DNA from: Kiritimatiellia bacterium
Lineage (GTDB): Bacteria; Verrucomicrobiota; Kiritimatiellia; RFP12; UBA1067
Assembly: GCA_050949565.1 (NCBI GenBank)
Contig: JBMNFY010000014.1
Location: 1 to 45,830, forward strand
DNA length: 45,830 nt
Direction of reading: 5' to 3'
Shown here: positions 1 to 45,830 of the stretch, in pieces
How the letters are laid out: each line of letters begins with the position of its first letter
How positions within the stretch are numbered: position 1 is the first letter of the stretch
Translations under genes and position numbers: made by a program
Notes under the pieces: model-generated
The model's database searches: none
The model's input: only the letters and a program-made list of their open reading frames with translations
Told to the model about the DNA's origin: nothing

Positions 1-813
1 CGCCGCGCAACGCGGTGACGATTTGCGCTTTGACCTCGAGATTGATCTCGAAGAGGCGATCTTCGGGTCCGAACGCGAAGTGGACCTGAACATCAACGAT
101 GCCTGCCCGACCTGTCGCGGCACCGGCGCCGCATCAGGTTCTTCACGCGAGACTTGCCGCCAATGCGGCGGACACGGTGTTGTGGTCGTCGGTGGCGGTT
201 TCCTCCAGCATGCGTCAGACCTGTCCGGTCTGTCGGGGTGCGGGTACGATCATCCGTAACCCCTGCAAGACCTGCAACGGTACCGGCCGCGTGAAGACCC
301 CGCGCCACATCGCCCTGCGCATTCCCAAGGGCGTCGAAACCGGCTCGCGTCTGCGCCTCGCTGGCAAGGGCGAGGGCGGCTTGCGCGGCGGTGATCCCGG
401 CGACCCTCTACGTGGTGCTGCATGTGCGCGACCACGAGCTGTTCCAGCGGCAGGACGACGACCTGGCCTGTACGGTCCATGTCTCTCCTCTGCTCGCCGC
501 GCTGGGCGGAGAGGTCGAAGCGCCCACGCCCGACGGTCACGCCCGCATTCGCTTGCCGGCTGGCACGCCCAACGGTAAGGTCTTCCGTCTACGCGGCAAG
601 GGTATGCCTAACCTGCAAGGCGGCGTTGGCGACCTTCATGTGCGCGTGGTGTTTGAAGTGCCCGTCCGTCTCTCCTCCAAACAGAAGCGGATGCTTGAAG
701 AGTTCAACGCCTCGGCCGGTAACGAAAACTTCCCAGTCGCCGCACGTGAGCGCAAGACCGCCGAGGCCTTTTTCACCCGCCGCGACGCCCTGCGTAAACA
801 CGCGGATAAGTAG
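1..813 (+). CDS. dnaJ: Chaperone DnaJ, 3' part (5' end outside window; two apparent +1 indels near 208 and 405)
   Basis: Four CxxCxGxG zinc-finger repeats (CPTCRGTG, CRQCGGHG, CPVCRGAG, CKTCNGTG), plus RGDDLRFDL, IPKGVETGSRLRLAGKGE and LRGKGMP...GDLHV motifs spread across three reading frames. Confidence 0.93.
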
Positions 814-832
814 CGCCGCGTTTCTTTTCAGC

Positions 833-1580
833 ATGCACCGTTGTCTGGTCACAACCGAAGAGCTGCTCGCAGACACCTGTGCGCTCGACCGCAAGGTAGC
901 GCACCACCTGCAAACCGTGTTGCGCGTTCGCCCCGGTGCCTCGGTCATGCTCTTCGACGGTCATGGCCGTACGCGTACCGCAACCGTCAGCACTGCCGAC
1001 CGGAACGGCTTGGTGCTCACGGCCCGACACGCCCGTTCACGAACATCTACGTCCCGTTTGCGCGCTCACGCTTTTCGCCTGTGTCAGCAAGGGCGTGCGC
1101 ATGGAGTGGACTGTCGAAAAAGCCACGGAACTGGGCGCGGCGCGTATTGTGCCGGTGCTTTCTGCGCGCACGGTCTCGCGTCCTGCAGAGGCCACGCGCT
1201 GGAGACGCATCGCCGAAGAGGCGGCACGCCAGTGCGGGACCGCATGGCTACCCGAGATTACAGACCCGCTCGCGTTTGATGCGGCCCTCGCTCTTGCTGC
1301 TGCGCAAATCCGTCCGCTCTTTGTCGCCGCGCTGACGCCCGAGGCCCGGCCGTTGCGCGACGCGCTGGCAGCTTTCAGTGCGCCGCCGCCATCGGCCGGG
1401 TGGTTCGTGGGACCGGAGGGCGACTTCACCCCCGACGAACTTACGTCGCTCACGGCTGCCGGTGCGATTCCTGTGAGCCTCGGCTCACCGGTCCTACGCG
1501 CCGAAACCGCCTGCCTGTACGGGCTCAGCGTCCTCTCCTGCGCGTGGGGAGAGCCTCCCCGCGAGCCGCACAGCTTTTAA
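833..1580 (+). CDS. rsmE: 16S rRNA m3U1498 methyltransferase RsmE (apparent +1 indel near 1025)
   Basis: MHR...HHLQTVLRVRPG...LFDG N-terminus in one frame; KATELGA, EEAARQC, VGPEGDFT and SLGSPVLRAETA in the next; usual position after dnaJ. Confidence 0.9.
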
Positions 1581-1727
1581 GTGGCCACAACAATCAATCG
1601 GTCCCGACAGCAACGCGGCGATTTGGATTGGAGTCAGAAACGCTTTCCATTTCCGGTCCGGTCACATACAATCATCAGGACAGTCGAGGTTGGGTTGTCG
1701 ATTGGTTTGAATGAGACGGAGGATGGC

Positions 1728-2426
1728 ATGGACGAGACGGTTTTCACGATGGGCAAGGAATTGGACATGAAAGAGGAGATGAAGCGTACGCTCGCGACGC
1801 CGAAGCTGCCTGCGAATGTCATGCTCAAAATCATGTTCCTGACCTTTGACCTGCTGTACGGCAAGGCGCGGTCGTTGCCCAAGGTTCTGGTGCTGGAGAT
1901 TCTGGCGCGCTATCCGTATTGGGCTTGGGAACACGGCTCTTACCGTCTGCTCTCTAAGTGGTATTGTGGCACACGATCAGTGCCGCGTGAAAAGATCGAG
2001 ATCGCGTTGCGCCACATTCAGATGGGACGCGAAGCGCAGGACAACGAACAGTGGCACATGCTGCTTTGGGCCGATCTCTGTCACCAAAAGGGCATTCGGC
2101 TCTCCTGGTTCCGTCATTTGCTGTTACCGCGCATCATGACCTTTGTCTACTTCTGCCTGACGCGCGTCATGTACCGGCTCAATCCGATTTGGTCGTTTGC
2201 GATGAATGCGGCTTTCGAGTCGCACGCCGAACACGAATACATGCTTTATGCGCGCGAGCATCCAGAGTTCGAGCAAGAGCCGGTCGATTCCGTCTGGTTC
2301 GCCTATTATCCGCGCCAGAAAACTCTGGCCGACCTCGTGCGCCGCGTGGGGCTGGATGAACGCGACCACATGAATCACTCACTGGCTGAGATTGAGCGTC
2401 TGAAGAACGCTCAAGTGAAACCATGA
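1728..2426 (+). CDS. Alternative oxidase/PTOX-like ferritin-fold di-iron protein
   Basis: LEILARYPY, NEQWH, FESHAEHEY and DERDH give the E / ExxH / E..Y / ExxH ligand pattern of AOX/PTOX; GGAGGA RBS at 1718-1723 before ATG 1728. Confidence 0.75.
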   Translation: MDETVFTMGKELDMKEEMKRTLATPKLPANVMLKIMFLTFDLLYGKARSLPKVLVLEILARYPYWAWEHGSYRLLSKWYCGTRSVPREKIEIALRHIQMGREAQDNEQWHMLLWADLCHQKGIRLSWFRHLLLPRIMTFVYFCLTRVMYRLNPIWSFAMNAAFESHAEHEYMLYAREHPEFEQEPVDSVWFAYYPRQKTLADLVRRVGLDERDHMNHSLAEIERLKNAQVKP

Positions 2427-2750
2427 AACACTTGAAACTTCATGAGAATCGGGGGCGTCGTGGCGGTTGGTTCTACGCGTGCGCGTAACTCCAAAAAGCC
2501 TTCGTGTCCTTCGTGTGAGAAAGAACCGGGTAATGCTTTTACTCTCACGGTTGCGAGCCACTGCGTGGCCGCAACAAGAGAGGTTGACCCGCGACATTCG
2601 ACCCGCGACCTGCGGCTGGAACAACGCCCCCCAAAAAAACTCTGCGTCTCTGCGCCTCTGCGTTAAAAACATCCCGAGGACTGCCCCCAAAAACCTCTGT
2701 GTCCTCTGTGCCTCTGTGAGAGAAAAACGCAGAACTTTCAACGCTCAATT
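2419..2750. repeat. Mosaic intergenic repeat block 1 (short tandem modules plus ~90-bp element)
   Basis: 2536-2618 is a near-identical reverse complement of 42372-42457; 2419-2450 matches the reverse complement of ~42244-42278; CTCTGCGTCTCTGCGCCTCTGCGTT module at ~2640-2665. Confidence 0.9.
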
Positions 2751-3676
2751 TTTTTCGCGTGAAGATGCGGGGCGAGGATAGCGGGGATGGCGGTGGCGAA
2801 GGAGGTGCGGCGACCAATACCCAGTCGCTCCAGATCGGAGGAGTCGAGATGGGCGTCTTGGGGACGCGGTGCGCCTGTGGGCGGCGTGGGGTCGGCCACG
2901 ATGCAGGCGGGATCGGTGCCGACCAACGGCGCGAACAGACACGCCATGTCGTACTTAGTCATCGCTTCGTTGCCGCTCCAATGGAAGATGCCGCCGAAGT
3001 CGGGGTCTTGCAGTCTGCGTGCGGTCATGCCGATAAGCACGGCGGCAACATCTGCCGTGTTCGTGGGATAGCGCGTTGCCCAGTGTTCCATCTTGACCTG
3101 TTGACCGGGTGCGGCTTTTATCAGGGCGTCGGCCAGTACGGTCACGGATGACTCGTCCAAGCGCTCGACGTCGCCGTAAAGAAGCGGCACACGCAACACA
3201 GCCGCCGCACAACCGGCTTGCAACACCGCGTGTTCGCCATCGAGCTTGCTCTGGCCGTAGGCGTTGAGCGGGTGCGTGGCGTCGGTGGGCCGGTAGGGCG
3301 GCTGCGTGCCGTCGAATACGTAGTCGGATGAGATGTAGATCACAAAGGCACTGTGTGCGGCGGCCCATTGGGCGATGGCGGCAGTGCTGCCGACATTCAG
3401 GCGTTGCGTGCCTTCCGGATCGCGCTCGCTTACGTCGGGCCGACGCTCGGCGGCGGTGTGGATGATGACGTCCGGTGCGAGTTGGTCAAGAAAGCCGGGG
3501 ATGGCGTCGGTCTGCGACAGGTCGATGCGTTCCAGGCCGGGGGCGGTGCGCCGGAATGCGGTACCGGTCACGCGCCAGTCATTGCGGTTGTTGCAGGCGC
3601 GCAGCAGCGGACGTCCGAGCAGGCCGGTGGCGCCGGTGATCAAAATATGCGGGGTGGGGGATGTTGTTGTCATCAT
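2738..3676 (-). CDS. Extended SDR, RmlD/methionine adenosyltransferase II beta (MAT2B)-like NAD(P)-binding protein
   Basis: ITGATGLLG Rossmann motif, HTAAERRPD, YISSDYVFDG, YGQSK (YxxxK), LRVPLLYG. Confidence 0.85.
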   Translation of the reverse strand: MMTTTSPTPHILITGATGLLGRPLLRACNNRNDWRVTGTAFRRTAPGLERIDLSQTDAIPGFLDQLAPDVIIHTAAERRPDVSERDPEGTQRLNVGSTAAIAQWAAAHSAFVIYISSDYVFDGTQPPYRPTDATHPLNAYGQSKLDGEHAVLQAGCAAAVLRVPLLYGDVERLDESSVTVLADALIKAAPGQQVKMEHWATRYPTNTADVAAVLIGMTARRLQDPDFGGIFHWSGNEAMTKYDMACLFAPLVGTDPACIVADPTPPTGAPRPQDAHLDSSDLERLGIGRRTSFATAIPAILAPHLHAKKIER

Positions 3677-3702
3677 GGTTTAGTACCTTACGGATTGTTT
3701 GT

Positions 3703-3804
3703 TTAACGCAGAGGCGCAGAGACGCAGAGTTTTTTTGGGGCAAACTAATGCACTAATTAACTAACGCACTAATTAACTTGGGTTGCGGGCTGCGCCCGCG
3801 CTAG
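3703..3804. repeat. Mosaic repeat block 2
   Basis: AACGCAGAGGCGCAGAGACGCAGAG module, ACTAAYGCACTAATTA x2 tandem, and terminal hairpin TTGGGTTGCGGGCTGCGCCCGCGCTAG overlapping the stop codon of the prenyltransferase gene. Confidence 0.85.
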
Positions 3805-4659
3805 ATGATACGTGTGAGTAGATGGTTGGCTAGCGCTGCGAGCGGCACGGTTTCGCCCGGCAGACCGTCGAGCGCCGCGACCGCTTGCGCCGTGAGGCTG
3901 TGCGCCCAGTCGCGCGCCTCGTCGGCGGACATCACCGCGAGGCAGGAGAGTTCCGGCGCCGCGTCGGCACGAGGCGGAGGGCGCGTCGAGCAGGTCGTCG
4001 ATGATCTGGAAGGCGAAACCCAGGGCGTCGGCAAAGCGCGAAAGTTTGTCGACGGCGTCCTCGTCTCCGCCAGCGGCCAGCGCGCCGAGGCGGCAGGCGG
4101 CTTTGAAGAGATCGGCGGTTTTGTGCTGGAAGACGAAGTCGATGACATCGCGCGTGGGCGCGGCGGCAAAGCGGATGTCTTCCACCTGTCCGCCGATCAC
4201 GCCGGCGAAACCGACGACGGCGGCGAGTTCTTTGACGAGCCGGGCGACGGTGCCGGGACGCCGTTCCGGCGTGTTGGCCAGCATTTCGAAAGCCAGCGTC
4301 TGCAAGGCGTCGCCGGTCAGCACGGCGATGGCTTCGCCATAGCGGGCGTGTACGGTGGGCTGGCCGCGGCGCAACAGGTCGTTGTCCATGCAGGGCAGGT
4401 CGTCATGCACGAGCGTGTAGGTGTGGAGCAGTTCGACCGCCGTGGCGGCGTAGCGCGCGTCTTCTGCCGAACCGCCGACGGCTTCGGCGGCGGCCAGACA
4501 GAGGATCGGCCGCAGGCGCTTGCCGCCCGACAGCACGGCGTGGCGCATCGCTTCCACGAGGATCGCAGGCCGCGTTTCGGCGGCGGGCAGGCTGGCGAAC
4601 AGATGTTCTTCGACCGCGCGCTTGCGGTCGGCGAGATAGGTTTCAAGTACGAAGGGCAT
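3801..4659 (-). CDS. ispA: Short-chain polyprenyl (FPP/GGPP) diphosphate synthase, IspA-like (apparent indel near 3975)
   Basis: GGKRLRP, HDDLPCMDNDLLRRG (FARM), FQIIDDLLD (SARM); natural helical C-terminus (..EARDWAHSL..LANHLLTRII) continues in the 3801..4169 frame. Confidence 0.85.
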
Positions 4660-4676
4660 GGCGGTTGTCCTGTTGG

Positions 4677-6083
4677 TCAGCAGACCTTGCCGGGGTTAAG
4701 AATGCCGTTGGGGTCGAAAGCGTGTTTGATATTGCGCATCAGGTTCATGGAAACTTCGCCGAGCGACTCGGCCAAAAACTCTTTCTTGGCGAAGCCGATG
4801 CCGTGCTCGCCTGAGACCTGTCCGCCGAGTTCGTGCGCCTTGGCATAGAGCAGATCGAAGGCTTCGCTGAGTTTACGCGCGTAGGTCTCAGAGTCGAGGT
4901 CGTCGCGCAGCACGTAGACGTGCAGGTTGCCGTCGCCAGCGTGACCGAAACCGCTCAGGCGCACGCCGACTTTCTGCTCGACCTCTTTGGTGTATTTCAC
5001 GAAGTCGGCCACATGGTTGCGCGGCACGACCACGTCGCACTCTTCCATTTCGGTGGTTGAGGCCTTGATCGCTTCGAGGAAGGCGCCGCGCGCGCTCCAG
5101 ATCGAGGTCTGGCGCTCGTCGGTGTCGGAGATCAGTACATCCCGAGCACCGGCTTGCAGGCAGATTTCGGCGACTTTCTCATAGATGGCTTCGACCTCTT
5201 CGCGGCTGTTGCCGTCGAAGGTCAGGAGCAGGTAGGCGTCGGACGAGTGATCGGGAAATTTTTTGCCCAGATACTGTTCGGCGCAGAGGATCACCGGTTG
5301 CTCCATGTATTCGATCGCCGTCGGGATGTACTTGGAGCGGATGATGACGGGGACGGTTTCGATGGCCGTCGCGAGATCGGCGAAGGGGATCAGCAGGCTG
5401 ATGGCTTTCTTGGGCAGAGGCAGCAGTTTGAGCAGGGCTTTTGTGACGAAGCCGAGCGTGCCTTCGGAGCCGATGATCAGATCCTTGATGCTGTAACCCG
5501 AGCTGTTTTTCACGATCTTGCCGCCGACCTCGATGACGTCGCCGTTGGCGAGTACCACTTCGAGGCCGCGCACGTAGTCGCGCGTGACGCCGTATTTGAC
5601 GGCGCGCATGCCTCCGGCGTTGGTGCTGATGTTGCCGCCGATCGAGGCGCTTTTCTCGCCGGGGTCGGGCGGATAGAAGAAGTCGCGTTCTTCGACAAAC
5701 TTGGCGATCTCCATCAGCAGCACGCCGGGCTCCACGGTCAGCGTGAGGTTGTCTTCATCCAGTTCGAGGATGCGGTTCATACGCGCGGTGCTCAGCATGA
5801 TGCCGCCATGGAGGGCGACGGCGGCACCGACCAGGCCGGTGCCTTGTCCGCGCGGGGTGACCGGCAGACGGCGCTCGTTGGCGTAGCGCAGCACGGCGGC
5901 GACTTGCTCGGTGGAGACGGCCTCGATCAGGAGATCGGGGAATTGATGCACCGCGCCCATTTCATCGTGGCTGTAGTCCTCATGGATCTGCTCGCGCGGC
6001 ACGACTTTGCCGGTCGGCTCCACCACGGATTTGAGATAGGCGATATCCGCATCGGTCAGGCTATTGAAGGTGGGCTCAGACAT
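4677..6083 (-). CDS. lctD: FAD-linked D-lactate dehydrogenase, GlcD/LctD family
   Basis: [66 protein letters not shown]; directly after etfBA and larA. Confidence 0.85.
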
Positions 6084-7272
6084 GGGCGCACTCTCCTTTC
6101 GCGAGCATGTTCAGAAGTTCGGGGATGATTTCGCAGACATCGCCGATCATGGCGGTGTGCGCGACTTTGAAAATCGACGCGTCGGGATCGATATTGATGG
6201 CGATGATCTTTTCGGCACCGCTCATGCCGGCGACAAACTGAACCGAACCCGACACGCCGCAGGTGATGATCAGCTTGGGCTTGACCGTGCGTCCGCTGAG
6301 TCCGATCTGACGGCGCGGTTCCAGCCAGCCGGCTTCGATGACCGGACGTGTACCGCCCACCATGCCGCCTAGGCGGTCGGCGAGTTGTTGCAGCAGTTCG
6401 ATGTTTTCGCGCCGCTGGATGCCTTGGCCGGCCACGACCAGCACATCGGCGTCTTCGATGTTTTTGACCGGCTCCTTACGGCGGGAGTCCAGCGTTTCGA
6501 TGCGGGATGCCAGCATCGCGTCGCTTGGCGTCACGGCGATCACTTCGCCGCTTGGCTCAGCGCGGCGCTGGGGCGCGGAAAAGATTTTATAGCGGACGGT
6601 GGCGAACTGGGGACGGTGGCGCGGCGTACGGATATGCGCCATGATGTTGCCGCCGAACGCCGGGCGGATTTGGTCGAGGTCGGTGTTGGACTGTATGTCC
6701 AGAAAAGTGCAGTCGGCGGTCAGGCCGGTGCGGAAACGCGCGGCCACGCGCGGTGCCAGCGAACGGCCGATCGGCGTGCCGCCGACCAGAATGACGGAGG
6801 GCTTGCAGCGGTTGACGAAGTCCTCGAACACCGCCGCGTAGGGACCGATGCGGAAATGTTCCAGTTCCGGGTGGTCGTAGACCGTGATCGCATCGATGCC
6901 GTAATGCCGCAGTTCTTCGGTCAGCGCGGTGAGCTGGTGGCCGGCCACCACTGCGTAAACCGGGTGGCCGATTTTGCCGGCGAGTTCGCAGGCTTTGCCG
7001 ACCAGCTCCAATGAAACCGGGTGGATCTCGCCGTCGGTCTGGTCGATATACACTGCGACGCCGCGCCATGCGTTTTTATCGACCGAAGTCCGCTGGGCTT
7101 CGACGAATTCAAACGCGCCGGGCGGGCCGTTTTTGACGCAGAGCTTGCACATGCGGCACGCCGCCGAGATGTTGACGCGATCCGCGTTGACCTCGATGGC
7201 GCCGAACGGACAGAGGCCGGTGATTTTTGAAAGGTCGGGAATCTTTTCTTGATGGACGATGAGTTCTGCCAT
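6076..7272 (-). CDS. etfA: Electron transfer flavoprotein alpha subunit with N-terminal ferredoxin-like domain (LctC/CarE type)
   Basis: CPFGAI...CRMCKLC Fe-S motif; [44 protein letters not shown]. Confidence 0.92.
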
Positions 7273-7281
7273 GACGCGCTC

Positions 7282-8076
7282 CTAAACCAAAAATTTTGCA
7301 TCGCGCAGGTAGCCGCAAAGCCGCCCGGCCAGCTCGCTTGAAGAGCCTTCCCATGTTTCGCGGGTGACGTCGTGTTCGGGCGGGAAGATCCGCACCACGT
7401 TGGTCGGCGAACCGTTCAGCCCGTAACGGTTGGGGTCGGTGTCGGGCAGGTCGGCCAGCGTCATGCGGCGCACGGCAACGTCGCGCGTCGCCTTCTTGCG
7501 TTTAAACGAGGGCAGGCGGGGGGGGTAGATGTCTTTGTTGACCGAGAGCAGGCAGGGCAACGGCAGACGGATGGTCTCTTCGGTGACGGGTAGGTCGACC
7601 TGCACGGTTACCGTGCGCTCCTGCAACTCGTGGATGGCAATGACGTTAGTCGCATGGGGGATGTCGAGAAATTCGGCGATTTCCGGGCCGACCTGCGCGG
7701 TGTCGCCATCGGTGGTCTGCTGGCCGCAGATGATGATGCCGGCCTCGCCGATGACCTGAATGGCTTGCGAGAGCGTGTAGGCGGTCGCCAGTACGTCGGC
7801 GCCCGCGAACGCGCGGTCGGTGACCAGGACCGCTTCGTCGATGCCCATCATCAGCGCCTCGCGCAGCGATTGTTCAGCCTGCGGCGGCCCCATGGAGAGC
7901 GCGAGGGTCGTGGCCTCCGGCCAGTGCGCTTTGAGGCGCAGCGCGGTCTCGATCGCAAACAGATCGTACGGGTTGATTTTTGATTCGACGCCGTCGCGCT
8001 TCAGCACGCCGGTTTTTTCGTCGATGTCCACCTGCGTCGTGCCGGGGACCTGTTTGATACAGACCAGGATTCGCAT
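7282..8076 (-). CDS. etfB: Electron transfer flavoprotein beta subunit
   Basis: MRILVCIKQVP, NPYDLFAIE, SMGPPQA, GADVLATA, DGDTAQVGP, GLNGSPT. Confidence 0.93.
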   Translation of the reverse strand: MRILVCIKQVPGTTQVDIDEKTGVLKRDGVESKINPYDLFAIETALRLKAHWPEATTLALSMGPPQAEQSLREALMMGIDEAVLVTDRAFAGADVLATAYTLSQAIQVIGEAGIIICGQQTTDGDTAQVGPEIAEFLDIPHATNVIAIHELQERTVTVQVDLPVTEETIRLPLPCLLSVNKDIYPPRLPSFKRKKATRDVAVRRMTLADLPDTDPNRYGLNGSPTNVVRIFPPEHDVTRETWEGSSSELAGRLCGYLRDAKFLV

Positions 8077-8077
8077 C

Positions 8078-9373
8078 TTACATATCCTCCACAATGACCG
8101 ACACGCCATCCGGGATGACCGTCACGCGCGCGTCGGGTGGTGCCGTGCGCCGCGCTTTTTCAATCGCCTCGGGCAGACTCGTCGCTATCTCCATGCCCAT
8201 ACTCTGGATCATTGCCGGGTCGCAAAGATCGCTGACTAAAATCACGCGGTGCTTGGCCAGGATGCGCGCAAGGATCTGGACCTCCCATTGATCGGGCGTG
8301 GTCTTGTCCTGCGGCACCTGCTTGATCGCGTCCAACAGTTCTTGCGGACTTTGCATTTCGGCCAGCGCCTTGAAAAAGTGTTCGCCGCCCGCGCCGTCAG
8401 AGCAGCCCGCCACCATAATCACGGTGCCGCCGGGTCGGCAGCAGGCCTCGGCAGCGGTCATGCCCTTGACGGCTTGATAAACATTTTGGTCAAGCGGATA
8501 GCCGCCGTTACCGGTGATCACGATATCGGCGAGGACGCGGGGGACGGTGACCTCGCGTGCGAGGTGGCTGCAACCGGCGGCGTGCGCCTCTTCGGGGTGG
8601 CCGGCAAAGGCGGCGCGGACACTCTTGTCGGCGTTGATCGTGACGTTGAGAATGAACGCCAGACGCGCCTGCTGCGCGGCGAAGAGCATGTCGCGATGGA
8701 TCGGGTTGTCTTCCAGACTGCCGGCGCGGGCGTACGGGTCGGCGATAAAGGCGGAGCAGTGGTTGGCGAGCACAGTGGCGCGACCGGCGATACCGGGCAG
8801 GATGCTTTTGCGGCCACCGGAAAAGCCTGCGAAAAAGTGGGGTTCGATGAAGCCCTCGGCCACCAGCAGATCGGTGTCCAGCGCCGCGCGGTTCAGCCAG
8901 AGTTCGCCGCCGGAAGGCAGGGACGCGAGTTGGCGCAGGCTCGCGGTGTCGGTACAGTCGTGCATCAGGAAGGTTTCGCGCTGCACGACCTCTGCGCCGA
9001 ATTTATCGCGCATCTCGTCGGGCGTCATCGCCCGGTGACAGCCGGTGGCCACAAGGATGCGGATGTCGATGGCGGGATTGCCGCGGCGCAGGCGTTCGAG
9101 CAGCAGCGGCAGCGTGACGCGGCTGGGTACCGGACGCGTATGATCGCTGGTGATGACCGTGGCGGTCGTCTTGCCGACTGCGAGCGTTTCAAGCGGCGGC
9201 GAGCCGATGGGGCGGTCCAGCGCACGAGTGACGCGCTGGCGTTGCTCGTCGATGGAAGGCGACTGGGTATCTGTGGTGGCATGGCCGGGCGGTGTTAAAA
9301 TCACCGCCTGGCTTTCGGGGGGGAGATCCGCCTCCAGCGCGGACGTATGGTAGGGGATGCGTATGCGCGTCAT
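8078..9373 (-). CDS. larA: Nickel-pincer-dependent lactate racemase (LarA family)
   Basis: SDHTRPVP, ATGCHR, EPHFFAGFSGGRKSILPG, GGYPLDQNVYQAVKG, PDQW. Confidence 0.9.
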   Translation of the reverse strand: MTRIRIPYHTSALEADLPPESQAVILTPPGHATTDTQSPSIDEQRQRVTRALDRPIGSPPLETLAVGKTTATVITSDHTRPVPSRVTLPLLLERLRRGNPAIDIRILVATGCHRAMTPDEMRDKFGAEVVQRETFLMHDCTDTASLRQLASLPSGGELWLNRAALDTDLLVAEGFIEPHFFAGFSGGRKSILPGIAGRATVLANHCSAFIADPYARAGSLEDNPIHRDMLFAAQQARLAFILNVTINADKSVRAAFAGHPEEAHAAGCSHLAREVTVPRVLADIVITGNGGYPLDQNVYQAVKGMTAAEACCRPGGTVIMVAGCSDGAGGEHFFKALAEMQSPQELLDAIKQVPQDKTTPDQWEVQILARILAKHRVILVSDLCDPAMIQSMGMEIATSLPEAIEKARRTAPPDARVTVIPDGVSVIVEDM

Positions 9374-10743
9374 GATACAGTTTGTTCCGATGGAGGGACG
9401 ATGGGATATTGCCACTCGCCACGGTAGGTGCGGCGCAACAGCTTGTCGGCCTCGGGGTCGCCGGTTGTTTCCTTTTCACCCTCCCACATCACGCTGCGCC
9501 CGAGCTTCATGGAAATATTGCCGAGCAGGCAGAGGGTTGTGGCCCGATGGGCACCTTCAATGTCGCACAGCGGCTTGCGCCCGGTGCGGATCGCTTCCAG
9601 AAAGTCAGCGAAAAGTTCTTTGATGTTCTGTCCGTCCGGTTGGTTGAGCGCGGCGGCTTCTTGGATGACCGGCTCTTTGCGGTTGGAGGGGTAGAAGCTC
9701 CAGCCTTGCGTCCAGGCCAGATGGAAAACGCCTTTCTGGCCATAAAAATAGACACCGACATTCTCGCCCTTTTCATGCGGATTGCCTGTGAAGAGGCGGT
9801 GCTCCCAAGTAACGGTGGGGCCGTCGGCAAAGCGCCATGTCGCGACCTGCATATCCGGCCCGTCGCTGGTTTGCTCTTCATCCGTCAGGATCGCCGGCCC
9901 GCGGATCGGACGGCCGCCGGTTGAGTAGCAAGAGACTGGATGTTTGAGATCGGTGATCCACAACACTTGGTCGAGCCAGTGGATGCCCCAATCGCCGAGT
10001 TGGCCGTTGGCATAATCCATGAAGTTGCGGAATCCGCGCGGATGGATACCGCCACCCCAAGGGGTGTCGATGTCGCCGCAATGTGGGCGCAGCGGGGCGG
10101 GGCCGCACCAGAAGTCCCAGTCGAGTCCTTTGGGCGGCTCGCTGTTGCGGCGGGGTTTTTCCGAGCCCCCGCCGTAGGTGATGAAACAGCGGATCAGTCC
10201 GATTTCGCCGAGCTTGCCGGAGCGGATGAATTCGCGTGCGCTCTGGTTGTGCGGTGAGGCGCGGCGGTGCGTCCCGACCTGGACGACGCGGCCGTATTTT
10301 GCGGCGGCGTTGACCATGGCGCGCCCTTCGAGAATTGTGTGGCTGATGGGCTTTTCGACATAGACGTGGGCACCTTGACGGCACGCTTCGATCATGATGA
10401 GAGCGTGCCAGTGATCGGGCGTGGCGACTAGGGCGATGTCGGGTTTTTCAGTGGCGAGGCACTCGCGGAAATCCTTGTAGCGTTTGGGGACGGTGACCCC
10501 GCGTTTCGCGAGATTTTCGGAACAGCGCGCCAACATGCGTTCGTCGACATCGCAAAGCGCGGCAAGGTCACACACGCCAGTATCCAGCGCCACGTTTAGA
10601 ATGTTGGTGCCCCACCAGCCCGCACCGATCAGTACGACACGGAACCGCCGTGCCTCTTGCGCTCTCGCGATAAACGGGGCGCGCCCGGCGGCGATCATGG
10701 CAGCCAATGAAGCGTGAGAAAACGCTCTACGTGTTAAAGTCAT
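9370..10743 (-). CDS. Gfo/Idh/MocA family oxidoreductase with twin-arginine signal peptide
   Basis: TRRAF Tat motif then hydrophobic stretch and AQE cleavage-like site; GAGWWG, ATPDHWH, YVEKP, DWGIHWLD; GGAGG RBS before ATG 10743. Confidence 0.88.
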   Translation of the reverse strand: MTLTRRAFSHASLAAMIAAGRAPFIARAQEARRFRVVLIGAGWWGTNILNVALDTGVCDLAALCDVDERMLARCSENLAKRGVTVPKRYKDFRECLATEKPDIALVATPDHWHALIMIEACRQGAHVYVEKPISHTILEGRAMVNAAAKYGRVVQVGTHRRASPHNQSAREFIRSGKLGEIGLIRCFITYGGGSEKPRRNSEPPKGLDWDFWCGPAPLRPHCGDIDTPWGGGIHPRGFRNFMDYANGQLGDWGIHWLDQVLWITDLKHPVSCYSTGGRPIRGPAILTDEEQTSDGPDMQVATWRFADGPTVTWEHRLFTGNPHEKGENVGVYFYGQKGVFHLAWTQGWSFYPSNRKEPVIQEAAALNQPDGQNIKELFADFLEAIRTGRKPLCDIEGAHRATTLCLLGNISMKLGRSVMWEGEKETTGDPEADKLLRRTYRGEWQYPIVPPSEQTVS

Positions 10744-10796
10744 ATCAGCCTCCGCATAAGGCCGATAGTTTAGCACATTCGGCTTGCTGCTCAAGA

Positions 10797-12722
10797 CTAC
10801 TGTTCGAAGTAGGTGTAACCGCGCAGTCCGTTGTCGTAGGCGGCGAGGATCTCGCGACGTTCAGCGGGCGTGATGCGCTTGCCCTTGACCGCGTCCTCCG
10901 CCAGTGAGCGAAACTGCTCCATCAGCCGCTCGGGACGGTATTCGACATAACTGAGCACATCGCCGACCGTATCGCCCTGCAACTCCTGCACGTATTCGAT
11001 CTCGCCGTCCTCATCGACCTGTACGCTTACGACGTTCGTGTCGCCGAAAAGGTTGTGCAGGTCGCCCAGCGTCTCCTGGTACGCGCCGACCAGGAAGGCG
11101 GCGAGCATGTAGGGCTCGCCCTTGCGGAGCGTATGCACCGGCAAAACCGACTTAACATTGTGATGGTCGATGAACTTATCGATGCGCCCGTCGCAGTCGC
11201 AGGTGATGTCCGACAGGTAGGCCATGCGCGTGGGCTTTTCCGTCAGGCGGTGGATCGGCATGATCGGGAAGAGCTGGTCGATGGCCCAAGCGTCGGGCAG
11301 TGACTGGAAGACACTGAAGTTGCAGTAGTAGACGTCCGCCAACAGGACATCGAGTCCTTGCAGGTCCTTCGGGATGACCTTGAGACCAGGCAGTAACTCG
11401 CGGATGCGGGTCAGGATGTGCCAAAACAGGCAGTCGGCGGCAGCGTGCTGGCGCAGCGTGATATCGCCGTGCTTAAAGGCCTTTTGAATCTCTTCGCGGT
11501 AGTAGAGCGCGTCGTTGAAAGACTCTTGGACGTTTTTGAGGCTCAGCGTTTGCGACACATACATCATGTTTTCAAGCGCTTCGGGAAGCGGCTCGGGGAT
11601 GTTCTCTGGGTGGTCCCACTCCTCGTGGATGGCGGCATCGAGCACGTTGAAGACCAGCACCGAGTAATATCCGATCAATGCGCGGCCGGACTCGCTGATG
11701 ACCTTGGGGTGGGGAACCTCATCCTCATCGCAGGCGGTCATGATGCCTTCGATCACGTCGGCGCAGTACTCAGAGACATCGTAGTTCGCGCTGCTGGCAA
11801 AGTTGGTGTGCGAGCCGTCGTAATCGATGGCCAGCCCGCCGCCGATGTCGAAAATCCCCATGCGCGCGCCCTCCTTGACCAAGCCGACGTAGAAACGTGA
11901 GGCCTCCTTGACAGAATCGCGGATCTCACGGATGTTCGGTACTTGCGAGCCGAGGTGGTAGTGCAGCAACTCCAGACAATCCAGCATTTGCGCGTTGCGC
12001 AGTTCGTCAACCACGTCGATCACCTGCGATGGCGTGAGGCCAAACACACTGCGCTCGCCGCCAGACTCGGCCCATTTGCCGCCGACACGGCTGGAGAGTT
12101 TCACGCGGATGCCCATGCGCGGCCGTATGCCGAGTGCGGCTGAGCGTTCCAAGATCAGGTTCAACTCGTCAGTGGTCTCAAGCACCAGAATGGTCTGGAG
12201 CCCCATTTTGAGCGACGAGAGTGCAAGGTCGATGAACTCCGCGTCTTTGTAGCCGTTGCAGATCAGAAAGGCTTCGGGGTCGCGCATATAGGCCAATGCG
12301 GCGATCAACTCGGCCTTGGAACCCGCCTCAAGTCCGTGGTGGTAGGGGGCACCAAACGTGACCACGTCATGGACCGCTTGCTGCTGCTGATTGACTTTAA
12401 TCGGGAAGACGCCGCGATAGACGTTCTGGTAGCCATAATCCGCAATCGCTTTTTGAAACGACTCGTTGATCAAACGGATACGGCTGCCCAGCAGGTCACT
12501 GAATCGCAGCAGCAGCGGCAGGCTCATGCCGCGATCATGCAGGCCCCTGACAATGTCGGAGAGTTTGACGCAGACCGTGCCGGTGGCGTTTTTCAGATTA
12601 ACAGCCACGAGACCATCATCGGTCACTGTGAAGTAACCCTGGCTCCAAGCGTCGACCCCGTATAATTCGGCACTTTTCACGCTGCTCCAGCCGTCCAGTG
12701 CCTCTAGCAAATTTTGTGACAT
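10797..12722 (-). CDS. speA: Biosynthetic arginine decarboxylase
   Basis: FPIKVNQ (PLP lysine), GLEAGSKAEL, CNGYKD, HYHLGSQ, DIGGGL, FSVFQSLPDAWAIDQLFP, DITCDCDG, GAYQETLGDLHNLFG. Confidence 0.95.
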   Translation of the reverse strand: MSQNLLEALDGWSSVKSAELYGVDAWSQGYFTVTDDGLVAVNLKNATGTVCVKLSDIVRGLHDRGMSLPLLLRFSDLLGSRIRLINESFQKAIADYGYQNVYRGVFPIKVNQQQQAVHDVVTFGAPYHHGLEAGSKAELIAALAYMRDPEAFLICNGYKDAEFIDLALSSLKMGLQTILVLETTDELNLILERSAALGIRPRMGIRVKLSSRVGGKWAESGGERSVFGLTPSQVIDVVDELRNAQMLDCLELLHYHLGSQVPNIREIRDSVKEASRFYVGLVKEGARMGIFDIGGGLAIDYDGSHTNFASSANYDVSEYCADVIEGIMTACDEDEVPHPKVISESGRALIGYYSVLVFNVLDAAIHEEWDHPENIPEPLPEALENMMYVSQTLSLKNVQESFNDALYYREEIQKAFKHGDITLRQHAAADCLFWHILTRIRELLPGLKVIPKDLQGLDVLLADVYYCNFSVFQSLPDAWAIDQLFPIMPIHRLTEKPTRMAYLSDITCDCDGRIDKFIDHHNVKSVLPVHTLRKGEPYMLAAFLVGAYQETLGDLHNLFGDTNVVSVQVDEDGEIEYVQELQGDTVGDVLSYVEYRPERLMEQFRSLAEDAVKGKRITPAERREILAAYDNGLRGYTYFEQ

Positions 12723-12942
12723 TTCAGACCTGCTGCCTCGTATGCTCGTGTTGTTGGCGATCAAAATCCCTGCACGTCCTGTCTTGTGTCAAGGACACGT
12801 AAAAAACAGACGCAACCTTGCCAAACCCGCAGCAAAAGCGCAATAGGAAAAAGAGGAAAAAGAATTGTGTGCGCATATGGGCAATATTGCTTCCGTTGGG
12901 CCGTTTATTATATACTACGTCCAAACTGGAAAAAGGACGTGC

Positions 12943-15138
12943 ATGAGCAGGAAGTGGAGAGAAATGACGCAACATGCCGACAGTGCCAAAGACGGTCGTC
13001 GGGCCATAAGAGCCGTTTGCCATGCGATGGCGTGTGGTGTGGTTTTGTCTGTTTGCGTGCTGATGATCGTTGCGTACGTATTCGAAACGTCTGCGCGTGC
13101 CGAAGGTTACGCCGGTGAAGCCGTGGTCTTCTGCTCGGCGCGGTGGGCGTTGCTGATAAACGGCGGCATTGCAGTCCTGGGGCTCGTTTTCCTGGTATGG
13201 TGCCTGGTCTTGAACCGTCAGGTAGCAAAGAAAACGATTGCACTGGAGCAAAGCAACCGTAACAGTGAGTTCAATTTCCGGCGGTTGATCGACGGGATGC
13301 CGGATGCAGTTTTCATCCAGACAGATGGGCAGCTTACTTACGCCAATCCGGTCGCCTGTGCGTTGCTGGGCGCATCAACGCCCGATGAACTGCTGGGCGC
13401 ACCGGTGCTGGGTTTCTTTCCAAAGACCAAACACGCATACATCACGGAGCGTATCGCGCAGTTGGACGCTGGGAGCGGTTATACGCCAGCGGTCGAACAC
13501 ACGTTGTTGCGTCTGGATGGTACGCCGATAACGGTCGAGATCACCACTGCTCCGCTTCGGCATAAGGATCAAAGCGGCACGCTTGTTTTTGTGCGTGACA
13601 TCTCTGCCAGAAAACGCCAGGAACACCTTTACGAAAGCTTGGTGGAGGACATGCCGGCGTACATTGTGCGGTTTACGCCGAAGGGTGTGGTGACCTTTGT
13701 CAACAACGCTGTCAGCACCTTTTTACAACAGAACAAGGAGGAGATTTTAGGGAAAATTACCGACGACTTTCTGTTGCCGGATGACCGGATGCGCTCGGAC
13801 GCGGCACTGATAAACACATCGGCGGAAAATCCCCGTGCAGAGTACACGATCAACATTCGCCGGGCGGACGGCCAGTTGCGCCAGATACGGTGTCTGACCC
13901 GCGCGATCATCGGATCCGATGGCGCGATTGAAGAATTCCAAATGGTGGCGTTCGACATCACCGACCAGCGTCGCTTTGAAGAACGCCTGTCACAGACCAA
14001 CAAGCTGGAGACAATCGGCATGCTGGCGGGCGGTATCGCGCACGATTTTAACAACATGCTGCAGACGATCCTGGGTTTCGGCGAGTTGGCGCTATTGGAA
14101 ACGCCGCCGCCTGATCCGCGTGCCTCGGACATTCAAGAGGTCATCGCCGCTGCCAACCGTGCCAAGCGGTTGACTGGGCAACTGTTGGCCTTCAGCCGCA
14201 ACAGTCCGATGAAAATCACGAGGGTTCAACTCAATCAAGAGATTGAACGTGACCGACGTATGCTAACGCGATTGCTTGGAGAGGGCATTACGGTCGAACT
14301 CGCGTTGGATGAAACGCTTCCCGACATTCTTGCCGACACAGGGCATATTGAGCAGGTGCTGTTGAATCTGGCCGTCAATGCACGCGATGCGATGCCTGAT
14401 GGCGGCACCCTTGTTTTGCAGACCTCATGCGTGACGCTCGCCGCCAACGACGATCGGTTACACCCCGAGGCTTCCCCCGGCGATTATGTTTGCTGGTCGA
14501 TCTCCGATACGGGGTGTGGCATTCCGCCGCATATCCAGACGAAGGTTTTCGACCCATTTTTCACCACCAAACCGAAGGATCGGGGAACCGGTCTGGGACT
14601 CTCGACCGTCTATGGGATTGTCCGCCAGTTAAACGGGTGGATTCTGGTTGATTCCGAACCGGGACAAGGCACCACCTTTGCCGTGTACTTTCCGGTCGCC
14701 AACGGTAGAGCAGTGGGAGAAACGGAGAAGGCTCATGCAACTTCGCGCCATGCGCCCAAGGACGCGAAGATCCTGATCGTCGAAGATCAGGAAGCAGTGG
14801 CGCTGGCCGCCGAGCGCATCCTTGCTTCACGCGGGTTCGAAACGCGCGTGGCGGGTAGTGTCGCAGAGGCGCGCGCCGTATTGGAGGAGCCGGGGGCGGC
14901 GCATGACCTGATCTTTTGCGATGTCGTGCTGGGGGACGGCAATGGCGTTGACCTGGCCGAAATGATCAGTGCGCAGAACCCCGACATGCGTTTCCTGTTT
15001 GCCAGCGGCTACGTAGATGAGAGATCGCGCTGGACAGCGATCAAGGAGCGCGGCTGGAAGTGCCTCGTCAAGCCTTATCCCGCCAGCGAACTGCTGGCCG
15101 CCGTGGATGAGGCGCTGGCACATGATGCCGAGGGGTAA
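12943..15138 (+). CDS. Membrane hybrid sensor histidine kinase (2 TM, 2 PAS, HisKA, HATPase, receiver)
   Basis: AGGIAHDFNN H-box, NLAVNARDAM N-box, DTGCGI, FDPFFTTK, GTGLGL; C-terminal REC domain (VED, CDVVL, KPY); start codon uncertain (12943 or 12964). Confidence 0.9.
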   Translation: MSRKWREMTQHADSAKDGRRAIRAVCHAMACGVVLSVCVLMIVAYVFETSARAEGYAGEAVVFCSARWALLINGGIAVLGLVFLVWCLVLNRQVAKKTIALEQSNRNSEFNFRRLIDGMPDAVFIQTDGQLTYANPVACALLGASTPDELLGAPVLGFFPKTKHAYITERIAQLDAGSGYTPAVEHTLLRLDGTPITVEITTAPLRHKDQSGTLVFVRDISARKRQEHLYESLVEDMPAYIVRFTPKGVVTFVNNAVSTFLQQNKEEILGKITDDFLLPDDRMRSDAALINTSAENPRAEYTINIRRADGQLRQIRCLTRAIIGSDGAIEEFQMVAFDITDQRRFEERLSQTNKLETIGMLAGGIAHDFNNMLQTILGFGELALLETPPPDPRASDIQEVIAAANRAKRLTGQLLAFSRNSPMKITRVQLNQEIERDRRMLTRLLGEGITVELALDETLPDILADTGHIEQVLLNLAVNARDAMPDGGTLVLQTSCVTLAANDDRLHPEASPGDYVCWSISDTGCGIPPHIQTKVFDPFFTTKPKDRGTGLGLSTVYGIVRQLNGWILVDSEPGQGTTFAVYFPVANGRAVGETEKAHATSRHAPKDAKILIVEDQEAVALAAERILASRGFETRVAGSVAEARAVLEEPGAAHDLIFCDVVLGDGNGVDLAEMISAQNPDMRFLFASGYVDERSRWTAIKERGWKCLVKPYPASELLAAVDEALAHDAEG

Positions 15139-15145
15139 TCAGATT

Positions 15146-15520
15146 ATGAGTGGGAAAGCAACAACGATGATGCCAGATGCGAAAGAGACGGTCGTACAGG
15201 GACAGTGTTGCCGTATGCTCCGCATGCTCTCCGACTGTAACCGGATCTTGGTGCACAGCACGAACGAAAGCGGATTGCTCGGCGATCTGTGCCGCCTCTT
15301 GTTAGATGAGGGAGGATGCACGGCCGCTTGGGTCGGCACTGTACGGGACGATGCGGTGGGAACCGTCAGAACGGTCGTGCATGTCGGCTTCCAAGGAAAC
15401 ATACCGGCCACCTTCGATTTGATGGACACGGAAGATAGCGCAACGTTTGAATCTTGGGTCAGCCAGGTCATCCGCACGGGCCAAATGCGCTGTTGCGATG
15501 ATCTGAACCAGATACCCGGC
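15146..15520 (+). pseudogene. N-terminal fragment of a GAF-domain signalling protein, broken at ~15516-15527
   Basis: LRMLSDCNRILVHSTNESGLLGDLCRLL..GG..AAWVG resembles GAF N-termini; the frame turns into Arg/Gly-rich shadow-like sequence after ..DDLNQIPGDL. Confidence 0.7.
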
Positions 15521-15755
15521 GACCTGGACCTACGACGTCAAGGACGTGGAGACCGGAACCACGCTGGAGAGCGGCGTCGATCCGACCGCGACGCCGCACA
15601 AGTGGCAGCGGCCGTCCATCGGCCAGATGATCGCCGCCACGTTCGGCTATGCCCACTACGAGGACGACGGTTCCGGCGGCGAGCAGCTCGTTCTCGGCTG
15701 GATCAACGAGATGGTGGATCAGGAAGCCTGCGAGTCGGCCATCGAGTCGGAGTGA
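15516..15755 (+). pseudogene. C-terminal fragment of a hypothetical (possibly prophage) protein
   Basis: Open frame PATWTYDVKDVETGTTLESGVDP...ESAIESE begins at the junction, with an in-frame stop at 15504 and no RBS or convincing start; followed by the GAGGAGG RBS of the next gene. Confidence 0.6.
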
Positions 15756-15764
15756 GGAGGCGGC

Positions 15765-16388
15765 GTGGGCGCACCCGGCAAATCGGTGGTGATCGAGGGC
15801 GGCAAGCGTGGCGTGCTGCTGGGCGGCAAGTCGGCGGTGTACAACGCCGAAGAGACCTGTCCGGCCTGCTGCATCGAGTTCTCGCGGAAGTGGTCGTTCA
15901 CCGACCAGGGCTTCATCGACGGCGGCCAGGGCGGGGCCTACCGCGCCTATGACGACCCCGACGACGTGCCCGCCAGCCCGTGGACGGTCCTCAATAATGG
16001 CCTGGGACTGCGGCTCGACTGGGAGGACGACTACAACTGCCGATCCCATAACCCCTACACGCAGAACGCGACGGCCACATGCGAGATCACCGTTCCCAAG
16101 CGCATGCTCATGACGGTCAACTGGTCGGGCGTGGGCGAGGTGCAGGCCCCCGGATTCGATGTGATGAGCCTCTATGTGGACGGCAATCTGGTGGGATCGG
16201 CCCACGCTCCGGGCGGGAGCCAAGGCTGCTCGCCCATGGAACCGGTTGTTTCCGACCCGCCGCCGCCCCAGCAGGTGATCCTTGAGCCGGGACCGCACAC
16301 ACTCTTCATCAGCGCATCGACCAACGATCCGCTTTACCACTTCGACGCTTGGTATCAGTTCGCGCTGACCTTCGCGCTCGCGCCGTAA
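15765..16388 (+). CDS. Hypothetical beta-rich protein with CPACC motif (possibly phage structural or adsorption protein)
   Basis: GAGGAGG RBS and GTG start, GC3-rich coding pattern; function not recognised. Confidence 0.7.
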   Translation: MGAPGKSVVIEGGKRGVLLGGKSAVYNAEETCPACCIEFSRKWSFTDQGFIDGGQGGAYRAYDDPDDVPASPWTVLNNGLGLRLDWEDDYNCRSHNPYTQNATATCEITVPKRMLMTVNWSGVGEVQAPGFDVMSLYVDGNLVGSAHAPGGSQGCSPMEPVVSDPPPPQQVILEPGPHTLFISASTNDPLYHFDAWYQFALTFALAP

Positions 16389-16407
16389 CCATTGGAGGAC
16401 CCCGACC

Positions 16408-16794
16408 ATGCCTGACACCCTGATTCCGAAAGCCAAGAAGTGCGGCAACTGCCCGCCGCTGGTCGTGCCGCGCCGGGCCTACACGCCGAGCCGACCGAGC
16501 TGTATCGAGTGCGTCGAAAAGCATCTCGGCGCGGCCTACGTGCTCCTGACCGAGGCCCGCGACCGGCCTGCGCCAAGCGGAGCGCGGCAGGCAGGGGGCT
16601 ACGCCTACCGGCTCCGCGCCGTCGGGCACCTGTTCGAAGCCGAGGACGAGGCCCAGGAGTGGCCGGAACTGCACGCCACGATCCGCGACGCCCGGACGCA
16701 TTACCAGGCGGCGGGGGAGATGCCGGACTGGCAGGCACTGGAAGGACTTCTTGCGGCCGCCATGAAGACAACACGCTTGGAAACAGGCAGTTAG
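16408..16794 (+). CDS. Hypothetical protein with two CxxC motifs
   Basis: GGAGG RBS; CGNC and CIECVEKH motifs; contains a probable 33-nt in-frame insert. Confidence 0.7.
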   Translation: MPDTLIPKAKKCGNCPPLVVPRRAYTPSRPSCIECVEKHLGAAYVLLTEARDRPAPSGARQAGGYAYRLRAVGHLFEAEDEAQEWPELHATIRDARTHYQAAGEMPDWQALEGLLAAAMKTTRLETGS

Positions 16795-16848
16795 ACAGGA
16801 ACGCCCCACGATCACAACCTGCCTGGAGAGTTGTTTGGTGGATTATAG

Positions 16849-16878
16849 TTGCATTGTTGCGCAACGATGCTGTATAGT
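16849..16878 (+). promoter_or_regulatory. Sigma70-like promoter with overlapping palindromic ArsR operator; probably leaderless transcript
   Basis: TTGCAT-N18-TATAGT; inverted repeat GCATTGTTGC/GCAACGATGC (16851-16870); ATG 16887 follows 8 nt after the -10 box with no SD sequence. Confidence 0.7.
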
Positions 16879-16886
16879 ATCCCCCC

Positions 16887-17207
16887 ATGAACCCAGAAGA
16901 ACTGAAAGCGCGGGCGCGGGTGATGAAGGCGCTGGCGAGTCCGGTGCGGCTGAAGATCGTGGACGAGTTGAGCCGGGGCGAGCGCTGCATCTGCGAACTG
17001 CAGCCGCTGTTCCCGATGAACAAGTCCACGCTCTCCCGGCACGTCGCCGAACTCAGGAACGTCGGCATCGTCGGCGAACGGCGGGAGGGTGTGAGGAGTT
17101 ACCTGCGGTTGCTGACCCCGTGTGTCCTCAACATGTTCGACTGCGCCATGGGAGTGATCCGCGCGGAAGCGAAGCGCCAGACGGATGTGGCCAGCGGGGG
17201 AAGGTGA
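16887..17207 (+). CDS. arsR: ArsR/SmtB family transcriptional repressor
   Basis: KALASPVRLKIV, ERCICEL, STLSRH wHTH pattern, C-terminal Cys residues; heads the arsenic cluster. Confidence 0.88.
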   Translation: MNPEELKARARVMKALASPVRLKIVDELSRGERCICELQPLFPMNKSTLSRHVAELRNVGIVGERREGVRSYLRLLTPCVLNMFDCAMGVIRAEAKRQTDVASGGR

Positions 17208-17214
17208 CTGAGCC

Positions 17215-18606
17215 ATGAGCGACGGCAACCGCAAGGAACTGAAGATACTCGGAGGGCTGGTCGGCCTCTTTCTAGTTCTCTACTACCTGCCCGTCGATAC
17301 GGCGCGTTTCCAAGGCGCGATCATCGAGGCGTTCAAACTGGCCAAGTGGTATGCGCGGGAGCACGTATTGCTGTGCCTCGTCCCGGCCTTCTTCATCGCC
17401 GGAGCCATCGGCGTGTTCGTGAGCCAGGCGGCGGTGATGAAGCACTTCGGGCCGAAGGCGAACAAGGCCCTGGCCTACGGCGTCGCGTCGGTTTCAGGGA
17501 CTATCCTGGCCGTCTGCTCCTGCACGGTCCTGCCCCTATTCGGCAGCATCTACATGCGCGGTGCTGGGCTGGGACCCGCCATCGCGTTTCTCTACTCGGG
17601 ACCGGCGATCAATGTGCTGGCCATCGTGTTGACCGCTCGCGTGCTGGGTTGGCAGTTGGGCGTGGCGCGGGCGGTGGGTGCTGTGGCATTCAGCGTGGTG
17701 ATTGGCCTGCTGATGCATCTTCTCTTCCTCAAGGAAGAGCGCGAGAAGGCGGCCAAGGCACAGGACGTCTACATTGGCGATGACGAGCATGGCAACCGGC
17801 CGCTGTGGCAGGTGGTTATCTACTTCGCGGCGATGGTCGGCATCCTGGTCTTCGCCAACTGGGCGCGACCGCAGGAATCGACGGGGCTTTGGCATGCCAT
17901 CTTCAAGGCCAAGTGGCTCGTCACGGGCGGATTCGCGGTGCTGTTGGGCGTGTCCCTGTGGCGTTTCTTCGGCGTGAAGGTGCTGCATATCGTGCTGGCC
18001 GCTTTGCCGGCGGCGGTCCTTGCCGTTCTCCTGCCGAAATACCCGGTCGCGGCCTTCACGGCAGGCTCGGCGGGTCTGGCTGCGCTGACGTTCTTCGGCG
18101 GGGCGGAGATGAGGGACTGGCGGGACCAGACGTGGGGATTCGGGAAACAGATCACGCCCCTGCTGATGGGCGGCGTGCTGGCGGCAGGTTTCTTTCTCGG
18201 CAGCCCGGAGGCGACCGACGCCGGGATCGTGCCCAATATCTGGATCCGGGCGCTCGTCGGCGATTCGCCATCGGCCCTGCTGACGCTTCTGGGGCGCGAC
18301 GGGGCGGACGTACCGGGATGGATGAGCGCCGTCTGGCCGGTCTGGACCAACTTCTTTGCCTCGCTGATGGGGGCGCTGATGTACTTCGCGACCCTCACGG
18401 AAGTCCCGATCCTGCGCGGGCTGCTGGACAGCGGCATGGGACAGGGCCCGGCTCTGGCCCTCCTGCTGGCCGGTCCGGCGCTTTCGCTGCCAAGCATGCT
18501 GGTGCTCAACTCGATCCTCGGGCCGAAGAAAACAATGGCCTTCGTGGGACTCGTGGTCGTGATGGCGACGATCACCGGCATGGTCTTTGGGGTAATTGTC
18601 AGATGA
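17215..18606 (+). CDS. ArsP/DUF318-type permease
   Basis: CLVPAFFIAG, AVCSCTVLPLF, FLYSGPAIN, YFATLTEVPI, LLAGPALSLP; many TM helices. Confidence 0.85.
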   Translation: MSDGNRKELKILGGLVGLFLVLYYLPVDTARFQGAIIEAFKLAKWYAREHVLLCLVPAFFIAGAIGVFVSQAAVMKHFGPKANKALAYGVASVSGTILAVCSCTVLPLFGSIYMRGAGLGPAIAFLYSGPAINVLAIVLTARVLGWQLGVARAVGAVAFSVVIGLLMHLLFLKEEREKAAKAQDVYIGDDEHGNRPLWQVVIYFAAMVGILVFANWARPQESTGLWHAIFKAKWLVTGGFAVLLGVSLWRFFGVKVLHIVLAALPAAVLAVLLPKYPVAAFTAGSAGLAALTFFGGAEMRDWRDQTWGFGKQITPLLMGGVLAAGFFLGSPEATDAGIVPNIWIRALVGDSPSALLTLLGRDGADVPGWMSAVWPVWTNFFASLMGALMYFATLTEVPILRGLLDSGMGQGPALALLLAGPALSLPSMLVLNSILGPKKTMAFVGLVVVMATITGMVFGVIVR

Positions 18607-18622
18607 GAAAGGATGGAGCCCA

Positions 18623-18856
18623 ATGAAGAAGATTCAGGTCCTCGGGACCGGATGCCCGAAATGCAAGACGCTCACAGCCAATGCCGAGGCGGCGGTCAAG
18701 GCGCTCGGCGTCGAGGCCACGGTGGAGAAGGTCGAGAAGATCGCCGAGATCATGAAGTTCGGCGTGATGATGACCCCGGCCCTTGTGGTGGATGGGCAGG
18801 TCAAGAGCGCCGGCAGGGTGTTGAGCGCAGAGGACATCAAGGCATTCCTCGCGTAA
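18623..18856 (+). CDS. Small redox-active disulfide protein (MTH895/thioredoxin-like)
   Basis: MKKIQVLGTGCPKC...GVMMTPALVVDG. Confidence 0.9.
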   Translation: MKKIQVLGTGCPKCKTLTANAEAAVKALGVEATVEKVEKIAEIMKFGVMMTPALVVDGQVKSAGRVLSAEDIKAFLA

Positions 18857-18881
18857 AGACTGCAACAACGGGAGTACAACC

Positions 18882-19334
18882 ATGAAGGGCAAGTGGATCT
18901 GGATGGCGCTGGCCGTCGCGGTGGTGGGCGTACTGATCGCCAAGAACGCGGGTAAGAAGCCCACGGATGCTTCACCAGCGGCGGTCGAACCCCCTGCGGC
19001 GGTGGAGGCCAGCGCCGTGCCGACACCCGCATCGGAACCCGCCACGCAAAGCAAGCCGTTGCCGCGCCTCGTGGACCTGGGCGCTGGCAAGTGCATCCCC
19101 TGCAAGATGATGGCGCCGATTCTGAAGGATCTGAAAACGACCTACGCCGGGAAGATGGACGTCGTGTTCATCGACGTCTGGGAGAACCCGGACGCTGGTA
19201 AGAAGTACGGAATCAACGTGATCCCGACACAGATCTTCTACGATGCCGCAGGCAGGGAACTGTTCCGACACGAGGGGTTCTTCGGCAAGGACGACATCCT
19301 CGCGAAGTGGAAGGAACTGGGTGTGAGCCTGTGA
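18882..19334 (+). CDS. Exported or membrane-anchored thioredoxin-domain protein
   Basis: N-terminal hydrophobic segment, Pro/Ala linker, CIPC active site, IPTQIF cis-Pro loop. Confidence 0.88.
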   Translation: MKGKWIWMALAVAVVGVLIAKNAGKKPTDASPAAVEPPAAVEASAVPTPASEPATQSKPLPRLVDLGAGKCIPCKMMAPILKDLKTTYAGKMDVVFIDVWENPDAGKKYGINVIPTQIFYDAAGRELFRHEGFFGKDDILAKWKELGVSL

Positions 19335-20032
19335 TGGAACAACTCTTCACCACCCTTTCCCGTGCCGTCGAGGGCTCAGCCGCCCTGGCGCTGGGCGCGG
19401 CATTCGTCTGGGGCGTGCTGAGCATCCTGCTGAGCCCCTGCCATCTGGCGAGCATCCCGCTGATCGTGGGATTCATCGACCAGCAAGGCCAGATGACGAC
19501 GCGAAGGGCGTTCACAATCTCCCTGCTGTTCTCGGTCGGCATTCTGATCACCATTGGAGCGATTGGCGTCATGACGGCGGCAGCAGGCCGGATGCTGGGC
19601 GACGTCGGCCGCTGGGGCAACTACGGCGTGGCGGTGATCTTCTTCGTCGTGGGCCTGTACCTGCTGGACGCGCTCCGAATCCCGATGCCGGGAGCCGCCC
19701 AGCCGGGCGTGAAGCGCAAGGGGATGCTGGCGGCCTTCATTCTGGGGCTCGTGTTCGGCGTGGCGCTGGGTCCCTGCACCTTCGCCTACATGGCTCCGAT
19801 GCTCGCCGTAACGTTCAGGCTGGCGTCAACGAATCTGCCCTATGGGATACTTCTGCTTGCGATCTACGGCGCGGGGCACTGCGCGGTGATCGTCCTCGCG
19901 GGCACGTTCACCGAGGTCGTTCAGCACTATCTGGACTGGAACGAGAAATCCAAGGGCGCAGTGATCCTCAAGAGAATCTGCGGCGTCCTGGTCCTTCTCG
20001 GCGGGCTGTATCTCATCTACACGGCGCGGTAG
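19334..20032 (+). CDS. ccdA: CcdA/DsbD-type transmembrane disulfide reductase
   Basis: LLSPCHL and GPCT conserved Pro-Cys motifs in a six-TM protein; TGATG overlap with the upstream gene. Confidence 0.85.
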   Translation: MEQLFTTLSRAVEGSAALALGAAFVWGVLSILLSPCHLASIPLIVGFIDQQGQMTTRRAFTISLLFSVGILITIGAIGVMTAAAGRMLGDVGRWGNYGVAVIFFVVGLYLLDALRIPMPGAAQPGVKRKGMLAAFILGLVFGVALGPCTFAYMAPMLAVTFRLASTNLPYGILLLAIYGAGHCAVIVLAGTFTEVVQHYLDWNEKSKGAVILKRICGVLVLLGGLYLIYTAR

Positions 20033-20050
20033 CGCGAAGGAGCGGCAAGG

Positions 20051-21238
20051 ATGAATCAGGTTAACAACGGCGAGCGCAAACTGACCAACGTCTTCGAGCG
20101 GTATCTGACCGTCTGGGTCGCGCTCTGCATCGTGGGCGGCATCCTGCTCGGGAAGGTCGCTCCGGGCGTGGCCAAGTATCTGGACGGGCTGTCCATCACG
20201 GTCAACGGCGCTCCGGTGGCCTCCATCCCGATTGCGATATGCCTCTTCTTCATGATGTATCCCATTATGGTCAAGATCGACTTTGCGTCGGTCATCAAAG
20301 CGGGGAAGAGCGGCAAGCCGGTGTGGCTAACGCTGTTTGTCAACTGGGCGATCAAGCCGTTCACGATGTATGCCATCGCGCTGCTGTTCCTGGGCTTCCT
20401 GTTCCGGGGACTCATCGGGGCGGAGGCGACCGATCTGGTGAAGATGCCGTTCGGTCTCGATCTCGCTGTGGGTGCCACGCATGGAGCGGGAACGGTGGTG
20501 ATGGTGGACGGCGTCAAGATGCTGCAGGTACCGCTATGGCGGAGCTACTTTGCCGGCTGCATCCTGCTCGGGATTGCGCCCTGCACCGCGATGGTGCTCG
20601 TGTGGGGGTGTCTGGCGCGGGGTAACGACGGACTGACCCTGATCATGGTGGCGATCAACTCGCTGACCATGCTGGTGCTGTACGGGTTGTTGGGCGGATT
20701 CCTGCTGGGTGTCGGACGACTGCCGGTCCCCTGGCAGGCTCTGTTGCTCTCCATCGGCATCTATGTGGCGCTGCCGCTCGCGGCTGGGTACTACTCGAGG
20801 AAGCGGATCATCCAGGCCAAGGGCGAGACCTGGTTCAAGGAGAAGTTTTTGCATGTCCTGCCCCCGATTACGATCATCGCCCTGCTGACGACCCTCGTTC
20901 TGCTGTTCAGTTTCAAGGGCGAGACCATCTTGGGGAATCCGCTGACCATCCTGTGGATCGCGATCCCTCTCTTCATTCAGACGATGTTGATCTTCTGGCT
21001 TGGGTACTGGTGGGCGAAGCTGTTGAAGTTACCCTACCAGGATGCGGCCCCCGCCGCCATGATCGGCGCGTCCAATCACTTCGAAGTGGCCATTGCCACG
21101 GCGACGATGCTGTTCGGCCTGTCATCAGGTGCGGCTTTGGCAACGGTGGTCGGCGTCCTCATCGAGGTGCCGGTGATGCTTTGGCTCGTGAAGATATGCC
21201 TGCGGACGCAGCATTGGTTTGGAGATGCGCGGGCGTAA
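20051..21238 (+). CDS. acr3: Acr3-family arsenite efflux transporter
   Basis: [60 protein letters not shown]. Confidence 0.93.
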
Positions 21239-21269
21239 CGAACTGGCTGATGGACATGAAGGGAGTAAC

Positions 21270-22082
21270 ATGACAAAGCACAACAGTGAGCGGGTTCGGG
21301 AGATGGTACGCAAACGATACGCGGGCATCGTCAGCGGCGGGAAGAGCGGTTGCGGCTGTTCGACGCCGTCCTGCTGTTCGGCCAAGCCGCCCTCGGCCAA
21401 GGCGCAATCGGCGAAGCTCGGATACTCGAAAAAGGACCTGGAGACGGTGCCGGATGGAGCGAACATGGGGCTGGGTTGCGGCAACCCGCAGGCCATCGCC
21501 ATGCTGAAGAAAAGCGAAGTCGTCTTGGACTTGGGCGCGGGCGGTGGATTCGATTGTTTCCTGGCCGCACGGCAGGTGGGGGCGCGTGGGCGGGTGATCG
21601 GCGTGGATATGACGCCGGAGATGATCGCCAAGGCTCGCGAGAACGCCCGGAAGGCCGGGACCAAGAACGTGGAGTTCCGCCTTGGTGAGATCGAACACCT
21701 GCCTGTAGCCGACTCCACCGTGGACGTGATCCTGTCGAACTGTGTGATCAACCTCTCACCGGACAAGGAGCAGGTCTACCGTGAAGCGTTCCGGGTGTTG
21801 AAGCCGGGCGGGCGGCTCGCTATCTCCGATGTCGTGGCCATTCGTCCGATCCCGACTGCGATTCAGCAGGACTTCGAGAAGCATTCGGGGTGCGTGGCGG
21901 GAGCGCTCCAGGTGAAGAAGTTGGAACGTATTCTACGGGCAACCGGCTTTGCCAGCGGTGCCGTGAAAGTGAAGGAACAGAGTAAGGAGTTCATCAAGGA
22001 CTGGTTCCCCGGCAGCGGGGTCGAGAGGTATGTACGGTCGGCCGACGTCCAGGGCATGAAGCCGGGGAGGAAGACACGATGA
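21270..22082 (+). CDS. arsM: Arsenite S-adenosylmethionine methyltransferase
   Basis: Cys-rich N-terminus, GLGCGNP, LDLGAGGGFD, GVDMTPEM, SNCVINLSPDK, GCVAGA. Confidence 0.92.
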   Translation: MTKHNSERVREMVRKRYAGIVSGGKSGCGCSTPSCCSAKPPSAKAQSAKLGYSKKDLETVPDGANMGLGCGNPQAIAMLKKSEVVLDLGAGGGFDCFLAARQVGARGRVIGVDMTPEMIAKARENARKAGTKNVEFRLGEIEHLPVADSTVDVILSNCVINLSPDKEQVYREAFRVLKPGGRLAISDVVAIRPIPTAIQQDFEKHSGCVAGALQVKKLERILRATGFASGAVKVKEQSKEFIKDWFPGSGVERYVRSADVQGMKPGRKTR

Positions 22083-22228
22083 AGGCGCTTACAGTGGTTG
22101 ACGCCGGAATCTGCGGATTCCAGACGCGGATTCACGCCGAGAGCGACGATTCGCAAAATGTGACGTTCAAGATCGCCAGCGGGTGCGAGAAGGCTCGGAA
22201 CTTCGGCGAGGCGCTGACGATTATGTGA
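22079..22228 (+). pseudogene. Truncated small Cys protein (GICGF...SGC, DUF6951-like), cut at the right junction
   Basis: ATGA overlap with the arsM stop; translates MKALTVVDAGICGFQTRIHAESDDSQNVTFKIASGCEKARNFGEALTIM*; the last codons lie in phoB-like sequence. Family assignment is from memory. Confidence 0.6.
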
Positions 22229-22605
22229 CCAAGCCCTTCAGCGCGCGCATCCTGACGGCGCGGGTCAAGGCGGTGTTGCGGCGTTCCGCCGTTGAGCCGG
22301 AAGACGAGAAAGAAACACTGACGCAAGGACCGTTCGAGATCGACCGGCTGCACCACACGGTCCATGTGGACGGACAGCCGCTGGAACTGACATTGAGCGA
22401 GTTTAAAGCACTTGAGCTTTTTGCAAAGCGTCCGGGCGTTGTCTTTTCGCGTTATCAGATTGTAGACGCGATTCATGGGAAGGACTACCCGGTGACCGAT
22501 CGCTCGGTGGATGTGCTGATTGTAGGTTTGCGCCGCAAACTCGGCGACTACGGCGAGTGGATCGAGACCGTGCGCGGCGTGGGATACCGAATGAAGGCAG
22601 AGTAA
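22210..22605 (+). pseudogene. phoB: OmpR/PhoB-family response regulator, 5'-truncated (most of the receiver domain missing)
   Basis: Starts abruptly at GADDYVTKPFS; intact winged helix (RSVDVLIVGLRRKL, IETVRGVGYR); directly upstream of a PhoR-like kinase. Confidence 0.8.
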
Positions 22606-22608
22606 GCT

Positions 22609-24387
22609 GTGATCAGAAGAACACTGTTCTGGCAGTTTTTCGGCGTGCATGTTCTCCTGCTGATCGCGGCGGTGGGCTTTGTGGCCTCCTATATGTGGCA
22701 GTCGGGCCGGACGACCTACCGTCAACAGTGGTTGCGTGAACTGGAAGTTCAGGCGCGTCTCGCTGCTGCCCTGTTGCTGAGTGACGACGGAACTGAGGTC
22801 AGTGCAGCGGCCGAGCACTTTTTTGAACGACTGGACACAACCGACGCACATCGCTTTACGCTTATTTTGCCGGATGGGCGGGTGATCGGCGATACCGAGA
22901 CCAAGGCGGGCCGTATGGAGTCGCACAGTGACCGCCCCGAGGTGGTCGAGGCGATTGCAAAAGGGCGTGGCACAAGCCAGCGCTATAGCTACAGCTTGGG
23001 GCAATCGATGCTCTATCTGGCGCTGCGCATCCCGGAACAAGGCACGCTACGCGCCGTGATCCGTGTGGCTGTACCGGCACAGACCATCATGCGTGAGACA
23101 CGGGCCGCTCGACGAGTGATGGGGGCGTTGGTGGCAGCGGTGCTGACAACTGCACTGGTTTTGAGTTACGGTTCGGCACGGCGTGTCATAAGACCGGTGG
23201 CGAATTTACGGCGCGGTCTGATACGGATCGGCCGTGGCGAGTTGGATTATCGGTTGCCGACTCCCTCCGTGCCGCATCTGGCTGATTTGGTGCGCGCCAT
23301 CAATCGAACGGCCGACCGCTTGCAGAAGCATATCAACGCGCTGAACAATGAGCGGTCGTTGCGCACGCTTATCCTTGCGAACATGACACACGGCGTGATT
23401 GCAATTGATCCAGACCACACGGTGCTCGACATGAATGAATCAGCACGGTGCCTGCTGGGACTGAAGCATGTTGCGGCGGCAGGCACGCTGATCAGCGACG
23501 TGCTTCGCGAGCCGGTGTTGCTCTCGTTGATCGATGACAGCGAACATAGCGAGGGGCCGGTTGAACGTGAGTTGACTGTGGCGAACGGCGCAGGTGGTGA
23601 CCGGCGGCTGAACATGCGTGCTACCGCGCTGAATGACGCCGACGGCCAACGGGTCGGCACGCTGCTGGTGCTGAGCGATGTCACCCTGCTACGCCACCTC
23701 GAAACGGTGCGCCAGGATTTTGTCGCGAACGTCTCGCATGAATTGCGGACGCCCGTTACCTCGGTCAAAGGGTTTGCCGAAGCGTTGCTGGACGGGGCGC
23801 TGGACGATCCAGAAAAAGCAGAGCGGTTTGTGCAGATCATCATGCGCCAGTCCAATCATCTGGAGTCGATCATCAGTGACTTGCTGGAACTTTCCCGACT
23901 GGACGAGCGTGCGGGTCAGTCGCTCGACCAGCAGGAAACACCCCTCAGCGAGATCGTCCAGCATGCGGTCGAGTTGCGGCAGACGCTGGCGGATGAGCGA
24001 GGTGTAACGTTGGCAGTCACATGCGGGGCAGAGCTGACGGTGCGTGTGCATGCGGGGCTTATTGAGCAGGCACTGGTGAACCTGATCGACAACGCGATCA
24101 AATATGGTGTCAACGGCGGGGTCAACCGCGTCGAGATCGATGCGGCGCAGGAGGGGCCGACAGTACGCATCACCGTGCGCGACCATGGTCAAGGCATCGA
24201 GCCGCAGCATATCGGGCGGCTCTTCGAACGCTTCTACCGCGTGGATAAGGGGCGCAGCCGTGAACAAGGGGGGACCGGGCTTGGTCTGGCGATCGTTAAG
24301 CACATTGCGCAGCTCCATGGCGGAACGGTCACGGTGACGAGCGAGCCGGGCAAAGGCACTGTCTTCACGCTCCGTTTGCCTGCGTGA
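22609..24387 (+). CDS. phoR: PhoR-like sensor histidine kinase (TM, Cache-like, HAMP, PAS, HisKA, HATPase)
   Basis: MESHSDRPEV, DFVANVSHELRTPVT, NLIDNAIKY, FERFYRVDKGRSREQGGTGLGLAIVKH. Confidence 0.85.
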   Translation: MIRRTLFWQFFGVHVLLLIAAVGFVASYMWQSGRTTYRQQWLRELEVQARLAAALLLSDDGTEVSAAAEHFFERLDTTDAHRFTLILPDGRVIGDTETKAGRMESHSDRPEVVEAIAKGRGTSQRYSYSLGQSMLYLALRIPEQGTLRAVIRVAVPAQTIMRETRAARRVMGALVAAVLTTALVLSYGSARRVIRPVANLRRGLIRIGRGELDYRLPTPSVPHLADLVRAINRTADRLQKHINALNNERSLRTLILANMTHGVIAIDPDHTVLDMNESARCLLGLKHVAAAGTLISDVLREPVLLSLIDDSEHSEGPVERELTVANGAGGDRRLNMRATALNDADGQRVGTLLVLSDVTLLRHLETVRQDFVANVSHELRTPVTSVKGFAEALLDGALDDPEKAERFVQIIMRQSNHLESIISDLLELSRLDERAGQSLDQQETPLSEIVQHAVELRQTLADERGVTLAVTCGAELTVRVHAGLIEQALVNLIDNAIKYGVNGGVNRVEIDAAQEGPTVRITVRDHGQGIEPQHIGRLFERFYRVDKGRSREQGGTGLGLAIVKHIAQLHGGTVTVTSEPGKGTVFTLRLPA

Positions 24388-24690
24388 AGCGCTGCTCGGG
24401 GTTTTTTAACGCAGAGGCGCAGAGACGCAGAGGTGTGGCACGGGCATCTTGCCCGTGTTTCATGGGCGGGACGCCCATGCCACAAGGTTTTTTGGGGGCA
24501 GGGCAGGCGGTTATTGCGACCACGCAGTGGCTCGCAATTTTGAGTGTAAAAACTGGCGAGCGGGCGGGCGCCGGGTGCGCATAGGGCATGCAATGGCGGG
24601 GTGCGCGGGGAGACAGCCCCAAAAAGCACCCCAAATGCTGTGAATGGTCACGGGCTCAACTCTCAACGTTCAACGCTCAACGCTCAAGGT
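24388..24690. repeat. Mosaic repeat block 3, including a REP-like double hairpin
   Basis: AACGCAGAGGCGCAGAGACGCAGAG, then GTGGCACGGGCATCTTGCCCGTGTTTCATGGGCGGGACGCCCATGCCAC (same at ~42308-42357); partial copy of the ~90-bp element (CCACGCAGTGGCTCGCAA); TCAACGY heptamer tandem at 24655-24688. Confidence 0.88.
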
Positions 24691-25578
24691 GAGCCACGGC
24701 GGCGTATCGGGCAGGAGTGCGTCGAAGGCTGTGATCAGCGCTTGCTCGTAAGCCCCGGCGTAGGTGCCGTCCAGAAAGCGGGCATACGCCTCGTCACAGA
24801 AACGCTCCCATGCGCGTTCTTCGTCGCCCGGGGTGATCGGGTAAAAGAGAACGCCGGCCTGGCGCGCCGCGTTGAGGTCGCCTTGCGCGTCGCCGATCAG
24901 CAGGACACGATGCATATCGTATTTGTTGTCGGAGGCTAAGCGCAGATGCTGGTCTTTCGAACCCAGTTCTTGGCCTGCGATGAAATCCACGTAGCCGTCG
25001 ATCGCATGTTGACGCCACTCTTTGACGAGCGCCTCCTCTGGAGTTTGCGAAACGACGATGACGTCGCTGGATGCCCGGATCAGTTCCAAAGCTTTCAACG
25101 CCCAGCGGAATGGCGGCACTGGGCGCATATTGGCGGCGATTTCCGCGTTGATCGCTAAGCTCCACTCTAAGACGCGGCGCAAGTCAGGGTCACCCGTGCG
25201 TTCGACCTCCTGTTGCAACGAGGGGTTGCCGAGCGGCAAACCAGAGTTGACGTAGGCACGCAGGGCCGTTGTCTCCGGCAGTGTTACGCCGCATTCGCTG
25301 ATTCCTGGGTAATCGGACAGCAATTCAAATACCCGTAACAGTGCGGGGAAGCGGTTGCTGCCGCGGGTTTTTGAGTGCAGGTTGACGAACTCTGCGCAGG
25401 CGCGGAGTTGCTTTTCGCAATTTTGCAGGTTCCAGAAGCGGATAATCAGCGGATGGAAGTGATCGCACTGCTTGACCCGCATGGTGTCGAACACGCAACC
25501 GTCGGAATCGATTCCGACAAGTGAATCATGGCGGGCTGAAAGTCCTTTGAGAGCATCAAGCGTGAAAATGCGTTGCAT
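24670..25578 (-). CDS. HAD-superfamily hydrolase
   Basis: GIDSDGCVFDT (DxD motif I), VVSQT (motif II), K of GSKDQH, IGDAQGD (motif IV). Confidence 0.85.
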   Translation of the reverse strand: MQRIFTLDALKGLSARHDSLVGIDSDGCVFDTMRVKQCDHFHPLIIRFWNLQNCEKQLRACAEFVNLHSKTRGSNRFPALLRVFELLSDYPGISECGVTLPETTALRAYVNSGLPLGNPSLQQEVERTGDPDLRRVLEWSLAINAEIAANMRPVPPFRWALKALELIRASSDVIVVSQTPEEALVKEWRQHAIDGYVDFIAGQELGSKDQHLRLASDNKYDMHRVLLIGDAQGDLNAARQAGVLFYPITPGDEERAWERFCDEAYARFLDGTYAGAYEQALITAFDALLPDTPPWLTLSVER

Positions 25579-25625
25579 TGTTTCTGAGTCCTCGGTAATT
25601 AACGCTCAACGTTCAAGTAGTGGAA

Positions 25626-25680
25626 CGGGAGGGGCAAGCGTCTGCTTGCCCAAGGACGAGCAGACGCTCGTCCCTCCCAC
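25626..25680. repeat. REP-like palindrome, second copy at ~35530-35580
   Basis: GGGAGGGGCAAGCGTCTGCTTGCCC..GGACGAGC(A)GACGCTCGTCCCTCCC, two nested hairpins. Confidence 0.85.
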
Positions 25681-25729
25681 AGCATCGGAATCGGGATTGT
25701 CTCGTCCACGTTTCTGTGTACGGACAATG

Positions 25730-26188
25730 CTATACTTTGATCTGGAACACAGCGATCAGCGTGAAGACCATCGTGAAAATCGCAACGGTCTCGACGACGC
25801 CGAGCGCGGCGAAGTAGTTGGTGAGGCCCTGACCGGTCTCGGCCTGCGCGTCGCAGGCGGCCGCGGCGGCACGCCCTTGAAAGAGGGCGGAGACGCCGAT
25901 GCCCAGTCCTGAGAAAATACCGAGGATCAGTAGCGGCATGCCGACGGCGGCTTTCCCGAACATGACGAACATCAAGATCATGCCATACAGGGTCTGTGTG
26001 ATCGGCGCACCGACTAACCCGAGCAGGATGAAGGGCGCAGGCTTGTTCTGCACGTAGCACTTTTTCCAAGCACCCATGGCTGCTGTTGCGGCGTAGCCGG
26101 TGCCGAAGGCCGAGCCGGTGGCACTGAGTCCGAGGCAGGCGACTGCGCCCGCGATGCCCATTGCTGTGTTGATTGCTTCTGGATTCAT
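25730..26188 (-). CDS. ntpK: V/A-type ATPase proteolipid subunit K, predicted Na+-binding
   Basis: Four TM helices; PITQTLYG, FQG and VET match the T/Q/Y, Q and E Na+-site residues of Enterococcus hirae NtpK. Confidence 0.9.
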   Translation of the reverse strand: MNPEAINTAMGIAGAVACLGLSATGSAFGTGYAATAAMGAWKKCYVQNKPAPFILLGLVGAPITQTLYGMILMFVMFGKAAVGMPLLILGIFSGLGIGVSALFQGRAAAAACDAQAETGQGLTNYFAALGVVETVAIFTMVFTLIAVFQIKV

Positions 26189-26206
26189 GGTTGTTTTTCC
26201 TTTTTT

Positions 26207-26575
26207 TCAGCATAAGGGGATGACTGTACTGAGGATGCGATCGGCAGTTTCAATCGCCGCTTGTGCATCCGACAGACTGACGTGAATCAAGCCCCCATAG
26301 TCACCAGAGTCACGCATATCCATCAGAAAATCAAAATCTTTTCCGATGGAAGTCGGTAACTCTCCGGTTAAAATGAGATCGCGGTGAATCGCGTTTCTGA
26401 GCGTTGCATGCCGGGTAAACGTTTGACCGCGCGAAGCAAAGAAAGCAGTGAAAGCGTGGAAGGCAGCATAAAACGTACGGTTCGCCGCAGAGTTGGGGTC
26501 AATGTTGAGAACCGCTCGTGCGGCTTCAAGCGCGAGACGAGCCCGTTCTTTCTCTCCGGTAATGAACTCCGTCAT
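26207..26575 (-). CDS. HEPN domain protein (putative toxin of MNT-HEPN pair)
   Basis: SAANRTFYAAFHA, TRHATL and RDSGDY motifs of small HEPN proteins; ATGA overlap with the MNT gene. Confidence 0.85.
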   Translation of the reverse strand: MTEFITGEKERARLALEAARAVLNIDPNSAANRTFYAAFHAFTAFFASRGQTFTRHATLRNAIHRDLILTGELPTSIGKDFDFLMDMRDSGDYGGLIHVSLSDAQAAIETADRILSTVIPLC

Positions 26576-26904
26576 GCGGGGAGCCCTTCGTTTTTGATAG
26601 TGGCCAGAATAGGGGCGTTGGAGTTCTGATATTGGAATAGAGAAATGGGCTTGATGCTGACCCGGCGCCCTAAGCGAACAGCTAGGGGATACACAGCCTC
26701 TAACGCCGTACGTAACTCACCTGCGTACGTCTCAAACGGTTCCAGAACTACGAGCGCATCCAGATCGCTCTCTTCCGTCTCAGTCCCCCGCGACATCGAC
26801 CCGAAAAGAACGACAGACGACAATCGCGTCCCGAATGCACGGCTTAACAGTGCCTTTAATTCGATCGCAATCTGCTTGACATCTGTCTTTGTCTCGGTGT
26901 CCAT
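26572..26904 (-). CDS. Minimal nucleotidyltransferase (MNT antitoxin)
   Basis: LFGSMSRG...ESDLDALVV (GSx10DxD); GGGAG RBS before ATG 26904. Confidence 0.88.
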   Translation of the reverse strand: MDTETKTDVKQIAIELKALLSRAFGTRLSSVVLFGSMSRGTETEESDLDALVVLEPFETYAGELRTALEAVYPLAVRLGRRVSIKPISLFQYQNSNAPILATIKNEGLPA

Positions 26905-26926
26905 GTGTGTCTCCCTTTTTTCGAAC

Positions 26927-26955
26927 ATCGTGCCATATTTCTTGGGGATAATCAA
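26927..26955 (-). promoter_or_regulatory. Possible internal promoter for MNT-HEPN (and ntpK)
   Basis: Minus strand TTGATT-N17-CACGAT with TG preceding the -10 box; weak -10 match. Confidence 0.35.
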
Positions 26956-26970
26956 ATCGCACGGCATCGC

Positions 26971-28818
26971 CTATTGCACGTTTGGATTACGCCTGAACGG
27001 TTTGAAGGCGTAGCCGGACCAGGTAATGCCTTTGTGGTTTGAGAATTCCAGGGTGTTGAGGCGGACGGCATGCACCAAGATGCTGAGTCCCGCCATCGCG
27101 AGGTTTAATCCGTGGCCAAGTAGCAGGATTAGGATCAGCGGCGGAATCTTGGCCCACAGCGGCAATCCCATATTGATTGCCATGCTGTTGAAGTTTTCTG
27201 CGACCTTGACCGAGGCCAGTCCCACGGCGAAGAGACGCACGTAAGAGATGATATCTCCGAGCGCGCTCACGATGTTGAGCGGCAGCATGCCGAGTTCAAT
27301 GCCATTGGTCTTGAGTTCATTGCGCTTTAGCGTGAAGAGGAAGATCAAAACCAGTGAGACGGCGAAGACGGGGTAGATGAAGGTCGGCACCGCAAAGATT
27401 CCGACAATGCCACACGACATGCAGTACATGAAGGCCAGTACGCCAACCCACCCGAGTTCCGCCAGTGCTTTGGTGTCCGGGAACAGGACGACGAAGTTCC
27501 AGAGACGCGCTATCGAGAGGTGAGTGAGCCCCAACGTGAAGCAGAGCAGCATCATGTTGTTGATGCCGTCTTCGGGATGGTTCAGCCAGCGGCTGGCCGT
27601 GTTGTCTGCGAATCCGGGGTGGGTACCGAACCAGGTGTTGGAGAGTGTGCCCCAAATGATGGTGCCTATCGAGAAGCAGGTCATCAGGATGAACGGCGCG
27701 CGCGGTGCCTTTGGCAGTTTGCGGCGCACGTAAAACGTCGCCGCCAGAAGCAGTGCGCCATAGCCGCCGTCTCCCACCAGCATGGCGAAAAAGATGGCGA
27801 AAAAGCAGAAGAAGGGGACGCTGACGTCGGCCTCTGTATAGGCCGGCGAAATGTCGAGCCCCTTGAAGAGTGCCAGTACGGGTCGGAAGAGGCGCGGCGG
27901 CCGCAACAACGTGGGCGGCGCCTCGTCTTCCTGTGGATCGCGTATCAGCAGACCCCACGCGTTTTCGCGCGCAGCCCCGCGTAGCTCATCTTCTTGGTCG
28001 GCAGGTAGCCAGCCGGTGATCCAGACCACCGCGCCGTCGGCTTGCATCGCGGCGGCGGCTGTGGCGAAGAGGCTTTCTTCACTCAGGCGGTCAACTTCGG
28101 CCTGCATGTCGTCCGCACGGCGGCGGGCAGTGCGGCGCAAACGTGCCGTGATCTGGCGGATCCGTGCATGCGCCGTTTTGTGCTGTTCGTGCAGCACACT
28201 GAGCGAACTTTCAGGTAACGCTTCAGGTATACAGCCTGCGGGCAGGGCACCCGGTCCGATCATCACGCCCCAGACAGTGCGGGTATTGGCGCTGAGCGTT
28301 TGGATCATAGCACCTTCGCCCGGCGTCAGCGCAACGGAAGTCGGTGCTTTGAACAGGCGGACCGGTACGCCGCGCGCGACGAGTCGTGCGGGCAGGGTGA
28401 TGTCGAAGTCGCCGAAGGGCGTCACGCGCGCGATCTCTCGTTTGATCCACTCGGCCTCGTTGGCCAGCTCTTGGCGCAATTCGTCCAGTTGGCAGATGGC
28501 GGCGATACGTTCTCCGGCGTCTCCTGTGATCTTTGGCAACGGAACCGTCAAGGGGTCGGTGGGGCCTTCATCGCGGTTATAGGCCCTGTGCGGGCCGGAG
28601 AGGGTGGGAATAACAGGCTTGCCGGCCAGCGCGTCCTTCAGAATCTGCTGCGCCCGACGTGCGGTCGCCAACTGATCCCGTGCGTCGCGGCAGGCGTCGG
28701 AATCGGTCGCGTCGCCCAGCTCAAGGTGTACGGCACCCAGTTCGCGCAAACGCTCCAGCGTGGTTTCGCGTTCAGCGGCCACGCAGAGCAGGGTCATGTG
28801 TCGCATTGGAACAATCAT
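26971..28818 (-). CDS. ntpI: V/A-type ATPase subunit I
   Basis: MIVPM..., GWLP, PPTLL, FFAMLVGDGGYG, DIISYVRLFAVGLA, HAVRLNTLEF. Confidence 0.92.
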   Translation of the reverse strand: MIVPMRHMTLLCVAAERETTLERLRELGAVHLELGDATDSDACRDARDQLATARRAQQILKDALAGKPVIPTLSGPHRAYNRDEGPTDPLTVPLPKITGDAGERIAAICQLDELRQELANEAEWIKREIARVTPFGDFDITLPARLVARGVPVRLFKAPTSVALTPGEGAMIQTLSANTRTVWGVMIGPGALPAGCIPEALPESSLSVLHEQHKTAHARIRQITARLRRTARRRADDMQAEVDRLSEESLFATAAAAMQADGAVVWITGWLPADQEDELRGAARENAWGLLIRDPQEDEAPPTLLRPPRLFRPVLALFKGLDISPAYTEADVSVPFFCFFAIFFAMLVGDGGYGALLLAATFYVRRKLPKAPRAPFILMTCFSIGTIIWGTLSNTWFGTHPGFADNTASRWLNHPEDGINNMMLLCFTLGLTHLSIARLWNFVVLFPDTKALAELGWVGVLAFMYCMSCGIVGIFAVPTFIYPVFAVSLVLIFLFTLKRNELKTNGIELGMLPLNIVSALGDIISYVRLFAVGLASVKVAENFNSMAINMGLPLWAKIPPLILILLLGHGLNLAMAGLSILVHAVRLNTLEFSNHKGITWSGYAFKPFRRNPNVQ

Positions 28819-29429
28819 GCCGCGTCCTCCTGTTGGGGCTGGTTGGCGCGTCCTTTGGCGATCTTGCCGCGGGTGACCGCAGCAGTCTGCTCGTCGCCGA
28901 TCGCAATGCGGATGATCCGGATGTTCTCTTTGCACTCCGGGATCTTGATCTTCTCGAACAGGTTCACGCGTTGCGACGTGGTGGTCAGTTCATGAAAAAT
29001 CAGTTCGCGCTGGCGTTCGAGCACGAGCCGCTCGGCTTTGAGCGACAGAATGGCGGTCAGGCTTTCCGCCGCATTGTCATACCAAGCCGGCGTCGCGAAG
29101 AGGTCGAGCGTCGCGCGCGCGACATCAATGCCCTTGTAGATAGGGATGGTCACCCCCGCGATGTTACTGGTACCGGTGTTGACGCGTTCGACACGAATCA
29201 GCGCGTCCAATGCCTCGTCCTGTTCAGCGAAGAGCGCGACCCACGCATCAAGTGCGCGCCGCGCGGCGGTTTCGCGTGCCGTGACCTCGTCGATCCGTGC
29301 GGTGATGGCGGCGATCTCCGCCTGCAACTGCTGTTTCTTGAGCTGCAGCATCGGTAGAAAACGCTCGAAGCGCTTGAGTGCGTCATTCTGCGCCTTCAGT
29401 TCAGTTTTCGTGTATTTGATCTTGCTCAC
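28815..29429 (-). CDS. ntpD: V/A-type ATPase subunit D
   Basis: TKTELK, LPMLQLKKQQL, NIAGV, TTSQRVNLFEKIKIP. Confidence 0.92.
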   Translation of the reverse strand: MSKIKYTKTELKAQNDALKRFERFLPMLQLKKQQLQAEIAAITARIDEVTARETAARRALDAWVALFAEQDEALDALIRVERVNTGTSNIAGVTIPIYKGIDVARATLDLFATPAWYDNAAESLTAILSLKAERLVLERQRELIFHELTTTSQRVNLFEKIKIPECKENIRIIRIAIGDEQTAAVTRGKIAKGRANQPQQEDAA

Positions 29430-29460
29430 AGTCTTACAGCCTCACAGCCTTACAGCCTCA
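29427..29460. repeat. Octamer tandem (minus strand GRCTGTRA x4) between subunit B and D genes
   Basis: Plus strand cacagtcttacagcctcacagccttacagcctca. Confidence 0.75.
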
Positions 29461-30765
29461 TTGCCTTACCGCCTTCTTCGGCCAGAACTTGTCGGTGAGC
29501 TTGGTGGGGATGCCGGTTTCGCCTGGCTTGAAACAGTCAGCCAGGATCTCCCAGCCCAGATCGAGCGCCTGTTCAAGTGGGATGTTGACGGAGAGATCCA
29601 TCATCTCGTTTTCGAAGCGTTCGCCGTATTTGAGCAGTTTGTCGTCCCAGTCGCTCATGCGGAAGCCCATGGACTGCTTCTCTTGTGTCTCCTTAAAGGC
29701 GGCGTAGAGCTTGATCATCGCGTCCATGATGGTGCGGTGGTCTTCCCGCGTGTTTTTGTTGACCTGTTGCTTGAGGCGGCTCAGCGAACCGAAAGGCTCG
29801 ATACGTCCATCACGCAGATAGAACTGCCCTTCAGTGATATAGCCGGTGTTGTCCGGCACCGGGTGGGTGACGTCATCGCCGGGCATGGTCGTGGCCGCGA
29901 GGATGGTGATGGAACCTGCACCCTCGAAGTCGACCGCCTTCTCATACCGCGCGGCGAGTTGCGAGTAAAGATCGCCCGGATAGCCACGGTTGGAGGGGAT
30001 CTGCTCCATGGTGATGGCGATCTCTTTGAGCGCATCGGCGAAGCTGGTCATGTCGGTCAGCAGCACCAGCACCTTTTTGCCCTGCAAGGCGAACTGCTCG
30101 GCCGTGGCCAGCGCGATATCCGGCACCAGTGTGCATTCGACGATCGGGTCGGCGGCGGTATGCACGAACATGACGGTGCGCGAAAGTGCGCCGCTTTCGT
30201 CCAGCGTGTCGCGGAAGGCGAGGTAGTCGTCGTGCTTGAGTCCCATGCCGCCGAGGATGATGATGTCGACCTCGGCTTGCAAGGCGATGCGTGCGAGTAG
30301 GGGGTTGTAGGGTTCACCGGCACGGGCGAAGATCGGCAACTTCTGCGATTCGACCAGCGAGTTGAAGACATCGATCATCGGGATATTGGTGCGCACCATG
30401 TTGCGCGGGATGATACGCTTGGCCGGGTTCACCGATGGCGTGCCGATGTCGATCAGGTTATCGGTCAACACGGGGCCGCCGTCGCGCGGCACGGCGCTGC
30501 CGGTGAAGGCGCGGCCGAGCAATGCATCCGAGAACGGAACACGCATGGGCGCGCCCAGAAAACGCACTTTGCCGTCGGTTGCTATGCCGCGCGCCCCAGC
30601 GAAAACTTGCAGGGTAACGGTGTCGCCGTCAAGCTTGATGACCTGCGCCAACGACGTGCCACTCCGTGAGGTGACCTCGGCGAGTTCACGGTATTTTGCT
30701 CCGCGCGCGCGCAACGTGATGACGCTGCCTGAGAGGTTGTCAATTGTGTGGTAAATCTTATGCAT
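29458..30765 (-). CDS. ntpB: V/A-type ATPase subunit B
   Basis: [60 protein letters not shown]. Confidence 0.95.
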
Positions 30766-31378
30766 GAGTAGTACTCCGAGTCTCGACTGCCGTTAGAAGA
30801 GATTGAATGAACTGAGTGATAGGGCTAAAAGCTACATGGTCAAAAGGGATAAACTTTTTCTTTGCTGCCAACCCCAACCTTAACTCTGGGTCTGAAAGCG
30901 TGCTCAACCAAGCGTGAATACGGCGTTTGTCCATTTCTGTCGGCGACAACGACGCTTGGTCATTTTCAGATACACATGCCATGAATTGTTCCACGCAGGG
31001 CCAGTTTGGATATGTGGACACGGCTTCAATCACAAGAGCTTCCAAGGCTCCGGATGTATCCTTTTTGGGCAGGATGTACGTGTCGACGTGAAGCGTATCA
31101 GGCAGCTTAGAATTGTCAATAGCGGTCTTTACGCTGGCCAACGCCGCAGCGTGATCCAGATCCGCATCGCGGGTGATGCCGAGTGCGCTCAGCTTGGAGA
31201 AGGTTGTCTGGGCCTTTAGCCCGGCAAGGAACCCTGCGAGTTTGTCTTTGCCGCCGTATTGTGTGACTTGGATCGAGGACGACAGCCCAAGGTGATTTAC
31301 CATGGCACAGAAGAAAAGTTCTTCTTCGCGCCCCTCGCCGATCAAAAGAGCAGGTTTTTCGATGGAAAATTTGCTCAT
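30758..31378 (-). CDS. DUF3226-like protein (TOPRIM-like acidic motifs), partner of the AAA ATPase
   Basis: [21 protein letters not shown] (DxD), [15 protein letters not shown]; overlaps both neighbours. Confidence 0.7.
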
Positions 31379-32391
31379 CGGATCTCCATCTCCGTTTCTA
31401 TGGCGACATCAATGTCGGCATGGTTGAGGACGAAGGCGGCGATGCCCTGCTCAGGGTCGAGGCGAAGTTTGATGACAGCAAAGTCATCCGCGTTTTCAGC
31501 AAAAGCCTTATGCGCGGCAACGATGCACTCATAGGAGTGCGTTGTCGCAAAAATCTGGACGTCGTTGTCGCGGGCAAATTTACCGAGCGCCGACCAGATC
31601 GGGCCGATGGCGTCATGCTGGAGTCCGTTCTCGAACTCATCAATTAAGAGGGCGCGCGGCCGCTCAGTCATCAGGGACGCGAACAGCCCGAGCATCCGGG
31701 ATGTCCCTTGGCCAAGCTGTGTGGCCGGGATCAACTCCTTGCCTTTGCCGAGCCCAACATCCGCATAAACGTAAGGATGCTGATGCCCAGGTAGCTTCAG
31801 GTATTTAAGCTTGCGGATACGCGGGTCGATCAGGCGCAGATACGAAACCAGTTCTTCATCGCGATTTATCACGGAAACCGTGTTTACTCTCTCGGCATCA
31901 ACGACCGGAGATGGGTGAAATGCGGTCAAAGCGATGCAATCGGGACCGGGAGGCGGGAGGGTGAAGGAAAATGAGGAATGTTGTCCAAGTGTAGAGTGGA
32001 CATCGCCAACAGACGCCTTCAAGTACGAGCCTTCAAAAAAGAGGGATAACGAGCGGTTGTCTTTTGCGGATGCAGCAGACAGTCCAATTGAAATCTGCCG
32101 AGAGATGTCCTTTTGGAAAAACAGCCATTTCCAGAAGTTGTCGATATCATCGGGCGGAGATTGTGTGCGCGGCTCATACTTTATTGCGGAGCGCCGGAAG
32201 AGTGATTGCGCGTATGGAGTCAGCGTTTCGGGGGACGAGAACGGATTATCCTGCAACGCGAGCCAGATGGCCTCGAGGACGGACGTTTTGCCGACGTTAT
32301 TGCCACCCGCAATCAGGTTAACGCGGTGCAACGGGGCGATTTCGATTTTCTCGAACGCCCTGAAGTTCTCGATAGCCAGCTTGTCAAACAT
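31375..32391 (-). CDS. ABC/AAA ATPase (AAA_15/AAA_21-like) of a putative defence or TA pair
   Basis: IENFRAF, Walker A GGNNVGKTS, LGQG signature, Walker B LLIDEFENGL, FATTHS. Confidence 0.88.
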   Translation of the reverse strand: MFDKLAIENFRAFEKIEIAPLHRVNLIAGGNNVGKTSVLEAIWLALQDNPFSSPETLTPYAQSLFRRSAIKYEPRTQSPPDDIDNFWKWLFFQKDISRQISIGLSAASAKDNRSLSLFFEGSYLKASVGDVHSTLGQHSSFSFTLPPPGPDCIALTAFHPSPVVDAERVNTVSVINRDEELVSYLRLIDPRIRKLKYLKLPGHQHPYVYADVGLGKGKELIPATQLGQGTSRMLGLFASLMTERPRALLIDEFENGLQHDAIGPIWSALGKFARDNDVQIFATTHSYECIVAAHKAFAENADDFAVIKLRLDPEQGIAAFVLNHADIDVAIETEMEIR

Positions 32392-34126
32392 GCGTGACCT
32401 CCTTGAGCGTCTTGGCCAGCGCCTCCTTGCGGGCGGTGTATTCCGGTGATTCGTACGTGGTCATGTTCCAGTCGATGCAAGCCTGTGTCAGGCGTTGGAA
32501 GAACCTGCGTGCCTCGTCTTTTTGTTTGAAGGAGTAGGTGATAAGCAGAGCCTTTTCCATCATCTCGAACATCTCGCGCTGGCGTTCCACCGGCGAGGCG
32601 GCATCGATCTCGCTGAAGGCGTCCTGCTGGAGATACACCGCGTCGATGAACTCACTTTTCAGATAGGTGATGAAGTCGTCAATGCTGGTGCCTTCTTCAC
32701 CGACCACCTTCATCATCTGGGCCACGTCGTTGCCTTGGCGCAAGATCGCACGCGCCCGCTCGACGCGGTTTTTATCGATGACGCTGGTGTATTTGCTCCA
32801 GCTTTCCAACGGGTCGATGGCGGGAAAGCGGCGCGCGTCGGAACGTGCGCGGGAGAGACCGTGGAAAGCGCCGACAACCTTGAGCGTGGCCTGCGTGACC
32901 GGCTCGTCGAAGTTGCCGCCTGCGGGCGAGACCGTGCCGCCGATGGTGACCGAGCCGATCGAACCGTCCTTGAGCCTCACCAAGCCGGCGCGCTCGTAGA
33001 AGTTGGAGATGAGCGATTCAAGATAGGCGGGGAAGGCTTCTTCGCCGGGGATCTCTTCCAGACGGCCCGAAAGTTCGCGCAGCGCCTGCGCCCAGCGTGA
33101 GGTGGAGTCGGCCAGCAGCAGCACATTCAGCCCCATCTGGCGGTAATAACTCGCGATGGTGACGGCGGTGTAGACCGAGGCTTCACGTGCCGCTACCGGC
33201 ATGGATGAGGTGTTGCAGATGATGACGGTACGATCCATCAAGCTTTTGCCGGTGCGCGGGTCTTCCAGTTCGGGGAACTCGCGCAGGGTTTCCACCACCT
33301 CGCCGGCGCGTTCGCCGCAGGCGGCGAAGACCACGATGTCTACGTCGGCATAACGCGAAGTGGTCTGCTGTAAAACGGTCTTGCCAGCGCCGAAGGGGCC
33401 GGGGATGCAGTAGGTGCCGCCGAGCGCGACCGGGAAAAAGGTGTCGATCGTACGCACGCGGGTGGTCATGGTGTCCTTGGGCATTAGCCGTTCCGCGAAG
33501 CAGGTGATCGGTAACTTGACCGGCCAGCGTTGCAACATGGTGACGCCGTGGTCGTGTCCGTTTTCATCCGTAATGACGGCGATCTCATCCTCGACCTGAT
33601 ACTTGCCGGTGTTTGCGACACTTTTGACCGTGAAGGCGCCCTGCATGGCGAAGGGCACCATGATGCGGTGTTTGAAAATACCTTCGGGCACGGTGCCCAA
33701 CGTCTCGCCCGCCGTCACGCGGGCACCGGGTTTGGCGACCGGCGTGAACTCCCATTTCGCCTCGCGGTCGATGGCCTTGAGGTAGGTGCCGCGCTGCAAG
33801 AAAAAGCCGCATTGCTCAGCGAGCCGGGGCAGGGGGTTCTGCAGGCCGTCGTAGATCTGCGTGAGCAGTCCCGGAGCCAGTTCGGCGGAGAGCAGGTGGC
33901 CGGTGAACGTTACAGTGTCATCGACCTGCAGGTCGCGCGTATCCTCGAAGACCTGCATGTCCGCCATGTGACCGCGGATGCGGACGATTTCGCTCATCAG
34001 GCGTTGTTCCGTGCCGTCTTCTTGGCGCACCTGCGCGAACCCGACTTCGTTCTGCGCGACTGCGCCGTCGAATGCGACGGTGATCATGTTACCGTTGACG
34101 CCGACGATTTTTCCTGTGGTTTCCAT
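32384..34126 (-). CDS. ntpA: V/A-type ATPase catalytic subunit A
   Basis: GPFGAGKT P-loop, CGERAGE, NTSSMPVAAREAS, ADSTSRWAQA, PGEEAFPAYL, VSPAGGNF. Confidence 0.96.
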   Translation of the reverse strand: METTGKIVGVNGNMITVAFDGAVAQNEVGFAQVRQEDGTEQRLMSEIVRIRGHMADMQVFEDTRDLQVDDTVTFTGHLLSAELAPGLLTQIYDGLQNPLPRLAEQCGFFLQRGTYLKAIDREAKWEFTPVAKPGARVTAGETLGTVPEGIFKHRIMVPFAMQGAFTVKSVANTGKYQVEDEIAVITDENGHDHGVTMLQRWPVKLPITCFAERLMPKDTMTTRVRTIDTFFPVALGGTYCIPGPFGAGKTVLQQTTSRYADVDIVVFAACGERAGEVVETLREFPELEDPRTGKSLMDRTVIICNTSSMPVAAREASVYTAVTIASYYRQMGLNVLLLADSTSRWAQALRELSGRLEEIPGEEAFPAYLESLISNFYERAGLVRLKDGSIGSVTIGGTVSPAGGNFDEPVTQATLKVVGAFHGLSRARSDARRFPAIDPLESWSKYTSVIDKNRVERARAILRQGNDVAQMMKVVGEEGTSIDDFITYLKSEFIDAVYLQQDAFSEIDAASPVERQREMFEMMEKALLITYSFKQKDEARRFFQRLTQACIDWNMTTYESPEYTARKEALAKTLKEVTHV

Positions 34127-34153
34127 AAGTGTGTTTCCGTAATTGGGCGGGGG

Positions 34154-34687
34154 TCATTCGTCCGTGTTAAGCGTGAGGGGAGTTTCAGTGAGGCAGTCAA
34201 AGGCGGCCTGGCCTTGTTCGGGTGTCCGAGCTGTCCAGCGGGCGACAATCGCGAGTTTGATGGCATAGGCAAAGACGTTCTTCACATTGAGCGGGTCCGG
34301 ACCTTGCAACTCTTCGGCGACCAGCCAGCGGATTCTGTCAAGCGCCTTTTCGCGCTGCAGCGGGTCCTTCTCGTCAAAAGCATCTTCAACCAAGTTGCCA
34401 ATGCGTGTATCACATCCCTGCTCGGGACGCAACCAGCGGGAAGCGTCGGTACCGGCCAGACGCGCGCGCTGGTAGGCGGCGGCATTGCGCAGGATCGTGT
34501 CGCGGTCGCGCCAAGTGGTGACAAAGGGATGGTCACATGCGGCATCGGTGAGCAGGGCCTCGGCCGCAGCCGCGTCGGCGGCACTGAGCTGATCACGGCA
34601 AGCCGCCACGAACGCCTCGGTCGTGATCGGTGCCGGCGCATCAAGCTGCAACGTGGGCAGGCTGGAAAGTAGGTAGATGACACTCAT
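34154..34687 (-). CDS. V/A-type ATPase-associated subunit C-like protein (DUF2764 type)
   Basis: YLLSSLPTL N-terminus, DPLQREKALD..RW, AYAIKL; position between subunits E and A. Confidence 0.75.
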   Translation of the reverse strand: MSVIYLLSSLPTLQLDAPAPITTEAFVAACRDQLSAADAAAAEALLTDAACDHPFVTTWRDRDTILRNAAAYQRARLAGTDASRWLRPEQGCDTRIGNLVEDAFDEKDPLQREKALDRIRWLVAEELQGPDPLNVKNVFAYAIKLAIVARWTARTPEQGQAAFDCLTETPLTLNTDE

Positions 34688-35277
34688 GGTTTCATCAGGG
34701 CGGCCAGACGCGGGCGGAGCTGTTTGGCGAGAGCCTCGGCGATCGCATCGCCGGTGAAGGTGTGTTCCACATGCCCATTGTCGAGACGCAGGCGGAAGCC
34801 GCTGCCGGTCGCGTCATCGGTCACGATCGTGACGCCGCTGTCCGCAGCCTCTGCGGCGAGCTTCGCGCGTAGCGCGTCGGTCAATTTGGCGGCGGCGGCC
34901 ACCTCGATCCCGTCCTTGCCGTTCAAGTGGGCGCGTACGGCTTCGGCGGCCAGTTCGGCGACCAGTCCGGGATCCGCGTCAAAGCTGGCGTTGATGTTTT
35001 TAATCAAGAGCCGGTGCAAAAGACTCGTGATGGCCTTTTCGACCTTCATCACGGTATCGCGCGCGGCCTGCTGTATGGTCTCTTCGGCGCGGTGCCCGAA
35101 GTTTTCAGCCTCTTGACGCGCATCGGCCGTGATCTTCATGGCCTCAGTCTGGGCGGCGTTTAGGACCGACTCAGCCTTGGCCTTTGCGTCGGCGAGCAGG
35201 GCATCGGCCTCGGCCTGAGCTTTGCCGACGCCGTCGCGCTGGATTTTTTCGAGAAGTTGTTGCAAGTCTTGTGTCAT
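34684..35277 (-). CDS. ntpE: V/A-type ATPase subunit E
   Basis: LQQLLEKIQRDGV..A.AEA coiled coil, QAARD, GFRL; first gene of the operon. Confidence 0.85.
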   Translation of the reverse strand: MTQDLQQLLEKIQRDGVGKAQAEADALLADAKAKAESVLNAAQTEAMKITADARQEAENFGHRAEETIQQAARDTVMKVEKAITSLLHRLLIKNINASFDADPGLVAELAAEAVRAHLNGKDGIEVAAAAKLTDALRAKLAAEAADSGVTIVTDDATGSGFRLRLDNGHVEHTFTGDAIAEALAKQLRPRLAALMKP

Positions 35278-35397
35278 AACATCACCTTAAAACTGTCCGA
35301 GCGTGGGTTGTGCAAAGAGCATGCCCCATTGCATGCGGATAACAATAAAGAAGGAGCGGGAGAGTGGTCAAGAAAGAACCGATATTTATCGCTCGAT

Positions 35398-35860
35398 TGT
35401 CTAACGCGGGCGAAGCCCGCAAACCCAATTCGATCTCACACAAAGGCCACGAAGGCCACAAAGTTTCCCGTCTTTGCGCGCCACCCAGACGCTGCCCTCC
35501 AACACTTGCCATCGGGCTTGCTAAGCACAGGGAGGGGCAAGCGTCTGCTTGCCCGCGGACGAGCGACGCTCGTCCCTCCCATCCTTCCGCGTAGCGGAAG
35601 GCGGCTCGTGGGGACACTCGCCCTCCAACCTTCGTGTCTTCGCGCCTTCGCGTGAAACAACCGAGCAGTGCTTTTACTCGCGACTCGCGGCCAGCCCTGC
35701 CCCAAAAATAATCTGCGTAATCTGTGCCCATCTGTGGATAAAAAAAACCGAGTAGTGCTCCAAAAAACCTCTGCGTCTCTGCGCCTCTGCGTTAGAAAAA
35801 CTCCTAAATCCTAAATGACAACCCCGCGCATAGCGCGGCTGTGCCTTCGTGTGAGGAAAC
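35398..35860. repeat. Mosaic repeat block 4
   Basis: Starts with the CTAACGCGGGCGAAGCCCGCAAACCCAA hairpin; contains a REP-like palindrome (~35530-35580), CTTCGYGYC tandems, ATCTGYG tandems, the CTCTGCGTCTCTGCGCCTCTGCGTT module and CCGAG(C/T)AGTGCT linkers. Confidence 0.85.
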
Positions 35861-35897
35861 AATTTGTTTTTCATTGCGCTTGTCGAGCCGTAAGGCA

Positions 35898-36378
35898 CTA
35901 AAGCGGCGTGATCGGTCCGGTGTAGGTGTCGCAAGCCTGCTGGAGCGCCTCCGTATGCTGGTGCATGATACGGATGAGGTGCCGCAGGTCAGTTTCACCA
36001 ACGGTTTCATAGAGCGCTGGTTTCTACAGCGTGAATTTCGGCTTTCAAGCGTTTCACCTTGTCAAGCCCTCTGCGTGTGAGGCGGATGATCTTGCGACGG
36101 CGGTCCTGTGGATGCGGCAGGCGGGTGACCAGTCCCTGCTTCTCAAGGCCGTCGAGCAGGGCGGTCACGGTTTGGCGGGGAATTGTCAGTTCGTCAGCCG
36201 CTTCGGCCGCCTCGGCATGTTCGCGGTGGCAGTCGAGATAATCCAGCAGCATATACGTGTTGAGGGGTACCCCCCATTTGAGGAGAAAGAGGTTCACTTG
36301 ACGGGCAAGTTTATGAAAAACCTCCTTCATCTCACCAGCCAACTGAATGACTGTTTCGTCCTTCATTTCGTTGTGCAT
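35898..36378 (-). CDS. MarR-family regulator (apparent frameshift near 36020; annotated ORF ends at 36007)
   Basis: PRQTVTALLDGLEKQGLVTR..PQDRRRKIIRLT wHTH; a plausible terminal helix (YETVGETDLRHLIRIMHQHTEALQQ...*) continues in another frame to 35898. Confidence 0.85.
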
Positions 36379-36394
36379 ATCGAACCTCCGTGGC

Positions 36395-39300
36395 TCATTT
36401 AGCCCTCCACTTGCGCCGCCAGCCGGTGAACAGCGCGTAAGTCACGGGGAGGAGGGTCAGGGTTAGAATACCCGCCATGAAGATGCCGCCGACCGAGGCG
36501 ACACCGATCCCCACGCGGTTTTCGGAGCCGATGCCCGTGCCGGTCGCCAGCGGGATCATGCCGATGCCGGAGGCCAGAATCACCATGAGCACGGCGCGGA
36601 ACTCTTCGGACATGGCGTTGCGCAAGGCGCGGTGCGGCACCATGCCCGCAGCCAGATTCTGCCCTAGTTTGTCGGCGATCAGAATCGCGGGGTTGACCAC
36701 CACACCGATCAGCATCACGACACCCAACTGCACAAAGATGGAGGCCGACGAACCGGTCAGGTCCAAGGCCCACATGACACCGATGAGTCCCATCGGTAAC
36801 GTGGTGAGCACAAGGAACATGCGGCGGAAGGATTCCAACATGGCGGCCAGAGTCAGCAGGGTCAAGAAGGTGGCGAGCAGGATCGCTTCCGAAAAGTCAG
36901 CGATGGCCTCGCCCATGTCCTCGCTGATTCCCGAGAACTCAAGCGTATAACCTGGCGGCAGCATGTTTTCGTCGCGGACGGTCTGCATAAGGCGATTGCG
37001 GACATCTCCGAGTTTCGCGTCTTGGGTAATATCACCGACGATTTTGACGGCGCGTTGTTTGTCGTGACGGAAGATCATGACCTTCATTAGGGCGTCGCGC
37101 ACATCTGCTACGGTTTCGAGGGTGACGGCCTGTCCGTCTTTCGTAGGCAGCAGGAATTCGCGAACCTGCTCGCGCCCGGGGATTTCGTCAAATTTGACGC
37201 GGATGTCATAGGTACGGTCGCCCCGCTTGTAGTCGGCAGCCTCGATGCCCTCGACGTTGGCGCGGACCGTCCAGGCGAGCATTTCAGGGGTCACGCCGAT
37301 ATCTGCCATGACGGCGCGTTTGGGTAAGACGCGGACCTCGCGCTTGGGGTCGCGCACGTTAGTGTCGATGATGCCCACGCCGTCAAGGGCGAGGAACCGT
37401 TCTTGGATGCGCAGGGCGGTCCGGTCGAGCACGTCCAAGTCGTCACCCTTGAGCACCATGTCAAGCTGGAGGCTTTGGGTGCCTGTTGCGGCACTGGGGA
37501 CAGCGGCTGTGGCGATCACATCGGTTTCATGAGCCAGCAGTCCACGGACTTCTTCCACGCGATCGAAGATCGTCCAGTCGCGTTCAGTCTTGTCAGTGAA
37601 AAGCAGGATGATCATCGCCAGATAGACGCCCTGATTGGCCTGTCCGCTGTGGGCCTCGGCACGCCCGACCAGCGAGAAAGTGCGCAATCGATCCTGTAAC
37701 GGCTCAAAGAGTTTTTCGATTTCGTGGACACGCTCAACGGTGTGCTCAAGATCGTAGTACGGCGGGAACTCCAGGCGGACGAAGATCTTGCCGTAGTCAT
37801 TGTTCTCGACGAAGCCCATACTGATGCGCTGCCCACAGATTTTCAAGGTGCCGACAAATAGGAGGATGCCGCCCAAGACGATCAGCGCGGCGAGCCAGCG
37901 GCGTTCGATGATGCGTCTGAGTATCACGGCGTGGAGACGTCCGTAGCGTTGGACGAAGTCGACCCAACGTCCGCCGAAGCGTGTCGCCCAGTTCTGCTTG
38001 CGTTGCGAGGCCGGCCGCATGATGAGGGCGCAGAGGATGGGGGTGAGCGTGAAACTGACGAGAATGGAGGCAGCGTTGACGATCAGGGTAGTTCCGGCGA
38101 ATGGCGCGAAGAAACGACCGACCATACTTGTCATCATCGTGATCGGCAACATCACGACCACGTTCGTGCCGGCCGATGCCAGCACCGCCACCGCGACTTC
38201 CGACGTGCCGACGCGCGCCGCTTCCCAACGGTCGGGTATGTCATCAAAGCGTTTGACGACGTTCTCGAGCACCACGATGGAGTTCGAGACCAAGATGCCG
38301 ACCGAGAGCCCGATGGCCAGCAAGGTGGACTGGTTGAGCGTGTATCCGGCCAGTCCCATAAAGAAAAGCGAAATGATGATAGTGACCGGCATGGTCAGCG
38401 CGATTACAAACGTGGCTCGGATGTTGACGAGGAAAAGGAATAAGATCGCCGCGCACAGCAGGATGCCGGAGAGGATGTCTTCGATCGTCGCATCCACCGA
38501 GGCCTGCACGTTGCGCGCGTCGTCGTCAACCCAGATCAACTCCATGCCCGGCGGCAAGGTTTTGATCACCTCTTCGTAACGCTTGCGGGACTCTTTGACC
38601 ACGGTAACGGTGTTGCCCTCTGATTTTTTGACTACGCGCATCGCGACACCTTGGCGCCCGTCCAGAAACGCGCGCTCCCGCACCTCTTCCGGCGCGACCC
38701 GCACGGAACCTAGATCCTTGAGGGTGCGGCGTCGGCCATCGCGCGTGGCAACCTCCAGCGTCTCAATCTCCTCAACCGTGTCATATTCCGCGTAAAACCG
38801 TACGTTGTACTCGCTGCCCGCCTCGCGGATACGTCCACCGGGCACGTTGACGATGCTGTTGCGCAACGCAGTGACGATATCCCAACTGGTCAGGCCGGCA
38901 GCGACGACCTTATCGCGATCCAGTTCCACCCAGACTTCGCGCTCGTTGCCGCCGGTGAGTTCGATCTTCTCCACGCCGCGCACGGTGGAAAAACGGTCAT
39001 CCAGCGTGTTGTCGGCGTAGTCATAGAGTTCGTCAACTGGGATGTCTCCGGTCAGGAACATGCTGGCCACGGGAACCGCATTGATGTCCACCTTTTCAAT
39101 GATCGGACGGTCGGCGGTCTCCGGCAGGTCGGGCAAAACAGCGTCCAGTTTTTCCCGTACGTCGTCAGCGGCGACGTTGACGTCCACGCCCATTTCAAAC
39201 TGGAGCACCACCAGACTGATGTTTTCTTGGCAGGAGGAGAAGACATGCTTCAGGCCGTCCAAGCCCGATACCGCGTCCTCGATGTGTTTCGCCACGTCTT

Positions 39301-39481
39301 TTTCCATGTCCTCGGGCGATGCGCCGAGCCAGGTGGTCTGGATCGTGATATAGGGAATATCCACGCTCGGCAGGAACTCGAGGGAGAGTTTGCGCCAGGT
39401 GTTTAATCCCAGCGCGATCAGCGCGATGAGCATACAACTCACAGCGACGGGGCGTTTGGTGGAGGCATTGGCCAGGAACAT
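36395..39481 (-). CDS. RND efflux permease (AcrB/MdtC-like) with degenerate proton-relay motifs
   Basis: 1028 aa; KRPVA start, GASPEDMEKDVAKHIEDAVSGLDG, FTLTPILCA, MIPLATG; two large periplasmic domains. Confidence 0.92.
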   Translation of the reverse strand: MFLANASTKRPVAVSCMLIALIALGLNTWRKLSLEFLPSVDIPYITIQTTWLGASPEDMEKDVAKHIEDAVSGLDGLKHVFSSCQENISLVVLQFEMGVDVNVAADDVREKLDAVLPDLPETADRPIIEKVDINAVPVASMFLTGDIPVDELYDYADNTLDDRFSTVRGVEKIELTGGNEREVWVELDRDKVVAAGLTSWDIVTALRNSIVNVPGGRIREAGSEYNVRFYAEYDTVEEIETLEVATRDGRRRTLKDLGSVRVAPEEVRERAFLDGRQGVAMRVVKKSEGNTVTVVKESRKRYEEVIKTLPPGMELIWVDDDARNVQASVDATIEDILSGILLCAAILFLFLVNIRATFVIALTMPVTIIISLFFMGLAGYTLNQSTLLAIGLSVGILVSNSIVVLENVVKRFDDIPDRWEAARVGTSEVAVAVLASAGTNVVVMLPITMMTSMVGRFFAPFAGTTLIVNAASILVSFTLTPILCALIMRPASQRKQNWATRFGGRWVDFVQRYGRLHAVILRRIIERRWLAALIVLGGILLFVGTLKICGQRISMGFVENNDYGKIFVRLEFPPYYDLEHTVERVHEIEKLFEPLQDRLRTFSLVGRAEAHSGQANQGVYLAMIILLFTDKTERDWTIFDRVEEVRGLLAHETDVIATAAVPSAATGTQSLQLDMVLKGDDLDVLDRTALRIQERFLALDGVGIIDTNVRDPKREVRVLPKRAVMADIGVTPEMLAWTVRANVEGIEAADYKRGDRTYDIRVKFDEIPGREQVREFLLPTKDGQAVTLETVADVRDALMKVMIFRHDKQRAVKIVGDITQDAKLGDVRNRLMQTVRDENMLPPGYTLEFSGISEDMGEAIADFSEAILLATFLTLLTLAAMLESFRRMFLVLTTLPMGLIGVMWALDLTGSSASIFVQLGVVMLIGVVVNPAILIADKLGQNLAAGMVPHRALRNAMSEEFRAVLMVILASGIGMIPLATGTGIGSENRVGIGVASVGGIFMAGILTLTLLPVTYALFTGWRRKWRAK

Positions 39482-39534
39482 AAGTATAGGGGCGTTTAAG
39501 GGTTTAAGATTGAGGTGCCGGAAACGAGGTATGA

Positions 39535-40674
39535 TTAGCGGATGTCTACTGCGACACCGTCAGTGGCTTGGGATTGGCCTTCGACCAAAATCTGCTCGCC
39601 TTCCGCGAGGCCTTCTAGGATTTCGGTCCAGCCGTCATTGCGCAGGCCGGCTTTTACATCGCGCATGTTGGCCTTGCCGTCTTTGACGACAAAGACGACT
39701 GATCGGTTCAGACGCGCCACAATGGAGGCATCCGGTACAGCTAAGCCGTCACGTTTCTCGAACACGAAGGAGAATGAGGCCATGTTTCCGGGGATCGCTG
39801 CGGGATTGTTCTCGATCAGACCTTTCACTTCAAAGGTGCGCAGGATCGGATCGATCGTCGGGCTGCGGTAGACAATGGGATGAGAACCCAAGTCTTCTCT
39901 GTCTGCGGAGAGCCTGAAGGTGGCTTTGCCCGGCTCGGCCTCGGGGTAAAGCGTAGCCGGCAGATAGGCGACGGCCTCGACAACGGTAGGATCGTCGATG
40001 CGCAGGACAACCTGTCCGGCGGCGAGATGTTCGCCCGGCTCGGCCGCGCGTTTGTTGACGATGCCGGAGATCGGCGCGAAGATGCGCGTATCTTCCAGGT
40101 CTTTCTGCGCGATGCGCAGGGCGGCCTCGGCCTGCACGACCCGCGCTTCGGCGAGTTCCACTTCGGCCTTCGTCAGGCGCAGGGCTGCCTGAGTGACGAT
40201 ATACGCAGTTTCGTAAATCTCAAACTCGTTGTCGGTCACGGTGCCTTTTTCATGGAGGCGGCTGTAACGCTTGAAGTCCCGTTCGGCCTTCAGGCTTTCG
40301 GCTGCGGTTTTTTCCGATGCGGCACGGCTGACCGCACAGGCGGCGCGCGCTACGGCCAGATCTTGCTCGGCGGCGGTGACCGCATTGCTCTGTGCGACGG
40401 GATCGACCTGAAACAGGACGGTTTTTCCCGCTTCCACACGATCCCCGTCATCCACCCAAATAGCATCCAGGTTGCCGCCGGTGCGTGCGGCGACATTGGC
40501 GAAGTTCTTGGTCTGGAGCGAGCCTTGCACCAGAAAGCGCCGTTCAAAGGTGCGCGCCGCGACCGGCGTGACCTTGACAGGCAGCACCTGTTGCGCAAGC
40601 GATGTCGTAGCGGCGAGCGCGACCGACGCCAACAGCAGATTCATAGGTTTGATAGCAGGTAGGGATACGTGCAT
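39535..40674 (-). CDS. RND periplasmic adaptor (membrane fusion protein)
   Basis: VDDGDRVEAG lipoyl-like motif, helical hairpin, IFAPISG, VPDASI, VKAGLRNDGWTEILEGL. Confidence 0.9.
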   Translation of the reverse strand: MHVSLPAIKPMNLLLASVALAATTSLAQQVLPVKVTPVAARTFERRFLVQGSLQTKNFANVAARTGGNLDAIWVDDGDRVEAGKTVLFQVDPVAQSNAVTAAEQDLAVARAACAVSRAASEKTAAESLKAERDFKRYSRLHEKGTVTDNEFEIYETAYIVTQAALRLTKAEVELAEARVVQAEAALRIAQKDLEDTRIFAPISGIVNKRAAEPGEHLAAGQVVLRIDDPTVVEAVAYLPATLYPEAEPGKATFRLSADREDLGSHPIVYRSPTIDPILRTFEVKGLIENNPAAIPGNMASFSFVFEKRDGLAVPDASIVARLNRSVVFVVKDGKANMRDVKAGLRNDGWTEILEGLAEGEQILVEGQSQATDGVAVDIR

Positions 40675-40677
40675 GAT

Positions 40678-42057
40678 TTATTCTTCCTTCTTTAAATCGG
40701 TTTCGGGGAGGAGGGTCGTGCCCATGGCCAAGTCCAAAGTGGCGCGGGCGATCGCTTCCTGATAGCGTGTTTGTACGAGAATAACCTGAGCGGTGTCGCG
40801 TTCGGCTTCGGCCTCGAGGCTGTCCTTGGCCGGGATCAAGCCGGCGCGCATCTTTTCGCGGTAGTCGTTGCTTTTGAGGTCGAAGGCATGGTGGTTCTGG
40901 GTCGCGACGCGGTAAGCATCCGTCGCGTCCTGTATCCCCATGTGCGCGCGGGTCACCTCCAGCATGATGCTGAGAAAGAGAGATTCACGGCTCAATTCAG
41001 CGGACGTGCGCTCGACCTTGGACGAGCGGTAACGCGCGACATTGGCAAAGCCGTCAAAGAGCTTCCAGGTTCCGGCAAGTCCCAGCTTCCAGTTGTGCAG
41101 GCGGTCCATCGACGTGTTGTCGGCATAGGTGCCGGTCCAGAATCCCATCACATTGGGCAGGAAATCGCAGAAGGCTTGGCGGACCTGATGGTTGCGCACG
41201 ACCACATTCCGATCAGCCATCGCAAGTTCCGGGTGGCTGGAAAGTGCTTGCAATACACGCTCTTCAAGGGTGGTGTCCGGTAGGGCGGATTCGTCAGGGG
41301 CACCCGCCAGCGTGATGGAGGCATCCGGCGCAAGCCCCAGTGTGAGGAGCAAAGCACCGCGCGCGGTGACGAGTCCGCGCTCCGCCTGCGACAGGGCGGC
41401 GGCGCGATCTTCGTAGCGGGCACGCGCCAGCTCCCGTTCCCATGTAGTGCTCATGCCCTCGGCGGCCAAGCTGTCGATGCGGCGGAAGGTCTCCTGCGCG
41501 GCATCCCGCTGCGCGGTGAGCGCATTGATGATCTCCTCTTGAACGAGGCATGTGTAATAATCGCGGGTGGTCTCCAGCACGATGACCTGCCGGACGTAGT
41601 GCGCGGCGACTGCGGCAATCTCCGTCTGCTGGCGACGCGCGGCGTAGAGGAACCAGACCGAAGGGGTGAGGATCGGCACATCGACATTGAGCGCGGCATC
41701 GCTGTAGGAGCGGCGCTCGAACGCCATGAGGCCGCCACCAACTGTGTTGGGGAAGCGGTTGCGCGTGGCCGAGGCGGCCAACGTCATTTTCGGCAGGAAC
41801 TCCGAGAACGCGATGTCTTTGCCAAGGCGGGCGAGCTCGTGCCGCAGGTCAGCTTGGCGGGCCTCGTAGTTGTTTGTCATCGCGATCGTCACGCAGTCCT
41901 GCAAAGAGAGCGGCTGCGCCAACAGGGCGGCGGTCTGCGCGTCGAGGTCATGCCGGAAATCTTCGGTATGCTCGCTCCGCGTCTGCTGTGCGTCATAGGT
42001 CTTGCATCCACACCATGTGAGGACGATCAAAGAAAGAAAAATAGGCTTAAGATTCAT
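40678..42057 (-). CDS. TolC-family outer membrane efflux lipoprotein
   Basis: Lipobox-like TWCGC; LSLQDCVTIAMTNN, HPEL, FLP, LFDGF, LDLAMG duplicated OEP motifs. Confidence 0.88.
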   Translation of the reverse strand: MNLKPIFLSLIVLTWCGCKTYDAQQTRSEHTEDFRHDLDAQTAALLAQPLSLQDCVTIAMTNNYEARQADLRHELARLGKDIAFSEFLPKMTLAASATRNRFPNTVGGGLMAFERRSYSDAALNVDVPILTPSVWFLYAARRQQTEIAAVAAHYVRQVIVLETTRDYYTCLVQEEIINALTAQRDAAQETFRRIDSLAAEGMSTTWERELARARYEDRAAALSQAERGLVTARGALLLTLGLAPDASITLAGAPDESALPDTTLEERVLQALSSHPELAMADRNVVVRNHQVRQAFCDFLPNVMGFWTGTYADNTSMDRLHNWKLGLAGTWKLFDGFANVARYRSSKVERTSAELSRESLFLSIMLEVTRAHMGIQDATDAYRVATQNHHAFDLKSNDYREKMRAGLIPAKDSLEAEAERDTAQVILVQTRYQEAIARATLDLAMGTTLLPETDLKKEE

Positions 42058-42106
42058 TGTCAACGTTCATGGTTTACCGGGCCTATCCCGGGTTGAATGG
42101 GGCGAG

Positions 42107-42135
42107 ATAATACAGGTTCGGATTATCCGAATCAA
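42107..42135 (-). promoter_or_regulatory. Sigma70 promoter of the efflux operon with perfect palindromic operator (probable MarR site)
   Basis: Minus strand TTGATT(42130-35)-N17-TATTAT(42107-12); TTCGGAT-T-ATCCGAA palindrome at 42117-42131. Confidence 0.75.
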
Positions 42136-42149
42136 GACCAATTTCATGA

Positions 42150-43015
42150 TTTTTTTAACGTAGAGACGGGGAGACGCAGAGGGTGATTTTTGGGAGGCAA
42201 TGCTCGGGTTTTTTAACGCAGAGGCGCCAAGAACGACAAGGGGCATGATTTTCATGAAGTTTCATGTGTTTCATGGTTCGGGTTTGTTTAACGCAGAGAC
42301 GCAGAGGTGTGGCACGGGCATCTTGCCCGTGTTTCATGGGCGGGACGCCCATGCCACAAGGTTTTTGGGGCGGCAGTCGCAGGTCGCGAGTCGAATGTCG
42401 CGGGTCAACCTCTCTTGTTGCGGCCACGCAGTGGCTCGCAACCGTGAGAGTAAAAGCGCTGCTCGGTTTTTATTTTGGAGTGCGAGTGACAAGAGACGCG
42501 CTGTGCGCGGGTCGCGGCACCGCTTTCCAGCCCGTTTACGCTAAAGCGGCGTCGCGCGGAATACCGCTTGCCGCCGCAAAATCATTTACCAGACTTGCGA
42601 GTATCGTAAATTGGGTTTCGGGCTCCGCCCGCGTTGATGCATTAATTTGAGAGTTGAAAGCGTTTTGTCTTCCGCGCTGTGCGCGGAGCCTAAGCCCCGA
42701 AGGGGCGGTTTCATCTTAGCCCAGGGCAAGCGAAGCGCCGCCCTGGGTGACGGGGAAGAATGGCATTGTGGCCTGAAGGGCCACTTCAAAAGCGACCGGC
42801 GGCGCGGGTTTGAAGTGCCCCTTCAGGGCACGTGGATGCGGGGAACGGTACCCGGGGCTGCGCTTCGCTTGCCCCGGGCTATGGTGTATCCGGCCCGTTG
42901 GGCCGGTGGGCGGTCCGAGACGTCCCGCCCTACTTTGTCGCACACAGATCCTTTCGCTCGATTTGCGGTCACGCTGCTACACCGTAAAAACTCTGCGTCT
43001 CTGCGTTAAAAAAAC
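42150..43015. repeat. Mosaic repeat block 5 (largest, ~860 bp, non-coding)
   Basis: Several AACGCAGAG modules, REP-like double hairpin (~42308-42357), ~90-bp element (42372-42457), hairpin 42611-42636, long nested palindrome ~42693-42905 (CCCAGGGCAAGCGAAGCGCCGCCCTGGG / CCCGGGGCTGCGCTTCGCTTGCCCCGGG flanking CCTGAAGGGCCACTTCAAA..TTTGAAGTGCCCTTCAGG). Confidence 0.9.
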
Positions 43016-43038
43016 GAGCAATGCAAATCAAAGATCGG

Positions 43039-43710
43039 TCACTTCTGCGTGTGCGCTGCGATCTGGAGGCTCATCAAGGCCCAGAATCCGCCGATCAAGC
43101 CAGACACGTGTGACTGTAGCGCTGTGGGCAGGCTGTAGATCACGATCAGGCTGGGAATCCAGACTACCCAGTTCATCACCAGATTAGGGATCACCAGACG
43201 CCGGTACCAGCCCCTGCCCAATAGCGGAGCAATCGCTGACCAGCGGTAGCCGCGGTCTTTCCACAGATGTGTGATTGCGATATAGGGCGACGCGAAAAAA
43301 GCGGTGTAGCCGAATTGATCCGTGATGATCTTCAGCGTCAAGGTGCGGACATCCGTCCCCGCGCCGTATAGATATGTTTGCAATCTGTAGAACTGCGGCA
43401 GGATCAGTCCGGCGACCGACCAGACGCCCAAGGCAAAAAGTAGTGCTTTGCCCGGCTCCTTCGGTCGCAGCGAAGGCATCGCCAGACAGAACAGGTAGGG
43501 GATGATGCCACAGAAAAAGAGATAGCTCGCAAACGAAAATGGAATGCCGTAACGCACCTGCCATTCGGCAACAGTATCCAACGCCCGCGCCACGCCGGGC
43601 AGAAAATAGTAGGCGGCCAGCAGAGCAAAGGCCGCGCCCTGTAAAATCAGTCCCGGCACCAGATTGGCGCGCGCGGCTTTCAAGCCGATGATCCACGGAT
43701 TTGTTTCCAT
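43039..43710 (-). CDS. Mpv17/PMP22-like integral membrane protein
   Basis: Several TM helices; KIITDQFGY and NWVVWIP..IYSLP..LQ resemble Mpv17/PMP22 motifs. Confidence 0.65.
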   Translation of the reverse strand: METNPWIIGLKAARANLVPGLILQGAAFALLAAYYFLPGVARALDTVAEWQVRYGIPFSFASYLFFCGIIPYLFCLAMPSLRPKEPGKALLFALGVWSVAGLILPQFYRLQTYLYGAGTDVRTLTLKIITDQFGYTAFFASPYIAITHLWKDRGYRWSAIAPLLGRGWYRRLVIPNLVMNWVVWIPSLIVIYSLPTALQSHVSGLIGGFWALMSLQIAAHTQK

Positions 43711-43766
43711 CCGCGTGAGTATAAACGATTTGCTCCCGCATGGTCAAAGCTCATGCGGACGCCATT

Positions 43767-43812
43767 GTCCTAACGCGGGCGTCCTAACGCGGGCGGAACC
43801 CGTAACCCCAAA
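43767..43812. repeat. Hairpin repeat copy with 14-bp tandem duplication
   Basis: GTCCTAACGCGGGC x2 (43767-43794) then GGAACCCGTAACCCCAAA; same family as 3778-3804, 35401-35430 and 42611-42636. Confidence 0.8.
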
Positions 43813-43882
43813 TCTTACCTTCATGGCAAAACTTGTTTTTTATTGGCCTCGCCGGACGATAAGGTACTGCCCCGCCCTGCTG

Positions 43883-44707
43883 TCACGCCGCTTCATGCGC
43901 CTTTCTCCGCCGCAAGACGAGCCACGCCGCTACCACTGCGACAATCCCCGCGATGATGGCGAACGCGACTTTCACGGGGCTTCTAGCGGGCACGTCACCC
44001 GGTAACGGCGGCAGATCGGGAAAACGCTTGCGCAGGTCAGTGCGCTGTTTTGGAGGGATTTTGTCGAAGTGCGCCTTGATGGGGTTGAAGTTGTTCGTCA
44101 TGTACTCGTTGCCGGTGTTGGCGTACCGGACCAGTGTCGCCCGTTGCTTGCTGTTGGTGTATCCCGGGAGAAAGTCGCGCAAAAAGAACTCAGCATCAAG
44201 CGCATCTCCCGCGCTATCCGTATTCTGAACAATCGTAAGCAAGTGAGTGCAGACGTCACTTTTCACCTCGTCTGTCAAAGATTTCTCCTCCGACTTCACC
44301 TTCTGTAGGAAAAATTTGTTCACGTAGTCGTACCATGACCTCAAGGAAGGGTCATCATAAAGTTTTCGCATCAGATTCAAGCTCTCCTCCACGTCTGCAA
44401 TTTTGACGTACGCTCTCGCGGCGGCAGAGCGGATGCGCTTGGACATTTCGGGATCGAGGCTTTCCTCCTCCAGAAACGGAAGCACTTCGCGCCCGCCCTT
44501 TTCCCCGACAGCGACAATCAGCGCGGATGCGGCACCCACATTGTAATTCGAGCCGGCCCGAAAATTCGCTTTAAACCTACTGTATACCTCAAACATTTCA
44601 GACAGCGGGCGGCGCGAATAATCCGCGTAATCGCTGGCCGCAACCGACACGGAGTAAAGAATGACCGTGCAAACAATCAGGTAGCACGATATTTGACGTG
44701 CATTCAT
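43883..44707 (-). CDS. Exported helical-repeat protein with C-terminal membrane anchor (candidate immunity protein, paralog 1)
   Basis: AAGGAGG RBS; signal peptide (..ILYSVSVAA); LPFLEE / AA..YVKIADVEE shared with 45182 ORF; C-terminal RFPDLPPLP-TM-RRRK. Confidence 0.75.
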   Translation of the reverse strand: MNARQISCYLIVCTVILYSVSVAASDYADYSRRPLSEMFEVYSRFKANFRAGSNYNVGAASALIVAVGEKGGREVLPFLEEESLDPEMSKRIRSAAARAYVKIADVEESLNLMRKLYDDPSLRSWYDYVNKFFLQKVKSEEKSLTDEVKSDVCTHLLTIVQNTDSAGDALDAEFFLRDFLPGYTNSKQRATLVRYANTGNEYMTNNFNPIKAHFDKIPPKQRTDLRKRFPDLPPLPGDVPARSPVKVAFAIIAGIVAVVAAWLVLRRRKAHEAA

Positions 44708-44718
44708 TTTCATCCTCC

Positions 44719-45177
44719 TTAATGACTTCCCGGGGTTTTTACAATAGACGACTGGCCCACCTTGGCAGGGCCTAGAATGAGCGATGTCCCGCCGCCACCC
44801 GGACCGTGATGCCACCCACGGACATCCCCCGATGGCAGATCGGTGCCAGCGTCTTCCTGCGAGGTGAGAAACGAGCGCATGACGAGCCTTTTGATCAGGC
44901 CGTGCTGGAGCACCCACGGGTTGTAATAACCGCCGCCCCAGTCGGCGGGAATGCTCTGCTCCGCGACCAGTTCTAAAAGAGGATTCCCTTGGTCATCCGC
45001 AATATAGATGTCCTCAAGCCCGCAGTCGTGCAACACCTCGTGCGCGATGGTTCTGCTACCTACACCGCTTGCGATCGCGATCCCCTTTGGGCGACGCACA
45101 CCGGCAGTCGTCTCTCTGTTCAGCGTGTCCACGAAGTAGAGTTCCACCGCGTTGCCCATGCTGTTCGTGTTGTCCAT
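44719..45177 (-). CDS. Orphan zinc metallopeptidase domain (candidate polymorphic-toxin tip)
   Basis: AHEVLHDCGLED = HExxHxxGxxD, with downstream LVM (possible Met-turn); no signal peptide or obvious RBS; lies between two paralogous genes. Confidence 0.7.
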   Translation of the reverse strand: MDNTNSMGNAVELYFVDTLNRETTAGVRRPKGIAIASGVGSRTIAHEVLHDCGLEDIYIADDQGNPLLELVAEQSIPADWGGGYYNPWVLQHGLIKRLVMRSFLTSQEDAGTDLPSGDVRGWHHGPGGGGTSLILGPAKVGQSSIVKTPGSH

Positions 45178-45181
45178 GCTG

Positions 45182-45830
45182 TCACGCCGCTTTGCGCACC
45201 TTCCTCCGCCGAGCGGCGAGCCACGCCGCTACAGCGCACACCGCGAGCGCGACAAACCCCGCGATGATGGCGAACGCGACTTTCATGCGGCCTCTAGCGG
45301 GCACGTCATCCGGCAACGGCGGCAGATCGGGGAAACGCTTACGCAAATCGATGCGCTGTTCCGGGGGAAATTGCGTAACACTTTCATGGATAAGCCTGTA
45401 GTGCCTGTCCACCTTTTCATTTTCGCCTCCGAGAAAACGTTGGGCCACATCCATTCGTTGCCAGCTTTGACGGTAACCCTCGCACTTTTGAGCCAAAAAC
45501 TCGTCAATTTTAGAAGCTTCCGAGGGATTTGCCGGTGCTTGCATGTGTTCGAGAAGGATGAGCAACGCGCGTTGTTTGATCGCATCCGAGGTTTCTTCGG
45601 CGTCGAAAGCGGCTCCGATTTTTGCCAAGAATTGACGGCTGACCGAAAAACGCCAAAAACCTTTGTCATCGTTGACGCCAAAAGCTTTTCTCATGAACTC
45701 AATGCACTCCTCCACATCCGCGATCTTGACATACACTTCAGCAGCGCGTCCACGGATAAAACTAGGAGCATTCGTCATGAAGCTTTTCTCCTCCAAAAAC
45801 GGGAGGGCTTCCCGGTCGAGGGTTTTCACG
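45182..45830 (-). CDS. Paralog 2 of the membrane-anchored helical protein (5' end outside window)
   Basis: REALPFLEEKS, IRGRAAEVYVKIADVEE; C-terminal DLRKRFPDLPPLPDDVPAR..KVAFAIIAG..AAWL..RRRK nearly identical to the 43883 ORF. Confidence 0.75.
   Translation of the reverse strand, partial: VKTLDREALPFLEEKSFMTNAPSFIRGRAAEVYVKIADVEECIEFMRKAFGVNDDKGFWRFSVSRQFLAKIGAAFDAEETSDAIKQRALLILLEHMQAPANPSEASKIDEFLAQKCEGYRQSWQRMDVAQRFLGGENEKVDRHYRLIHESVTQFPPEQRIDLRKRFPDLPPLPDDVPARGRMKVAFAIIAGFVALAVCAVAAWLAARRRKVRKAA

Follow-up and report, generated by a model that had tools for sequence, protein, structure and literature searches.

A candidate defence gene pair at the translational overlap between subunits A and B of a Kiritimatiellia V-type ATPase operon

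How does a pair of foreign-looking genes come to lie exactly between subunits A and B, the catalytic subunits of a proton pump with a housekeeping role? In the window, by which we mean the whole 45,830-nucleotide stretch of Kiritimatiellia bacterium DNA that was analysed, the V-ATPase operon has the gene order E, DUF2764, A, (ABC ATPase, DUF3226), B, D, I, (MNT, HEPN), K, where parentheses enclose two foreign pairs (Table 1). The first pair, hereafter the cassette, is unusually placed in an operon overlap, since new genes rarely settle inside operons; a passage in PMC5635113 describes them as thought to enter rarely, and then at the edges. A literature search returned nothing on the V-type ATPase of Kiritimatiellae, and nothing relevant came from a search on translationally coupled defence systems inserted in housekeeping operons, since the papers that use the term only exclude such operons.

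Table 1. Coordinates of the V-ATPase operon, the cassette and its junctions in the window
Feature	Position	Strand	Basis
197-aa ORF, taken as subunit E by position only	34684-35277	-	ORF list; no Pfam match
DUF2764 protein	34154-34687	-	Pfam DUF2764 1e-11
Upstream operon block (197-aa ORF + DUF2764)	34154..35277	-	
V-type ATPase subunit A, 580 aa	32384..34126	-	Pfam PF00006 3e-65, PF16886, PF22919, PF02874
Left junction, 8-base overlap ATGTTTGA	32384..32391	-	ABC ATPase start + A stop; sequence
Cassette gene 1, ABC-type ATPase, 338 aa	31375..32391	-	Pfam AAA_21 7e-19, AAA_15 2e-18, AAA_23
Cassette gene 2, DUF3226 Toprim-fold protein, 206 aa	30758..31378	-	Pfam PF11536 9e-23
12-codon C-terminal extension of DUF3226	30761..30796	-	C-termini of 45 family members; junction table
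Right junction, 8-base overlap ATGCATAA	30758..30765	-	B start + DUF3226 stop; sequence
V-type ATPase subunit B, 435 aa	29458..30765	-	Pfam PF00006 3e-52, PF22919, PF02874
Downstream operon block (D to K)	25730..29429	-	
Subunit D	28815-29429	-	Pfam ATP-synt_D
Subunit I	26971 to about 28821	-	Pfam V_ATPase_I
MNT gene of second foreign pair	26572-26967, start perhaps 26904	-	Pfam NTP_transf_2
HEPN gene of second foreign pair	26207-26575	-	Pfam HEPN
Proteolipid K	25730-26188	-	membrane-like sequence, position, conservation as last operon gene; not Pfam

On the minus strand, the 3′ end of A reads ..AAGGAGGTCACGCATGTTTGA, and the ATG at 32391 starts the ATPase ORF. The DUF3226 ORF ends in ..ACTACTCATGCATAA, and the ATG therein, at 30765, is the start of subunit B. 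Read in this way, the starts and stops make both outer junctions 8-base start/stop overlaps, just as the original prediction had described them. The two cassette genes overlap each other by the four bases ATGA and form two separate ORFs in all alleles. An AAGGAGG ribosome-binding site sits in the final codons of A (..KEVTHV*); this site now precedes the ATPase, which starts at the ATG, and this bears out the proposal that the cassette takes over the ribosome-binding site of B. Subunit B, in turn, is now preceded by a new GGAG / GAGGA within the 12-codon extension of the DUF3226 gene, which is missing from relatives outside the locus and reads into the ancestral CATGCATAA. The cassette has a GC content of ∼0.48–0.58, compared to ∼0.60–0.65 in A and B. 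The CATG common to both junctions is only four bases long and by itself not above chance, so the insertion reading was validated by comparison with relatives.

The empty site that had been predicted from the window exists. Genome G109 carries an uninterrupted A/B junction, AAGGAGGTCACGCATGCATAA (reading ..GGAGGTCACGCATGCATAA..), which matches the prediction letter for letter, with A ending in ..KEVTHA* and B beginning with MHK. An 8-base A/B overlap, CATG[C/T]ATAA or close variants, is kept in 34 of the 62 assessable relatives, spread over six families (f1, f5, f7, f8, f9 and f11), and the right-junction overlap ATGCATAA is identical to that of the empty sites. Because the overlap is so widely found, the empty A/B junction appears to be the ancestral state and the cassette a later insertion there, as originally proposed. 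The cassette is also likely to be foreign, since its GC content is below that of its flanks and distant AAA + DUF3226 pairs (25–34% identity) occur in PVC, Dehalococcoidia and Oscillospiraceae genomes, none of them adjoining V-ATPase genes.

These comparisons bear on a quite different reading, in which the cassette genes belong to the V-ATPase operon by ancestry or function, for example as pump regulators, and most relatives have lost them. Their position and orientation are indeed constant, they share RNA-library contigs with A and B, and they are intact in three genera. However, a majority of the assessable relatives, in six families of the order, have the 8-base overlap, the GC content of the cassette is lower, the pair has homologues in other phyla that are not accompanied by V-ATPase genes, models of defence candidates match the family, and unrelated cargo occupies the same slot in other genera. 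We therefore disfavour this explanation and consider it very improbable.

The ATPase carries the motifs GGNNVGKTS (Walker A), QLGQG (signature-like), LLIDE (Walker B) and TTHS (H-loop), of which GGNNVGKTS, LLIDE and TTHS are invariant across four alleles (alignment A1), as in OLD-family ATPases. The best of its 103 PADLOC matches is the PDC-M38A profile PDLC04611 (E 2.2e-45), with further matches to AbiLi PDLC02336 (2.6e-44), AriA (2e-22), GajA (9e-18) and Old (3.8e-11). At E <= 0.01, the DUF3226 partner matches only PDC-M38B models (PDLC04623, 2.4e-10; PDLC04624, 3.4e-9) and no AbiLii (RloB-type Toprim) or AriB model. It carries GEG..E and DAD motifs, and across 45 family sequences Glu15 and Asp73 are invariant and Asp71 nearly so, giving the conserved Glu plus DxD arrangement of a Toprim catalytic domain.

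The DUF3226 profile has no meaningful match among the sequences of solved structures (best E 0.72), and a literature search found nothing on DUF3226. Its predicted model (pLDDT 93.6) was compared with known folds. By VIA-align it is similar to PH0156 (Z 13.5), T7 primase (Z 9.2), GajA (Z 7.1) and AriB (Z 6.5); it matches the C-terminal region of Burkholderia pseudomallei OLD with Z 10.3 over 163 residues (rmsd 4.6) and Thermus scotoductus OLD with Z 9.1. Foldseek returned 6njw with a probability of 0.99, yet an E of only 2.5e-3. Judged from profiles, motifs and the predicted fold, the cassette is a PDC-M38 / AbiL-like pair, in effect a split OLD-type ATPase-nuclease composed of an ABC ATPase and a Toprim-fold DUF3226 protein. 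Family membership suggests a role in anti-phage defence, and we regard the cassette as a candidate module.

OLD and GajA are single polypeptides, whereas the ATPase and Toprim parts of the cassette are split over two ORFs. The Lactococcus system AbiL (AbiLi + AbiLii), which confers abortive infection, has a similar ATPase, but the partner in the cassette is the PH0156-like DUF3226 protein and not AbiLii. For PARIS (AriA/AriB) and Gabija (GajA), the ATPase profiles match, while the Toprim partner is closest in fold to the C-terminal regions of OLD. The pair shares its gene order and overlap, as well as the profile matches of both proteins, with PDC-M38, a name that comes from PADLOC-DB and the supplementary tables and is absent from the main text of Payne, Hughes, Fineran and Jackson (bioRxiv 10.1101/2024.01.29.577857). 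The 145 PDCs of that preprint are candidates, described there as found embedded and co-oriented inside other operons (‘guilt-by-embedding’). Its account names defence operons as hosts (Hma, BREX, DISARM, type I R-M), whereas the cassette lies in a V-ATPase operon with a housekeeping role, entered at a translational overlap. The cassette would offer a concrete case for testing the candidate PDC-M38 family, and defence searches that discard genes in housekeeping operons would miss such systems.

Cassette homologues at E <= 1e-20 were found in 6 of 319 genomes of the order (genera g1, g9 and g35), all of them between A and B. In close relatives from metagenomes, B lies directly downstream in nine of nine contigs and A upstream in eight; the ninth begins 47 bases before the cassette. 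Between allele types, the DUF3226 proteins are only 47–55% identical, and 4-fold sites are saturated at 27–40%. The ATG overlap at the left junction is arranged identically in nine filled alleles, the tenth (L097) having GTG at the cassette start, in a comparison that leaves out G110. The right junction varies among alleles, with either an 8-base overlap or a stop 3–4 bases ahead of the ATG. The cassette is old, polymorphic and tied to one locus, rather than recently and repeatedly inserted. An ntpA fragment at the end of contig C15, considered as an alternative allele, stops 1.3 kb before the junction and is uninformative on it.

Comparison of alleles points to homologous recombination acting at this locus. 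Allele L094 is identical to the window and differs from L095 at 119 positions in 6 kb, 105 of which fall in one tract that takes in the 3′ part of the ATPase gene, DUF3226 and the first ∼330 bases of B. Between the filled allele L099 and the empty allele L003 (G005), B shows 17 differences in 1287 bases and A differs by about 5%, but the final 78 bases of A are about 50% different, which implies that the tail of A and the cassette were swapped as one block. In a tree built on the 5′ part of B, five places are occupied by filled alleles, in each case next to an empty one (SH-aLRT 94–100). Recombination tracts cross or abut the cassette junctions. One filled/empty pair is different: the empty G109 and the filled L100 / L096 differ at 4 of 320 bases of the 3′ end of A and 18–22 of 900 of B, and are related by an exact indel bounded by a 5-base GCATG repeat, with no diverged tract around the junction. 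Such an indel would result from precise deletion or insertion, or from recombination with a very close unsampled empty allele, and the near-isogenic alleles are compatible with precise excision or insertion. Logan contigs from DNA runs X1 and X13 and RNA runs X3 and X16, searched for empty alleles over 28500–34500 at 90% likeness, contained no joints; because such contigs drop rare variants, this is no evidence that empty alleles are absent.

Other cargo at the same junction, also anticipated in the original prediction, is present in other genera. Altogether, 10 of 62 relatives in six genera carry cargo between A and B, namely the PDC-M38-like pair, ORF6N genes, a methylase set, and a RecQ-like helicase with DUF488. 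At four other operon junctions no inserts were seen in relatives: 0/30 between E and C, 0/34 between C and A, 0/28 between D and I, and 0/24 between I and K. The A-B junction is thus favoured, and selection alone may not explain this. The five cargo types in this slot represent the variable cargo expected of a recombination hotspot free of mobile genetic elements (MGEs). MGE-free defence hotspots between core genes have reportedly been found to be diversified by homologous recombination (Johnson et al. 2023). The hotspots treated in the account of Oliveira et al. 2017 (PMC5635113) likewise have core-gene flanks, turnover of cargo, flank recombination and no mobility genes. They lie between transcription units, however, whereas the A-B slot is an intra-operon start/stop overlap whose cargo has no promoter-like site. 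As a separate observation, the MNT + HEPN insert between I and K in the window is without counterpart in the 25 loci of relatives that hold both genes.

The cargoes do not all enter at the same position. The AbiL-like cassette and the ORF6N gene of G024 enter directly after an ATG, which in the latter is the would-be start of B. The ORF6N cargo of genus g34 and the cargo of G106 lie behind an A gene with another tail and stop codon, and start 6 and about 16 bases, respectively, after that stop. Overall, entry positions are spread within about 30 bases. On either side of the G024 ORF6N gene lies a copy of a 37-base direct repeat (31/37 identical) spanning the ribosome-binding site, the ATG and six codons, and the C-terminus of the ORF6N protein, ..EAADHG*, resembles the ..EAANHG* of A. 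At the ends of the cassette, the repeat is 4–7 bases: CATG in the window, GCATG in G109 compared with L100 / L096, and ACGCATG in L095.

[quoted passage not shown] Long target duplication is known from restriction-modification genes with no other genes for mobility, and in the account of Furuta, Abe and Kobayashi 2010 (PMC2853133), as at this locus, no transposase or integrase is involved and the neighbouring genes are left intact. Besides the repeat and the A-like C-terminus of the ORF6N protein, the locus-specific extension of DUF3226 would fit, with a GAGGA / GGAG spaced roughly as usual from the ATG, and with an H-A/V-* ending like that of A. The 4–7 bases of the AbiL-like cassette, however, fall short of the >30 bp given for such duplications in PMC2853133. 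Moreover, the 24-base stretches preceding the left and the right ATG, compared in seven cassette alleles, resemble each other no more than the tail of A resembles 1267 start contexts of the same genome that bear a ribosome-binding site; a fraction of 0.18–0.91 of these null contexts equalled or exceeded the observed identity. For the cassette we consider this explanation unlikely.

A second possibility is a dedicated mechanism, encoded by the cassette or acting in trans, that recognises overlaps such as GCATG and inserts or excises precisely with a 4–7-base duplication. The cassette is unlike transposons and integrative elements, being without transposase, integrase, terminal inverted repeats and att-like repeat. 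The original prediction had noted the lack of promoter, recombinase and terminal repeats. All were looked for: the cassette consists of two ORFs only, both assigned, with no transposase, integrase or recombinase among them; no terminal direct or inverted repeats were found at its ends; and an 11-kb scan for sigma-70-like promoter sites gave none inside the cassette and two in all, both upstream of the operon (shuffles predict 3.6 ± 2.1). A dedicated mechanism would account for the exact boundary with GCATG in the near-isogenic filled/empty pair, the ACGCATG of L095 and CATG of the window, the start of the G024 ORF6N cargo at what would be the ATG of B, and the presence of cargo in relatives at the A-B junction and at none of the four others. 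Of four assessable distant PDC-M38-like pairs, two lie against an upstream gene of the same direction, by 1 and 9 bases, and PDC systems are defined in the preprint of Payne et al. (bioRxiv 10.1101/2024.01.29.577857) by embedding in operons.

Several observations argue against it, beginning with the cassette itself, in which no recombinase gene was found, nor any terminal inverted or longer direct repeats. An ATG is functionally needed at both ends of the cassette, so that only 1–4 extra bases are repeated. The different A tail, stop and short spacer in g34 and G106 imply that there is no common cut site. Close copies of the cassette are confined to one locus, unlike those of a hopping mobile element, and its spread is accounted for by recombination tracts. 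The idea of start-codon-targeted insertion, put forward in the original prediction, finds no support in view of the differing entry positions, the repeats of 4–7 bases, the tracts that cross the junctions, and the age and polymorphism of the cassette. We think it improbable that a dedicated mechanism operates here, and equally so that promoter-less defence cassettes in general enter and leave start/stop overlaps precisely through a few start-codon bases (GCATG) with no recombinase of their own. If they did, core operons would offer, in their translational overlaps, a class of integration site that has so far gone unrecognised, and the indel between G109 and L100 / L096 would be an excision or insertion, not an allele replacement.

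The explanation that we favour, and hold to be somewhat probable, is that a rare illegitimate insertion entered a permissive junction, that selection favoured translational coupling, and that the alleles are moved by homologous recombination. The exact indel between G109 and L100 / L096 and the concentration of cargo at the A-B junction speak against it. The module would have been embedded long ago in the 8-base ntpA/ntpB overlap of the Kiritimatiellia V-ATPase operon, probably by a rare, microhomology-level illegitimate event. Selection would retain only arrangements that keep the end of A together with a ribosome-binding site and an ATG for B. The ribosome-binding site in A and the ATG formerly of B would now start the ATPase, and the DUF3226 extension would re-couple B by providing a new ribosome-binding site and running into the old CATGCATAA. 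Selection, and not targeting, would explain the junctions, because the cargoes enter at different positions and the right junction varies between alleles. The locus may then have become an accessory-gene slot, in which homologous recombination, within the cassette as well as in the conserved flanks, would pass filled, empty and variant alleles among related lineages; the junctions would look scarless because homologous recombination copies them exactly. The overlap between the catalytic subunits of a housekeeping proton pump would thus be a slot of long standing, subject to recombination, for foreign genes of defence type and of other kinds, which may borrow the transcription and ribosome-binding site of the operon. 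As a natural series of filled and empty alleles, the locus could be used to study how promoter-less cassettes become embedded and whether embedding protects them from loss.

Cassette transfer across genera without its flanks was considered for G001 and G111. Their cassettes have 84.6% nucleotide identity and 160 of 234 identical 4-fold sites, compared to 77.6% and 26 of 51 for the 3′ end of A, and 86.6% for the 5′ part of B. This comparison is kept as suggestive only, because the tail of A is a fast-evolving region.

The embedded module would be co-transcribed with the operon and translated by coupling, and the RNA libraries are consistent with such read-through transcription, although DNA carry-over is possible in RNA-library contigs and contigs do not prove a single transcript. 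In a second study, run X16 yielded contigs covering 31797–34500 and 30729–31516. In run X3, one 3401-nt contig matches the window without differences over 29650–33050 and spans both junctions.

The 45.8-kb contig, from an uncultured Kiritimatiellia genome, is complete in the window, and its V-ATPase operon holds a cassette of two genes between subunits A (ntpA) and B (ntpB). The tail of A reads ..CACGCATGTTTGA, and the ATG inside it starts the ATPase gene; the tail of the DUF3226 gene reads ..ACTCATGCATAA, and the ATG inside it starts B. Reading of the window sequence confirmed both junctions as originally described. The cassette had also been described as lacking terminal repeats and a promoter: no terminal repeats were found at its ends, and a sigma-70-like site is absent inside it, which is weak evidence in this phylum. 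Its GC content is about 0.48–0.58, compared to about 0.60–0.65 in A and B.

Genes of the V-ATPase operon in the window, in order of transcription
Feature	Coordinates	Strand	Remark
197-aa ORF		minus	first operon gene; taken as subunit E from position only
DUF2764 protein		minus	between 197-aa ORF and A
Subunit A	32384-34126	minus
ABC-type ATPase, 338 aa	31375-32391	minus	cassette gene 1
DUF3226 protein, 206 aa	30758-31378	minus	cassette gene 2
Subunit B	29458-30765	minus
Subunit D		minus	downstream of B
Subunit I		minus	after D
MNT / HEPN pair	26207-26967	minus	after I; GC about 0.48-0.54
Proteolipid K		minus	after MNT / HEPN pair

The Walker A, signature-like, Walker B and H-loop motifs of the ATPase are intact. 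In PADLOC it matches PDC-M38A (2e-45) and AbiLi (3e-44) best, and AriA, GajA and Old more weakly. The partner protein matches Pfam DUF3226 and PADLOC PDC-M38B. A confident structure model of it (pLDDT 93.6), built from a 45-sequence alignment, is most similar to PH0156 (Z 13.5), followed by the Toprim catalytic region of Burkholderia OLD (Z 10.3), T7 primase (Z 9.2) and Thermus OLD (Z 9.1); Foldseek agreed weakly with these matches. Residues E15 and D73 are invariant in the alignment, and D71 is nearly so. Based on the profile matches, motifs, structural matches and conserved residues, the pair is a split OLD-like ATPase and Toprim module belonging to a catalogued candidate defence family. Payne et al. 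(bioRxiv 10.1101/2024.01.29.577857) present their 145 phage-defence systems as untested candidates; the name PDC-M38 is absent from the main text. Identity between allele types is 47–55% for DUF3226 and 62–88% for the ATPase, and the Toprim partner is the fast-changing member of the pair.

Among the order's 319 genomes, six have an ATPase homologue at E <= 1e-20, in every case situated between A and B. The carriers are the window's own genome, its near-twin G004, G001 of the same genus, G111 and G110 of genus g9, and G101 of genus g35. No further ATPase homologue closer than 34% identity was found in a species-representative collection; distant ATPase and DUF3226 pairs are present in PVC, Dehalococcoidia and Oscillospiraceae, none of them adjoining V-ATPase genes. 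A metagenome scan yielded 12 loci, nine with at least 69% identity. B lies directly 3′ of the cassette in all nine and A upstream in eight, the ninth contig beginning 47 bases ahead of the cassette. Every genome is a MAG and may contain assembly errors, yet the cassette-filled junction is seen again in independent assemblies. Between metagenome contigs L094 (identical to the window) and L095, the A and B proteins are 100% identical and the DUF3226 proteins differ by 11%.

The window stretch is present in 20 public runs, six of them RNA libraries. RNA run X3 contains one 3401-base contig without differences (29650–33050) across both junctions, and RNA run X16, from another study, contains contigs at 31797–34500 and 30729–31516. 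These contigs are consistent with read-through transcription. They are not proof of it, since DNA may have carried over into the libraries and assembled contigs do not equal transcripts.

The region 3′ of A was taken from A-search matches in 40 relatives and the 319 genomes of the order. Among 69 loci, 62 were assessable; three were dropped with A off the contig end, three with too little of A and one with only 448 bases after A. An 8-base overlap of A and B, CATG[C/T]ATAA or close variants, is found in 34 of the 62 genomes, a 4-base overlap in four, a GTG-type compact junction in two, a spacer of 1–54 bases in eight and an 87-base remnant in one (G096, genus g34). Other genes follow A, with B elsewhere, in three, and cargo genes occupy the junction in ten. 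The empty site expected from the window exists: the junction of G109 is AAGGAGGTCACGCATGCATAA, in which A (..KEVTHA*) overlaps B (MHK..). In G011, G033 and G008, from several genera of the order, A has no B behind it, and matches to B are located on different contigs. A break of the operon at this boundary may have occurred in several genera; contig ends or large inserts are alternatives.

The cassette alleles are old, judging by their divergence. Between the window and G001, the 3′ end of A has 82% nucleotide identity with 36 of 49 fourfold sites identical, the ATPase 82% amino-acid identity (76/133 sites) and DUF3226 55% (14/51 sites). In a quick IQ-TREE phylogeny of the first 855 bases of B (46 rows, with locus L099 standing in for G001 and G101 omitted because of a frameshift), filled alleles fall in five places, with an empty allele beside each (SH-aLRT 94–100). 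In G101 (L081 and L040), B is split in two frames about 320 bases past its start, by a frameshift or an assembly error.

Recombination is directly visible at the locus. Of the 119 differences between L094 and L095 over 6 kb, 105 fall in a single tract that covers the 3′ part of the ATPase gene, DUF3226 and the first ~330 bases of B. Filled L099 and empty G005 differ at 17 of 1287 positions in B, by about 5% in A and by about 50% in the final 78 bases of A, so A's tail and the cassette were swapped as one block. However, the exactness of the indel between empty G109 and filled L100 and L096, with GCATG at its bounds, argues against a pure recombination account. These alleles show 4/320 differences before the junction and 18–22/900 after it, and no diverged patch around the junction over that span.

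Unrelated genes occupy this junction in other genera. Genus g34 carries an ORF6N-domain gene there. G098 has a tandem array (L050 333–2261) of four ORF6N copies or fragments (101, 232, 212 and 98 aa), which all begin ATGAGCGA.. and are joined to their neighbours by ATGA overlaps. The cargo of G024 (L031 2702–5172) consists of ORF6N, an N6/N4 DNA methylase (PF01555) and a 242-aa ORF in which GQRPEINST is repeated four times. Pieces of the ORF6N motif, RSRSQ..TLNAQ, reappear there at the methylase gene start and close to where the third ORF ends, which suggests nested rearrangements. G025 carries ORF6N and a 177-aa ORF. In G106 the cargo is a RecQ-like helicase, which has a DuOB domain, along with two DUF488 genes.

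The sequence repeated at both ends of the cassette differs by allele: CATG in the window, GCATG in L096, L100 and G001, and ACGCATG in L095; an ATG at both ends is demanded by function. In L097 the left copy of GCATG is altered: GTG replaces ATG as the start of the ATPase gene, with a matching change in the final residues of A, and the junction is still evolving. A long target duplication is not detectable for the cassette, since the 24 bases ahead of one ATG resemble those ahead of the other no more than A's tail resembles 1267 RBS-bearing start contexts of the same genome. The ORF6N gene of G024, by contrast, has a 37-base junction duplication (31/37 identical). DUF3226 proteins outside the locus end in ..F[IL]xSL, and most locus-clade members (P0002–P0018) have an extension of 8–13 residues ending H-A/V, which carries B's new ribosome-binding site and runs into the ancestral CATG[C/T]ATAA. 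In some alleles DUF3226 stops 3–4 bases before the ATG of B, a later acquisition.

Insertion targeted to the start codon, as first proposed, is not borne out, because cargo entry positions vary. Other cargo families differ from the cassette in their point of entry: A has a different tail and stop in both g34 and G106, followed by 6 bases and about 16 bases, respectively, before the cargo start. With no common entry position, a dedicated targeting mechanism is improbable. This varied entry is better explained by a stretch of about 30 bases that tolerates insertions, with selection as the filter, than by a single cut site.

Inserts over 250 bases were surveyed at the other junctions in all loci holding each, cassette-found loci included. 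There were none at E|C (0/30), C|A (0/34; C being the DUF2764 gene), D|I (0/28) and I|K (0/24), and six at B|D (6/43; L061, L071, L072, L059, L066 and L031). The B|D inserts span 450–1260 bases and include 23S-rRNA-IVS-type four-helix proteins (PF05635, from scans of L061 and L071) and, in L059, a PD-(D/E)XK_3 protein. Only the window has an I|K insert, of 782 bases; a dedicated survey found none in 25/25 relatives' loci holding both I and K. Its MNT nucleotidyltransferase and HEPN genes are a second foreign pair in the operon, toxin-antitoxin-like.

The closest known phenomena are the embedding of defence genes within operons that themselves serve defence (Payne et al.), MGE-free hotspots where recombination at the core genes on either side generates diversity (Oliveira et al., PMC5635113) and insertion with long target duplication (Furuta et al., PMC2853133). 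Unlike in these cases, the host here is a housekeeping operon and the site a translational overlap. A cassette in a V-ATPase overlap was not found described in open-access texts.

Upstream of the operon, in the gap that separates its first gene from the MarR gene, a stretch at about 35400–35800 recurs at dozens of genomic sites with 82–98% identity and is thus a dispersed short repeat; a 149-aa ORF without a Pfam match overlaps it and is therefore doubtful as a gene. Window positions 33683–36393 also recur, with 98.2% identity over 2721 bases, at one end of contig C15 from the same assembly (C15:130000–132721, L036). This copy takes in the region upstream of the operon plus 444 bases from the start of ntpA, inside which the contig breaks off; it probably reflects a second strain in the bin, or else the region is truly duplicated.
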